Positions 1 to 64,000 of a stretch of DNA of 64,000 nucleotides are shown one piece after another. The translations under genes were made by a program, and so were the position numbers. The DNA is from Hemiscyllium ocellatum (taxonomy: Eukaryota), in contig NC_083442.1 of the NCBI RefSeq assembly GCF_020745735.1, forward strand, positions 33,886,072 through 33,950,071. The letters are read 5' to 3'. A model generated the notes under the pieces. That model searched no databases. It had not been told where the DNA came from and saw only the letters and a program-made list of their open reading frames with translations. Numbering within the stretch: the stretch's first letter is position 1; every line of letters starts with the position of its first letter.

Positions 1-462
1 AAATACTTTGCAAGGACTGTAACAAACACTACATTGGAAAACCAGCCACCAGGATACATGAAAATCAACTAGACATGACCCACTCTCACTAGTATCCTCA
101 CGTATGGATTTGGAAGGACATCATTTTGACTGGGACAACACATCCATCCTAGGACAAGCCAAACAGAGATACTCACAAGAATTCCTAGAAACATGACCTT
201 CCAGATGGAACTCTATCAACAAACATATTGACTTGGATCACATTTATCATCCCCTGAGAAAAAGAATTAGAAATGACATCACCATAGGAAATGATGTCGC
301 TAGAGGAAATGACATCACCAACCATAGGAAACTTAAACATATAAATAGAAAGTGGGATACACCACCAGTGCTTCATTCGGAGGCTCACTGAAGACGTTAC
401 CTAGTAGGGTGACAAAACATCTGAAAACGAACCTTCTAGCTCAGCGAGCAAATCTACATCCA
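1..462 (+). mobile_element. Degenerate Penelope-like (Poseidon-type) 3' fragment
   Basis: Decayed CKDCNKHYIG / HFDWDNTSILGQAKQR; degenerate hammerhead CTGAAGA...AAAAC at 388-418. Confidence 0.85.
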
Positions 463-816
463 AAATAGGAGATTCACTGAACAACCACTTCTGCATCCAG
501 AATCACATCATGAAGATAATCTCATTTTAACCACTTGAAACTACGCAGTTAATCTTTTAATTAATGCAGCAAGCTTATTAAATAGGTAGGTGCAGTGAAA
601 GGTGCTAACATAAGCAAAAGATCATAGTTATTGGAAGAAGGAAATTTTAATAAATGAAAAGTTCTGAATAATCTTAATTGATACAATTAAAAGAGTAAGT
701 GTCTACAGGCTTGAGTGCTTATTGGCTGATTACCAGCAGACATTTATTGATATTGTGGGGTAGTGGGTGTTTGGATCTATTTATTTAGAATATCTTATTT
801 TATGAATACGTCTAGT

Positions 817-1130
817 GGGCGGCACGGTGGCACAGTGGTTAGCACTGCTGCCTCACAGCGCCTGTAGACCCGGGTTCAATTCCTGACTCAGGCGACTGAC
901 TGTGTGGAGTTTGCACGTTCTCCCCGTGTCTGCGTGGGTTTCCTCCGGGTGCTCCGGTTTCCTCCCACAGTCCAAAGATGTGCGGGTCAGGTGAATTGGC
1001 CAAGCTAAATTGCCCGTAGTGTTAGGTAAGGGGTAAATGTAGGGGTATGGGTGAGTTGCGCTTCGGCGGGTCGGTGTGGACTTGTTGGGCCGAAGGGCCT
1101 GTTTCCACACTGTAAGTCTAATCATAATCA
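817..1130 (+). mobile_element. tRNA-derived HE1-like V-SINE, full length, young
   Basis: A box (TGGCACAGTGG) and B box (GGTTCAATTCC), central TGTGTGGAGTTTGCACGTTCTCCCCGTG domain, CR1-like 3' tail; near-identical to the copies at 16.5 and 18.6 kb. Confidence 0.9.
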
Positions 1131-1261
1131 AAACTGGGTAGAGTCTGACTTCTGCTCTCCTCCTTCACAAACATGACATTTTACACTCAGGAGGTCTAAC
1201 AGCAGTGTACATAACTGCCTCACCTGTTGAAAGGTTTCTGGTGTTTTCTGTTTAGATGTCA

Positions 1262-1470
1262 GTTATGGCTCAGTTGAAAGCGCTGTCATGTGAGACAGAA
1301 GGTTGTGGGCTGAAGTACTACTCCAGAAACTTGAGTGTAAGGGCTAGGCAGACTCTTCCCATGTAGTGTCGATGGAGTGCTGCAATGTCAAGGTGCTGTA
1401 TTTCTGAGAAGACTTTCAACCAAAGGGAAAGGATCCATGGCTAAAATCAATGACATATTACTATTCAAAA
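1262..1470 (+). mobile_element. Ancient tRNA-derived Deu-domain SINE (SacSINE1/AmnSINE-like) remnant
   Basis: tRNA-like head followed by GGAGTGCTGCAATGTC..GGTGCTGTATTTCTGAGAAGAC, resembling the Deu domain. Related relics at ~6790-7040, 16935-17110, 28130-28460(-), 29930-30110(-), 58090-58290. Family named from memory. Confidence 0.55.
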
Positions 1471-3034
1471 GCAGACCTCTCCCCTTCCCCAGGATTCACC
1501 CTTTAAATTAAATGGTATTGAGTTGGAAAACTATGCTGTATGGGACAAGCATAGAATTATACACAATTTGTCCAGGATATAGTAGATTATTTCTGATAGT
1601 CCAGAGACGGGAAGGGAAAGTGTATGTGACAAGTTTATGTTCTTTATGGCTATCTTGTTGTACTCCTTATGACCCAATTTGTTTTCCTCTAAGGAAATTG
1701 ATTGAGCTTAGCTTTCTCTTGACCTAAACTGAACTCGCATTGGACTGAAATGTGCTTCTTTTTATTTATAGATGACAACTGATATTGGTTCTGTCCGTAA
1801 TCAAAGGTTGAGAAATCAGAAAGGGGGAAGAGAAGATCACAAGAACAGTGTGTTTTTGTCGCCTATTTAGGTAACCCTGGTAGTTTGTTTTCTGCTTACA
1901 AGATTATTTTTGTTTCAAGAGGATAGAGTTCTGATGTCACAGGAAGTGCAAAATTAGTTTTCCACGCTTACAAATAACAGCCCAAGTATTGAGCAGCACC
2001 TTCTTAGTGAAATATTAAACTAAGGCCACAGTGACCTATTCAGTGGGTGCTGATCTCTCCTGACACAATCGGAACAGTACGGAGTTTCCTGAACAACGTT
2101 ATTCCCTTGGCCAACACTAGCCAAGAACACTAACTGCTTATTCATTGTGTTTCCATTTGTGATGTTTTACTGTGCACATATCTGTGCCCACAAGACCAGC
2201 CACTTTATGAAGTGATTCACTGTGGTTGAATGGCTCAGGCCATACTATATAAATTCAGTTTATTCTTCTCCATTGAACAGAATGTTTGGATATCCACATC
2301 TCTGACACTTCAAGGAGGTCTGCTGTTTTCTCCTTCACACGTTCCGTGACCTCCACCAGCTGTGATCATTGTGTCTCCCTCAGACCAAGGGACAAATCCA
2401 ATCTCTACCCAATCCATGAATCTCTAATCCCATTCCCAATATAAGGGTTCCTTTTTGTGTAATACCTCGTGGCTACAACGGACTGTGCAAACTCAGTTAG
2501 CTTGTTGAACAACACCATGATTGGAGATAAATGTAAATCTTGAAGCATTCACTGTGCACCATGTGGATTAGTTTCAGTGCACAACACAAACCCTCTGCCT
2601 CTGAACTGTGAGCTTGCAAAGTCTGGGAATCTTCAAATACAGCAGAGACTGGCCACCACACACAACAGATAAACTGAAATCCAGTTGTGCCTGCCAGCTG
2701 GAGTCAACCTGCATGAATAATCTTAATGCTGTTTCTAAAGAATACAGAATCAAAAGAGGGTTTGTGCTAAAATGGAAAACTGAAGAGGGCCCTTTCTGCA
2801 GTTGAGAACCTTTCGTGTATGTTAAGTACAGACAGAACATTACATTGCACTCATGTTCAAGTAATGACAAGTCTCGGGTGGTCCAGCATTGCTTATATTC
2901 ATAAACCTGTTGCCAAAGTGACATTGCCTGTCAATGACCAATAATGTGTAACTGACACAGAGGAAGATGAAGTAACTCCACAGAGTCCGTATCTCATCAC
3001 GGTGGCTAATGGTAATATTCTTGGTAGCATGAAT

Positions 3035-3672
3035 GAGCAGAGTGCTCTCAGTGTCCATGTGCATAGATCCTTGAAAGTTGCCACCCAGGCTGACATAGTG
3101 GTTAAGAAGGCATATGGTGTGTTAGCTTTTATTGGTAGAGGGATTGAGTTTTGGAGCCACGAGGGCATGTTGCAGTTGTAGAAAACTCTGGTGCGGCCAC
3201 ACTTGGGAGTATTGCGTACAGTTCTGGTCGACACATTACAGGAAGGATGTGGAAGCATTGAAGTGAGTGCAGAGGAAATTTACCAGGATGTTGCCTGGTA
3301 TGGGGGGAAGATCTTATGAGGAAAGGCTGAGGGACTTGAGGCTGTTTTTGTTTCAAGAGGATAGATTACGAGGTGACTTAATAGAGACATACAAGATAAT
3401 AGGAGGATTACATAGGGTGGACGGTGAGAGCCTTTTTCCTCAGATAGTGATGGCTAGCATGAGGGGGCATAGCTTTAAATTGAGGGGTGATAGATATAGG
3501 ACAGATGTCAGAGTAGTAAGGACATGGAATGCCCAGCCTGGACCAGCAGTAGACTCACCAACATTAGGGCATTTAAGTAATCATTGCATAAGTATAGGGG
3601 TGTTAATGGAAAAGAGTAGGTTAGATGGGCTTCAGATTGGTTTAGTAGGTCGGTGCAAAATTGAGGGCCGAA
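3035..3672 (+). mobile_element. CR1 LINE 3' fragment
   Basis: QRKFTRMLPGM...SYEERL...RLRGDLIETYKI...RGHSFKL motifs. Confidence 0.88.
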
Positions 3673-4639
3673 GATTTTTTTTTCTCTTAATTTTCTTTTG
3701 TTCTATGTTTATATCTGTCAGCCAGTGCTCCCTGATTGGACCAGGTTTATACCTTTAATCAGAATACTCGTATTCTATGAGGTCCGGCTGGTTGACCTCA
3801 TCACTACAGAAGGTGCCAAATTCAACCTGGTCTGTTTGGAGTTACTGATCTCAGGTGAGCTAACTAGAAGGTTTCTTTCTATTCTTTCACATTTATTGTC
3901 CATCCTCTCGCTGCCCTTGAGAAGGTGTTGGTGAGCTGCCTTCTTGAACTGGTGCAATCCCCTTACCAAACCCACAATTCCTTTACAGAGGAGTTTCAGG
4001 AATTCAACTCAGTGACACTGAAGGAACAGTGATATATTCTTGTCGATGGTACACACTGCTGCTACTGAATGTTGGTGGTGGAGACTTGTGGATGTGGTGC
4101 AAACTTTGCCCTGTATGGTGTCAATGTTATTGTTATCCAGGCAGATGAGGAGTATTCCATCACACTCCTGACTTGAACTGAAGAGGCTTTAAGATTCCAA
4201 TCACCCCTGACCTGGTAACCCAAGAGGAAATCCTCTCTCAGTTCTGCCATGGCAACCGTTTCCTGATCTCTTACACATTTACACTTTGCTTGCTGTCATA
4301 TAGCGCACGAACAAGTTCGCAAATGGAGAACTATTTATCTCTTCAGGGATAGACCAGCAGGAAACATGCAAAGCAAAGATTCAATCCCATTGAGTATCAG
4401 TGGAGATTCTGAGTATGGTTTGTTATCAGATATTTTAACTTTGAGGTAGTGGGCATTAACCTTTGAACTGGAGAATCCATTGAAAAGCAGGCATGTCCCA
4501 GAGCCGGAACTTTCCCAGGTTAAATGATTTTAAGTAAAATCATCACTGTTCTGAAGGAATTTGAAGGAGGACTTGTGCTGGAAATGGTAAAAAGTTCACG
4601 TTGGGTCAGTTGGAGGGATCTTCTAAGGAAGCAGAGCGT

Positions 4640-4918
4640 TTGCATAAGCTTTCTGTGTATCTATTCCAGTCCTGGGAATAATTGACAGGGATAGTGTGGA
4701 GAGAGCTTTACGCTGTATGTAATCCCATGCTTTCCTTGTCTTGGGAATGTTTGACAGGAGACAATGTAGAGAAAGGTTTACCCTCGTTCTAACCCATTGC
4801 TGTCCCTGTCATGTGAATGTTTGATGGGTATACCATCGAGAGAGCTAAACTTTCAGTTTAAATTGAAAGAGTTTGCTGTACTCCGTATCTAGCTCTATGC
4901 TGTCCCTGTTTTGGGTGT
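4640..4918 (+). repeat. Degenerate ~65-70-bp tandem repeat, 3-4 units
   Basis: Recurrent TGTATCTAA..CC.TGCTGTCCCTGTC.TGGGAATGTTTGA..GG.ACA.TGTAGAG..AGCTTTAC. Confidence 0.75.
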
Positions 4919-7572
4919 CTCCCTTCCTCACGTTAATTATAAAATCTGTTAATTCTGGGTGATGTTAATGCTGAGTTCGCCTCTTTCTCTCAATGATGCT
5001 GGGTTCTCATTCACTTTTCTTGTTAATTCTGGGATCTGCCTCCCTGTGTCTCTCGGGATAAACCAAATGTGATGCGGAAGTTGGTTTCCCGCCATCAGAC
5101 AGCCTCACCCAGCTCCCAGTCCCTGAGGATCTGAATTGGAATTGGGAGAGACACAGAACTGCGGCAGCCTCAGCAGAAGTTGCAGAGACTGTGGGAGTGG
5201 TGGGGGCTGTAAGGTTAGGCATCCCCACTGCCCTGACCGATACATCAGTAAAGTTAGACAGTGATAAAGTCCCATGAAGGAAGGGGGGTGAGGATATTTC
5301 AGCCAGAGTCTGGGACTGATGCAATCCTTTCAGACTGGGTTCACTGACCCATCTGCAACAAGCATTTGCAGCGCTCAGCTTGATTCCTGAGAGAACCCGA
5401 ACCGGCTGGTTAAACACTTGTACACCGCGTTAAAAGAACAACACCTCAGCCATGCTGTTAGCCAGTCAAAATGCACAGCAAGATCCCACAAAGCGGGACT
5501 GGAAACCAAGGGGCAAAAACTGACATGTCAACTTCCAATTCCGGACAGGAACCATTAAAAGCAAGAGTCATCTTCCTCCTCTAGTGCCTGTAAATTCAGC
5601 ATCCCCTACCAAAACTGAGCTGAACTTCACAGAATCAGGTTCGGTTTGGGATGTCTCTCCGCTCAATCACACACCTGCCTTGCAACTTCCTCCAAGTAGT
5701 CATCCATTCGCCAGATCGTTCTGAACACGCTGATACTCGACTGATCTCCACCCCCACCCACACGTCCCAAACTTCATTGTAATGGGCTCGAGTTGCCTCC
5801 TCCAGGTGTAGCTTATTTTGCAGTTTACTTACAGCCATAGTGGGGTCTGACTGCCCCCAGCCCATCCACGTCGTCTGATGTGGACATTCTCAACTCACTC
5901 TGCCCCTCCAAACCCCGACGAAAGGACACCGCCAAGTCTCCGTTTTCCAGCAGGGTGGGCGGTGGACTTCGTTATACGTGTATCTCAGTCTCTTTCAGCG
6001 TTTCCTTCCTCTCCTCCCTCTCTCTTTCTCTCAGTCACTTGTGGGTGTAGCTTCATGCTCAGCATTCATCTTACACTCCCTCTATTGCTCTCCCTTTGTA
6101 CTGCACTGCTTATGCTTTCACTTTCTCCAGTGACTCCACATCCTTCGTATCCCCTTGCCGTTCTGGCTTGAAAATTGTCCAGACACTTAAATGTAAGAAC
6201 GAGAGGCAATCTCAGTGAGGTGTGTAAGATTCTGAATGGGGTAGACGCTGGGAGATTGTTCCGCCGGCCATGGAATATAGAACACAGGAGACCATCCCTT
6301 AGGAAAACAGGACTGACTGTTTAAGACTGAGATGAGAAGAGGTTACTTCATTCAAAGGGTTGTGAATCTTTAGAATTCTCGACCCCAGCGGATTGTTGAT
6401 GCTCCGTTGTTGAATACAGATAAGGATGGAGGCGACAGACTTTTGGTCTCCCAGGTAAGCAAGGGATCAGAGAAGTAGGCAGGGAGGTGGAGTTCAAGGC
6501 TAATGTTAAACATAATTCCAGTGAATGGCAGAACAGGTTGGACTGGCTATACAGTCTACTCATTGTCCTATTTCTTGTGACCTTACCAAATTTTGTTATC
6601 TCTCCCCACCTCCCCCCCCCCCCCCCCCCCAATCCCCTTGCTTGTAGGAATTTGAGGCTGTTCAGCCCCTCAAGCCTGTTTCATCATTCAGAATGATCTG
6701 GCAGTTCTTTATCTTAATTCCACTTTAATTTACACTCTGGCTAGCAAAGTTCTATGCAACTCCAAATAAAATATAATACTGGGGGATGGGGAACTGCACT
6801 GCACTGTTGGAAGGACAAATTTGTGAATGATTAGCCAAATTGAGATCCTGACTGTGTTTCAGGGGAATATAAAGCATCTGATTGAATTTTTTCAAAGATG
6901 ATTCTCCTTAGTGTCATAACCAATATTTATCCCTCAAAAGAAATCACTTAGGTGGGTAACTTTGTCACTGCTGGAGATTTCAGTGTGTCACTTGGCGGTT
7001 GATTCTCCCATTACAACAGGGACTACACTTAATGCACTTTCTAAATGCACGTTTTTTTTCTTTTATCCCTGAAACTGAGGAATATACTTTTACAATCCAT
7101 TATTTTGAAATAAGAACAGGACTTTGAGGATTTTAACAGAGACACTTTGTTGCGCCTTCTTGATACTGTGATCTGATGAGCACTGCCACGGCAGAAGGCC
7201 AATTATTAATAAAAAAAAACTGGTTTACTTAGATTATTTGCTAATTATTTTGTCCATTTCCTAACATGTTGTGTAAGATAATAAATTGGTCTATATGGTG
7301 ACAAAGTCTGTGTCTTGTGCCAGACTCATAACCTCCTGTGGATGTTCCAGAAAGAGAAAGAGAGGAAAATACTGGGAAGTAGGGAGAGGAAACCAAATGG
7401 TTATCTGTTGCCACTTGTCCTGCTCCTAATTCCTTTCCCTTTACTGCTGCCCCTTCTCATTCTGCCTCTGTGACTTCATTGTCACTCTTCTGCTGGCACA
7501 ATTTGTCTCACTTATTTAGGCTCACTCCACTTTGAAGGGTGTTTCTTTGAGGTGAGTCATGGGTGCTCTCAG

Positions 7573-7774
7573 TGTAAAAAATGAGGTCTGCAGATGCTGG
7601 AGATCACAGCTGAAAATGTGTTGCTGGTCAAAGCACAGCAGGCCAGGCAGCATCTCAGGAATAGAGAATTCGACGTTTCGAGCATAAGCTGAAGGGCTTA
7701 TGCTCGAAACGTCGAATTCTCTATTCCTGAGATGCTGCCTGGCCTGCTGTGCTTTGACCAGCAACACATTTTCA
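7573..7774. mobile_element. ~200-bp fold-back element made only of Neptune-type PLE termini, 16-bp TSD
   Basis: Perfect 79-bp inverted arms 7611-7689 / 7696-7774; TSD TCATGGGTGCTCTCAG at 7557-7572 and 7772-7787. Confidence 0.9.
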
Positions 7775-8345
7775 TGGGTGCTCTCAGCCAGCTTCAGAGG
7801 GGCTCTCTGTTCCCCCAACCCATGCTTTTGAGCAGACAACTAATTTTGGGCCTGAGATTGTTGCAAATTTGTTTCAGGGAGATTTTATTTAAGCAGTGTG
7901 TTTATTCCAAATCAGAAACACTAGAGATGACCTTGAAGGTGCAAATAATAACTGATGATACTGACAACTGATTGCGCCATGCTTCCACTTACACACTGAT
8001 CAGACAACTGCTGATACCAGTGGTCAATTTATTAAATGATTAAAATTCATAAAGAACTGGCTGATTGGTGTGTGCGGTGAATTATAAAACTTTTCACTGT
8101 ATTTTTCATATAAAAGTACACATGACAATAAATTTCTATTCTATTCTATTCAGGCCACATATGGATACTAAATTCCAGGGACATGGTAGCAGTATTTATA
8201 TGACTGGATTAATAATCCAGGATTATGGGTTTATAATCTGCAGATGTAAATCCAAATTCTACCATGGCAGCTGGGGAATTTGAATTAAATTAATTAAAGA
8301 AACCTAGAATAAAGGCTAACACCATCATAGTGAAACTACTGGATT

Positions 8346-8848
8346 AGCGAGTTTTGCGAAGTTTTGTAGCTCAGGTTGTAGTTCTAGGTATGTGTTTGCT
8401 CACTGAGCTGGAAGGTTTACTTTCAGACGCTTCATCTCCATACTATTTCAGTGAGCTTCTGAATGAAGCATTGGTGGTGTCGCCTGCTTTGTATTTATAT
8501 GTTTGAGTTTCCTTGTGTTGGTGACATCATTTCCTTTTTTTCCTCAGAGAGTGGTAAATGGGATTCAAGTCAATTTGTTGAGCGCGTTTCAGTTGGCATG
8601 CTATGCTTCTAGGAATTCTCGTGCATGTCTCATTGTCATTATTACAGTGCTTGTCCTAGGATGGATGTGTTGTCCCCATCAAAGTCGTGTCCTTCCTCAT
8701 CCGTTTGTAAGAATACTAGTGAGAGTATAAATAGAAAGCAGGCTACACCACCAGTGCTTCATTCAGAGGCTCGCTGAAGATGTTAGCTAGTATGGTGACG
8801 AAATGTCTGAAAACGAACCTTCCAGCTCAGAGAGCAAACCTACATCCA
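8346..8848. mobile_element. Penelope-like fragment (-) with inverted terminal copy (+), flanked by 14-bp TSD, inserted in a SINE
   Basis: TSD GAAACTACTGGATT at 8332-8345 and 8849-8862. Same family as 1-462; hammerhead-like motif at 8774-8807. Confidence 0.85.
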
Positions 8849-11800
8849 GAAACTACTGGATTGTTGTTAAAATCCTAGCTGAGTTACTAATTTCTTTTAA
8901 TTAAGCAAACACTGTCCATACCCAGTTTGCTGTCACATATGACTCCAGACCCATTGCAATGTGGTTAGCCATCTGATATTGCTCAATAAGCCACTCAGTT
9001 GTATTAAAACTGCTCCAAGAAACTACAATGTACATAGACTGCAGCTCACCACTCAGGCATTTAGCAATGGGCAACAGCTGCTGGTCTTGCCTGAGCCAGC
9101 CATATCTTGTGATTGAATGGAAAATATTCATGCTCAAAGATCTGAAACTGATAGATCTTGGTGTTCTAACTTAGGATTTATTCACTGACAGGGCAGCCAC
9201 CCATCCAAATAGTCAGGATCACTAAATACAACAAAGGAGGACATAACTTAAAAAAATGTAAGTAGACGTGCAAAAGAATTGCCAAGGCACACACTACTTT
9301 GCTGATGAGATCAGGATGTCCATGATGCAAGTTAAATGCACCAGAAATATGTTATAAAGTTTCCTCCCTTTCTATCATGTTCTCCATTCACTCCCCTGAG
9401 ATATTTAGAACTGCTCAGTTGGTGACATTGTTCAGGAGGGAGAGCAGCTAAGGAGTTTGGCTCTGGTAAAATGGCAGCACACCCACCTTGAGGAATGGGT
9501 AAGTTATCTCTGGTGTCAATATTCTCTGAACCATATTTGTTCCTCAGTCAATATGACACAAACAGATTATCTAGTTGTTATCACAGATGTTTGGGAGATT
9601 TATGTGTGCAAACAGAGTGCTGTGTTTACTCAACCAAGACACTGTACTTATTCATCTGTAAAGTGCTTTGGGACAGCTAGTCAGTGTGAAGTGACATATA
9701 AATGATAGTCTCCCTTTACAATTAAAACAATTTGCATAGCACTGTATTGGGAATTATCATGAAATTTCTCTTCCTGTTACAGTGTAAAGTCTGTCCATGA
9801 AGCCCTGTGTGGAGATCACCTCATTCAGCATGGAGCAGAGGTTGAAACTCACATCCACAGGGCTTAGTAACACATTGGACAACTTATGGAACTATTTCTA
9901 CAGTATCAATTCAGTTAAACATTTTATTTAATCATAATAGTTTCTGTTAGTTTTATTCTTTTGTTTAATTGGGAAGGAAGACAAGAAACACAAAGAAATG
10001 ATAAATTAACACTAAGCTGTCAATTTTAAATTCTGCTAACTGCATGGTGAGGGTGAGATTAGGGAAGAGTATTCTCAAGAACCAGGGAAGGGTTCAATCA
10101 AAGGAAATAGTATGATGTATGTTTATTAGTGAGGAAGTACTAGGCAGTACAATTAGAGCTTGAAACAAGAAAATCCTCATTGTTAAAAGATCATATTTTC
10201 AGAATATTTTCTCTAATTAAAAAAGCAACTAAATTGCCCACAGTGTTCAAGGATGTGTAGACTAGGTGCATTAATCAGGGGTAAAGGGTCTGGGTGGGTT
10301 ACTCTTCAGAGGGTCAGTGTGACTTGTTGGGCTGAAGGGTCTGTTTCCATACTGTATGAATCCTAATTCTAAACTTGATCAGTAATCAACAATTACATTC
10401 CCATTTGTTTTAAGGTCGAGGAACAGTGAGAATGTTCAGACTCTGGCAATTTGCAAATCTCTGATTTTTAATTACTGCACCATTAGTGGCCATGCTTTCA
10501 GCCCCTTGACCTCTGGAATTCCTTCTGTATACTTGTCTCACCTTTCAAGGCAAAGTCTATAAGCCTTTTCTCATCTGCTTAATGTGGTTCCAAGTCACAT
10601 TTTGCTTGATAAACATCTTTGGTCATTTAATTAATTTTTTTATATAGCACAGTTTTAGTTGTCTTTGTAAGTTTACAAATCAATGTGTAGTGAATTATAT
10701 GGAGGACTGCTCCTCCACACGGTTCTATTGCGTAAATACATCACAATTGGGCACAGTGCCATTTCTAATCATGGTCGCCATCTACTGCTGAGAATCATCC
10801 CATGCAATCAAACTGTCTGCTGTCCCTTGGCTAATTTTAAACAAACTCATGAATAAAAAGTGCAACATAAAAACAGGCCTTCCGAGTCAACTAGTTGCTG
10901 TCAGCATTTGCACTCCACATGAGCAAAGAATACGTAATACCTTTTACTCAGGGTCGTGGTTTGAGGAAATACCTGTTCCATTCTCCCTCATCCATTTGGC
11001 ACATGTAATCAATATTTCTGCCTCAGCTACTGGAGTTCAGAAAAGTAAGAAGCTTTTTGATTGAAACATAAGATCCTGAAGGGTCTTGACAGGGCAGTTA
11101 TACAAGGGATACCCACGAAACACAGAGATGAAGAGACATTTTCTCTCAGATGGTGGTAAATCTGTGGAGCTTAATTCCTTGAAAGGCAGTGGAAGCAGAG
11201 TCTTTAAATATTTTTGAAGTGGAAGTAGATAGATTTATGATAAGGAAGGGGGGGGAGGTGAAAGATTATTGGAATATATTGGAATGTACAATAATCAGAA
11301 AGTCATGGTCTCATTGAAGGACAGAACATACCAGAGACTGGATTGCCTGCTCCTAATTTGTAAGTTTATATGTACAACCACAGACAGGAACTGAATTTCT
11401 CAGCTTTGTAATGCTCTGCGTGAAGCAGTTTCTCCTCTTTATATGTGAATGGGATATAGGCATCGCTGCCAAAGTCAGCATTTATTGCCCATTCTTAATT
11501 ATCCTGAAGGTGTTGTGAGTTATCTCCTTGAACTGCTGCAGTCTTTATGGGCTAGGGCCACTCTCAGTGTTGTCAGGTACCGTTTAGCAGTTTTCGCAGT
11601 TACAGTGAAATAACAGTGGTTAGTCTAAGTCAAGATGGTAAGTGGCTTGGAGGTCAATTTACAGGTGGTGGCATTTGGATGCATCTTCTTCCTTTGCTTT
11701 TAAGTGATAGGGGTCGCAGAGTTGGAAGGTGCTGTTGGAAAAGCCTTAGTAAATTGCTGTACTGCATCTTGATGGCACAATTGCTGCTACTGTGTACCAG

Positions 11801-13164
11801 TGGTGAAGGGTATAATGAAGCTGCTTTGTCCTGGATGATGTCAACTTTTCTGTTGTTGGAGCTGCCAAGTCCGAAGTATTCCTGACTTGTGCTGTGTCCT
11901 TTGTTGTAAATGTCTAATGATTTAACCTTGGACCAAAGATCACTTGTTCTTGACTATAGGAGATAGACAGCTTCTATTTACCCTCTCCAATTATAACATT
12001 TAAATCATTTACACCACACTACCTCTAACTTGTGTTTCTTGATCAGAAAGTGAAAAGGCATCCCTAGTTTGAGATAATTGAGGATGGTTAGTGTCTGTGT
12101 TGAAATATAATTTTAGTTTGCATTGAAGTCACAAAAATGCTGTGATTTGCTTAGGAGGGAATGTAATCACACTTTGAGTGTGAAAAAGCAAAGGAAATGT
12201 CTTTATCCTCACAGTGAATTTAAATGCACACTGAGAATTACTAATTCCATTGATGAGGCTCAGCTCCACACAAACATCTGAAATCAATCTGAAATTTCCA
12301 AGTTTGCAACTTAATACTACAGACTTGCACTCATCATTCATCCACCCAAATTCAGCAAGCTATGAATATGGCTATGACCGTGAAATGGCTTCCTCTCTGG
12401 TGGAGAGCTCTCCTGGTGCAGACAGCGCAGCTGTGTAGCTGATAATTCTACTGCTTTGTGAGAAGTTGAGCTGCACAAGCAACAAGACTCCAGTCATTTT
12501 AAAAATGTATTCACAGGAAATAGTAACTTTTCACAAGACTGGCATTCATTGCTGTTGTGCTGAACAAATTTATTGGGTACAGCTGAGTTACTTGTGAGGT
12601 CATTTCAAAGGGGACCATGCTTCTGTGGGTCTGGAATCACATGTAGACTGGGCTAGGTTAGGATATCTGATTTTCTTGTGGAGAGGTTATTAGTGAACTA
12701 AATAAAGTTTTACAACAGTCCTGATCACCGTTATTTATACTAGCTTCTTAGCATATTTATTTATTAATTGAAGTAAAATTCACCAGGTGCTTTGGTGGGA
12801 ATTGAACTCACGTCATGTCAGGTCTGAGGATTACTGATTCAGTAATATAAAGATACAACACCCACATAATTCCATGCAGTACGGAACTACCTGAACTTAA
12901 GGAAGGGCAATATAATTAACGTGATTCCAAGTGAGCGAGGATAATAATCAATGAGGACAGCTATTCGTTTTCCCATTCTTACCTTCAAGAAAATGAGTGA
13001 GAGACTGGAACAGGTTTGGTCATAATATCCTCAAAGTTAACTCTTAGATTCTGAGTTCAGGTAAGAGTGGCCATACAGGTAAGATACTGCTGCCTTTGGT
13101 ATCGTAAACAAGAATAGTTAATCTTCAGAAGACAGAGAAAAGCTGGAAAAGAAAAATCACAGGA

Positions 13165-13700
13165 ATTTGATTTGATTTATTTATTGTCACGTCTATTTTG
13201 TTACAAAATAGTATAAAGTGTTGTATAGAGTCGCCAAACTCCAGCGCCATCTTAAAACACAGGAAAATAAATCAAAACATAAAATAGAAAGGCAGAAAAA
13301 TAAAGAGAAAGTGTTCAACTTTCTAGTTCTTCTTGTTAAGTGCTCCTCCATAGGCCTGGTGGACAGGTATGAGACCACTTCACCATGCTGTTGCTGCTGG
13401 AAGTGAAGTCACCTCTCTGTGGCACCATCTCTCCTCCATCAATGCCTTCACCGCTGAGTCCTTGCAGGACCTTGCCAGTACAGCTGCTCGATACTGCCCC
13501 GGGCCAAACTTGACTCCGCTGTTGCCATGAGTCCAATTCGGACCCATCTCACCAATGAAGCCGCCCCCGATCCCGCCGACACTCACATTGGGACCAAACT
13601 CGCCTCCGCCACCACTGCCTCCATAATCCGCTTTGGGTGCAGATGCTGCCAGGAACCCAAACATACTTCTCTTGCAGCTGCCATGAGTCAGCGCTTGAGC
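13165..13700 (-). repeat. Unclassified interspersed repeat with LINE-like tail (GTGACAATAAA + microsatellite)
   Basis: Tail resembles 8065-8150(+); the GC-rich body is not assignable. Confidence 0.4.
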
Positions 13701-15682
13701 CATCTTGTGTTAATTGCTTATGTCATTTAAGAGATTCTGAGGATGAAGTTGAGAAATCTTGAGAACATGCCTGAGATGTTACAATTTCTGCTTAATGAAG
13801 TACAATATTGGAACAAATCTCAAAATGAGCAAAACAAAAATGTACAGAATTAGTTTTACTGAGAAACTCGATGTGAGAGGAAAGGGAATGGTCAAGGCCC
13901 CGAACTCTACCAATACTTAGAAAAGTGGCGAGCAAATTTTGTAATGAAGTATACAACAAGTTGACACCAGGTTTAGGGTTTGTTAAAGCCCATGGATTGA
14001 AAAACGCATGGAAAACAGAGAGATTAAGAGTTTCGTAGGTTTTAGGAATTGGAAAAAAATGAGCCAAAGCAGCAGATGATTAAGTAGGAAGATAACGTTT
14101 AATAAATATAATATTTTATAATATGACAAATTGCTAAAATTGCTGATGCCATACAGATAGGGAGAGTAAGTTGTGAGGAGGACATAACAAGTTCACAAAA
14201 GGGTGTAGATGAGTTTAAGCGAGAGGGAAAAAAATTGGCAAATGGAGTATGATGTGGGAAAATGCGTGGCAGAATAGAAAAGCAGTATCTTATTTAAATG
14301 GAGAAAGATTGCCAAACTCAGTGATACAAAACAATCTGGTGTTCTGGGACGTAAATCACAAAGTTAGTTTGCACAATGATTAGTTGGGAAAATGGAATGT
14401 TAGTGTTTATTCTAATGCGACTGAAATATAAAAGTAGGCATGTTTTGCTGCAGTGGAATATGTATTAGTGAGACCACATCAGGAGTACTGTGTTCAGTTT
14501 CGTTTCCTTATTTCAGAAAGAATATAATTGCAATAGAAGCCATGCATTGATTCCTGGGATGATGGGCTAAACTTATGAAGAATGCTTAGACATTTGAATT
14601 TGGTGAGTGAGTATGTAATTAGGCCTCTGAGTCTACTTTGCCATTTCATAAGATTGTCTGGCTCCAACTCTTCTTTCCTGTCTATCCCTCCAGATACCCT
14701 TTAAATTCTGGTTGGTCGAGAAGTATCTGAGGAAGGGTTACTCAACCCAAAATGTTAACTCTGATTTCTCACCACAGATGTTGCCAGCCCTGCTGAGCTT
14801 ATCCAGCAATAACTATTTCTGTCTCTGATTTACAGCAGCAGTAGGTTCTTTTGTTTCTATCATTGCCGGCCCCTCTCTGTGGAAGAGAGTTCAATGGACT
14901 CAAGACCTTTTGAGAGAAAAGAAATCCTCACCTTTTTCTGAAATGGGAGATCCCTTATTTTTAAACAATGTCGGTATATTCTTTCAGCAGTTAAAACATT
15001 CTTTCAGCACCAACCCTATGAAATCTCCTCAGCATCTAAACATTTAAATAACAGCTCTCATTCTTTTAAACTCCAATGGATACAGGCACAATTGTGGTAA
15101 TTCAGTTTCTCTTGTTGTGTTCAGTCACAAAGTTTTCAGATTCAAGCAAAATGTAAGGAAACATTAAAAACGGAAGAAGTCAGATTAATTTCACTTGAAT
15201 ATAATTCAGTCACAGGTGAGTTTAAGAGATGCAGAGCACCACAACATATTGTTAAACAATGGACTACTTATTTAAAATGCATTATAGCAGTATAATGCTG
15301 TAAATTCCACTCCACCTCTCCCCCAAAGCACCAAACAGAAAACATGGACAGAATTATTTTGTGTAAGGCATCATATTTCCAGCATGCTCTAGAAAGTTTG
15401 AATGCATCATCAAAAGTCTTTTTCATGATCACTTCTCCAAGCTGTCTCAATGAAGAAGCCACAAAGAGAGTGAGGGAAACAATATTTCCTAGTACCCTTA
15501 CAAATGAAGTCTCACAACATGCAAAACCTACCCGACTTTTATCCTCCAGCTTGGAAAAGTAGTCCGATCGTGAGAAAGATTATTGCCTCTTTAACAAAAT
15601 TTAAATGTCTATCTCAAACCAGTTGGCTAACCCATCCAGAAATCAACACACAGATGCACTCAAGAAAGAAACAAAGAAGTGA

Positions 15683-16318
15683 TCATTTCTTTGAAAGCTG
15701 CTCGATCAGTTTTTTCCAGCTAATTCTCTTCTGGGTGATATAGACTGGGGTGACAACCACGACCGGTGGCCTGTGGTCCTTCCTGAGGTATTGCTCACAA
15801 AGAGCTTCTGTAGTGCACATCACATACATCCCGCAATCATAGCTGTTCTTTTGTACTGGTGATGAATCCTCAATGAAAGGCACTTCAGATTTGGTTCCCA
15901 GGAAGTGTTGCAGCTTCTTCGCTATCTTTCGGGCATGGCTTTCATTCATGTTGCTGCAGGAATCATAGTGGCTAAAGCAGTTCCTATCTCTGTTGTAACA
16001 TAGCAAGCTCCAATGAGACCCACCAGCCGCCTGCACAGAGTTGTCATTGACTGCAAGGAAGACCAAGCTTTTCTGTGCCAGTGTTAGTGGCTCCAGGAAG
16101 ATTGCCAACTCCTCCTGGCTGGCCATGCATTTAATAAGCTGAGTAACTTCAGGGCTGATGAAGCAGGCTCTGTCTGAGAGTTCCTTGTACTGTTCAGCGG
16201 CAAAGTATTCAAAGGCAAATGCAATGATGTGGTCATTGAGCCAGTTGGGTGGGTTGAGGAGTGAGAGATCTGAGCGTCGGATTAAGCTGTCATGGTAGCT
16301 CAGTATTACTGGGTCCAT
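15683..16318 (-). CDS. SENP8: Sentrin-specific protease 8 (NEDD8-specific protease NEDP1/DEN1), 211 aa, entire CDS in one exon
   Basis: Translation MDPVILSYHDSLIRRSDLSLLNPPNWLNDHIIAFAFEYF...NDNSVQAAGGSHWSLL...HYDS...QKNSYDCGMYV...WKKLIEQLSKK* is colinear with human SENP8. The C48 protease triad H102/D119/C162 is intact. True ATG at 16318; splice acceptor (minus: tttcttgtttgtttgcag|GAGCAGCATG) at 16326-16327, so the first 7 residues of the ORF-track call are not coding. Confidence 0.97.
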   Translation of the reverse strand: MDPVILSYHDSLIRRSDLSLLNPPNWLNDHIIAFAFEYFAAEQYKELSDRACFISPEVTQLIKCMASQEELAIFLEPLTLAQKSLVFLAVNDNSVQAAGGSHWSLLCYNRDRNCFSHYDSCSNMNESHARKIAKKLQHFLGTKSEVPFIEDSSPVQKNSYDCGMYVMCTTEALCEQYLRKDHRPPVVVVTPVYITQKRISWKKLIEQLSKK

Positions 16319-16493
16319 GCTGCTCCTGCAAACAAACAAGAAACTTCAGATACAAAAACAAAATTCTAGAGATGCTGGAAATCTGAAATAAAAACAGAAA
16401 AGGTTAGAACTACTCAGCAGGTTTGCAGCACCTGTGGAGAGAGAACAGAATTAATGTTTTAGGTCTATGAAGTTTTGTCAGAACTGAGTCTAG

Positions 16494-16812
16494 CCACGGT
16501 GGCACAGTGGTTAGCACTGCTGCCTCACAGCACCTGAGACCCGGGTTCAATTCCCGACTCAGGTGACTGACTGTGTGGAGTTTGCACGTTCTCCCCGTGT
16601 CTGCGTGGGTTTCCTCCGGGTGCTCCGGTTTCCTCCCACAGTCCAAAGATGTGCGGGTCAGGTGAATTGGCCATGCTAAATTGCCCGTAGTGTTAGGTAA
16701 GGGGTAAATGTAGGGGTATGGGTGGGTTTCGCTTCGGCGGGTCGGTGTGGACTTGTTGGGCCGAAGGGCCTGTTTCCACACTGTAAGTCTAATCTAATCT
16801 AATCTAATCTAA
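16494..16812 (+). mobile_element. HE1-like V-SINE with (TCTAA)n tail, in SENP8 intron
   Basis: Near-identical to 817-1130. Confidence 0.9.
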
Positions 16813-17129
16813 AGTTAGAAATGTAATAAGTTTTGAGCATGTGAAGGGAGAAGGGGGAGAAGAAGAAGAAAAAGGAAGGCCTTTGATAGGCTGGCAATCA
16901 ACAATGAGACTTCAGTATTGTAATAGAGGAACAAGGCACCATTGGAGGTACTATCTTACAGATTGGTCTTGAAGATAAAGCCCTGTCCAGCTTCACAGAT
17001 GAATGTAAAATATCTCATGGCTCTATTTTGAAGTAGACTGGGGAGTTCTCCCTGTGTCCTGCTCAATATTGATCCCTTAAATGACATTACCAAAACAGAG
17101 ACTTTGCTCTGTGGAAATTCATATAATCT

Positions 17130-17455
17130 CTACAGTATAGAAGTAGACAATTTGGCTCATCAAGTCCACACTGACCCTCTGAACAGCAACCCATCTCCCA
17201 TCCCATCGCACCCCCGCCGCCCCCCGCCCCCCCATCCTAACCTTGTATTTCCCATTGCTAATTCACCTAGTCTGCATAACCCTGGACCCTATGGGCAATT
17301 TCACATGGTCAATCTACCTAACCCATATATCTTTGGACTGGGGGAGGAAACTAGAACACCTGGAGGAAACCCATGCAGAATGTGCAAACCCCACAAAGAC
17401 AGTCATCCAAGGGTGAAATTGAACCCAGGTCCCTGATGCATGGCTAACCACTGAG
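17130..17455 (-). mobile_element. Older HE1-like SINE
   Basis: Diverged match to the same SINE family. Confidence 0.75.
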
Positions 17456-18129
17456 TCACTATAATACCCATATGACAAATTGCTTATGTTTTCTGTATAA
17501 CATCCTATCATTATGAAAGTGGCTATCTAATTGTAAATCTTAAATCCATTGGGTGCCATAAACAATATGCAACAATTCACCAAGGTTCCTTCCACAACAG
17601 TTACTAAACCCATGAACTCTATAACCCAAAAGGACAAGGGCAGCAGGTGCATGAGAACATCATCACCTGCAAGTTCTTCTCCATGTCTGAACTGGAAAGA
17701 AACTGCTGGTCCTCTAACCTAACATGAGTCTAAAATTAAGCCAGTCTATTCTCAGCCTTGGTGTCACATTCTATCGTGAGACATGCTTCCGACCTCAGAT
17801 TCATACCATTTCTAAGAGTGCCTTCTGCAGCTCCATAATATCACTGACTTTACCCCTTTGTCATAACACATTTACTGCTGAAATGTCTATTCATGCTTGA
17901 ATATCTCCAGTTTTGACTATTCCAACACACTCCTGGCAGGTCCCCCATATTCAATACTTCATAATCTTGAGGTGATCCAAATGATTGTTGCCTATTTCCT
18001 CATCAGACCCGTCCTTGCTAACCTTAATTTGCTCCTGGTCTGCTTTGGGTGGTTTAGTCATACTTTTTTTTTTACAATGCATCTCGGGTAATCTCATGAT
18101 ATAAGACACTTTGTTCATTCACTGTCACA

Positions 18130-18945
18130 GGAACTTCTTTCCAAAGAGCACAATACGTGTATCGCTACACTCCCAAAAGCCTGTCAACACTTACAAGGCA
18201 CAAGTTAGGAGTGTGATGGAATATGCCCCACTTGCTAGGATGAGTGCAGCTCCAACCATATTCAAGCAGCTTTTTACCATCCAGGATGAAGCAGCCCACT
18301 TGATTGGCACCATATCCACAAACATTCACTCCCGTCCCTCCCAAAGCTCAGAAGCAGCAGCGTGTACCATCTACAAAATATTCTAAGCTACTCACCAAGG
18401 TTCATTAGATAGCACCTACCAAACCCATACCTACTGCCATCTAGAAGGATAAGGGCAGCAGATATATAAGAACACCACGACTTGCAAGTTCACCTCCAAA
18501 ACTGACTTGGAAATATATTGCTAGTTCTTCAGAGTTTTTTTTTAGATTACTTACAGTGTGGAAACAGGCCCTTCGGCCCAACAAGCCCACACCGACCCGC
18601 CGAAGCGCAACCCACCCATACCCCTACATATACCCCTTACCTAACACTACGGGCAATTTAGCATGGCCAATTCACCTGACCCGCACATCTTTGGACTGTG
18701 GGAGGAAACCGGAGCACCCGGAGGAAACCCACGCAGACACGGGGAGAACGTGCAAACTCCACACAGTCAGTCGCCTGAGGCGGGAATCGAACCCAGGTCT
18801 CTGGCGCTGTGAGGCAGCAGTGCTAACCACCGTGCCACCGTGCCGCCCCGTGTGGGTTAAAATTCTGGAAGTTCCTCCCTACTGCATTGCCCATGAACCC
18901 ATACGAAATGAACTGCAGCAGTTCAAGAAGCTAGCTCACCACTAT
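18130..18945 (+). mobile_element. Non-LTR (CR1/L2-group) LINE 3' remnant, YKAQVRSVMEY family
   Basis: YKAQVRSVMEYAPLA..AAPT..IQDEAAHLIG. Related pieces at ~3880-4180(-), 11440-11890(-), 17570-17710(+), 33920-34270(-), 62720-63030(+). Confidence 0.7.
18543..18848 (-). mobile_element. HE1-like V-SINE inserted in an older LINE
   Basis: Reverse complement of 817-1130; splits the LINE remnant 18130-18945. Confidence 0.9.
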
Positions 18946-19845
18946 CGTTGTTTTTTTGTTTTTCTCTGTTAACTGCCATGAATCAATCACCCATGTTGCC
19001 AATTAGAAGTTTCTATGCAAAGCCTATTATGGGCAATGCAAACCATCGAAGTGAGGGAGGGGTAGAGAGTGCAAGATGGGACTAAATCAAAATGAAGTTG
19101 GAGGTGGAAATAAAGCACTGTATCCCCTGCGATGCCCACCTCTGAAGGCATTGAGAACACTGTGTGTTCCTGATCCAATGACACTTCAGCACAAACATAA
19201 CCACCGTAGAGGGACAGACAGTCAAAGAGATTACCTACTCCACAACGTGCTGCCTAGATGCATTAATAGTCAACCTGGCCAGACCCAGAAGCAGATCCAT
19301 GAGAAGGTCCACGAATTTGCACACGTGCCGCCACACCAGATGCCCAAAGATCAGGAGTGTGGGCTGAAGGGCAACCAAAAGCAGAACAAAAGATTTTTCA
19401 AATAACGAAAGAGGGGATGCAATTTCCCACAACCAATATATACATGGTCCACAGACTTCACAGTGCTGCATAATAAGTGGTTGGATTGGGAGTTCATAAA
19501 CCATTACAAGCTGTGGGTATCCGGGACTGTTACGTGCAACATCTTCCACCCTGGTAGAAAATGGGAGGACTCCTCATATACACCCCTGGAGATCCCCACT
19601 ACCTGGTGGCAAATAAGCACGCTAGACGTCAGATAAAGGAGTCAAGGCAGTGGTCCACAGCAGCAGCCTTTAGAAAAAAACACTTTTTTTGTGAGTTAAC
19701 AGTCACATTATACATACCTAAAAAAGGTGGCTCACGTTGTGGGGTGTGGGTTCCTAAAGGAGGTTTAGAACCTTGGGGTCAATGTGAAATTCCACCCGAG
19801 TAGGGGTTCCAATGTATACCTGTGCATCCTCTAACCAGTGCACAA
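18946..19845 (-). mobile_element. L1/Tx1-clade LINE ORF2 3' remnant with A-rich tail
   Basis: PTLLIFGHLV...DLLMDLLLGLARLTINASRQ resembles Tx1-like ORF2 C-termini; T-rich run at 18948-18963 is the A-tail on the minus strand. Confidence 0.65.
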
Positions 19846-21710
19846 CAGAGCTGAAAATGTGTTGCTGGTTAAAGCACAGCAGGTCAGGCAGCATCCAAGG
19901 AACAGGAAATTCGACGTTTCGGGCCAGAGCCCTTCATCAGGAATGAGGAGAGTGTGCCAGGCAGGCTAAGATAAAAGGTAGGGAGGAGGGACTTGGGGGA
20001 GGGGCGATGGAGATGTGATAGGTGGAAGGAGGTCAAGGTGAGGGTGATAGGCTGGAGTGGGGTGGGGGCGGAGAGGTCAGGAAGAGGATTGCAGGTTAGG
20101 AGGGCGGCGCTGAGTTCAAGGGAATCGACTGAGACAAGGTGGGGGGAGGGGAAATGAGGAAACTGGAGACATCTGAGTTTATCCCTTGTGGTTGGAGGGT
20201 TCCCAGGCAGGAGATGAGGCGCTCTTCCTCCAACTGTCATGTTGTTATGTTCTGGCGATGGAGGAGTCCAAGGACCTGCATGTCTTCGGTGGAATGGGAG
20301 GGAGAGTTAAAGTGTTGAGCCACGGGGTGGTTGGGTTGGTTGGTCCGGGCGTCCCAGAGGTGTTCCCTGAAGCGTTCTGCAAGTAGGCGGCCCGTCTCCC
20401 CAATATAGAGGAGGCCACATCGGGTGCAGCGGATGCAATAGATGATGTGTGTGGAGGTGCAGGTGAATTTGTGGCGGATATGGAAGGATCCCTTGGGGCC
20501 TTGGAGAGAAGTAAGGGAGGAGATGTGGGCGCAAGTTTTGCATTTCCTGCGGTTGCAGGGGAAGGTGCCGGGAGTGGAGGTGGGGTTGGTGGGGGGTGTG
20601 GACCTGACGAGGGAGTCACGAAGGGAGTGGTCTTTGCGGAACGCTGATACGGAGGTTGGTGGGGTGGTAGGTGAGAACCAGTGGGGTTCTGTCTTGGTGG
20701 CGGTTGGAGGGGCGGGGCTCAAGGATGGAGGAGCGGAAGTGGAGGAGATGCGGTGGAGGGCATCGTCGATCACGTCTGGGGGGAATCCGCAGTCCTTGAA
20801 GAAGGAGGCCATCTGGGCTGTACGGTATTGGAACTGGTCCTCCTGGGAGCAGATGCGGCAGAGGCGAAGGAATTGGGAATATGAGATGGAGTTTTTACAG
20901 GGGGCAGGGTGGGAGGAGGTGTAGTCCAGGTAGCTGTGGGAGTCAGTCGGTTTATAGTAGATGTCTGTGTTGAGTCGGTCGCCCGAGATAGAAATGGAAA
21001 GGTCTAGGAAGGGGAGGGAGGAGTCTGAGACAGTCGAGGTGAATTTGAGGTCGGGATGGAAGGTGTTGGTAAAGTTGATGAACTGTTCAACCTCCTCGTG
21101 GGAGCACGAGGCAGCGCCGATACAGTCATCGATGTAGCGGAGGAAAAGGTGGGGGGTGGTGCCAGTGTAGTTGCGGAAGATGGACTGTTCCACATATCCT
21201 ACGAAGAGACAGGCATAGCTGGGGCCCATGCGGGTGCCCATGGCAACTCCTTTAGTTTGGAGAAAGTGGGAGGATTGGAAAGAGAAGTTATTCAGGGTGA
21301 GGACCGGTTCAGTCAGTCGAAGGAGGGTGTCAGTGGAAGGGTACTGGTTGGTGCGGCGGGAAAGGAAGAAGCGGAGGGCTTTGAGTCCTTCGTGATGGGG
21401 AATGGAGGTGTACAGGGACTGGATGTCCATCGTGAAGATAAAGCGTTGGGGACCGGGGAAGCGAAAATCAAGGAGGAGGTGGAGGGCGTGGGTGGTGTCC
21501 TGAACGTAGGTGGGGAGTTCTTGGACTAAAGGGGACAGAACTGTGTCGAGGTACGCGGATATGAGTTCGGTGGGGCAGGAGCAGGCTGAGACAATGGGTC
21601 GGCCGGGGCAGTCAGGTTTGTGAATTTTGGGCAGGAGGTAGAAACGGGCGGTGCGGGGTTGTGGGACTATGAGGTTGGAGGCGGTGGATGGGAGATCCCC
21701 TGAGGTGATG
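19846..21710 (-). mobile_element. Penelope-like retroelement (Neptune-type), 5'-truncated: RT + Cys linker + GIY-YIG endonuclease + 3' terminus with hammerhead
   Basis: 492-aa ORF with FYLLPKIHK, GRPIVS, MDIQSLYT, GVAMG, RYIDD, CNRRKCKTC, IIYCIRC..LYIGETG..RFREH. An apparent internal frameshift/deletion lies near 20650-20740. Confidence 0.93.
19907..19944 (-). ncRNA. Minimal type I hammerhead ribozyme motif in the PLE terminus
   Basis: Minus strand reads AUUC-CUGAUGA-A-GGGC-UCUG-GCCC-GAAAC-GUC-GAAU: intact core boxes, 4-bp stem II, 4-bp stem I, GUC cleavage triplet. Confidence 0.85.
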
Positions 21711-22225
21711 TCCATTTACCACTGTTTTCAGGCAACACGTGACATTGGACATGAACTGGATGTCCATTGCTACCCTGTTCACTACAACCTCTCAAAGGCA
21801 ACCAGGGTTGGGCAATAAATGCTGTCCAGCCAGTGATGCTCACATCCAGAAGTGAATGAAGTAAAAACCTACAATTGATAGACTGCAGCGTGCGAAGAAG
21901 ACAGTTCATGCAGGTGGAATTAGAGAAAAATTGCATCTCTCACCAGCAATGCTTACATCTCATCAATAAATAAAATAAACTCCTTTCTGAAAGTCTGTGC
22001 AATCTGCTCTCAAACCACTCAATGGAGTGCAATCCCTGCTTTATCAATACTGATCTTTCCAGCGAAATTGACAGCCAATTAGGCACTGTTCTGAGGGTGG
22101 GATTAACAGTGCAAAATGAGCTTGGTTATTCCCCTTAATACCACTGACAGTTTAATGACAGTTAGGTTGTCCAGACTCGAATGGTGATAAATAACTTTCT
22201 AACAGGAGCAACATTTCGTCCCACC

Positions 22226-23303
22226 GCAGTGACTGGCAGAAGCAAGAGTCTGACCCCCTGCAGTGCCTGACAGGGTCCAGAGAACCACACTCCCTGCAGT
22301 GACTGACAGGACCAAGAGCCCCATCCCTTGCAGTGGCTGACAGGGTCCAGGGCTCCATCTCCTGCAGTGACTGACAAGTGACCCATCCCCTTGGATGCTG
22401 CATAACCTGCTGTGCTTTAACCAGCAACACATTTTCAGCTCTGATCTCCAGCATCTCCGGACCTCACTTTTTACTCATCCCCTTCAATGACCAATTGCCG
22501 CAGAGCCTTACTCTACGCAGTGGGTGCAGCCACACAGCGCCTTGCTTTGAAAGGCCGACAGGACACAGACTTTCACTCTGTGCACAGATTGACAGGACCT
22601 AGAGACAATGATGGACAGCCCCGGGCCCACCACTGGCAGAGGCTGACACTATGGGCCCGCCTCCTAGAGTGATTGACAGCCACATAACCCGCCCCAAACC
22701 ATGATGGACAGCGTTGAGCCCACCCCTTGGTGATTGACAGACTCCGCCCTGCGCAACGATGGACAGTCGTGAAGCCACACCCCCCCGTCGTGATTGACAG
22801 TCCCAGGGAGTCCGCCTCCAGCAGAGAATCAAAGCACTATGACCCCCACCCCCACGGTAACTGAACGCCATCTGCGGGGATTGACAGTCCCAGGTCCCGC
22901 CTTCTGTAGTGATTGACAGGCCCATGTCCCGCCTCCTGCAGTGATTGACAGTCCCAAGTCCCACCTTCTGTAGTGATTCAGAGCCTCACGCTCCGCCCGT
23001 TGCCGTGATTCGCACCAACCTGCTATGGCCAGTGCAGTGATTGACAGCTCCATGTCCCGCCTCCTGCAGTGGTAGACAGCCCCAGGTCCCGCCTCCTGCA
23101 GCGGTAGACAGCCCGTTGCCATGATTTACAACCCCATGGTCAGCCTACTGCAGTGATTAACGGCCTCGTACTCCAACCTTGCCTCGATTGACAGCACTAT
23201 CCCCCGCCCTTTGTCGTGATTGACAGCTCCTTTCCCGCCCACTAGTGACTGACAGGTCCATGTCCCGCCTCCTGCAGTGATTGACAGCTTTCGGGGCTGA
23301 CAG
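22226..23303 (+). repeat. Degenerate 32-36-bp minisatellite, ~30 units, consensus about GCAGTGATTGACAGTCCCAGGTCCCGCCTCCT
   Basis: Cores at 22230, 22264, 22300, 22334, 22368 (34-36-bp period), and an exact 32-bp period at 22878, 22910, 22942, 22974, 23006, 23038, 23070, 23102. Interrupted by a PLE-terminus fragment at about 22391-22474. Confidence 0.92.
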
Positions 23304-23433
23304 CAGACATGATCCACGAGCCGGGTCCCTCAGCCAACTGCCGCCGGGACGCCAGCCTGCACTAACTTTCCTGTCAACCTCATAGCCCCAATTTACAAAA
23401 TGAGACACTTCAATCGACGCCTGTCGATTTTAC

Positions 23434-23600
23434 CTGAGCGCTGCTGCTGCCTCCTATCACACCCCCGCCTCAGGGTCAGGCCCAGGCCTTGGTCTGCTAA
23501 GATCTATATCGCCTCCGCTTCATGTCGGCGCGAAGCGACTGGCGGGCAGCTGCCGTAAGGCGTTAGCTCGTCTTCACGACGGTGCCGTGCCGGCAGGTGG
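23434..23600 (-). other. SENP8: Probable non-coding first exon of SENP8 (5' boundary approximate)
   Basis: Minus-strand donor CGCTCAG|GTAAAA at 23434/23433 at the edge of the CpG island. It pairs plausibly with the acceptor at 16326, giving a ~7.1-kb intron. Not transcript-verified. Confidence 0.6.
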
Positions 23601-23714
23601 CAGTGAAGCCCCAGCCCGGCGCGCGCGCGTTCCTGCTCCGCCCCGCCCCTCCCTTCCCCGAGTGTGTGCGCTGCTCCTCCCACCCCCACCGCCGCTGTAG
23701 GCGCATGCGCCGGG

Positions 23715-23845
23715 TGTGGAGCAGTCGGATGGGGTGGGGGGGAACGGCAGGGGAGACGGGCTCGTGTCAAACGGGAGATCGCAGGGCGGCGCGAGCGAGA
23801 GGAGACGGGCTCGGTAACGGTCGCCACCGCCTCCCGGGGAATGAG
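23715..23845 (+). other. Probable non-coding first exon of the divergent plus-strand gene (MYO9A by synteny, inferred)
   Basis: Donor GAG|GTGAGG at 23845/23846 just downstream of the NRF1 site. SENP8 is head-to-head with MYO9A in human. No MYO9A coding sequence is recognisable in the window. Confidence 0.45.
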
Positions 23846-24219
23846 GTGAGGCTGAGGGTCCCGGGAGGGTGATGTCGAATCCGGCTGGGGCGGATGGAGA
23901 CAGCTATTAAACAGGACTGTGGTCCGGACGGTATCGGTGCTGGCTGTTGATGGAGCGCGCTGTGAGGCGGGGAGCGGGGGGGGGGGTAATCGGTGATAGC
24001 TCCCGGTAAGCCGCGATCGGGATGGAGTCCCAAACCGCCCTCTCTCCTTCTTCGCGCCCGCCCGTCCGCAATCTCTGCAGCTGTTAACGTCCCTGGCTCG
24101 CGCCCGCGCTCCCGGACAGAGCGCCGGGGACCCGCTTGCGCGCGAGCGTCCTGTCACCATTCCCCGCACCCCCCCCCCCCTCCTCCAGCCACACCCCATC
24201 CGCGGCACCCCGCACCGAG

Positions 24220-24482
24220 ACATCCCTGTGCCCGAGGGGGTGTCCCCTGTGTCTGAGGAGCTGCCTCCTGTACCCTGGCGTGCTCCCTGTGTCTGAATAG
24301 GTGTCCCTGTACCCTGGGGTGTCCCAATACCCTGGGTGTCCCTGTGCCTGAAAGGGTACCCCTGTACCCTAGGCATCCCTGTGACCCAAAGGGCATCGCT
24401 ATATGCTGGGGTCTCATGTTGGAGGGTTGCCTGTGCCTGGAGGGGCAACCAGTGTCTGGAAGGCTGTCCATGTGCCTGAGAA
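24220..24482 (+). repeat. Degenerate ~18-20-bp minisatellite (GGGTGTCCCTGTGCCTGA-like)
   Basis: About 12-13 recurrences of tccctgtg/cctgtacc motifs; gives the GT-rich low-complexity ORF on the minus strand. Confidence 0.8.
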
Positions 24483-27157
24483 GTGCCATTTAGGAAGGCT
24501 GTTTTGATTCACCTGGTCTCTTGGCATAGTTCATATCAATTTTGCACATCTGTAGTCTCCCATTCGAAACTAACTATGGTATCTTCTCAGCAACAAAGCA
24601 GTGCAAGTGCTGAAAATCTGAAACAAAAACAAAGTTGCTGGGGAACTCAGCAGGTCTGGCAGATTCTGTGGAGAGAAAGCAGAGCCAACTCTTTCGGTCC
24701 AGAGACTCTCCTTCAGAACTGTGCTGGCGATATTTAACTATGTTAAACTTGTGACTTAAGTTACCTAAATTTTTGGCTTGTTGCTGGCATATGCATTTAA
24801 ATCTGTACTTTGCAGCCAGGGGAGTATGTGCAGTTTCCAGTGTTCTAGCAATATATTCCAACTGCAAGATGTGACGGTTCATCTTTTTGTGACGCATGCA
24901 GTTTTGCAAAATAGCTGTTGCTTCAAATTAATTAGCACTTATTCTGATCTAACATAATCTGATCTCATCTTAAATTATAGCTGTGTCGATCAAGAAAGTT
25001 GTCAGTTGAAGGAATTACAATTTAACCAAAATAGAAGTACAATAAATGTTTTGTTGCTTTGTGGTTAAAAGACTTACTCCAAAGAAGTAGGAGGTGAAAA
25101 AGATGGTGCTGTCACTTTGTAATTTGAGGTGGATGGAATTGGCCTGGAATAATTGCAATTACAGCCTGTGTAGCATATGACTTTATATTTGCACTTGTAT
25201 AATCTGTTTGTAAAGACGTATTTAAGTTTCTTATAGTTTTTTTGACACATTAAAAATGGACTTCTGTAGCATGTTGTCTTTCAAGGATCCACTTTGAATT
25301 TGTGTGCTAAGAGAAATTTTTTTGAAGATTAAAAGCAATATAATTTTTCAAGACTTATGCTAAGACTCATCCAACCATATTTTAGAATGTACTGTAAAAT
25401 CTTTTTCTGAAACCCCTTTGACCATGTAACCCAATGATAAAAAGGCCAAGGATGCTGACCTTCCAACTGAAGGTAGTGTCTGAAGAGAGGATTTTCAGTG
25501 CACCAAGATATCTCAGTGCATATTACTGGTGTCAAACATAATGTGACACTAGCCACATAAGGAGATTATTAAGCCTTTGACATAGATAGGTTTTAAGGAG
25601 TTGTTTCCATTAGTCATTTAGATGACAAGGACAAATATTTAGTACTTGCAAAAAAAAATCAAAAGTTTTTTTTACAGAAAGATCTTCGGGCAGGTTGGCA
25701 AATATGTAGTCTTCTCTGCTATAAGTAATTGCCAAGTTTTATTGAAGTAGAATTAAGATGGAAAATGAGAATAGCAAATTATATGACAGGTTAGCAGAAA
25801 ATAAATCTTGCGGTGGCAACTTTGGAGATGAACATGCAGCTATGATGTTCTAGCTGCTATAATCTATGTTTCAAAGTTATCCTAAGCAGACATTGTTGAA
25901 TATTGTAAGTCTCTCACCTTGTACAAATTGAGTTACTCTCTTTGAGACTAATTATGTCAAAGAAAATGTAACGAATATGCCCCTGTTTAAACTTTGAGTA
26001 GGTGCATGTCTTGGTCTGTGTACCAAATATACTGTAATGCTTAATGTTGTATTGCCATTTAGAATGCATTTATGGTGTTGCTGTTATTCCCAGGGTTTGT
26101 CAGAAAAGTCATGAGGAAGTAAGGTCTTAAAGTCATGTATTTTGTTAATTTGGATTACTGCTTTTTATATTGATGGTGTGGGTCCTGGGAAAATTGTGCT
26201 TAAGGAAGGATTGACAACTCTTAATTCCACCCCCCCCCCCCCCTGCAAATTTAGAGTTCTAACCTTTTTAAGATGAATTAGTATATTCTTCATGACTATC
26301 AGATTTATTGGTGGATTGCCAGGAAGAGGAAACTTTTTTTCACTGATTAGAAGATCACTGTTGGATGAGGAAAGGTTGGACAGGCTGGGCTTGAATTTGG
26401 AGGAGTTTAGAAGAGTAAGAAGTAACTATGGAAACTACATGAGATCCTGATGAATCTTGATTGAAGATGTGGAGAGGGTATTTCCTTTTCTGAGAGAATG
26501 CAGAATTAGGGATCACTGTTTAAAATCATGGGTCGCCTATTTAGAACATAAGATTTAAAAATAATTGAGCAGTGAGTCTTTGGAAAAGTGGAGGAAGCAG
26601 AATCCTTGAATATTTTTAAGGTTGGGGTAGATGATTTTCAACAAGGTGGTCAGAGATTATTAAGAGCATTTAGATTTGTGGTTTTGAATTTAAAATCACT
26701 TCAGCCATGATCAACTTCAATGGTGTAGCGGCCAAGGGTCTGAATTCTTGTTTCTTATTTGCATATTTGCATGGATGTTAGTTCCTGGAAATCAAGCCCT
26801 GGATATTCCCAAGTCATTACAAAAATTTTTTAAAATATTAAAATGTGCAAAGTCTACAATTTACCTGTCTGAAAGCTTTGGGTTGACCTAGTTTCTGTAA
26901 TTAACAAAACTGATGTTTATGGTACATAAATAGATTTTAACCATAGGTAAATGACTATGAGTGTTTGACATATAACCCGACGAGTTAAAAGTCCCCTAAC
27001 GCGTGCGCACACTGGAAAAGAAAAGCTATTATGGATGAAGGAGAAATAAACATTCAATGACACATCTAACGCAGGCACAGAATCTCAAAATCCACAGTTG
27101 AATTTAATCGGAGACCATGTATGTCACAACCTGAAAATGTTCTAACAACAATTCCAA

Positions 27158-27974
27158 TGTTGTGGTTCTGTTCGCCGAGCTGGGAATTGTGTTGCAGACG
27201 TTTCGTCCCCTGTCTAGGTGACATCCTCAGTGCTTGGGAGCCTCCTGTGAAGCACTTCTGTGATGTTTCCTCCGGCATTTGTAGTGGTTTGAATCTGCCG
27301 CTTCCGGTTGTCAGTTCCGGCTGTCCGTTGCAGTGGTCGGTATATTGGGTCCAGGTCGATGTGCTTATTGACTGAAACTGTGGATGAGTGCCATGCCTCT
27401 AGGAATTCCCTGTTGTTCTCTCGCTGTTCTCTGTTTGGCTTGTCCTATAATAGTAGTGTTGCCCCAGTCGAATATGTAGTGTATAAAATCCCATGCAAGG
27501 ACTGCACAAAACACTACATATGACAAACAGGAAGACAGCTAAAGATCCGCATCCATGAACACCAACTAGCCATGAAACGACATGACCAGCTATCCTTAGT
27601 AGCCACACATGCAGATGACAAGCAACATGAATTTGACTGGGACAACACTACTATTATAGGACAAGCCAAACAGAGAACAGCCAGGGAATTCCTAGAGGCA
27701 TGGCACTCATCCATAGATTCAATCAATAAGTACATCGACCTGGACCCAATATACTGACCACTGCAACGGACAGCTGGAACTGACAACCGGAAGCGGCAGA
27801 TTCAAACCACTACAAATGCCGGAGGAAAGATCACAGAAGCGCTTCACAGGAGGCTCCCAAGCACTGAGGATGTCACCTAGACAGGGGACGAAACGTCTGC
27901 AACACAAATTCCCAGCTCGGCGAACAGAACCGCAACAACGAGCACCCGAGCTACAAATCTTCTCCCAAGCTTTG
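27158..27974. mobile_element. Penelope-like (Poseidon-type) 3' fragment (+, ~27474-27974) with inverted terminal copy (-, ~27158-27473) and 15-bp TSD
   Basis: VVYKIPCKDCTKHYI / HEFDWDNTTIIGQAKQRTAREFLEAWHS on the plus strand. The left arm is the reverse complement of ~27630-27937. TSD AACAATTCCA(A/G)TGTT at 27147-27161 and 27975-27989. Confidence 0.92.
27861..27900 (+). ncRNA. Minimal hammerhead ribozyme motif (matching copy on minus strand at ~27194-27233)
   Basis: GCA-CUGAGGA-U-GUCACC-UAGACA-GGGGAC-GAAAC-GUC-UGC. Confidence 0.8.
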
Positions 27975-30900
27975 AACAATTCCAGTGTTCAGACTAGTGG
28001 ATACTGGATTCTGTTACTTACATTAGACATGTCATTTTTTTTTGATTTCAATTAGAAATGGATGAAAAGGAAAAAAATAAGGGTTGGGGGGGAAAAAAAC
28101 ATTGAATATGTACAACTCATTTCACAAGCTTAGGATTTCTCAGTGTAGCACAATGAAGTACTTTGACATATAGTCACTCCAGTAATGTGGAAAATCAAGT
28201 AGCTATTTGAATATATTAAGCTTGCATAAACAGAATTCAATAATGATCAGATCTGTTTATGTCATGTTGACTTGAAACATTAGTATTGAACAGGACACGC
28301 TGGTATAGAATCTCAAAATTCACAGTTGAACTACTTTAATTGGAGACCATGTATGTCACAACATGAAAATGTTCACATGACAGTTCCAATGTTCAGTGGA
28401 TACTGTGATTCTGGTACTTGAGAACTCCTGTACTCTTCTAAATAGTGCTTACTATGCTGAAAATACATGGAGTGAGAATTTGCCATCAAGATTACCTGGA
28501 AAATTCAGTCATGGGGATGACCAATTAGAAAAATTTTGCCCCTGTAAGTGGGATTGACAGAATTAATGAGGAGCTATTCCTCCAATCATAGACATTATTC
28601 TCTTACATTTATTGCTGGTAGCAAATGTGGATTAGGTGTAATTCGAGCAACAATGAACAGTGTGGAGGGTGATTAGTGGCATTGAGCAAGGCTGCTGGTC
28701 GAGGAAATGTTGGAGTGGTGAGCTGCTACATGAAGGTAAGGGCCCTGGAGCCATTGGGGTAGAGGTGGTAAGATTTGGGGAGGGAGCAATGCTATTGGCA
28801 AGGGTTGCTGCAAAGGCAAATCTAAACCTGTCAACAAAGAAAAATCCGCCTGACTAGAAACCAAGAGAACTTGAAGTAACTGAGATAAATACATTGCATG
28901 TGAACAAGGAGTCTCTTAAAGTTAAAAAGTTCAGAAGCTACAATATGGGGAAAATTTCATGAATGTTATTGTAATGAATACTGCATCAGTTAATAATACA
29001 TCATGATTTTGCATTTGTCAGATCTTAAAGCGTTTCATATATTGTGAACTACTTGTAATGCATCCATTGTGTTTCAAAGACAAACCTATAACCATTTTAT
29101 ATATACTAAGACCCAAGCAGTAACTATATTTATTTTTATGGTACCTTTTATAACCTTGGCTCAATCTAAAGTGCTTTGCAGTCATTAAAATCCTGTGGAA
29201 GTGTAGTTGCTATTGTAAGGAAGGAAATTGTAATTGGGTAAATGTGCAAGTAATTTAGGTGACCCCCGGACTGGAGGGCTTAATCCAAAAAAAGCTCTTT
29301 CACGAATAAAATTAGGCAATATTTCTACGTAGGATAGTTGAATTTTAGCAATTTCTATAGTATACTAGATCAATATCAAAGCTAGACCAGTTGTTAAATT
29401 TAAATCTGACTGGGATTGAGATGCAGTCATCAGATGCAAATGACCTCACCAGTCTGTGGAATGCATGTTTTGAGTGACGGGTGTCAAATCGTCCGTTTAC
29501 TTTTTAGATATTTTCTAATTGGCCTGTTGAGAAATGTTTTTCATTATACACCTGTGGCGCAGGTTGGACTTGAACTTGGGTATCCTGGCTCAGAAGTAGG
29601 AATGCTTTCACTATACCACAAGAGCTCCCACGTTTTGCTGCTACTTATGCCAGTTGTTGTGTCCAAACATAAATATTGTGGTGGGTCAAAAATAAATTCT
29701 TTCTTTGTGTGTTGTGGATTTAAGTTTCCTGAATTTTAATTCTTTGGTGTGACTGCATGTTCCAGAAATAGAGGTAATGTGTACTACATAACCTAATGAA
29801 GGAGTTATTGAGCATGAAAAAGGCTTTCTGAAAGCTTAAAAGCTACTTAGAAAATCAGAAAGTAAGCCTTGAAAAAGTATCAAGAGCAGCCTTGGCGATG
29901 GTGACACAATTATTTTCACCCCTGGTACTGTAGGACATCTTGCATGCGTGTGAAATGGCACCATCAGTTTCATCAGAAAAAATAGTAGCTCTGACTATCG
30001 TTGCTCTTTCAGTATTGCATCCCAGCCTTGGTTTTGAACTGAAATCCTAGAATGGAGCTTGAAACCGTAACTTCTGATGTAGAGGTAGGAGTACAGCCAC
30101 CTGAACAACAGGTGATAAGTGGGTGCTATACGTTGTTGAGAAGAACATTGTGAAAACTTAATTATGCTAAATATTCATTCAATATTATTTCTGTATTGCT
30201 GTAACAGTATAAACTATTCTTTCCATTTACTAAATACTGTAATCCTTTATTAGCCCTTTGGAAAATGGCTTCTATCATGCTCAGAATGGGGAGATTTGGT
30301 CAAGGTATCTGGACTTTCCCAGTCCAATATTATGAAAAGTATTTGTACAGCATAATGTATGGTATTTTGATTTTTTTTTTCCTACATTATACTTATGCTG
30401 TCAATCTTTCATAGAGTTGTTAGCCCAAAAGTGAGTTTGAGATTACTTTTAGAATTTGAAGTTCTAACTCATCATTTTGCTTTTGTTGCATTAAACTGAC
30501 TTACTCACAAGCAACTTTGACTGTGTTTATTTGAATGAGAGAGAAACATCCAGCAGGTTGCGTACCTCCAAATGTTGGTTGTGGCTGGAAAGAAAATTTT
30601 GAGTTCTTGGGCGTCCCAATAAATTGTAGATAATTACAAGTAAATCATTAGTGCTAGGCACGATTTGAGCTGATGAATTGGAAGTAGCTGGAAGAATTCT
30701 GGTACAACTGCAAATATTTTGGCTGGCGTATACATTTTCCTGCGTATTTTCAGTGTAGTAAATAATCCTAAAGAATATTGTATATGGTGTTCTCATAGTT
30801 TAGAACTCATTTGTCTTCAGGTTATATTAAATAGTTGGATTTTCTCATTGGGTAGTTAATGTTTATGTTGTGATTTAATGATAGATGGTATTTTGTGTGC

Positions 30901-31715
30901 AATTTTAAGTCTGAATTCTTTTTGCTCAGTGTTGGAGCAAATATTTGGTTTCCACTGTTTTGTTCCTTCCATATACTCTTTAGGTACATAGAGGTAGGTA
31001 AGCACTGAAGTGAAACAAAGGTTTACAATGATGGTGTTGGAACTAAGAACATATTTATCAGGAAAATCAGAACAGGCTCAGCAGGTTCTTCTTATGAAAG
31101 AGAAGACTAAGGTGACTTGGTAAGACCTTCTGGAGGCTAGACTTATTGAGAGTCCACATCTATAGGATGTACGTATGAAAAAAAGGTTATTAACAAATCC
31201 AATATGAAGTTGAGGTGCAGAAAATCTTCATGAAGAGAACATTAAGAATACAGAAATTGTAACCAACTGGATTGGTCAAATGCAAATAGAGTAGGTGCAA
31301 TGAATGTGAAGCTAGATATGTAATGAGGAAGAAAAGAGCAGAAGAATATATTGATAGGATAAGATAAAATAAAAATAATAGGGCCTGCCTGTTAAGCATA
31401 AACACTAACATAGTTGACCAGTTAAAATAGGTGACTTATTCCTTGAAGGTAAATTTTTATCTGCGTACTGTACTCTGTTTTAAAGCTTTTTTTTTGGTGT
31501 CCTGTTGTCTTTTATTTTCAGTGTTTTAGTTTTCATGTTGCAGTATTATTTTTTGTGCTAATTAAATATTTTTTGAAGTGAGCAAAGCGAGTTTGAACTG
31601 TAGTTGTTTGTTGCAGGTCCTTTGGAGTCTAGAACAGTGTTTTTGTGGTCATTTGATAGTACACCCATCTCTTAAGTCATACGGATGTGGGTTGAAGTTC
31701 CATTGTGAATATTTG

Positions 31716-32042
31716 AGCAGCATGGTAGCTCAGTGTTGAGCACTACTACCTCACGGTTCCAGGGACCCGGGTTTGATTCCAGTCTTGACCGACTGTCAAT
31801 GTGGAGTTTGCACATTCTCCCCATGTCTGCATGGGTTTCCTCCCACACCCGAGAGATGTGCAGATTAGGTGGATTGGCAATGGTGAATTGTGCATAGTGT
31901 CCAGAGATGTGCAGACTAAGTGGGCTGGCCATTGTAAATTCAGAGTTATGGGGATAAGGTGGGCTATGGGTAGGATGCTCTTCAGATAATTGTTGCAGAC
32001 TTGATGGACTGAATGGCTTCTTTCTGCACTGTAGAGATTCTG
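31716..32042 (+). mobile_element. Older HE1-like SINE
   Basis: A/B boxes and central domain recognisable. Confidence 0.8.
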
Positions 32043-32249
32043 TGACTGAAATATAAAAGTATGAGTGCAGTGAATGTGAAAAATCCCAAGGCAGCATTTT
32101 GAAGAACAGTGAGTGTATTCTTTGTTGTCCTGGATGATATTTTCCCTCAACCGATGTCTATGAATTATAAAAAGCAAGCATCTAAGTTTCATGGGCAATA
32201 GAGAAGGCAAATGGGATGTTGGCTTTGATTTCAAAGTGAATGGTATCGA

Positions 32250-32349
32250 TATTCCTGATGAAGGCTTTTTGCCCAAAACATCAATTTTCCTGCTGCTTGG
32301 ATGCTGCCTGACAATGTTGTGCTTTTCCAGCACCACTCTAATCTTGACT
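32250..32349 (+). mobile_element. PLE terminus fragment (degenerate hammerhead) nested in a CR1 remnant
   Basis: ATTCCTGATGAAGGCTTTTTGCCCAAAACATC followed by the same tail as 41585-41670. Similar short PLE-terminus relics at ~14727-14860, 16350-16490, 22391-22474, 24590-24720, 57970-58025. Confidence 0.75.
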
Positions 32350-34481
32350 ATAGTTAGCTAGAGTTATAGAAGATGTTAATTGGACCACACCTGGAATATG
32401 TTAACAGTTTTGTGCCCCTTTTCTAAGGCAAAATACACTGCCATTGAAAGCAGTCCAGTGAAGGTTCATTAGTCTGATACTAGATATGGAGGGACTGTCT
32501 TACAAGGAGAGGTTGAATGGGCTGTATGTATTGGAATATAGAGAATGTGTGGGGTGGGGGAAAAGGACCTTACTGAAACTTGCAAGATCTTTAGTGAACT
32601 TGACAGACTAGATAGGGAAAGATTGTTTCCTCTTGTGGGGAAGTCTAGAACCAGAGGGCATGATCTCAATAAGGGATCGCACATTTATGATAGGGGTGAG
32701 GAGGATTCAATTATATTCAGGGCTGAGGTGGACAGATTTTTAATCAAGAAAGGAATCAAGGGTTATGCAGAAAAGACAGGAAAGTGGATTTGAGGATTAT
32801 CAGAATAGCAATGACCTCATTGAATGGAGTAGACCTGGAGGGCTGAATGGCCTACTTCTGTTTTTACATCCTATAGTCTTATTTTTAAAAAATGATTGAT
32901 TTGGTGATTATTATACCTTTTATGGTAGTTAGCAGTCTGCAAATTTGGTCCTGGTTTTCAACATTAAAACAGTAACCAAACCTCAAAAAGTACTTCATTG
33001 ATTGCAAAGTACTTTAGGGCATCCTGAGGCTGTAATATGCAGCATACTCCTTTCTTGCTCATATAGTTGACACTGTTAATCTGTTTTCCAGATACACACA
33101 GCCTTCCCAACTTTTGTTGTTGAAAGTTAGTGATCACTTGAATTGTAAGAAAAGGATCTTGAAAAAAATGCATGGTAGCATATGAGTTTTAAATTGTTTC
33201 CTTTATGAAACACAAGAGCAACCTGCTGAGGTAGAGAATTGAGTGTTGATCTATGATTCTGTTTCCAGATGAGTTTTTGATTAAAAATTCTAAATAAGTT
33301 CCTTTAACATTGCTTCTGTGGAGAAGGCGTTACTTTTCAGCATCTGTGCAGCATTTTTCTCCTCTCCTAAAATTTTGTTTGTATTTATAGTTTTCTTTCA
33401 GTTTGCGCTCTCTCCTGTCTGGAATGCTTTGACTCTTGTCATGGTACAGATCCATTGATTAAATTGGACCCATTAGCAACCCACAGCAAGCATTATTCTC
33501 TGGGTCTGGACATTGAATGTTGACCATTTATTTCACTACGGATTGAATGGAACTCTGCTGGCACATGAGCATTCTTGTTTCAGTATTGTGGCGTTAAGTA
33601 TAGCCCTGAAAGATGCCTGCTGTTTACTGGCTCCATCACTGAATGCTAAAAAATGACAGGTTGTTGAATATCCGACTTTAGGAAAGAAACTAAAGCAATG
33701 TCATTATATGTTCTTGATGAATAATATGCCAAATTTGTGACCACAGAAAAGATGTTTTTGCCTAAACGCTTTATGCAGTGTTTTTGTTTCCAAATATTTA
33801 AAATGGCCATTTTCCAAAAAAATGTTATCGTAGGTTAGCTATTTTTATTGCAAATCTATTTTGGTATTTGTTCCTTAGCCCTTAAATATGGAGTAATCTA
33901 AAACTTATGAATTTCTTTTGTTCACGGGATATGGAGCCTATGTTTTGCTCGTTCTGAGTTGCCCTGAAGAAGCTTGTGGTGAGCTGCTAACTTGAATTGC
34001 TGCGGTCCATGAGGTGACCATATTGAAGGTCATTGATGAAGCAGCTGAAATGATTGTGCTGAGGACACAACCTTGTGTGACTCCTGCAGTGACACTCTTG
34101 TCCTGAGATTATTGACCTTCAACTACAGCCATCTTCCTTTGTGCTAGGTATAACTGCAATAAGTAAAGATCTTTCCCTTTCATTCCCATTGATTTCAGTT
34201 TTGTCAGGGCTCCTTGATGATATACTTGGTTCAAATGCTATCTTGATTTCAAAGGCAGTCACAATCACCAAGCACCTTTCAGAGATGTATTGAATCCGTA
34301 ATTTATTGGTTAGGTGGCAGTTACAACAGCCTGGTTAATTGATTCAGTGCAGAATTGCACTATTATATTGAGGGAATATTCTTTCTTTTTTTTCTCAGCA
34401 ATTTTCTAATTTTTGCCCTGCACCTATTAACACTGGTGGGTTCGAGCAGACACCAGCAGTCTTCTGTACATTGATATCATT

Positions 34482-34852
34482 GGATGACTAATTCAGAGGC
34501 TGAAGCTAATGCATTCAGAACATGGGTTCAAATTCCACCATGGCAGCTGTTGGAATTTAAAATTCATTAATAAATCTAAAATTGAAAGCTGATCTCCATA
34601 ATGGTGACTATGAAACTAAAATTCGATTATTGTAAAATAAAGGCCCAGCTGGTTTACTCATGTCCAATAGGAAAATAATTCTGCTGCCTTACCTGTTCAG
34701 ACTAATACATGTGATTCTAGACCCACAACAATGTGTTTGACTTATAATTGCTGTCTGAAATGGCCTAGCAAGTTGTGCAGTTGAGAGGCAATTAGTCTGG
34801 GCAAGAAATGTTGACCTTGCTGAACATGCCAATATTCCATGATAGAATGAAG
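34482..34852 (+). mobile_element. Second tRNA-derived SINE family, sharing its 3' tail with the YKAQVRSVMEY LINE
   Basis: B box GGTTCAAATTCC; tail GGGCAAGAAATGTTGACC...CCATGA. Related copies at 8165-9130 (split by the PLE), 12520-12870(-), 57760-58070(-). Confidence 0.65.
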
Positions 34853-35607
34853 AATTTCAGAAGCCATGTCAGAAAGGTAAAGTGACCAACTGTTTAGCTG
34901 TCAGGGCATCCCCAATCCAATTTATATGCTTTCCATTGAGGATTACTGGTCACTGATCTTGGTAGGAATTTCTAATCACATTTCCATTTATTGTACAGGC
35001 AAATTTTGGTATCTCTGTCTTTGATCAATTGACTCAGACTGGGGATGGATTCTCGGCATTGTATTGTCTGTGAAGCAGTACAATATTGGATAGTGCACAA
35101 TTAAACTGAGTGAGGAAGAAAATTTTTGAGTACCAGGATCTCAAACCCAAGACTGAGGATATGACTTAGCAGGCAGCAGGGATCCCTGTCCTCAATATTA
35201 TTTGGAAACTTAAACAACCTATTGCAGCTATTGGAGACGAACCATACCAATGTTGCCGTCACAAGATCCTCCAAGTTGAGTGGCAAGGAAGATGATACGA
35301 CAGCAACTTCCTGTTCCAAGACAACATGCCCAGCATTGAATAACTAATTGCTCAAATCAGTTCCAGTTAATGTCATTCGTATCCTGATAGCAGACATCTG
35401 TACTCTGCTTTGTCCAAGAGGGTAATTGGAAAACATTAGAAATGATTTCAAGACATTTCTGAAAGGATCCACATTGTGACTGCCATAGCAGTTTTAAGAT
35501 CATACGTTGGCTTTATTAGTTAGCTACAAAACACATCAAATTGGGGTGGAAGCAAGTCATCCTCAATCCTGAGAGGGTAGATCAGAAGAGAAGGTGAAAT
35601 TGACTGC

Positions 35608-37027
35608 TACTGTTTAAAAAGGGTGGCAAGGATATGCCAGGGAACTATAGAACAGTGAGCTTGATGTTGGTGGGCAAGTTGTTGGAGGGAATCCTGAGGG
35701 ACAGGTTGTCCATGTATTTGGAAAGGCAAGGACTGATTAGGGATAGTCAACATGGCTTTATGCATGGGAAATCATGTCTCACAAACTTGATTGAGTTTTT
35801 TGAAGAAGTAACAAAGAGGATTGATGAGGGCAGAGCAGTGGACGTGATCCATATGGACTTCAGTAGGGCTTTCAATGAGGTTCCCCCTGGGAGACTGGTT
35901 AGTAATGTTAGATCCCTTGGAATACAGGGAGAACTAGCCATTGGATACAGAACTGGCTCAAAGGTAGAAGATAGAGGTGGTGGTGGAGGATTGTTTTTCA
36001 GACTGGAGGTCTATGACCAGTGGAGTCCGACAAGGATCGGTGCTGGGTCCACTGCTTTTCGTCATTTACATAGATGATTTGGATGTGAACATAAGAGGTA
36101 TAGTTAGTAAGTTTGCAGATGACTCCAAAATTGGAGGTGGAGTGGACCGTGAAGAAGGTTACCTCTGGTTACAATGGCATCTTGACCAGATAGGTCAGTG
36201 GGCTGAGAAGTAGATGGAGTTCATTTTAGATAAATGCGAGGTGCTGCATTTTGGGAAAGCAAACCTTAGCAGGACGTATACACTTAATAGTAAGGTCTGA
36301 GGGAGTGTTGCTGAACAAAGAGACCTTGGAGTGCAGGTTCATAGCTCCTTGAAAGTGGAGTTGCAGGTAGATAGGATAGTGAAGGAGGAGCTTGGTATGC
36401 TTTCCTTTATTGGTCAGAGTATTGAGTACAAGAGTTGGGAGGTCATGTTGCAACTGTACAGGACATTGGTTAGGCCACTTTTGGAATATTGTATGCAATT
36501 CTGGTCTCCTTCCTATTGGAAGGATATTGTGAAATTTGAAAGGGGTCAGAAAAGATTTACAAGCGTGTTGCTAGGGTTGGAGGATTTGAGTACTAGGGAG
36601 AGGTTGAATAGGCTAGGGCTGTTTTCCCTGGAGCATTGGAGGCTGAAACGTGACCTTATAGAGGTTTTAAAAATCACAAAGGCATGGATAGGATTAATAG
36701 GCAAGGTCTTTTCCCTGGAGTGGGGGAGTCCAGAACTAGAGGGCATATGTTAGGGTGAGAGGGGAAAGATATAAGAGAGACCTAAGGGTCAATCTTTTCA
36801 CTCGGAGGGTGGTACATGTATGGAATGAACTGCCAGACGAAATGGTGGAGGCTTGTATGATTGCAACATTTAAAAGGTATCTGGATGGGTATATGTATAG
36901 GAAGGGTTTGGAGGGATTTGGGTCTGGTGCTGGCAGGTGGGACTAGACTGGGTTGGAATATCTGGTCGGCACGGATGAGTTGGACCGAAGGATCTATTTC
37001 TATGCTGTACATCTCTGACTCTGTGAC
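35608..37027 (+). mobile_element. CR1 LINE RT + 3' end, frameshifted
   Basis: PGNYR, SQHGF, SCLTNL, DFSRAF, SVLGP, KFADD, LVRPLLEYC. Confidence 0.92.
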
Positions 37028-38049
37028 TGGTTGGGTCACCTGGATGTTTCTAATCCCATTTTAGAAAGAAAATTGTAACTTTAGATCACAAGCAAACCTG
37101 AAAACATCCATATTGGATTTAATTTTACCCTCCCTGTCTTCCCCCCCCCCCCCCCCCCCCCCCCCCCGCCTCCTCTCTCTCTCTCGTGCACTCCTTGCTT
37201 CTGCTTGTGCTCTCGATCTCAGTCGCTCTTGCTCAAGCCCTCCTGCCACCTCAAAGCTTATTGATATGGATTATTATCAATGTTGTATGAATTTTGAACT
37301 ATGTTGTATTTAATTAATAACTGCTGTTAGTTGTTAATATTTGAAGACATACAAATTGCCTTTTTTCTTCCTATTAATGTAAATTTCTTGTTCTAAACAA
37401 AAAAATGATATCTATTAACTTGCATCCCAGAGTTTGTTCGCTCAAAGCTGATGGTATTTCAGCTCCTCTCAATATTTGTTTGCAACTTACAGGATTTAAA
37501 ACATAGACTAATCTGGTTGTAACAAATATACAATATTTCATTTTATATTCGAAACAATGGAATAAAATCGGAACATTTATCCCTTAGCTCTTTTATTAGA
37601 TTATAGGTGATCAATTCCATTTGCCTGCTTTTAATTGAGAATCCTTAGTACCCTTGCATAATAAAGTTGTGTTCATCTCATTTTTAAGTATCAAGTCAAT
37701 ACTGTCAGCCCTTTGGAAGAGAGCATTCATAATTTCCAATAGCAATTGTGTAATTTTGGCATTGTCAGAGATATTTCTGTTTAGTGCTGTGGTAGGCCTA
37801 TGTAATTTTGCCATTTGAACTCTGAAAGACACCTATCAACACAAGAATGCAACATGATTGTTCAACAGTTGCTTTCATTTTTTTTTGCCGCGCAAAACTT
37901 GAAACTGTATAGTGGGTGTGTGCATTCACTTGCATGGAAAATTATAAATTCAAAAGTAAAGGGGAAGGTATGATTGGTTAGTGATGAGATTGATTGTTAC
38001 CATAAAATGGAAGGGAGATATAGAATGTGTGGATGCCATACTGTACCAA

Positions 38050-38630
38050 GGAACCATCCTAATGTGAGAGCTTCTAATTTGGAAGGGAGGGAGACAGAAG
38101 ACAAGAATTTATAGGCTGGTTGCTCCGACCTTGGTCGCTGGTAAGATTTTCACGTTCATTATTAAGGATAAGATTGCAGAGTACTTGGAAATGCATGGTC
38201 AAGTAAGGTATGGTTTTGTCAAGGTGAGGTCATGATGGACAAACCTATTAGAATTCTTTGAAGAGGTAATGAGCATGTTCGATAAAGGAGAGCCAGTAGA
38301 CGTGATCTCTTTGGTTTACAGAAGGTCTTTGACAAAGTGTTGCACAGGAGGCTGCTAAATAAGATAAGGGTTCATAGTGTTTGGGTCAAGGAATTAATAG
38401 AGGATTGGCTGACTGGCAGAAGGCAGAGAGTGATGAGAGAGGTGTCTTTTTCAGGGTGGCAGCCAGTGACTAATGGAGTTATGCAAGGGTTGGTGATGGG
38501 ACCACAGCTTTTCAAGTTATCCCTTAACAATGTGGATTAAAGAACCAAGTGTGCAGATGACACAGATAGGTGGAAGGGACAAGTTCTGGTGAGGAGGCAG
38601 GGAGGCTGCAGAATGACTTGGGCAGGCGAG
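38050..38630 (+). mobile_element. Old CR1 RT fragment (continues at ~41925-42480)
   Basis: Decayed LEFFEEV, HRRLLNKI, ADDT; the 3' part resumes after the nested insertions. Confidence 0.75.
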
Positions 38631-38631
38631 A

Positions 38632-39339
38632 AGAGTCATAGAGATGTACAGCCTGGAAACAGACCCTTCGGTCCAACCTGTCCATGCTGACCAGATATCC
38701 CAACCCAATCTAGTCCCACCTGCCAGCACCTGGCCCATATCCCTCCAAACCCTTCCTATTCATATACCCATCCAAATGCCTCTTAAATGTTGCAATTGTA
38801 CCAGCCTCCACCACTTCCTCTGGCAGCTCATTCCATTCACATATCACCCTCTGCATGAAAAAGTTGCCCTTTAGGTCTCTTTTATATCTTTCCCCTCTCG
38901 CCCTAAACCTATGCCCCCTCATTCTTGACTCCCTGACCCCAGGGAAAAGACTTTGTCTATTTATCCTATCCATGCCCCTCATAATTTTGTAAACCTCTAA
39001 ATGGTCACCCCTCGGCCTCTGAAGCTCCAGGGAAAACAGTTCTAGCCTGTTCAGCCTCTCCCTGTAGCTCAGATCCTTCAACCCTGGCATCATCCTTGTA
39101 AATCTTTTCGGAACTCTTTCAAGTTTCACAACACCTTTCCGATAGGAAGGAGATCAGAATTGCACGCAATATTCCAACAGTGGCCTAACCAATGTCCTGT
39201 ACAGCTGCAACATGACCTCCCAACTCCTGTACTTAATACTCTGACCAATAAAGGAAAGCATACCAAACGCCGCCTTCACTATCCTATCTACCTGCGACTC
39301 CACATTGAAGGAGTTATGAACCTGCACTCCAAAGTCTCT
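38632..39339 (-). mobile_element. CR1 LINE 3' end (inverted arm)
   Basis: KLERVPKRFTRMMPGL...; reverse complement of ~40878-41581. Confidence 0.92.
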
Positions 39340-41581
39340 AAATTAGTGATGGAAAAGGATAGACCAGATCTAAAAGTTGAAGTTCTACATTGGAGAAAGG
39401 CAAATTTTGAAGCTTTTAGGCAAGAATTTTCAAAAGCTGATTGGGGGCAGATGTTCATAGGTAAACGGACGGCTGGAAAAAGGGAAGCTTTCAGAAATGA
39501 GATAATGAGAATCCAGAGAAAGTATATTCCTGTTAGAGTGAAAGGAAAGGCTGGTAGGTATAGGGAATGTTGGATGACTAAAGAAGTTGAGGGTTTGGTT
39601 CAGAAAAAGAAGGGAGCATGTGTAAGGTATAGACAGGATAGATCGAGTGAATCTGTAGAAGAGTATAAAGGCAGTAGGAGTATACTTAAGAGGGAAATCA
39701 GGAGGGTAAAAAAAGGGGACATGAGATAGCTTTGGCAAATAGAATTAAGGAGAATCCAAAGGGTTTTTACAAATACATTAAGGACCAAAGGGTAACTAGG
39801 GAGAGAATAGGGCCCCTCAAAGATCAGCAAAGCGGCCTTTGTGTGGATCCGCAGGAGTTGGGACAGATACTAAACGAGTATGTTGCATCAGTATTTACTA
39901 TGGCAAAGGGTATGGAAGATATAGAAAGTAGTGAAATAGATGGTGACACCTTGCAAAATGTCCATATTACAGAGGAGGAAGTGCTGGATGTCTTGAAACG
40001 CATAAAGGTGGATAAATCCCCAGGACCTGATCAGGTGTACCCCAGAACTCTGTGGGAAACTAGAGAAGTGATTGCTGAGCCTCTTGCTGAGATATTTGTA
40101 TCATCGATAGTCACAGGTGAGGTGCAGGAAGACTGGAGGTTGGCTAACATAGTGCCACTGTTTAAGAAAGGTAGTAAGGAGAAGTCGGAGAACTATCAAC
40201 CAGTGAACCTGACGTCGGTAGTGGGCAAGTTGTTGGAGGGAATCCTGAGGGACGGGATGTACATGTATTTGGAAAGGCAAGGACTGATTAGGGATCATCA
40301 ACATGGCTTTCTGCATGGGAAATCATGTCTCACAAACTTGATTGAGTTTTTTGAAGAAGTAACAAAGAGGATTGAAGAGGTCAGAGCAGGAGATGTGATC
40401 CATATGGACTTCAGTAAGGCTTTAGACAAGGTTCCCTATGAGAGACTGGTTAGCAAAGTTAGATCTCGCGGAATAAAGGGAGAACTAGCCCTTTGGATAC
40501 AGAACTGGTTTAAAGGTATAAGACAGAGGGTGGTGGTGGAGGGTTGTTTTTCAGACTGGAGGCCTGTGACCAGTGGAGTACCACAAGGATTGGTGCTGGG
40601 TCCTTTTTTTTTGCCATTTACATAGATGATTTGGATGTGAACATAAGGGGTATAGTTAGTAAGTTTACAGATGACACCAAAATTGGAGATGTAGTGGACA
40701 GCGAAGAGGGTTACCTCAGATTACAACAGGATCTTGACCAGATGGGCCAATGGGCTGAGAAGTGGCAGATGGAGTTTAATTCAGATAAATGTGAGGTGCT
40801 GCATTTTGGGAAAGCAAATCTTATCAGGACTTACACTCTCTAGAACCTTACCATAAAGTGTGTATGTAGATGAACAAAGAGACCTTGGAGTGCAGGTTCA
40901 TAGCTCCTTAAAAGTGGAGTCGCAAGTAGATAGGTTAGTGAAGAAGGTGTTTGGCATGCTTTCCTTTATTGGAAAGTATTGCGTACAGGAGTTGGGAGGT
41001 CATGTTGCGGCTGTACAGGTCATTTGTTAGGCCACTTTTGGAATATTGCGTGCAGTTGTGGTTTCCTTCCTGTCGGAAAGATGTTGTGAAACTTGAAAGG
41101 GTTCCGAAAAGATTTACAAGGATGTTGCCAGGGTTGGAGGATTTGAGCTATAGGGGGAGGCTGAACAGGCTGGGACTATTTCCCTGGAGCGTCGGAGGCT
41201 GAGGGGTGACCTTAGAGGTTTACAAAATTATGAGGGGCATGGATAGAATAAGTAGACAAAGTCTTTTCCCTGAGGTGGGGGGAGTCCAGAATGAGGGGGC
41301 ATAGGTTTAGGGTGAGAGGGGAAAGATCTAAAAGAGACCCAAGGGGCAACTCTTCCACGCAGAGGATGGTGCAGTTATGGAATGAGCTGCCAGAGGAAGT
41401 GGTGGAGGCTGGTACAATTGCAACATTTAAAAGGCATCTGGATGGGTATATGAATAGGAAGGGTTTAGAAGGTTATGGGCCGGGTGTTGGCAGGTGGGAC
41501 TAGATTGGGTTGAGATATCTGGTCGGCATGGACGGGTTGGACCGAAGGGTCTGTTTCCACGCTGTACATCTCTATGACTCT
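39340..41581 (+). mobile_element. CR1 LINE ORF2 (linker + RT + 3' tail), 5'-truncated and frameshifted
   Basis: 297-aa ORF with KENPKGFYKY, KSPGPD, DWRLANIVPLFKKG, QHGF, DFSKA, SGVPQG. Confidence 0.93.
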
Positions 41582-41584
41582 TAT

Positions 41585-41912
41585 GTTCTGGATTAGTGGT
41601 GCTGGAAGAGCACAGCAGTTCAGGCAGCATCCGAGGAGCAGTAAAATTGACGTTTCGGGCAAAAGCCCTTCATCCGGAATAAAGGCAGAGAGCCTGAGGC
41701 GTGGAGAGATGAGCTGGAGGAGGGTGGGGTGGGGAGAAAGTAGCATAGAGTACAATATGTGAGTGGGGGGAGGGGGTTAAGGTGATAGGTCGGGAGAGGG
41801 TGGAGTGGATAGGTGGAAAAGAAGGATATGCAGGTAGGACAAGTCATGGGGACAGTGCTGAGCTGGAAGTTTGTAATTAGGGTGAAGTGGGGGAAGGGGA
41901 AATGAGGAAATT
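41585..41912 (-). mobile_element. Neptune-type PLE 3' terminal fragment with mutated hammerhead (CGGAUGA)
   Basis: Similar to 19860-20165; minus strand AUUC-CGGAUGA-A-GGGC-UUUU-GCCC-GAAACGUC. Confidence 0.85.
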
Positions 41913-43532
41913 GCCTCTATGACTCTATGTACTGTTGAGGCTGTGTAATGCTCTGGTCAGAGTGCATTTGAAATATTGACAGCAGTTTTGGGGCCTGTAT
42001 CCAAGGAAGGGTGTACAAGCATTTCAGAGACTCTAGAGGAGGTTTGCCAGAGTGATCACAGGGATGAAGGTCTTGTCATATGAGGAACAGTTGAAGACTC
42101 TGGGTCTGTACCTGGAGTTTCAGAGAATGGGGTTGGGGGAGGATTTGGTTGAAACTTACAGAATACTTGAGAGCCTTGGATAGAGTAGATGTGGAGAAGA
42201 TGTTTCTAGCAAGGGAGACTAGAACCTGAGGATACAGCCACAGAGTGAAAGGGTGACCCTTTAGAACTGAGATAAGGACAAATTTCTTCAGCCAGAGGGT
42301 GATAAATGTATGGAACCTCTGGTCACAGAAGGCTGTGGAGGCCATGCCATTAAGTGCATTTAACATAGTGATAGGTTCTTGATTGGGAATGGGTGTGAGA
42401 AACATATCAGCTATGATCGAATGGCAGAGCACATTTATGGACTGAATGGCCTAATTCCGCTCCTATATCTTATGGTCTATGGTCACAGTCATACTAATTC
42501 AGATTGTATGTTTATGGAAGTTTTATTTTGACAGCAAATTTGTGGTCAAATAATCTGAAATATGCAATGCTCCCTATGTTCTATGTGGACTGTGTGTCAT
42601 TGCGTACGAAAGGTGTCTTGATCTCACTTACTTTTGCCATTTTCAAAGGGCAAAAGCAGTCTACGTTTACTCCAGTTTTGTTTGTAGTCGCGTACTGATG
42701 ATCAAAGAAACTGAGCAGCTGAACATATTTTTGGAGGATCTCTCTTGGTGCCTTAACATCCTGTTGAAGGCACATCCTGTGAACACTGGGTGTGTAATTG
42801 AAATAGCTCCTCTCCATTGTTGGGTATGTGACGGTGACACATGATCTAATTATAGCAACAAGAACAGCACTTACTAGGGCCATCCAAAAATGTCTAACAA
42901 CTTCCGGTTGGAAAGTATTCTGGTTACATGGGTCAGAAATGCAGCAGCTTTTTTTTTGTAAGCACACTTCTTATTTATAAGTGAGCCAATTTCTTCATAA
43001 TTTTCTCTCATTCTGTCCTCGCTGATTATGTGATTTCCTGTCCCATTGTCAATCTATCAACTCTTTCTGTTTTTCATTCAGTCAATCCAAAAACTTGTCT
43101 TTGTCCATAGTCTTTTTGTCTCCGTTGAAGAAAAGTGAGAACCAAGGCAAATTTAGAAAATTCACCAGTTGATATTGTTAAATGTTACGACATGACCAAA
43201 TAACATGAGCTTCCCTTTCCTTATATTCACAATACTGTAAAGTTCAAATACTCAGTGATCCTCAAAATTGCCCCAACAGTTCCTAACCAAAACAAGACTG
43301 TGAGCAACTGATACCAGACAGCAAACTTGGAGCTTAAACAGAATCATTTATCAGTAATAAACTAGCAGAACAAAGTAAAACAAGATAATTAATTAATATT
43401 TATGATTTAAACCCAGTCTTTTTAGATTCTAACTCCCACTCTCAAAAACAAACTGAAAAACGGACACAGTTAAGGGATAAAAGTGACAATGCAATCACTT
43501 TGAGGTTATTTTGTCCTTTATTTTGAAGAGGT

Positions 43533-44085
43533 TGTAAGGCAGAGGTGTTGAGCTGGCTACTGAAGACCACTTGAGTGGACAGCATATGAGGCCTTGGGTG
43601 TTTTTTTAATGCAACCTGAATGGGGGTGGCCAGCTTTCTCAGATTAGGATTTCTTGGTTTTGGTTTTTCTGTAACATCAAAGCTATTGGAGTCTCAACGG
43701 AATTGGAAGCTTCAATGAAAGTCTCCTGGCTGCTATACTTTCTGAATGTTCTCTTGCTTTTGTTTGCATGTGAGAATCTGTGTCTGAATTTATCTTTTTG
43801 CCAAGGAGTGTGTTTATGGGATGTTACTAAATTGGCACAGTTAATTTGGAATGTTATTATATCTGTGTTCCTTTTTGGAATAATGATTTAGATTTGTTAT
43901 TCTAAATTCCTCTTTTGTTGTACTTTAACTACAGTGTTTAAATAAAATCAATTTTGCTTCACGTCGAGTAGTTTGATCAGTTACATCACATCTGGAACAG
44001 ACATTACATTTGCCTTTAAAATAAGAAAAGGTTAGGTCTAAGCTACCACCTTAAATATTTTGAGTGTCTGGTCTGATCTATAAAT
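43533..44085 (+). mobile_element. Possible solo LTR (related sequence at ~61960-62563)
   Basis: TG start, AATAAA, and a 3' block shared between the two loci (ATCTGGAA..AAAGGTTAGG..CCA.CT...TATA.TTT); the second locus ends TGTAACA. No TSD verified. Confidence 0.4.
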
Positions 44086-44399
44086 TTAAATTAAATTAAA
44101 TTAAATGTAACTAATCAGTTCACTTTAGTGGTCTTCATGATCCAGAATTTCATAGGTACATGAGATTAACCTTGCTGGGCTCTGAACACTGGTCAATGCA
44201 GGTTCTGAGGAATGTTCATTTAATTCTCAACTTTTCTCTGAACTTCCAATAAGTTGAAAATGGGGCAATAGCTAGGGAGCGGTCATACCTCCTTCATGTA
44301 GCCATCGTCCTTCTGACAAAAAACACAGTTCACATTTTGCTTTCTCTTTCGTTGATTAGTTGACACCAGTCTCCCTGTGAGGCCCTAGTTAATAATCCA

Positions 44400-46320
44400 G
44401 ACATAGAACATAGAACAGAACTGGCCCTTCGGCCCTTGATGTTGTGCCGGTCTATTGTCCTACTCTAAGGTCAGACTAACCTACGTACCCGTCACTGTAC
44501 TAAGTTCTATGTGCCTGTCCAAGAACCGTTTAAATGTCCCTAATTTATCTGACTCTACTGCCTCTGCTGGCATGCACCCAACACTCTGTGTAAAGAACCT
44601 ACCTCTGACATCAACCCCACATCTTCCTCCAATCACCTTAAAATTATGCCCCCTTGTGATAGACATTTCTGCCATGGGAAAAAGTCTCTGACTATCTGCT
44701 ATCTATGCCTCTCAACATCTTGTACACCTCTATCAATTCACCTCATCCTGTTTTGTTCCAATAGGAAAAGCTCTTGCTCCCTCAACCTTTCTTCATAAGC
44801 TATGCCCTCCAGTCCAGGCAGCGTCCTGGTAAATCTCCTCTGCTTCCTCTCTGAAGTTTCCATATCCTTCCATAAGAACTGAACGCAATATTCTAAGTGT
44901 GATCTAACAAACATAACCTCGTGGCTCTTCAGCTCAATCCCCCTGCTAGCACATCGAATGCCTTCTTAACAACCCTATCAATCTGGGTGGCAACTTTGAA
45001 CAATCTATGGACACGGACCCCAAGATCCCTCTGTTCCTCCACACTGCCAAGTACCCTGCCTTTAACTCTGTATTCTGCATTCAAATTCGACCTTCCAGAG
45101 TGTATGACTTCACACTTTTCCTGGTTGAACTCCATCTGCAACAATCACCCCAACTCTGCATACTGTCAATGTCCTGCCTCAACCGACAACAAGCCTCCAC
45201 ACTATCCACAACCCCACCAACCTTTGTGTCATCGACAAACTTACTAACCAACCCTTCCATTTCCTCATTCAAGTAACTTATAAAAATCACAGCACAGGTG
45301 CCAAGACCGATCCCTGCACAACACCACTGGTCATCAAACTCCATGTTGAATACTTTCCATCTACCACCACTCTCTGTCTTTGTCTCTATGGACCAGCCAA
45401 TTCTGTATCCAGACAGACAGGTTTCCCTGTATCCTATACCTCCTTATTTTCCGAATAAGTTTACCATGGAGAACTTATCAAACGCCTTGCTAACATCTAT
45501 GTACACCACATCCACTGCTCTGCCTTCTTCAATGTGTTTTGTCACATCCTCTAAGAATTCAATAAGGTTTGGGAGGCATGACCTACCCCTCACAAAGCCA
45601 CCCTGACTATCATTAATCAAACTATGGTTTTCCAAGTAATCATAACTCCTGTCTCTCCGAATCCTGTCCAGTATTTTGCCCACCATTGACATAAGACTGA
45701 CTGATATGTAATTTCCAGGATATTCCATATTCCCTTTCTTGAACAAGGGATTAACTTCTGCCACTCTCCAGTCATATGGCATAGCTCCAGTGGGCAGTGA
45801 GACCCAAACATCATCGTCAAAGGCACAGCAGCCTCTTCCCTTGCTTCCTGTAGTAATCTAGGGTTTATCGCATCTGACCCAGGGGATAGATAAATTTCAA
45901 AGTTTTCAGCACATCCCCTTAATATCAACCCGTTCTAGCATATCAGTCTGTTTCACGCTGTCCCCAGAAACATCAAAGTCCCTCTCAGCAGTGAATACTG
46001 AAGCAAAGTATTCATTAAGGACCTCTCCTTCCTCCTCCGACTCCGGGCACAAGTTCCCTCCGTGACCCTGATTGGCCTACCCTCACTCTGGCCATCCTTT
46101 TGTTCCTCAAATAAGTGTAGAATGCCTTAGGGTTTTTCTGAATCCTACCTGCTAAAGCTTTGTAGTGCCCCCTTCTAGCTCTAAGTCAATTCATTTCCTT
46201 CCTGACAACTTTGTCACCCTCCAAAGCCCAGTCTGATCCTTGCCTCCTCAACCTTGGCTAAGGTTCCTTCTTCCTCTTGACTCGATGTTCCACATCCCTT
46301 GTCAGGCAAGGGTCACTCAA
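44400..46320 (-). mobile_element. CR1 LINE ORF2 remnant
   Basis: DWRVAEVNPLFKKG, YPGNY, SKFVDDTK, QMEFNQEKC, TRGHNFK on the minus strand. Confidence 0.9.
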
Positions 46321-46504
46321 CATCTGCCATCTGTTTGACCATAATTCATCTCCAGAACCAAAATATCTATAGAGTACTTTGGATAAGAGTCAACCTGCAA
46401 TTAACTTTGAGGTCTGATCTTGTAAGCGAATAATAGTTTTTGTTTAAAACATAATGCTGCTCACAGACCAAAGGTGACCGTCACCTCTCAGCTTGCAGTT
46501 TTTT

Positions 46505-46797
46505 ATTAGATTAGATTCCCTACAATGTGGAAACGGGCCCTTCAGCCCAACAAGTCCACACCGATCCTCCAAAGAGCAACCCACCCAGACCCTTACCCAT
46601 ACATTTACCCCTGACTAATGCACCCAACATCATGGGCCAATTCACCTAACCTGCACATCTTTGGACTATGGGAGGAAACCGGAGCACCCGGAGGAAACCC
46701 ACGCAGACATGGGGAGAATGTGCAAACTCTACACAGACGGTCGCCCGAGGCTGGAATCGAACTTGGGACCCTGGTATTGTGTGGCAGCAGTGCTAAT
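46505..46797 (-). mobile_element. HE1-like SINE
   Basis: GGAAACCGGAGCACCCGGAGGAAACCCACGCAGACA core on the plus strand. Confidence 0.85.
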
Positions 46798-48477
46798 CTC
46801 ACAGCTCCAAATCAAAAATGATGATAAAGAAAAATCAGTGAGGATTCTAACGTTTGCCATGGTGTGTGTGATTATGATCAGTCTTTTCTCGGGTAATATT
46901 TTGATCAATAGTACAATCGGAAAACCTAAAACTCAAAGGTATTGCATTGTTTGCTGCATTACTTGTTACCCAAATGATAATTGAAATTAATGATTTCTAA
47001 AGTGTTAGATTTTTGGGTCTGTGTAGAACCACTGGAGCCTCAATCCAGTTGTTTCATATTTCTTTAGCTTTAGATGACTGTATGCTTATTAAATTTTGGC
47101 TTATCTATTCTAAGAGGTATAGTAAGGACTATAATATTGTGGGAACAATCCAAAGAGCTTATTTTAAAATTTTATTAAGACTGATCATTTGTAAATTGCT
47201 GTATCAGAGCTGATATTTCCTTTTTCACACAGGATGATTCTGAAAGGACTTTTATTTCTGTTAAGGATTGTGTTTTCCTAAAAATCTTCATTTGCAAAAA
47301 AAAAATGCCAAAGGAAGGATTATGCATGAATTCTAATCTTTTGTTATTTTGTGTTGGTGACCGTGCTGAGATTTGTAGAACTGGTGACTGAGATATGATT
47401 TGTCCGCTTTCAGTACTGTGGTATGGTGTGATATTGCGGAGGGATACATCCCCATGGGCTCTGCATTCCCATGCATCAGTTTGTCCTTATGCTTCTGATT
47501 CTTTTGATGAAATGGGCTGTAAAAAAATTGCTGAAAATTGGCTGTTTTATTTGAAGGTGGTAGTTATCTTAGTCAGTCTGTGTGATCATTAACAAGCTCT
47601 TGCTAGGCCAAAACTATCTATGATAGTGTTTGCGACATTTCCTTTCATTGTGAGATGACGATTGCCTGAAATTCCTGTTAGTTTTTGTGTTCCTGTGTGG
47701 TTTGATATGAAATTCCAATCTTTTTCCTGTGGCTCACCAGAATGTCAGCCAACTAGTCTGTCATCTTGTATCTGCTTGGGAAATATGTATGCGCAAACTT
47801 ATGATACACACCCATTATGGCTAATTCAGTCTAAGAATCACATATGATAATCCTTTCATAAATATAAAAATCTACTCCAAAAAAGACCACAAGTGAGAAC
47901 TGGTAAATCTAACCCATCCATCTTCTAAGAGACTTCAGCGACTGCCCAAGCTCAAATCATTTCAGTTAACCCTGATTTTGGGATCTCCTTTTCTCTGTGG
48001 CTCATTTGTATATAACGGTGCATTTATTCTGTGTGTGATATATTTCAGTTGTAATCACTAACTCTGGGTGTTAATGGTACTGCAACACAATTGCTGCATG
48101 TCCTAAATCTCTGACATTTAATCTTGCATCTGTTTCTTCATTCCAGAATGCTGTCTCAGTAAGCCTGTTTCTATTACTCTGCTCCTTATCTTTGTAGTTT
48201 GAACATTACATTTGTTTGTTCTGATTACTTCGCTAATTTAATAGTTCTATTTTAAGAGGTGACCAATGAGAATAGGTGCAATTTATTTATTTATTGGTGC
48301 TGTCAGTTCTATAAGCACAAACAAAATTCTTGCCCTCCCAATGCATAGAAACGTGCAGTAATTCAGAACAGGATTTGAACCAGGATTTCTGGTTTCTAAC
48401 TTGATGCTTTGTGGTCAGTGGTGTATACATGGAATTAAGTAGGAATTCCATGCTGACCAGGTTTTCTAAAATGAAAC

Positions 48478-49205
48478 CCATGTTGGGCCCATATCCCTCT
48501 AAACCCTTCCTATTCATGTACACGTCCAGATGTCTTTTAAATGTTGTAATTGTACCTGCCTCTGTCACTTCCTGTGGCAGCTCATTCTATGTATGCACCA
48601 CCTTCCGTGTGAAAAAGTTGCTCCTCAGGTCCCAAATAATTCTTTCTACTCACTTTAAAACTATGCCCTCCAGCTTTGGGGAAAAGACCTTAACTATTCA
48701 CCTCATGATTTTATAAACCTCGAAAAGCACACCCCTCAGCCTCCTACGCTCTGGGTTTAAAGAATGTTCCAGCCAATCTCGCCTCATTATATCTTGAACC
48801 TTTTACTCTTGGTAACATCCTTAAATCTTTTTTGCATCCTTCCCAGTATAATAGCATCCTTTTTTGAGCAGGATATCAGAATTGTGAGCAGTACTCCAAA
48901 TGTCTTGGTCAGCCGTAACATCCCAACTCCTGTACTCAGTGCTCTGACTGAAGGCGAATATGCCAAATGCTGCCTTCACCACCATGTCTAACTGTAATGC
49001 CACTTTTAAGAAACTATGTGCCTGCATCCCCTATGTCTTACTGTTTGACAACACTTCTCAGTGTCCTACCATAAACTCTGCAAGTCTTGTTATGGTTTAT
49101 GTTACCAAAATGCAATACCTTTCATTTATCTGAATTAAACTCCATTTGCCATTCTTTAACCCACAGGCCCAGTTGATCAAGATCCTGTTGTACTTTTAGA
49201 TAACC
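48478..49205 (-). mobile_element. CR1 3' fragment
   Basis: EAGTITTFKRHLDVYMNRKGLEGYGP. Confidence 0.85.
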
Positions 49206-49639
49206 TTTTACACTTGTTATCACATATCTTTTAATTCCCCTTGATAGTTACAGCTTCAATCACCACCAAGTCTGTTAGTGCATTTTGAGCCTCTGAACCT
49301 TCTGTATAAGGAGTTTTATTCATGTTTCTAAGCCAGGTCATAAATATAGTCTTTCTTTCTCGTTCTAGAACTCTGACTGGTGACAGTCTGCTGATAACTC
49401 CTCTTCAGCATTTCATAATTGTTAAAAAAATGCTTCTGTCAACTATTCTAACAAACAGTTACAAGTTTTTCAGTCTTCCTTTGTGTTATACTTCTTTATA
49501 CTGGCCATCCTTTGAGTGAATCTATGTTGTATCATCTATATTGCTTTAGATTTTCTTTGTGTTGTGAAGCCTGGAATTGTAATCAGGATGCTTAACTGTA
49601 ATTGGCTTTATATGGATTTTAAAAAAACCTACACTTTCA

Positions 49640-51345
49640 GGAAAATCTCAAAGCTTTTTATTCATATATAATGAGCAAGGGAGTAACTAGAGAAAGGGTT
49701 GGCCCACTCAAGGACAAAGGAGGAAAGTTTATGTGTGGAATCAGAAAATGGGTGAGATTCTTAGCGTACTTTGCATCGGTATTCACCGAGGAGAGGGACG
49801 TGACGGATGTTGAGGTTCAGGATAGATGTTTGATTACTGTAGGTCAAGTTGGCATAAGGAGGGAGGAAGGAAGTGTTAGGTATTCTAAAAGGCATTGAAG
49901 TGGACAAGTCCCCAGGTCCAAATGGAATCTCTCCCTGGTTACTGAGGGAAGTGAGGGAGGAAATAGCTGGGGCCTTAACAGATATCTTTGTAACATCCTT
50001 GAACACGGATGAGGTCCTGGAAGAGTGGAGAACTGCTAATGTTGTCCCCTTGTTTAAGAAGAGTACCAGGGGTGATCCAGGTAATTATAGACCAGTGAGC
50101 CTGATGTCAGTGGTAGGGAAGCAGTTGCTGGCGAAGATACTGAGGGATAGGATCTGTTCCTATTTGGAAGAAAATGGGCTTATCAGTGACAGGCAGCATG
50201 ATTTTGTACAGGGAAGGTCATGCTTTATCACCTTAATAGAGTTAATTGATGGGAGAAAGGTTGCAGATGTCATATACGTGGACTTGAGTAAGGCATTTTA
50301 TAAGGTTCCCCATGGTAAGCTAATGGAGAAGGTGAAGTCTCATGAGGTCCAGGATATACAAGCCAGATGGATAGAGATGTGGGCTGGGCAACAGGAGACA
50401 GAAGCAATGGAAGGGAGTTTCTCAAAGTGGAGACCTGTGACCAGTGGTGTTCCACATGGATCCGTGCTGGGACCACTGTTTATGATATACATAGAAGATT
50501 TGGGGGAAGGTTTAGGTAGTCTGATTAGCAAGTTTGCAGACAGTTAAGAGGACTGTCTGAGAATACAGCAGAATATTGATAGATTGGAGAGTTGGGCAGA
50601 GAAACAACAGATGGAGTTTAATCCGGGCAAATGCGAGGTGATGCATTTTGGAAGATCCAGTTCATTCTTGAACTGGACAGTAAATGGAAAAGTCCTGGGG
50701 AAAACTGATGTACAGAGAGATCTGGGTGTTTGGGTCCATTGTTGCTGGAACATGGCAATGCAGGTCAACAGAGTGGTCAAGAAGGCATAAGGCATGCTTT
50801 CCTTCATTGGACGGGGTATTGAGTACAAGAGGTGGCAGGCCATGTTACAGTTGTATAAGCCTTTGGTTTGGAGAGGATGCAGAGGTGCTTCCTGAGGATG
50901 TTGCCTGGCATGGAGGGCACTAGCTATGAAGAAAGGTTGAGTAGATTAGGATTATTTTCATTAGAAAGTCAAAGGTTGAGGGGGGACCTGATTGAGGTCT
51001 ACAAAATCATGAGAGGTATAGATAGGATGGATAGCAAGAAGCCTTTTCCCTACAGTGGGGGACTGAATTACTCGGGGTCATGAGTTCAAAGTGAGAGGGG
51101 AACAGTTTAGGGGAGATATGCGTGGAAAGGTCTTTATGCAGAGGATGGTGGATGCCTGGAACATGTTGTCAGTGGAGGTGGTGGGGCGGGCATGATAATG
51201 TCATTTAAGATGTAACTAGACAGATACATGAATGGGCAAAGAGCAGAGAGATATGGACCCTTAGAAAATAGGTGACAGGTTTAGATAGAGGATCTGGATT
51301 GGCGCAGGCTTGGAGGGCTGAAGGGCCTGTTCCTATGCTGGCATT
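49640..51345 (+). mobile_element. CR1 LINE ORF2 remnant
   Basis: 224-aa ORF KSPGPNG...PGNYRPVSL...[12 protein letters not shown]...SKFAD. Confidence 0.92.
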
Positions 51346-53514
51346 TTCTTTGTAATTTTCAGATTTATATTTAAGACTTCTCATCAGAAAACTCTAATCC
51401 TATTAAACTTTTATTACTTTGATAACTTGTGATGAGTTTTTATTAAGATTTACTGCACACTGCCTTCCCTTTATAATTACTTTTAATTTTTTTTCAACTA
51501 AACTGTTTCACCTCTCACTTGTTGATATTAAAATATCATCTGCTACTATTTTATCCATCTTTTATCTAATTTGTCCTCTTGTAGTTCAGTTTGGGTCCTT
51601 GGGGTATTTAGTCTGCCTCCTATTATAACACTGTATGAATTTGGATGTCATTCCTTCCTATTTTCACTCAACTATTGTTTGAACTGAAGTAGTGATTGTC
51701 TATTTTCATCATACCTGTGTAGGAATTATTATTTAAGATATCATGTCCGTGTTCTTTTCGCAGAATGGGGGAGAGAACTTTAAAAGTAATGAGCTTTTAA
51801 ACAAGTGTAGAAAAGGATAAGAGAGAGAGGAAGAAAGGAAATGATGTGAGAAGTCCTTGATTGCTTAAAATATTTAACTGTAATGAGCATGATCACCTTG
51901 TGTGACAGTAGTAGTCCCTCCAATTGAAAACTACACACCTTATAGTTCTGTTCCATTGTTAGATGAAATATGATGTAAATTTTTTTGTGCTGTATTATGG
52001 GTAAGTCTTGCTGCTTCAGATTATTTAGAGGCGATTTGTAGTGTAGTTTTCTTAAACTGGGAATTTTTTGACACTCAAAGTGGGTGTAGTTGGATATCCA
52101 TGAATTCAAAACAACTGAATTGCTGCAAAATATTTTATTGAAAAGTATATTTAACTTGCTGCAGCTTGGGAATGAATGTTATAATCCAGTAATTTTATAG
52201 TGGAGGAAGGACGTGTGTTTTAAAAGGTTTGGGAGATATTCATTGGACAACTTATTTATGCATAAGTATTGCTGTCTCATAAAAATTATTATTCCTGCAA
52301 TTAGCAAAAGAATAAATTCAACTGTTCTTCGTTGCCCCCTCATCATTCCTGTTTCATTTTCTAAGTTACAGCAGTTGATGTTAAACTTAAAACGTTAGTA
52401 ACATTGAATTTTACTATTCTATTGAAAACATCATCTGATCAAACTATTTCCAAATATTTCAGGGTAGTTTGATCAGGAGTAGTATATCAAGTTCACCTTC
52501 AAGTGTAAGTGTATAGAGAGAAATATTTAATTTCAAATTAGCTTCAAGCAGAAGAAAAAATAACATAGAAAATTGAATAAAAAGAAAGTGAAAACATTAA
52601 AATGTGAAAATATGCAGTGAATGATTAATCCCAAAGGAATTTGCTTTTTAAACCTAAGGACATTGTGTATAACCTGAAATATATTTTTAACCCATGGTAT
52701 ACAACGGTAAATCTCTGTAGACTGTCCTTATTTGTAGTTTGTAATGCTGAGTAATTCGAACCTGCGTGTATTGACCAGTCACTTTATAAGAACAGACTTA
52801 GGGTGCAGAAAAGGCATGTTCAGCTGGCTCCACTCTTCAAGTTGCTTACTAATTGTTTTTAAAATGAACTTCCAGTTCCTTAGCCCCCTCTCAACTGTTC
52901 ATATTTTAATAATTTCGATATCTTGAGCTGTGATATTTTCAAGCTTCAATAATGTGGGTACAAAATGGGTAGGGTTTAATTTCGTCTGGGATCTTCCAAT
53001 TCCAATGCAAGATTGCAGGCAGCCTTTAAAGGATGACATATTTCAAACAGTCCCATTCAGAGTATGTCGGGTGTGAAGCAAACGCTAATAAGTCAGAAGG
53101 AATACATAAAGAAAGCAGTGTTTTGGAAAGCAGTGCAACTGTAGCAGATTGCCACAGTGGAGATTCTGTATCAGTTTCTCAGCTGATAATTTAATGTAAT
53201 TGAAGCTGGTTCCTTTCAAGGATATTTTTATCAGTTGAAACTAACCTCTTGGCAACTTATTCTTTTGTTTGTGGTGAAAGCAGCATTTAGAGTTCTTTTT
53301 GAAGGCTACTTAGATTTGAGAGATCTAATGACTTCAAGACTGCACATTTGAGCTTAAATATAATGTCCCATTACATCTCACTAAGACTTTTATGACTTTT
53401 ACAACAATAACAACGTGAATTTGTCTGGCACATTTTATTTATGTTATAAGGTTGTTAAGTGCTTCACAGGAGCAAATTATCAAGCCACAGAAGGAGCTAT
53501 AAGGACAGATAACA

Positions 53515-53853
53515 GGGCAGCATTGTGGCTCAGTGGTGAGCACTGGTGCCTCACAGCACCATGGACACAGGTTCGCTTCAAGGCTTGAGTGGCTGTCTGT
53601 GTGGAGTTTGCTCATTCTTGCCCGTGTGTATGTGGGTTTTCTCTGGTTTCCTCCCACTGCCCAAAGTTGAGCAGGTTAGGTTGATTGGCCATGCCAATTG
53701 CCCATGGTGCATGTTAGATGGATTAGCCATTGAAAATACAAGGTTAGGGATAAGAGTAGTGGAGTGGTTCTGGTGGGAAGCTCTTCAGAGGGTCGGTTTG
53801 GACTCAGTGGGCCAAATGGCCTGCTGCCGCATTGTAAGGATTCTATGATTCTA
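53515..53853 (+). mobile_element. Older HE1-like SINE
   Basis: Diverged A/B boxes, central domain, GATTCTAT tail repeat. Confidence 0.78.
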
Positions 53854-54214
53854 TTACAAAAAAACTTGCATCACAAGACTTTAAGGGATGATTTAAAGAG
53901 GAAAAGATAATGTTTATGGATGTGGAACCAGAACTAATGTTTGGGGAGCAGAAAAATTGCTGATGGACTGATTAAGATCAGGGATGGATTAATGGTCAGA
54001 ATTGGAGGAATACAAATATCTTATGAGGGGTGTAAGGTTGGTGAAGCCCTGGATGGGAGAATTGAGATGATGTACAGATTTGAAACTCAAAACGAGAATT
54101 TTGAAGTTGACATATTGGCCTATTTTAGAAAATAATTTCATTTTACCACTGTCCCCTCCCCATGATGTTGTGTTGACTCCTATTTTAGTAATGGTTCCAT
54201 GGTTGGCAGTAATT

Positions 54215-55178
54215 CCATAAGATACAGGAGCTGAAATTGGACCATTCAGCCCATTGACTTTGATCCTCTATTAAGTCATGGCTGATAAGTTTCTCAACCC
54301 CCATTTTCCACTTTCTCCCTGTAACTCTTGATTCCCATGACAATTGAGAACCTACTATCTCCGTCTTGAGTATACTCAATGATCTGGTCTGCACAGCTTT
54401 CTGTGGCAATGAATTTCATAGATTCACCACTATCTAGCTGAAGACGTTTCTCCTGATCTCCATTCTAAAGGGTCTTCCCTTTACACTAAGGCTGTGCCCT
54501 CAGGTCCGAGTCTCTCCTATCAATGGATGCATTCCGAACGTTCACTTTGTCCAGGCCGTTCAATATTCTGTACGTTTCAATTAGATCCCCCTCATCCTTC
54601 TAAACTCCGTCGAGTATAGACCCAGAGTTCTCAAATGTTCCTCTTACGTTAAGCTTTTCATTCCTGGGACTATTCTTATGAACCTGTTCTGAACACACTG
54701 CAGGGCCAGTACATTCTTCCTGAGATATGGTGCCCAAAACTGCACATAAAACTCTCAATGTGGCCTGACCAGAGACCTACAGAGCCTCAGAAGTGTATCC
54801 TTACAAAATATTCAAGTTCTCTCAAAATAAATGCCAACATTGCATTTGCCTTCTGACTCAACCTGTAAGTTTACCTTGAGAGAATCCTGGACTAGCACTC
54901 CCAAGTCTCTTTGCACTTCAGACTTCTGAATTTTCTTCCCATTTAGAAAATAGACTGTTCTTCTTACAAAAGTGTGAGACCTCACACTTTCCCATATTGT
55001 ATTCCGTCTGTCAATTCTTTGCTCACACTTCTAACTTTTTGCAGCCTTCCGCTGCCTCAATATACCTGTCCCTCTATTTACCTTTGAATCGTCTGCAAAC
55101 TTAGCCAGAATGCCCTCAGATCCTTCATTTAGATCATTAATGTATAAAATGAAAATTTGTGGTACCAAAGCTGACCCA
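54215..55178 (-). mobile_element. CR1 3' fragment
   Basis: Reverse-strand SKFADD through the 3' UTR; similar to 41925-42480. Confidence 0.82.
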
Positions 55179-55344
55179 ATGGCTATTCTTTAATGTGTGA
55201 GATTTGATAGTTTTCTGTTTAATTTCACTGACATCACAGTCACCAAACTCTTACTACTTCATTCCTGCACCAGCTATCTCCCAACTCTGCTTTATGGTTT
55301 GCCATGCCTGAAATAGTGCAATAGCTTCAGTCTGATTTGGGGAA

Positions 55345-55994
55345 AGCCAACGAAATGAGGACATGCCACAACCCAAAGGACTGGCCACACTCCCATACAT
55401 CAGGAGCATTTCTGAACTGACAGCCAGACTGCTGCGACCACTAGGACTCATAACAGCACACAAACCAACAGCCACTCTCAGACAACAACTCACCAGGACA
55501 AAGGACCCGATACCCAGCATGAGCAAAACCAACGTAGTGTACAAAATCCCATGCAAGGACTGCACAAAACACTACATAGGACAAACAGGAAGACAGCTAA
55601 CAACCCGCATCCATGAACACCAACTAGCTACGAAACGACACGACCAGCTATCCTCAGTAGCCATACACTCAGATGACAAACAACATGAATTCGATTGGGA
55701 CAACACCACTATTATAGGCCAAGCCAAACAGAGAACAGCCAGGGAATTCCTAGAGGCATGGCACTCATCCACAAATTCTATCAACAGACACATCGACCTA
55801 GACCCTACATACCGGCCACTGCAGCGGACAGCAACTGACAACCGGAAGCGGCAGATTCAAACCACTATAAATGCCGGAGGAATCAGCACAGAAGCGCTTC
55901 ACAGGAGGCTCCCAAGCACTGAGGATGTCACCTAGAAAGAGGACGAAATGTTTGCAACAAAAACACTCAGCTCGGCGAACAGAACCACAACAAC
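55345..55994 (+). mobile_element. Penelope-like (Poseidon-type) 3' fragment with GIY-YIG domain and degenerate hammerhead (55919-55952)
   Basis: 190-aa ORF LPYIRSISE...NVVYKIPCKDCTKHYIGQTGRQLTTRIHEH; same family as the 27.5-kb copy. Confidence 0.92.
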
Positions 55995-58900
55995 TTAATC
56001 ACTTGTGTTTTTATTTTATAACCTAGCAATCTTTGCTATGCCATACAATACTCTAACATTATTAAGGTCTGTGTTATGTGTCAAGAGTGTCTTCACTAAT
56101 CTCAGAATTTGTATTTGGGCCATTTGCTGATCTTTCTATTTCAAGATTACATGTTGCTCAATTTCTGCTTTCAATTTTGAATGAATTTTGTTCGCCAGAT
56201 TTTAGATATGATTGATAGGTGGGAAAGTTAGAGCATCCATTTTGAGGAAAGAAAATCTGGCATAGTCCTGCTCATAGTGTTGAATTTGTCCTTTGGTGAC
56301 ATGGTTTACAGTTCAAACTCTGCAGTATTCTGGTAGAAAGAGAGTGATGTGTTTTACTGAGCAGCCAGCAAGGGGAGGGGAATATTGCATCAAAAACGCC
56401 CTTGTTCATGAAAACCGTATACTGCTTTGAAACTACTGTACGATCAATTGATCTATCTCACTCGTGAAGAAGACCTTTGTGACTTATATGAACTAAGATC
56501 TTTCTTACTGATACATGTATCAACCACGTGCAGCTTTCTTTGCTGAATTTATCTTTATATGTGCAACATGAATAAGAAAGAGTGAAATTTTGTCCAGCTT
56601 TGTTACAGTGCGTGCATCATAAGTTGGACCTAGCTATAAAAGGGTTTATTGCTCTCTGTTGATAACAGTGAAGAGCCTGACCGGTATGTCCTCTCTTGGG
56701 TAGATTTTTTGACTGTTGATTTTGCTAATGTGCCTGACTAATCCTGTTGTCTTTGCTTGATTGCACTTCAATATGTAATTATATCCAGTGTTATTTATCT
56801 AAACTTTGCTGACTGCACTCTAGAAATAGAGCTGAGACCAAGGAGGAAATGATGATTGATGTGAGTTGCTTGACCATAACAGTAGGATTTGTGAAACATG
56901 ACAAATAGTATGTGGGTAAAGTATTGGACAGTATACTCATGCCACATGCTAAAGAGCATCTTTCACCAAGGTCTAATGCTGATCCCTCTCTGGCCTGCAT
57001 GTAGTTTAGTGGTTTTTCTTTCAAAGAAGAGTAAGGACATGAAAGTTTAATGAGCATAATTTAAACTAGAAGATTTATAATGGACAGTGCCTGAATTGTG
57101 ACCCATGTTGATTGGCACAAGATTTGCCTATTCATTGATGACTGGACATAGAATGACAACTCTATATAGTCCATATATCCCACTTATTCTCTCTTATTTG
57201 AATTGATTGAAAGTGGTTTTGGGCATAACCTATGCACTGAAAGAAAGCAAAGATAGAGGTTCCAGCAGCCTTGGGCGAATATATGCACCCTTTACAGACA
57301 GATATAGTGATTTGTTTCCTGAAATGTCATGGACCTGAAAGATGAAGTCTGTTTCTATCTCCATAGCTCCTACCTCACCTAAGTATTTCTGTTTTTTTTT
57401 CTTTTGTTATTTCAGATATCCAGCATTTGCTTTCGTGTTAGTGCTCTGTAACAGAATAGTTTATCTTCTATCATTTAAAATACTTTTGAGTTGATTATAA
57501 GCATGTGTAATTTCACAAATGTGTAATGTCCACTATAAATATGTCTAATTTCACAACCCTAAATGAGTGTGATTTGGAGGCTGGCATTGTAACTTTTATC
57601 AGTTGATGCCATGTTGCTCAGTAGAATTACTGGTGTGAAACACAGATTGATAGAATTCTTCCTATGGGTGAAGTATATAATTGAAATTTGTTAGATTTTC
57701 AAGAAGTTGACAAATCTGCCAAATGATTCTTTACAATTTTTGAGGTTTTTAAAATTTGTTCAATAGGATGTGGCTGTATGTAGGCCAGACTTTGAATAGA
57801 TTTACATCCCTAAAGCTCATGAGTGAACCAGATGTATTTTTTGACAATTAGCAAGGGTTGCAATTAGGCTAGGCTTTAATTCCAGGTTTCACTGAATTTA
57901 AATTTCTTCATCTATCATGGTAGGATCCAAACCCATGTCCCTACAACATTAGCCTGGTTTCTGGATTCCAGCAACACATTTTTCGGCTCTGATCTCCAGC
58001 ATCTGCAGTCCTTACTTTCTCCTTCTGGATGATTAGTCCAGTGACATTACCACTCTGCACTGCCTCCCCAATTTAAGACCATACTCTGATTTTGAATGCG
58101 TAATGTGGGCTGTCATTCCAGTACTACACTATCAGATGTGCTACGTTGCAAATAAAAATGTTCAAAACTCCATCTACCCTTTTAAACTAATGCTGGTCAA
58201 AGAAGAAGGGAGTTCACCAGGCCAATAACTATCCCTTAGCCAACATTATTTTTAACATAAAATTTATCTGGTCATTTGGTTGTTAAAAGGATGTAAGACA
58301 GAGGCAGAGAAGCTTTAAGTTGATAGCTAGAATGAGCCAGTTGTTTTGAGGAAAGTTCAGATAGAATAGGCTTTTTATTTTACAAATTTAGAAGAGTGAA
58401 AAGATAATTTGATGAAAAATATTTTTTTGATATGTATGCACTGCAGCAAAAATCATTAAAATGAGCAAGTTTCAATGTATAATACAATTTAAAATGTAAG
58501 TTTTAATTCATCATTACATTAGATATGTCATAACATGCCTGAGTAGGTTGATTTAAAAACTATTGAAACTTGGGTTTTGTCGAGAGAGGCATTCTTGTTT
58601 TCATTTGGTGTTTTCACATTTCAATGTAGTAAAGAAAGAAGATTCAAACAGCCTTTCCCACAATATTGTTTTGTCTGCAAATAGTGTTAAGTAACTAAAG
58701 TTACAGTAATTTTTGTAGGCTGCCATGATGGTATTTTGTATTGGCAAAGTGTGTGCCAAATGATACCCGACAGATGCATATCAGCAATGTGACTATGAAA
58801 TAAATGTTTGGTTCAAAAATGACTTTCCTGAGATCTTTACTTTTACTTAATTTGTAGCATTACAATTTACTGTGAAAATTATCTCTGACATGTTTAACAT

Positions 58901-59639
58901 AATTTATCTATTGTTTTGATTTTTTTTAAAGTTGCTATCTTTCCTTGAAAGTGTGAATATTTGCTGAGGTGTGATTCTGGGATATGGTGCTGCCCAGTTG
59001 CCTTTAGTAACATATTGTTGACTAGTTAATTGTCATGTTTGTCATCATCCAGTGTAGATGTCAACCCAGGTTTAGTCCAGAATTTCAAACAACTAGTGAT
59101 CAGGAACATAAAACATGTCTGATTGATATCTGCCTTCCCTGCTCCTGTCACCCAACCAGCTAGCCTAGGATGCTAATTTTAGTTTAGTAATTCAGCTCCT
59201 TCAAAATCATAAGCACAGACTTGAAATTGAACTTTTGGCTGTGTTTGAACAGTGTGAACATTGTGATGGGCTTTCATATCTATATGTGATTTTATAAGAG
59301 GATAGGATATCATGGTGCAGAATATAATTAGAGCAATGGTCTGCATTGAGTGAAAGTGCCTGCAGTTCAGTTTAACTGTGGATTAACTTTTGGTTGTCTT
59401 ATTAGTACATAATTAGAATTAAGGTTGTGTTACATTACATTGCTTGATAATCCCTGTTTTATTTAAGAGTTCAAATAAAATAGTTAAGCTAGAAAGGCAA
59501 CTGTTTGCAGAATGTTTGATCATGCTTTAGTTGTATAAGTTGTGATGATCTGACAGCCAATCACTAAGCACTGAAATTTCAGAAGAATTGTTTAGGTCAC
59601 CTTGAGAGTATTAGAATCGCCATCTAATTCTGTTTGCAT

Positions 59640-61430
59640 ACTATGAGAGAGAATTCTGTAACCATTGTCTTCCTTATCAATCAAAAAATCTGTCCAATTC
59701 AGCCTTGAGCATATTCTGTGACCCAGTCTCCACTGTTCCCTGTAGAACAGAATTCCAAAGATTAACAACCTTTTTGAAGAATAACTCCCTTTACTGTCCA
59801 TTTTAAGTAGAAGATCCATTATCTTTATACAGTAGATCTTCGTTGAAGATTCCCTATGATGTGGATCATCGTGTCAGCATCTCCTCTGTTAGGACCCTTC
59901 AGAACTTTGTATTTAGCTACGATTGCCTCTTATTCTTAAACCCCCAATGATTGTAAGCCCAAACTACTCAAGCTTTCCTCATCATAAACAGCTCATCACA
60001 CAAATCAACTTAATGAGGGTCCTCTAAACTGCTTCCAAGGGCGAGTATGTCTCTCTTTCAGCACATTAGTACAAAACTACACAGTACTTGTGTGTGGTGT
60101 GTACAATGTCCAATGCAGCTATAGCAAGACTTGCCTATTTTTGCATTCCGTGCACCTTGCAATAAATATCTGCATTGCATTAGCTGTCCTAATTACTTCC
60201 TGTATCACTGTGCTGCTTTCTTCTGATGCTTGTGCAAGGATGCTGGGGTCTCTCTTTGCAGCATTCTGTAATTTCTTTCCATTTAACTAATAATCTACAT
60301 TTCTGCTGTCTGCCAATGTGATCAACTTCACATTGCCCCAAATTATACACTCTGTCTTGTTATTGAACATACGTTTAACCTATTTGTATCTCTTGCAGAG
60401 TCTTTCTATCCTCCTTGTAACTTGTTCTTACTATCATCAGCAAATCTGTCAGTTCCCTTCATCTAGGATATCGTCAGAGATCACTAATATCATTGGCAGT
60501 TACTGTTGCCTTTGCTGAAAGTAATCCATTTATCTTGCTTCTATTTTCTGTTAGCCCCAGCCCTCTATTGGCTCTAATTTCTTAGCCCACATCTTGCATA
60601 GTAGCTTGATATTTGATACCTCATTGAATGCCATTCAGAAATCCGAATGCATAGCAAGTGTTAATTTCCCTTTAATCCACCTGGTTTGCTGCATTCACAA
60701 AGAACTGCAATAAATGTGTCAAGCATTTCACTTTTTTGCACAACCCATTTTGACTCTGCCTGAGTAGGATCAAATTAATGCAGATGCTGGAATCTGCATT
60801 GAAAACAGTAAATGCTGGAGATTACAGTGGGTCAGACAGCATCCAGTGAGAGAGAGCTCTGATGAAGTGTCATCTAGACTCGAAACATTAGCTTGCTTTC
60901 TCTCCATGGATGCTGTCTGACCCACTGTGATCTCCAGCATTTAACTCTGCCTGATATGATTTTTCAGACATCAGTTTGCTGCTTTCTCAGTCATGGATTT
61001 TGGCATGTACCCACTGACGTGTATTAGACTAACTGACCTACGGTTTCCTGCTTCTGGGACGGAAGTGTGAAATTTGACAGTTTTATAATCTGCTGAGATC
61101 TTTTCAGGAGGGAGGGAACTTTGGAAGATTACAATCAATGTATCCAGAGTCTTTGCAGCCACAACCTTTAAAACCCAAGGGGCTTTTCAGCCCTCTGTAA
61201 TATTCCCATTACTTTTTGCAAAAGATTGTTTTAAATTCCTCCCACCCTTTTGATTTTCTTCTATATTTTGGATGCTTTTGTGTGTTCCGCTGTGAAGACA
61301 GCTACAGAATACTTGTTCAGCACCTCTGCCATTTCCTTGTTGCACATGATTAATTTCCCAGTCTCATTCTCTCAAGGAACTAATGTTCACTTTAGCTGTT
61401 GTTTTACTTTTTAATGTATTGAAGAAACCT
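59640..61430 (-). mobile_element. Highly decayed CR1
   Basis: Scattered RT/3' motifs on the minus strand. Comparable old CR1 relics at ~6200-6580, 11060-11360, 14130-14600, 26360-26760, 30980-31430, 32170-32880. Confidence 0.65.
60764..60943. mobile_element. Fold-back PLE-terminus element with hammerhead-like core, 11-bp TSD, inserted in an old CR1
   Basis: TSD ACTCTGCCTGA at 60753-60763 and 60944-60954; inverted arms ~60808-60845 / 60907-60943; CTGATGA...GAAAC at 60859-60886. Confidence 0.8.
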
Positions 61431-64000
61431 TTAATATCTATTTTTATATTTCTTGCTGTTTAACCTATTTACCCAGTTTATTTTATCTTCCTTCTTATCC
61501 TTAATAGTTTTTATTTAAGTTAAAATTGCAAGTTCTGTGAATCCACATTTTTATTACTTGAACTGAATGTTAAATTCCATTGTGTTCTTTATTTAATCCT
61601 GTCTATTTGCATATTGATATATCTAAGTGGCTTAATTCCTGTTATGTTCCAGAATGTGGTGTTTTATGAAACTGTCCAGAATAAACTCTGAATTCATGCT
61701 CCAGGCCACCCTGCCATATTCTTTGTTCAATTTACATGAAAATTCAAGTTGCTAATGATTATTCTAGTACCTTCCTTATAAGCCCCTGTTATTTTTGATG
61801 AATATCTGCCCAACAGTGTCACTACTGTTAAGGGGCCTATAAACTGTTTCCACCATTGGCTGCTTTATTTTTTACCTCCACCCAAAATACAGATAATTTC
61901 TCACTGTGTGACACTGTGGTGTTTGAGAAGTGTTCTGTGCTGTTTTTATTGCAGAGGGTGTTGTCACAGTGGTACAAAAATGTCTCCTTCAGATAGGCAG
62001 TTATTGCACAGCTTTTAGGTTCTTGAGACTAAAGCATCATGAGTGGGCAGGCTCAGGGCTCTCAGGCCCAGCAACACAAGTCACTGACCAAGTCAGGATG
62101 GTGAGTTTTTGTTGTGAGAAGGTGTCTGCTGGTTGTTGGAGCTAAAAGGTTGAGTTCTCTGCTGCTTGGGTGAAGTCTTAAGACAACAAGGCTTCCTCTT
62201 AAAAATCAAAAGGGGCAGATTGTTTCTTTTTGGAATTTCTCTCTTCTGGGCTGAAGAGCAATAGCATGTGAAAATCATAACTATGTTGCAGAATTTGCCT
62301 TTACCAATGGTGTGGTTATGGGATACTGCCTGTATTAGAATGATTGAGGTTAGTGGTTCATAATATATTATTTTGATAAGTATTTCAGTAGTGTAAAGTT
62401 GTGCTGATTCTTTTGTTAACCGTGTTGTAAAAATAAAGTATGTTTTCACGAAAGCTTAGTGGTGGACCAATTGAATCAAATCTGGAATATAACACCTTAG
62501 ACTTAAAGGTTAGGGTTACGCCATCTCCATAATATACTTTAGGGGACTAGCCGGTTTGTAACAGTACTGATCTCATTCTTGATTAGCAGAGATGCTACAT
62601 CTTCTTTTCCTTATTTTCTTAGAACTTCTTTGACTATTGTCATCTTAAATTTTTTCAGTCTCCTGTTTGTGGTTTGCATTTTACTTAAAGCAGGACCTCT
62701 ATCTCAATATAATATTCTAACTATTATTGAGCCATCTTCCAAATGGATAGCCAAAACTGTCTTGAAGGACAAGGGCAGCAGATACATGGAAACACCATCA
62801 CCTACAAGTTTTCCTCCATGCGACTCACCATCCTGACTTGGTCAGTGGCTTGTGTTGCTGGGTCAAAATCCTGGAATTTCCTCCCTGACAACATTGTGAG
62901 ACTACCCACGCCAAATGAACTGCAGCAGCTCAAGAAGGCAACTCACCAACACCTTCAGGGCAACTAGGAATGGACAATAAATGCTGGCCAAGGCAGTGCT
63001 GCTTACTTCCCATGAATGAATTAAATAAAATTCCAGGATGATTTACTAACTGGTAATGGGGAAAAAGATAATTGATTTTTGTTTTCACATCATTCCTCGA
63101 CCAAGAGCACTTGGTTAACCTCTGTGTCACTGCTTGGATTAGTCTCCACCTCTGCTGCTGCCTGGTTTGCTGTGTTCTCCCAGCCTCCTCCTTGTCTACT
63201 TTGGATTGGATCCATTAACTGAACTAACTTTTGATTTGCAAAATTCAGTGCTTCACGGGGTAATGCCATTGGAAGCCACTAAATCCTGAGTTTTGGAAGT
63301 TAAAATCATAATAATCACCACTGTAGCTTCTACTGTATGTCACGACTGGGGAAATGTGTTTATGTTAATGTTGATATTTAGGATTCTGAACATAGCCAGT
63401 TTCAGAGAACTATAATGTTTTACCTCTTGCTGACCCAGGCTCTTCAACATTGGACCTGTTGTGTTAGGAAAATAGCCCTATAATACTGTCTGAAGGGAGA
63501 AGGCTGCGCATTGCAATATTTGTCTACTTTTGGCTTGTTTAAACTTAGAGATTGTTTAAAGTTGTAGAATTGGGACAAAAATCTCTTGTTTGTTTAGATT
63601 TGACCCAGTCTGCAATGAACTTGATTACATGACAGCTAATGTTCAAAGTTAGTGTTTGACTGTGCTGGCTTTTCAGAATGATTTAGTTCAATGAGGTAAA
63701 GGCTTTGTAATGACTCTGAGTGAGTTTCTGTCTGGACTTGCTGCTTGGTCTGTGTTGGGAGTGGAGTTTCTGTATGATGTCATTCTCCTCTGCAGATGTT
63801 GACACTTGTGTTTTGTGTGCTCTCTCCAGTAATAATATCTGGGTGGGTTTCTACAGTTTTTAAAAAAAATCTGGTTACAGGATATAGTTGAATCCTGATG
63901 AAGGTTGTTAATGTAGTTAAAGCATTGAATGAGACCTGGTGCAGCAGAGAGAATTAAATCTGATGTACTGTTTTGCTCGTTGTATGTGAGATCTATTTTC

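What the first reader, a model, noticed from the sequence alone, without database searches (positions are those of the whole stretch)
22226..23303. Promoter-flanking array of ~30 phased PBX/PREP-MEIS decamer + GC-box units
Seen: a tandem array whose most conserved part is TGATTGACAG. There are exact copies at 22670, 22731, 22791, 22910, 22942, 23038, 23217 and 23278, plus variants TGACTGACAG, TGATGGACAG, GGATTGACAG, CGATTGACAG and TGATTTAC. A CCCGCC(T/C) box usually sits just 5' of the next core, while the rest of each unit varies. Eight successive cores from 22878 to 23102 are exactly 32 bp apart. Established: TGATTGACAG is the decameric site of PBX-PREP/MEIS TALE homeodomain heterodimers, and CCCGCC is the SP/KLF GC box. 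Inference: 32 bp is about three helical turns, so sites would align on one DNA face. This could be a minisatellite-built, copy-number-tunable TALE/SP enhancer in SENP8 intron 1, directly upstream of the divergent gene.
Basis: partly seen in the sequence, partly recalled or inferred. Interest (0 to 1): 0.85.

Follow-up and report, generated by a model that had tools for sequence, protein, structure and literature searches.

The report
Ancient TALE-site tandem array, SENP8 intron
A 1.1-kb run of about 30 short repeats in the first intron of the epaulette shark SENP8 gene carries a PBX-PREP/MEIS binding motif next to a GC box, and a cluster of the same motif sits at the same spot in whale shark, skate and sawfish, so it is probably an old regulatory site cluster that keeps growing and shrinking by tandem duplication.

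Summary
All eight exact TGATTGACAG copies are at the stated coordinates, on one strand (0.26 expected by chance). About 30 units lie in 22226-23303; 18 have decamer-like cores. The best-conserved 10-nt window of the unit is exactly that decamer.

New evidence comes from orthologous loci. The genome is Hemiscyllium ocellatum. Skate full-length cDNAs and a conserved exon-1 motif place the array in SENP8 intron 1, about 130 bp past the donor, at the edge of the promoter CpG island.

Whale shark has a collinear, unit-by-unit orthologous array. It lacks the regular 32-bp block, which is therefore a lineage-specific expansion. Little skate has two exact decamers plus a young 37-bp x 6 array (TGAGTGACAG + GC box + E-box). 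Sawfish has five sites. All are antisense to SENP8 and start 226-263 bp after the same exon-1 motif. Chimaera and gar have none.

Between the two sharks, the GACAG half changes far less than the spacers; the TGATT half does not.

Best reading (0.6): an old homotypic TALE plus Sp/KLF site cluster built and remodelled by tandem duplication. Helical phasing is not conserved, the divergent gene is unverified, and no binding was tested. A neutral by-product of duplication remains a serious rival.

The parts
22226..22385 (+). Distal sub-array: five 34-36-bp units with cores TGNCTGACAG and almost no CpG
   Evidence: TRF gives period 34/70; unit list. CpG o/e is 0.12 in 22201-22400. The units are orthologous to whale shark units that still read TGATTGACAG.
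22393..22475 (.). Small insertion derived from a Penelope terminus, inside the array, flanked by CATCCCCTT on both sides
   Evidence: 90-96% identical to 7574-7654 and 19846-19900. Flanking direct repeat is family D16. Absent from the whale shark array.
22476..22585 (+). Degenerate stretch with no clear units; holds a CCAAT at 22491
   Evidence: Collinear with whale shark L009 5649-5551; CCAAT position.
22586..22877 (+). Old irregular units (23-34 bp) with a roughly 61-bp dimer pattern alternating TGATTGACAG and TGATGGACAG, each followed by CC[GA]CC
   Evidence: Unit list; spacer from GAnnGAC to the GC box is 5-13 nt. Orthologous unit by unit with whale shark.
22878..23121 (+). Regular 32-bp block, the youngest units
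   Evidence: TRF gives 7.6 copies; eight starts are exactly 32 bp apart. Hoc 22878-23184 has no counterpart in whale shark.
23122..23303 (+). Proximal irregular units (29-32 bp), ending about 130 bp from the inferred exon-1 donor
   Evidence: Orthologous to whale shark about 5262-5140, though the register is ambiguous by one unit.
23434..23570 (-). Inferred non-coding SENP8 exon 1, with donor CAG|GTAAAA at 23434|23433. The start site is approximate.
   Evidence: The motif CATGAAGCGG starts at 23524 and is conserved in four elasmobranchs. In skate it lies inside exon 1 as defined by template-switch cDNA contigs.
23401..24200 (.). Promoter CpG island
   Evidence: GC 0.62-0.74 and CpG o/e 0.91-1.09. 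The proximal array has o/e 0.54-0.63.
21944..21963 (-). Coding end of a small alternative upstream exon (MRCKHCW, followed by a GT donor)
   Evidence: One match with 1 mismatch to the back-translated N-terminus of C. punctatum SENP8 isoform X1.
15683..16325 (-). Main SENP8 coding exon (211 aa), with acceptor TTTGCAG|GAGCAGCATG
19846..21900 (-). Penelope-like retroelement in the SENP8 intron, outside the array (reverse transcriptase + GIY-YIG ORF at 20237-21715)
   Evidence: ORF; terminal repeat match. The C. punctatum gene span is 2.2 kb shorter. Orthologous sequence resumes at 21902 or below.

Best explanation
The array is an old homotypic cluster of PBX-PREP/MEIS (TALE) decamer sites, most of them paired with an Sp/KLF-type GC or CACCC box 9-13 bp away. 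It lies in SENP8 intron 1, roughly +230 to +1300 from the start site, on the shore of the promoter CpG island, and reads antisense to SENP8.

It arose from a roughly 30-bp module (GC box plus decamer) that predates the split of sharks and batoids. Local tandem duplication, decay of single sites, and a small retroelement insertion have since expanded and remodelled it separately in each lineage.

Proposed action (inferred): PBX-PREP heterodimers and Sp-family factors occupy many adjacent sites. This keeps the promoter-proximal region open and unmethylated and supports steady SENP8 transcription, and possibly bidirectional transcription. The number of good sites, rather than any single site or helical phase, would be what matters.

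Shown: motif content, tandem structure, position relative to exon 1, orthology and turnover between species, and slower change in the GACAG half-site.
Inferred: factor binding, effects on chromatin or methylation, and dosage dependence.
For: - Motif identity: TGATTGACAG is the DECA site at Prep peak summits (PMC6023610). In mouse it has the form tGAxtGaCag, with a strong promoter preference (PMC4395233).
- Within the array: the decamer is the best-conserved circular window. Old units keep the core (0.67) while spacers sit near random (0.35).
- Position: skate cDNA contigs with a template-switch oligo at the 5' end define exon 1 at L001 6264-6364, spliced to 9990. The skate sites are therefore intronic, and the exon-1 motif and donor are conserved in sharks.
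- Cross-species counts: decamer-like sites number 18 in epaulette shark, 12 in whale shark, 8 in skate and 5 in sawfish. All are antisense to SENP8 and begin 226-263 bp after the exon-1 motif.
- Elsewhere in each 20-kb locus such sites are rare. Shark and batoid DNA here is otherwise not alignable by BLAST.
- Substitution pattern in 10 orthologous shark unit pairs: GACAG has 2 differences in 50 positions, against 65 in 304 for spacers (p 0.0017). G2, G6, A7 and C8 never differ.
- Independent expansions: a 32-bp block in epaulette shark and a 37-bp x 6.4 array at 96% identity in skate.
- A GC box accompanies the decamer in all four species. The SP-box of Sp2 is reported to contact the PBX-PREP dimer (bioRxiv 10.64898/2026.02.16.706105).
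Against: - Over the whole decamer, the between-shark difference from spacers is not significant (0.85 vs 0.79, p 0.19). The TGATT (PBX) half changes as fast as spacers (14 of 50).
- Only 1 of 10 orthologous cores is perfect in both sharks.
- The half-site split was chosen after looking at the data, and alignment of repeats can favour repeated words.
- Distal units have lost their CpGs and the PBX half, so part of the array may be dead.
- A second, unrelated minisatellite sits on the other shore of the island, so this neighbourhood makes repeats anyway.
- Senp8 and Myo9a do not appear in the held supplements of mouse and zebrafish Prep ChIP papers. Chimaera and gar lack the cluster.
- No position weight matrices, binding data or chromatin data were available.
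Confidence: 0.6

Rival explanations
1. The array is a neutral by-product. One functional promoter-proximal module (GC box plus decamer) was amplified by the usual instability of GC-rich minisatellites or by duplication at a germline-bound site. The extra copies do nothing and simply decay slowly in a slowly mutating genome.
For: - Short insertions at germline-bound sites often duplicate the motif and create homotypic clusters without selection (PMC8559717).
- Whole-decamer conservation between the sharks is not significantly above spacers, and most orthologous cores have decayed in one lineage.
- Young units are uniformly conserved across the unit.
- Distal units are CpG-depleted.
- There is another minisatellite on the opposite shore, and a 28-bp x 102 array lies beside the chimaera island.
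- Sharks have low mutation rates (PMC10587355).
Against: - Multi-site clusters persist at the same offset and orientation in four lineages whose surrounding DNA no longer aligns.
- The GACAG half is much more conserved than spacers.
- Old units have near-random spacers but retain their cores.
- Two batoid decamers with their flanks and a CRE are individually conserved between skate and sawfish.
Confidence: 0.28
2. The conserved word is read by factors other than a PBX-PREP heterodimer. Candidates are a monomeric MEIS, PREP or TGIF factor on (T)GACAG, or an unknown factor.
For: Only the GACAG half is clearly constrained between the sharks; the PBX half TGATT drifts. The distal units keep CTGACAG but lose TGAT.
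Against: The full decamer is exact in 8 epaulette, 5 whale shark, 2 skate and 1 sawfish sites. The skate array variant TGAGTGACAG still fits tGAxtGaCag.
Confidence: 0.06
3. The array acts at the RNA level. It is transcribed as part of SENP8 intron 1, where the G-runs of the GC boxes, read on the sense strand, could serve as intronic splicing enhancers. Alternatively, on the + strand, each unit mimics a branch point plus a 3' splice site.
For: The array starts about 130 bp after the exon-1 donor. On the + strand, young units read as a pyrimidine tract followed by CTGCAG after a CTGAC/TTGAC word.
Against: CTGCAG is not conserved in old units (0.38-0.48), and the + strand is antisense to SENP8. 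G-runs would not explain why the decamer is the best-conserved window. No Rfam family matches.
Confidence: 0.03
4. The array belongs to a transposable element or a dispersed satellite unrelated to this promoter.
For: A Penelope-like element lies 300 bp away, and a Penelope-terminus fragment sits inside the array.
Against: - No other copy of the unit or core cluster occurs in the 64-kb window.
- The Penelope-like element is absent from the shorter C. punctatum gene span and ends before the array.
- The internal fragment is a separate insertion that whale shark lacks.
- The array is orthologous in place in whale shark.
- A whole-genome scan was not possible.
Confidence: 0.03

Closest known systems
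DECA-CCAAT composite element bound by PBX-PREP, NF-Y and Sp2 (GAnnGAC-11 bp-CCAAT)
   Same: It uses the same decamer, is promoter-proximal, and involves an Sp-family partner. In the array the second box starts 9-13 bp after GAnnGAC (most often 11), which is where CCAAT sits in the composite element.
   Different: The second box is CC[GA]CC, not CCAAT. There is only one CCAAT in the array and no canonical composite in the window. The module is repeated about 30 times rather than occurring once. Sp2 in the published complex does not need its zinc fingers, whereas here a GC box is present.
Homotypic clusters of transcription factor sites made by tandem duplication at germline-bound sites (Kaiser et al. 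2021, PMC8559717)
   Same: Repeated duplication of a site together with its flank produces a cluster near a promoter.
   Different: That work describes 5-20-bp insertions in human polymorphism data. Here the units are 29-37 bp, the cluster is far larger, and it has persisted with turnover across elasmobranch lineages.
Promoter-proximal GC-rich minisatellites or VNTRs that modulate expression (for example the MAOA 30-bp promoter repeat or the insulin VNTR; cited from memory, not checked here)
   Same: Tandem units of tens of bp beside a promoter, with copy number that changes over evolutionary time.
   Different: Here the conserved part of the unit is a defined heterodimer site. Copy-number polymorphism within the species could not be examined.

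Membership tests
PBX-PREP/MEIS decamer (DECA) site cluster | Sequence fits TGATTGACAG / tGAxtGaCag | tested here: met
   8 exact copies and 10 fitting TGAnTGACAG, all on one strand. The consensus form is taken from PMC4395233.
PBX-PREP/MEIS decamer (DECA) site cluster | High-information positions evolve more slowly than their surroundings | tested here: inconclusive
   The GACAG half shows 2 of 50 differences against 65 of 304 for spacers (p 0.0017). The whole core is not significantly different (p 0.19), and the TGATT half is no slower than spacers.
PBX-PREP/MEIS decamer (DECA) site cluster | Occupied by PBX with PREP or MEIS in cells | not testable with these tools
   No shark ChIP or CUT&Tag data are available. 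Mouse and zebrafish supplements held no Senp8 entry.
PBX-PREP/MEIS decamer (DECA) site cluster | Promoter-proximal location | tested here: met
   The array starts about 130 bp after the inferred exon-1 donor, at the edge of the CpG island.
DECA-CCAAT composite (TALE/NF-Y/Sp2) | CCAAT 10-12 bp downstream of GAnnGAC | tested here: not met
   Only two one-mismatch matches in the window, fewer than the chance expectation of 4.4, and one CCAAT in the array.
Minisatellite / VNTR | Head-to-tail units of 10-100 bp | tested here: met
   TRF periods of 29, 32 and 34/70; repeat families.
Minisatellite / VNTR | Copy number varies between related genomes | tested here: met
   Whale shark lacks the 32-bp block. 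Skate has its own 37-bp x 6.4 array.
Minisatellite / VNTR | Copy number is polymorphic within the species | not testable with these tools
   DNA of this assembly and of its second haplotype could not be fetched because the file is too large.
Dispersed satellite or TE-borne repeat | The same unit occurs at many unrelated places | tested here: not met
   None elsewhere in the 64-kb window or in the 20-kb orthologous loci. The whole genome was not searchable.
Helically phased site array | Constant spacing close to a whole number of turns, conserved across species | tested here: not met
   The 32-bp spacing holds only within a lineage-specific block. Other spacings are 16-36 bp, and the skate period is 37 bp.

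The most novel reading that the evidence does not exclude
In elasmobranch genomes, promoter-proximal sites bound in the germline (TALE decamer, NF-Y CCAAT, Sp GC box) may regularly seed minisatellites, which are then kept by selection on site number. That would give copy-number-tunable promoters genome-wide. Unchecked notes from this scan describe a 7-module decamer+CCAAT array at WBP1 and arrays of 28 and 18 CCAAT boxes at PLPBP and EMC8 in the same genome. Within this idea, decamer-N(about 11)-GC box would be a new TALE-Sp composite element, analogous to DECA-CCAAT, with the SP-box contacting the PBX-PREP dimer.
Probability: 0.2. Interest if true: 0.8.

Novelty: new variant of a known kind. 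Interest (0 to 1): 0.6.

Why it matters
If the reading is right, this locus is a clean natural example of a regulatory site cluster maintained for a very long time. From memory, the shark-batoid split is of the order of 250-300 million years. The DNA that carries the cluster is repeatedly rebuilt by tandem duplication, so the motif, its partner box, its orientation and its offset from exon 1 persist while unit length, copy number and spacers do not.

That separates what is needed (many TALE-type sites next to GC boxes) from what is not needed (helical phase, exact copy number). It also makes the question of selection versus mutational bias in homotypic site clusters directly testable in a laboratory shark.

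It suggests a decamer-GC-box pairing beside the known decamer-CCAAT element. Together with the other promoter arrays noted in this genome, it points to a possibly general way in which shark promoters evolve.

Tried and rejected
- Translating an open frame across the array and searching 5.8 billion proteins for similar translated arrays found nothing.
- Rfam and tRNA scans of the window were empty.
- The canonical DECA-11 bp-CCAAT element is not present.
- A CTCF-like reading of CCGCCTCCTGCAGTG was considered by eye against the consensus as I remember it. I dropped it because three key positions mismatch. No matrix scan was possible.
- The branch-point plus 3' splice-site look of the young units was rejected. 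CTGCAG is not conserved in old units, and the strand is antisense to SENP8.
- TE origin was rejected.
- DNA for Chiloscyllium punctatum, C. plagiosum, Scyliorhinus canicula, Carcharodon carcharias and the window's own assembly could not be fetched because the files are too large. Heptranchias and Amblyraja proteins were not on record.
- Senp8 and Myo9a are not in the held supplements of the mouse and zebrafish Prep ChIP papers.
- The divergent gene could not be identified. No long + strand ORF downstream of the island looks like a first coding exon, and no gene is annotated within 10 kb.
- A metagenome scan for three decamers at 29-37-bp spacing gave at least 120 contigs. Scans of the viral collection gave 0 hits for the decamer word and 1 and 0 for two control words, which is uninformative. 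In 17 long arrays from the metagenome hits, the core is not significantly better conserved than the spacers (0.943 vs 0.921, p 0.13).

Full report
**What is in the sequence.**
All are on the + strand, where 0.26 are expected by chance.
- One-mismatch variants cluster in the same 1.1 kb.
- Tandem Repeats Finder splits the region into three sub-arrays: 22226-22376 (period 34/70), 22872-23114 (period 32, 7.6 copies) and 23216-23289 (period 29).
- Cutting at the cores gives 29-30 unit positions, 16-36 bp apart. Eighteen have decamer-like cores.
- Ten fit TGAnTGACAG; none of these occur elsewhere in the window on either strand.
- The eight positions from 22878 to 23102 are exactly 32 bp apart, but four of them carry degenerate cores.

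**Is the core the conserved part?**
- I aligned 22560-23303 to the 32-mer consensus with a wraparound alignment that gives no position any preference. Match fractions were 0.83 for the ten core positions, 0.79 for CCCGCC and 0.63 for the rest.
- Of the 32 circular 10-nt windows, the best conserved is exactly TGATTGACAG (permutation p 0.009).
- Six near-consensus units are young and uniformly conserved. Among the other 16, pairwise identity is 0.67 in the core, 0.59 in the GC box and 0.35 elsewhere, which is near random for this composition.
- The GC or CACCC box starts 9-13 bp after GAnnGAC in 13 of the 15 units where a box is found within 26 nt, most often at 11 bp.

**Context in the window.**
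- The genome is the epaulette shark, Hemiscyllium ocellatum, assembly GCA_020745735.1.
- The 211-aa ORF at 15683-16318 on the minus strand is SENP8. It is 98% identical to the Chiloscyllium punctatum protein and has a Peptidase_C48 domain.
- A CpG island spans 23401-24200 with CpG o/e near 1. The proximal array has o/e 0.54-0.63, and the distal units have 0.12.
- A Penelope-like element (ORF 20237-21715) lies in the intron between the array and the coding exon. The C. punctatum gene span is 2.2 kb shorter, so the element is probably missing there.
- A separate 80-bp fragment related to Penelope termini is inserted inside the array at about 22393-22475, with flanking CATCCCCTT.
- A small alternative upstream coding exon ends at 21944, just beyond the distal end of the array.

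**Orthologous loci.** Using SENP8 proteins as handles, I obtained 20-kb loci from five species:
- little skate (L001)
- whale shark (L009)
- elephant shark, a chimaera (L010)
- smalltooth sawfish (L011)
- spotted gar (L012)

The larger shark assemblies could not be fetched.

*Skate.*
- Seven RNA contigs carry a template-switch oligo at their 5' end. They map exon 1 to L001 6264-6364, spliced to the main exon at 9990.
- A motif inside that exon, CATGA[AG]GCGG, is conserved in all four elasmobranchs. In the two sharks it is followed by a shared donor, CAG|GTAAAA.
- The epaulette shark array therefore lies in SENP8 intron 1, starting about 130 bp after the donor.

*Decamer-like sites across species.*

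| Species | Sites | Coordinates | Exon-1 motif at |
|---|---|---|---|
| Epaulette shark | 18 | 23287 down to 22264 | 23524 |
| Whale shark | 12 | 5162-5752 | 4907 |
| Little skate | 8 | 6582-6926 | 6310 |
| Sawfish | 5 | 7122-7446 | 6887 |

- In all four, every site is antisense to SENP8, and the first lies 226-263 bp after the exon-1 motif.
- Elsewhere in these loci such sites are rare.
- The chimaera and the gar have none near their SENP8 islands.

**How the arrays relate.**
- The whale shark array is collinear with the epaulette shark array and can be matched unit by unit over 22205-22877 and, less certainly, 23185-23330.
- It lacks a counterpart of 22878-23184. The regular 32-bp block is therefore an expansion in the epaulette shark lineage, or a loss in the whale shark lineage.
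- The skate has two exact decamers, a CRE, and then a young 37-bp x 6.4 array at 96% identity. Its unit holds TGAGTGACAG, a perfect GC box and a CACGTG E-box.
- The two single decamers, their flanks and the CRE are conserved between skate and sawfish.
- The batoid element CCCCGCCTTCT-N9-TGAT[TG]GACAG resembles the shark unit CCCGCCTTCTGTAG-TGATTGACAG. Otherwise shark and batoid sequence here does not align by BLAST.
- The common factor is a GC box plus decamer module that has been amplified separately, with periods of 32, 34 and 37 bp.

**Is there constraint?**
- In ten orthologous unit pairs between the two sharks, the whole core is 85% identical and the spacers 79% (p 0.19). Flanking single-copy DNA is 82-85% identical.
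- Only one core is perfect in both species. The ancestor probably had more perfect sites, and each lineage has lost different ones.
- The differences are not spread evenly. Positions 1, 3, 4 and 5 carry 14 of the 16 differences. G2, G6, A7 and C8 never differ.
- The GACAG half has 2 differences in 50 positions, against 65 in 304 for spacers (p 0.0017). The TGATT half has 14 in 50.
- I chose this partition after seeing the data and the numbers are small. It does agree with the published form tGAxtGaCag.
- Taken with the within-array pattern and the persistence of clusters in unalignable DNA, I read this as moderate evidence for selection on site content with turnover of individual sites.

**Literature.**
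- The decamer is the motif at Prep peak summits in zebrafish and mouse. PREP1-PBX prefers promoters.
- A 2026 preprint describes the composite GAnnGAC-11 bp-CCAAT bound by PBX-PREP, NF-Y and Sp2. Sp2 contacts the TALE dimer through its SP-box, which other Sp proteins share.
- In this array the second box sits at the same offset but is CC[GA]CC. There is no canonical composite in the window. A TALE-Sp pairing on DNA is therefore plausible but untested.
- Kaiser et al. 2021 showed that short insertions at germline-bound sites often duplicate the motif and build homotypic clusters. That is a mutational route needing no selection. It fits the origin of the array and is the basis of the main rival.
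- No paper in the library joins the DECA motif with tandem repeats.

- Motif identity, intron-1 location, tandem origin and variable copy number are supported.
- Alignment of sites on one DNA face is not. The 32-bp spacing belongs to a lineage-specific block, older units are irregular, and the skate period of 37 bp is about 3.5 turns.
- The divergent gene remains unverified. The island extends about 600 bp beyond the inferred start site, but no coding sequence is annotated within 10 kb on that side.

**Side result.**
- They hold 92 distinct repeat units with periods from 10 to about 150 bp.
- 26 of 90 units have GTG directly after the core. All 26 come from four related project groups, which suggests one family of minisatellites with a shared 13-nt core in some host genome.
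- The contigs are a mixture of eukaryotic sources.
- In the longer arrays the core is not significantly better conserved than the spacers.
- No control word could be run in that collection, so enrichment is not established.

**Verdict.** The thing is real, old and evolving: a tandem-built cluster of TALE-type sites with GC boxes in SENP8 intron 1, shared in kind by sharks and batoids. I put 0.6 on a functional multi-site TALE/Sp landing pad and about 0.3 on a largely neutral product of site-seeded duplication. It is a new variant of known kinds (homotypic site clusters, promoter-proximal minisatellites, DECA composite elements), of moderate to good interest. It would be more interesting if the other promoter arrays noted in this genome prove to be part of the same process.

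Noticed in passing
metagenome loci L013-L132: At least 120 metagenome contigs carry tandem arrays with exact TGATTGACAG cores at many different periods (10-39 bp and higher-order units), in 92 distinct units. 26 of 90 units share GTG right after the core, and all of these come from four related JGI project groups. Sources are mixed eukaryotes. No control word could be run, so enrichment is unproven.
   Followed up: partly
window 24223-24481; L009 4135-4233: A second, unrelated minisatellite (units of about 18-40 bp, CCCTGTGCC / CCCTGTACCC) sits on the opposite shore of the same CpG island. Whale shark has an array at the corresponding place.
   Followed up: partly
L010 5430-8264: In the elephant shark, a 28-bp x 102-copy minisatellite at 92% identity abuts the SENP8 CpG island on the side away from the gene. 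Its unit (CAGTCAGTAACAG...) is two mismatches from the decamer at key positions, so it is not counted as a DECA array.
   Followed up: partly
L001 6553-6830; L011 7290-7330: The skate 37-bp unit also holds a CACGTG E-box. A perfect CRE (TGACGTCA) next to the decamers is conserved between skate and sawfish but absent from the shark region.
   Followed up: partly
window 19846-21900: A Penelope-like retroelement with an intact 492-aa reverse transcriptase + GIY-YIG ORF (20237-21715, minus strand) lies in the SENP8 intron. It is probably absent from Chiloscyllium punctatum, whose gene span is 2.2 kb shorter.
   Followed up: partly
window 22393-22475, 7574-7654, 19846-19900, 41596-41636, 57968-58018: A short dispersed element related to Penelope termini occurs at least five times in the window. 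One copy is inserted inside the array and is absent from whale shark.
   Followed up: partly
window 21944-21963: A small upstream coding exon of SENP8 (MRCKHCW followed by a GT donor) is homologous to the N-terminus of C. punctatum isoform X1. It is not part of the 211-aa product on record for this assembly.
   Followed up: partly
same genome, other windows (notes s1-148439, s1-147332, s1-175315): Unchecked first-reader notes describe a 7-module decamer+CCAAT array at the WBP1 promoter, and arrays of 28 and 18 CCAAT boxes at the PLPBP and EMC8 promoters. Promoter arrays of factor sites may be common in this genome.
   Followed up: no
window about 5000-6000: A GC-richer stretch lies near the start of an IQGAP-like gene (CH, RasGAP and IQGAP_helical domains) that follows SENP8 on the minus strand in all the sharks examined.
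   Followed up: no
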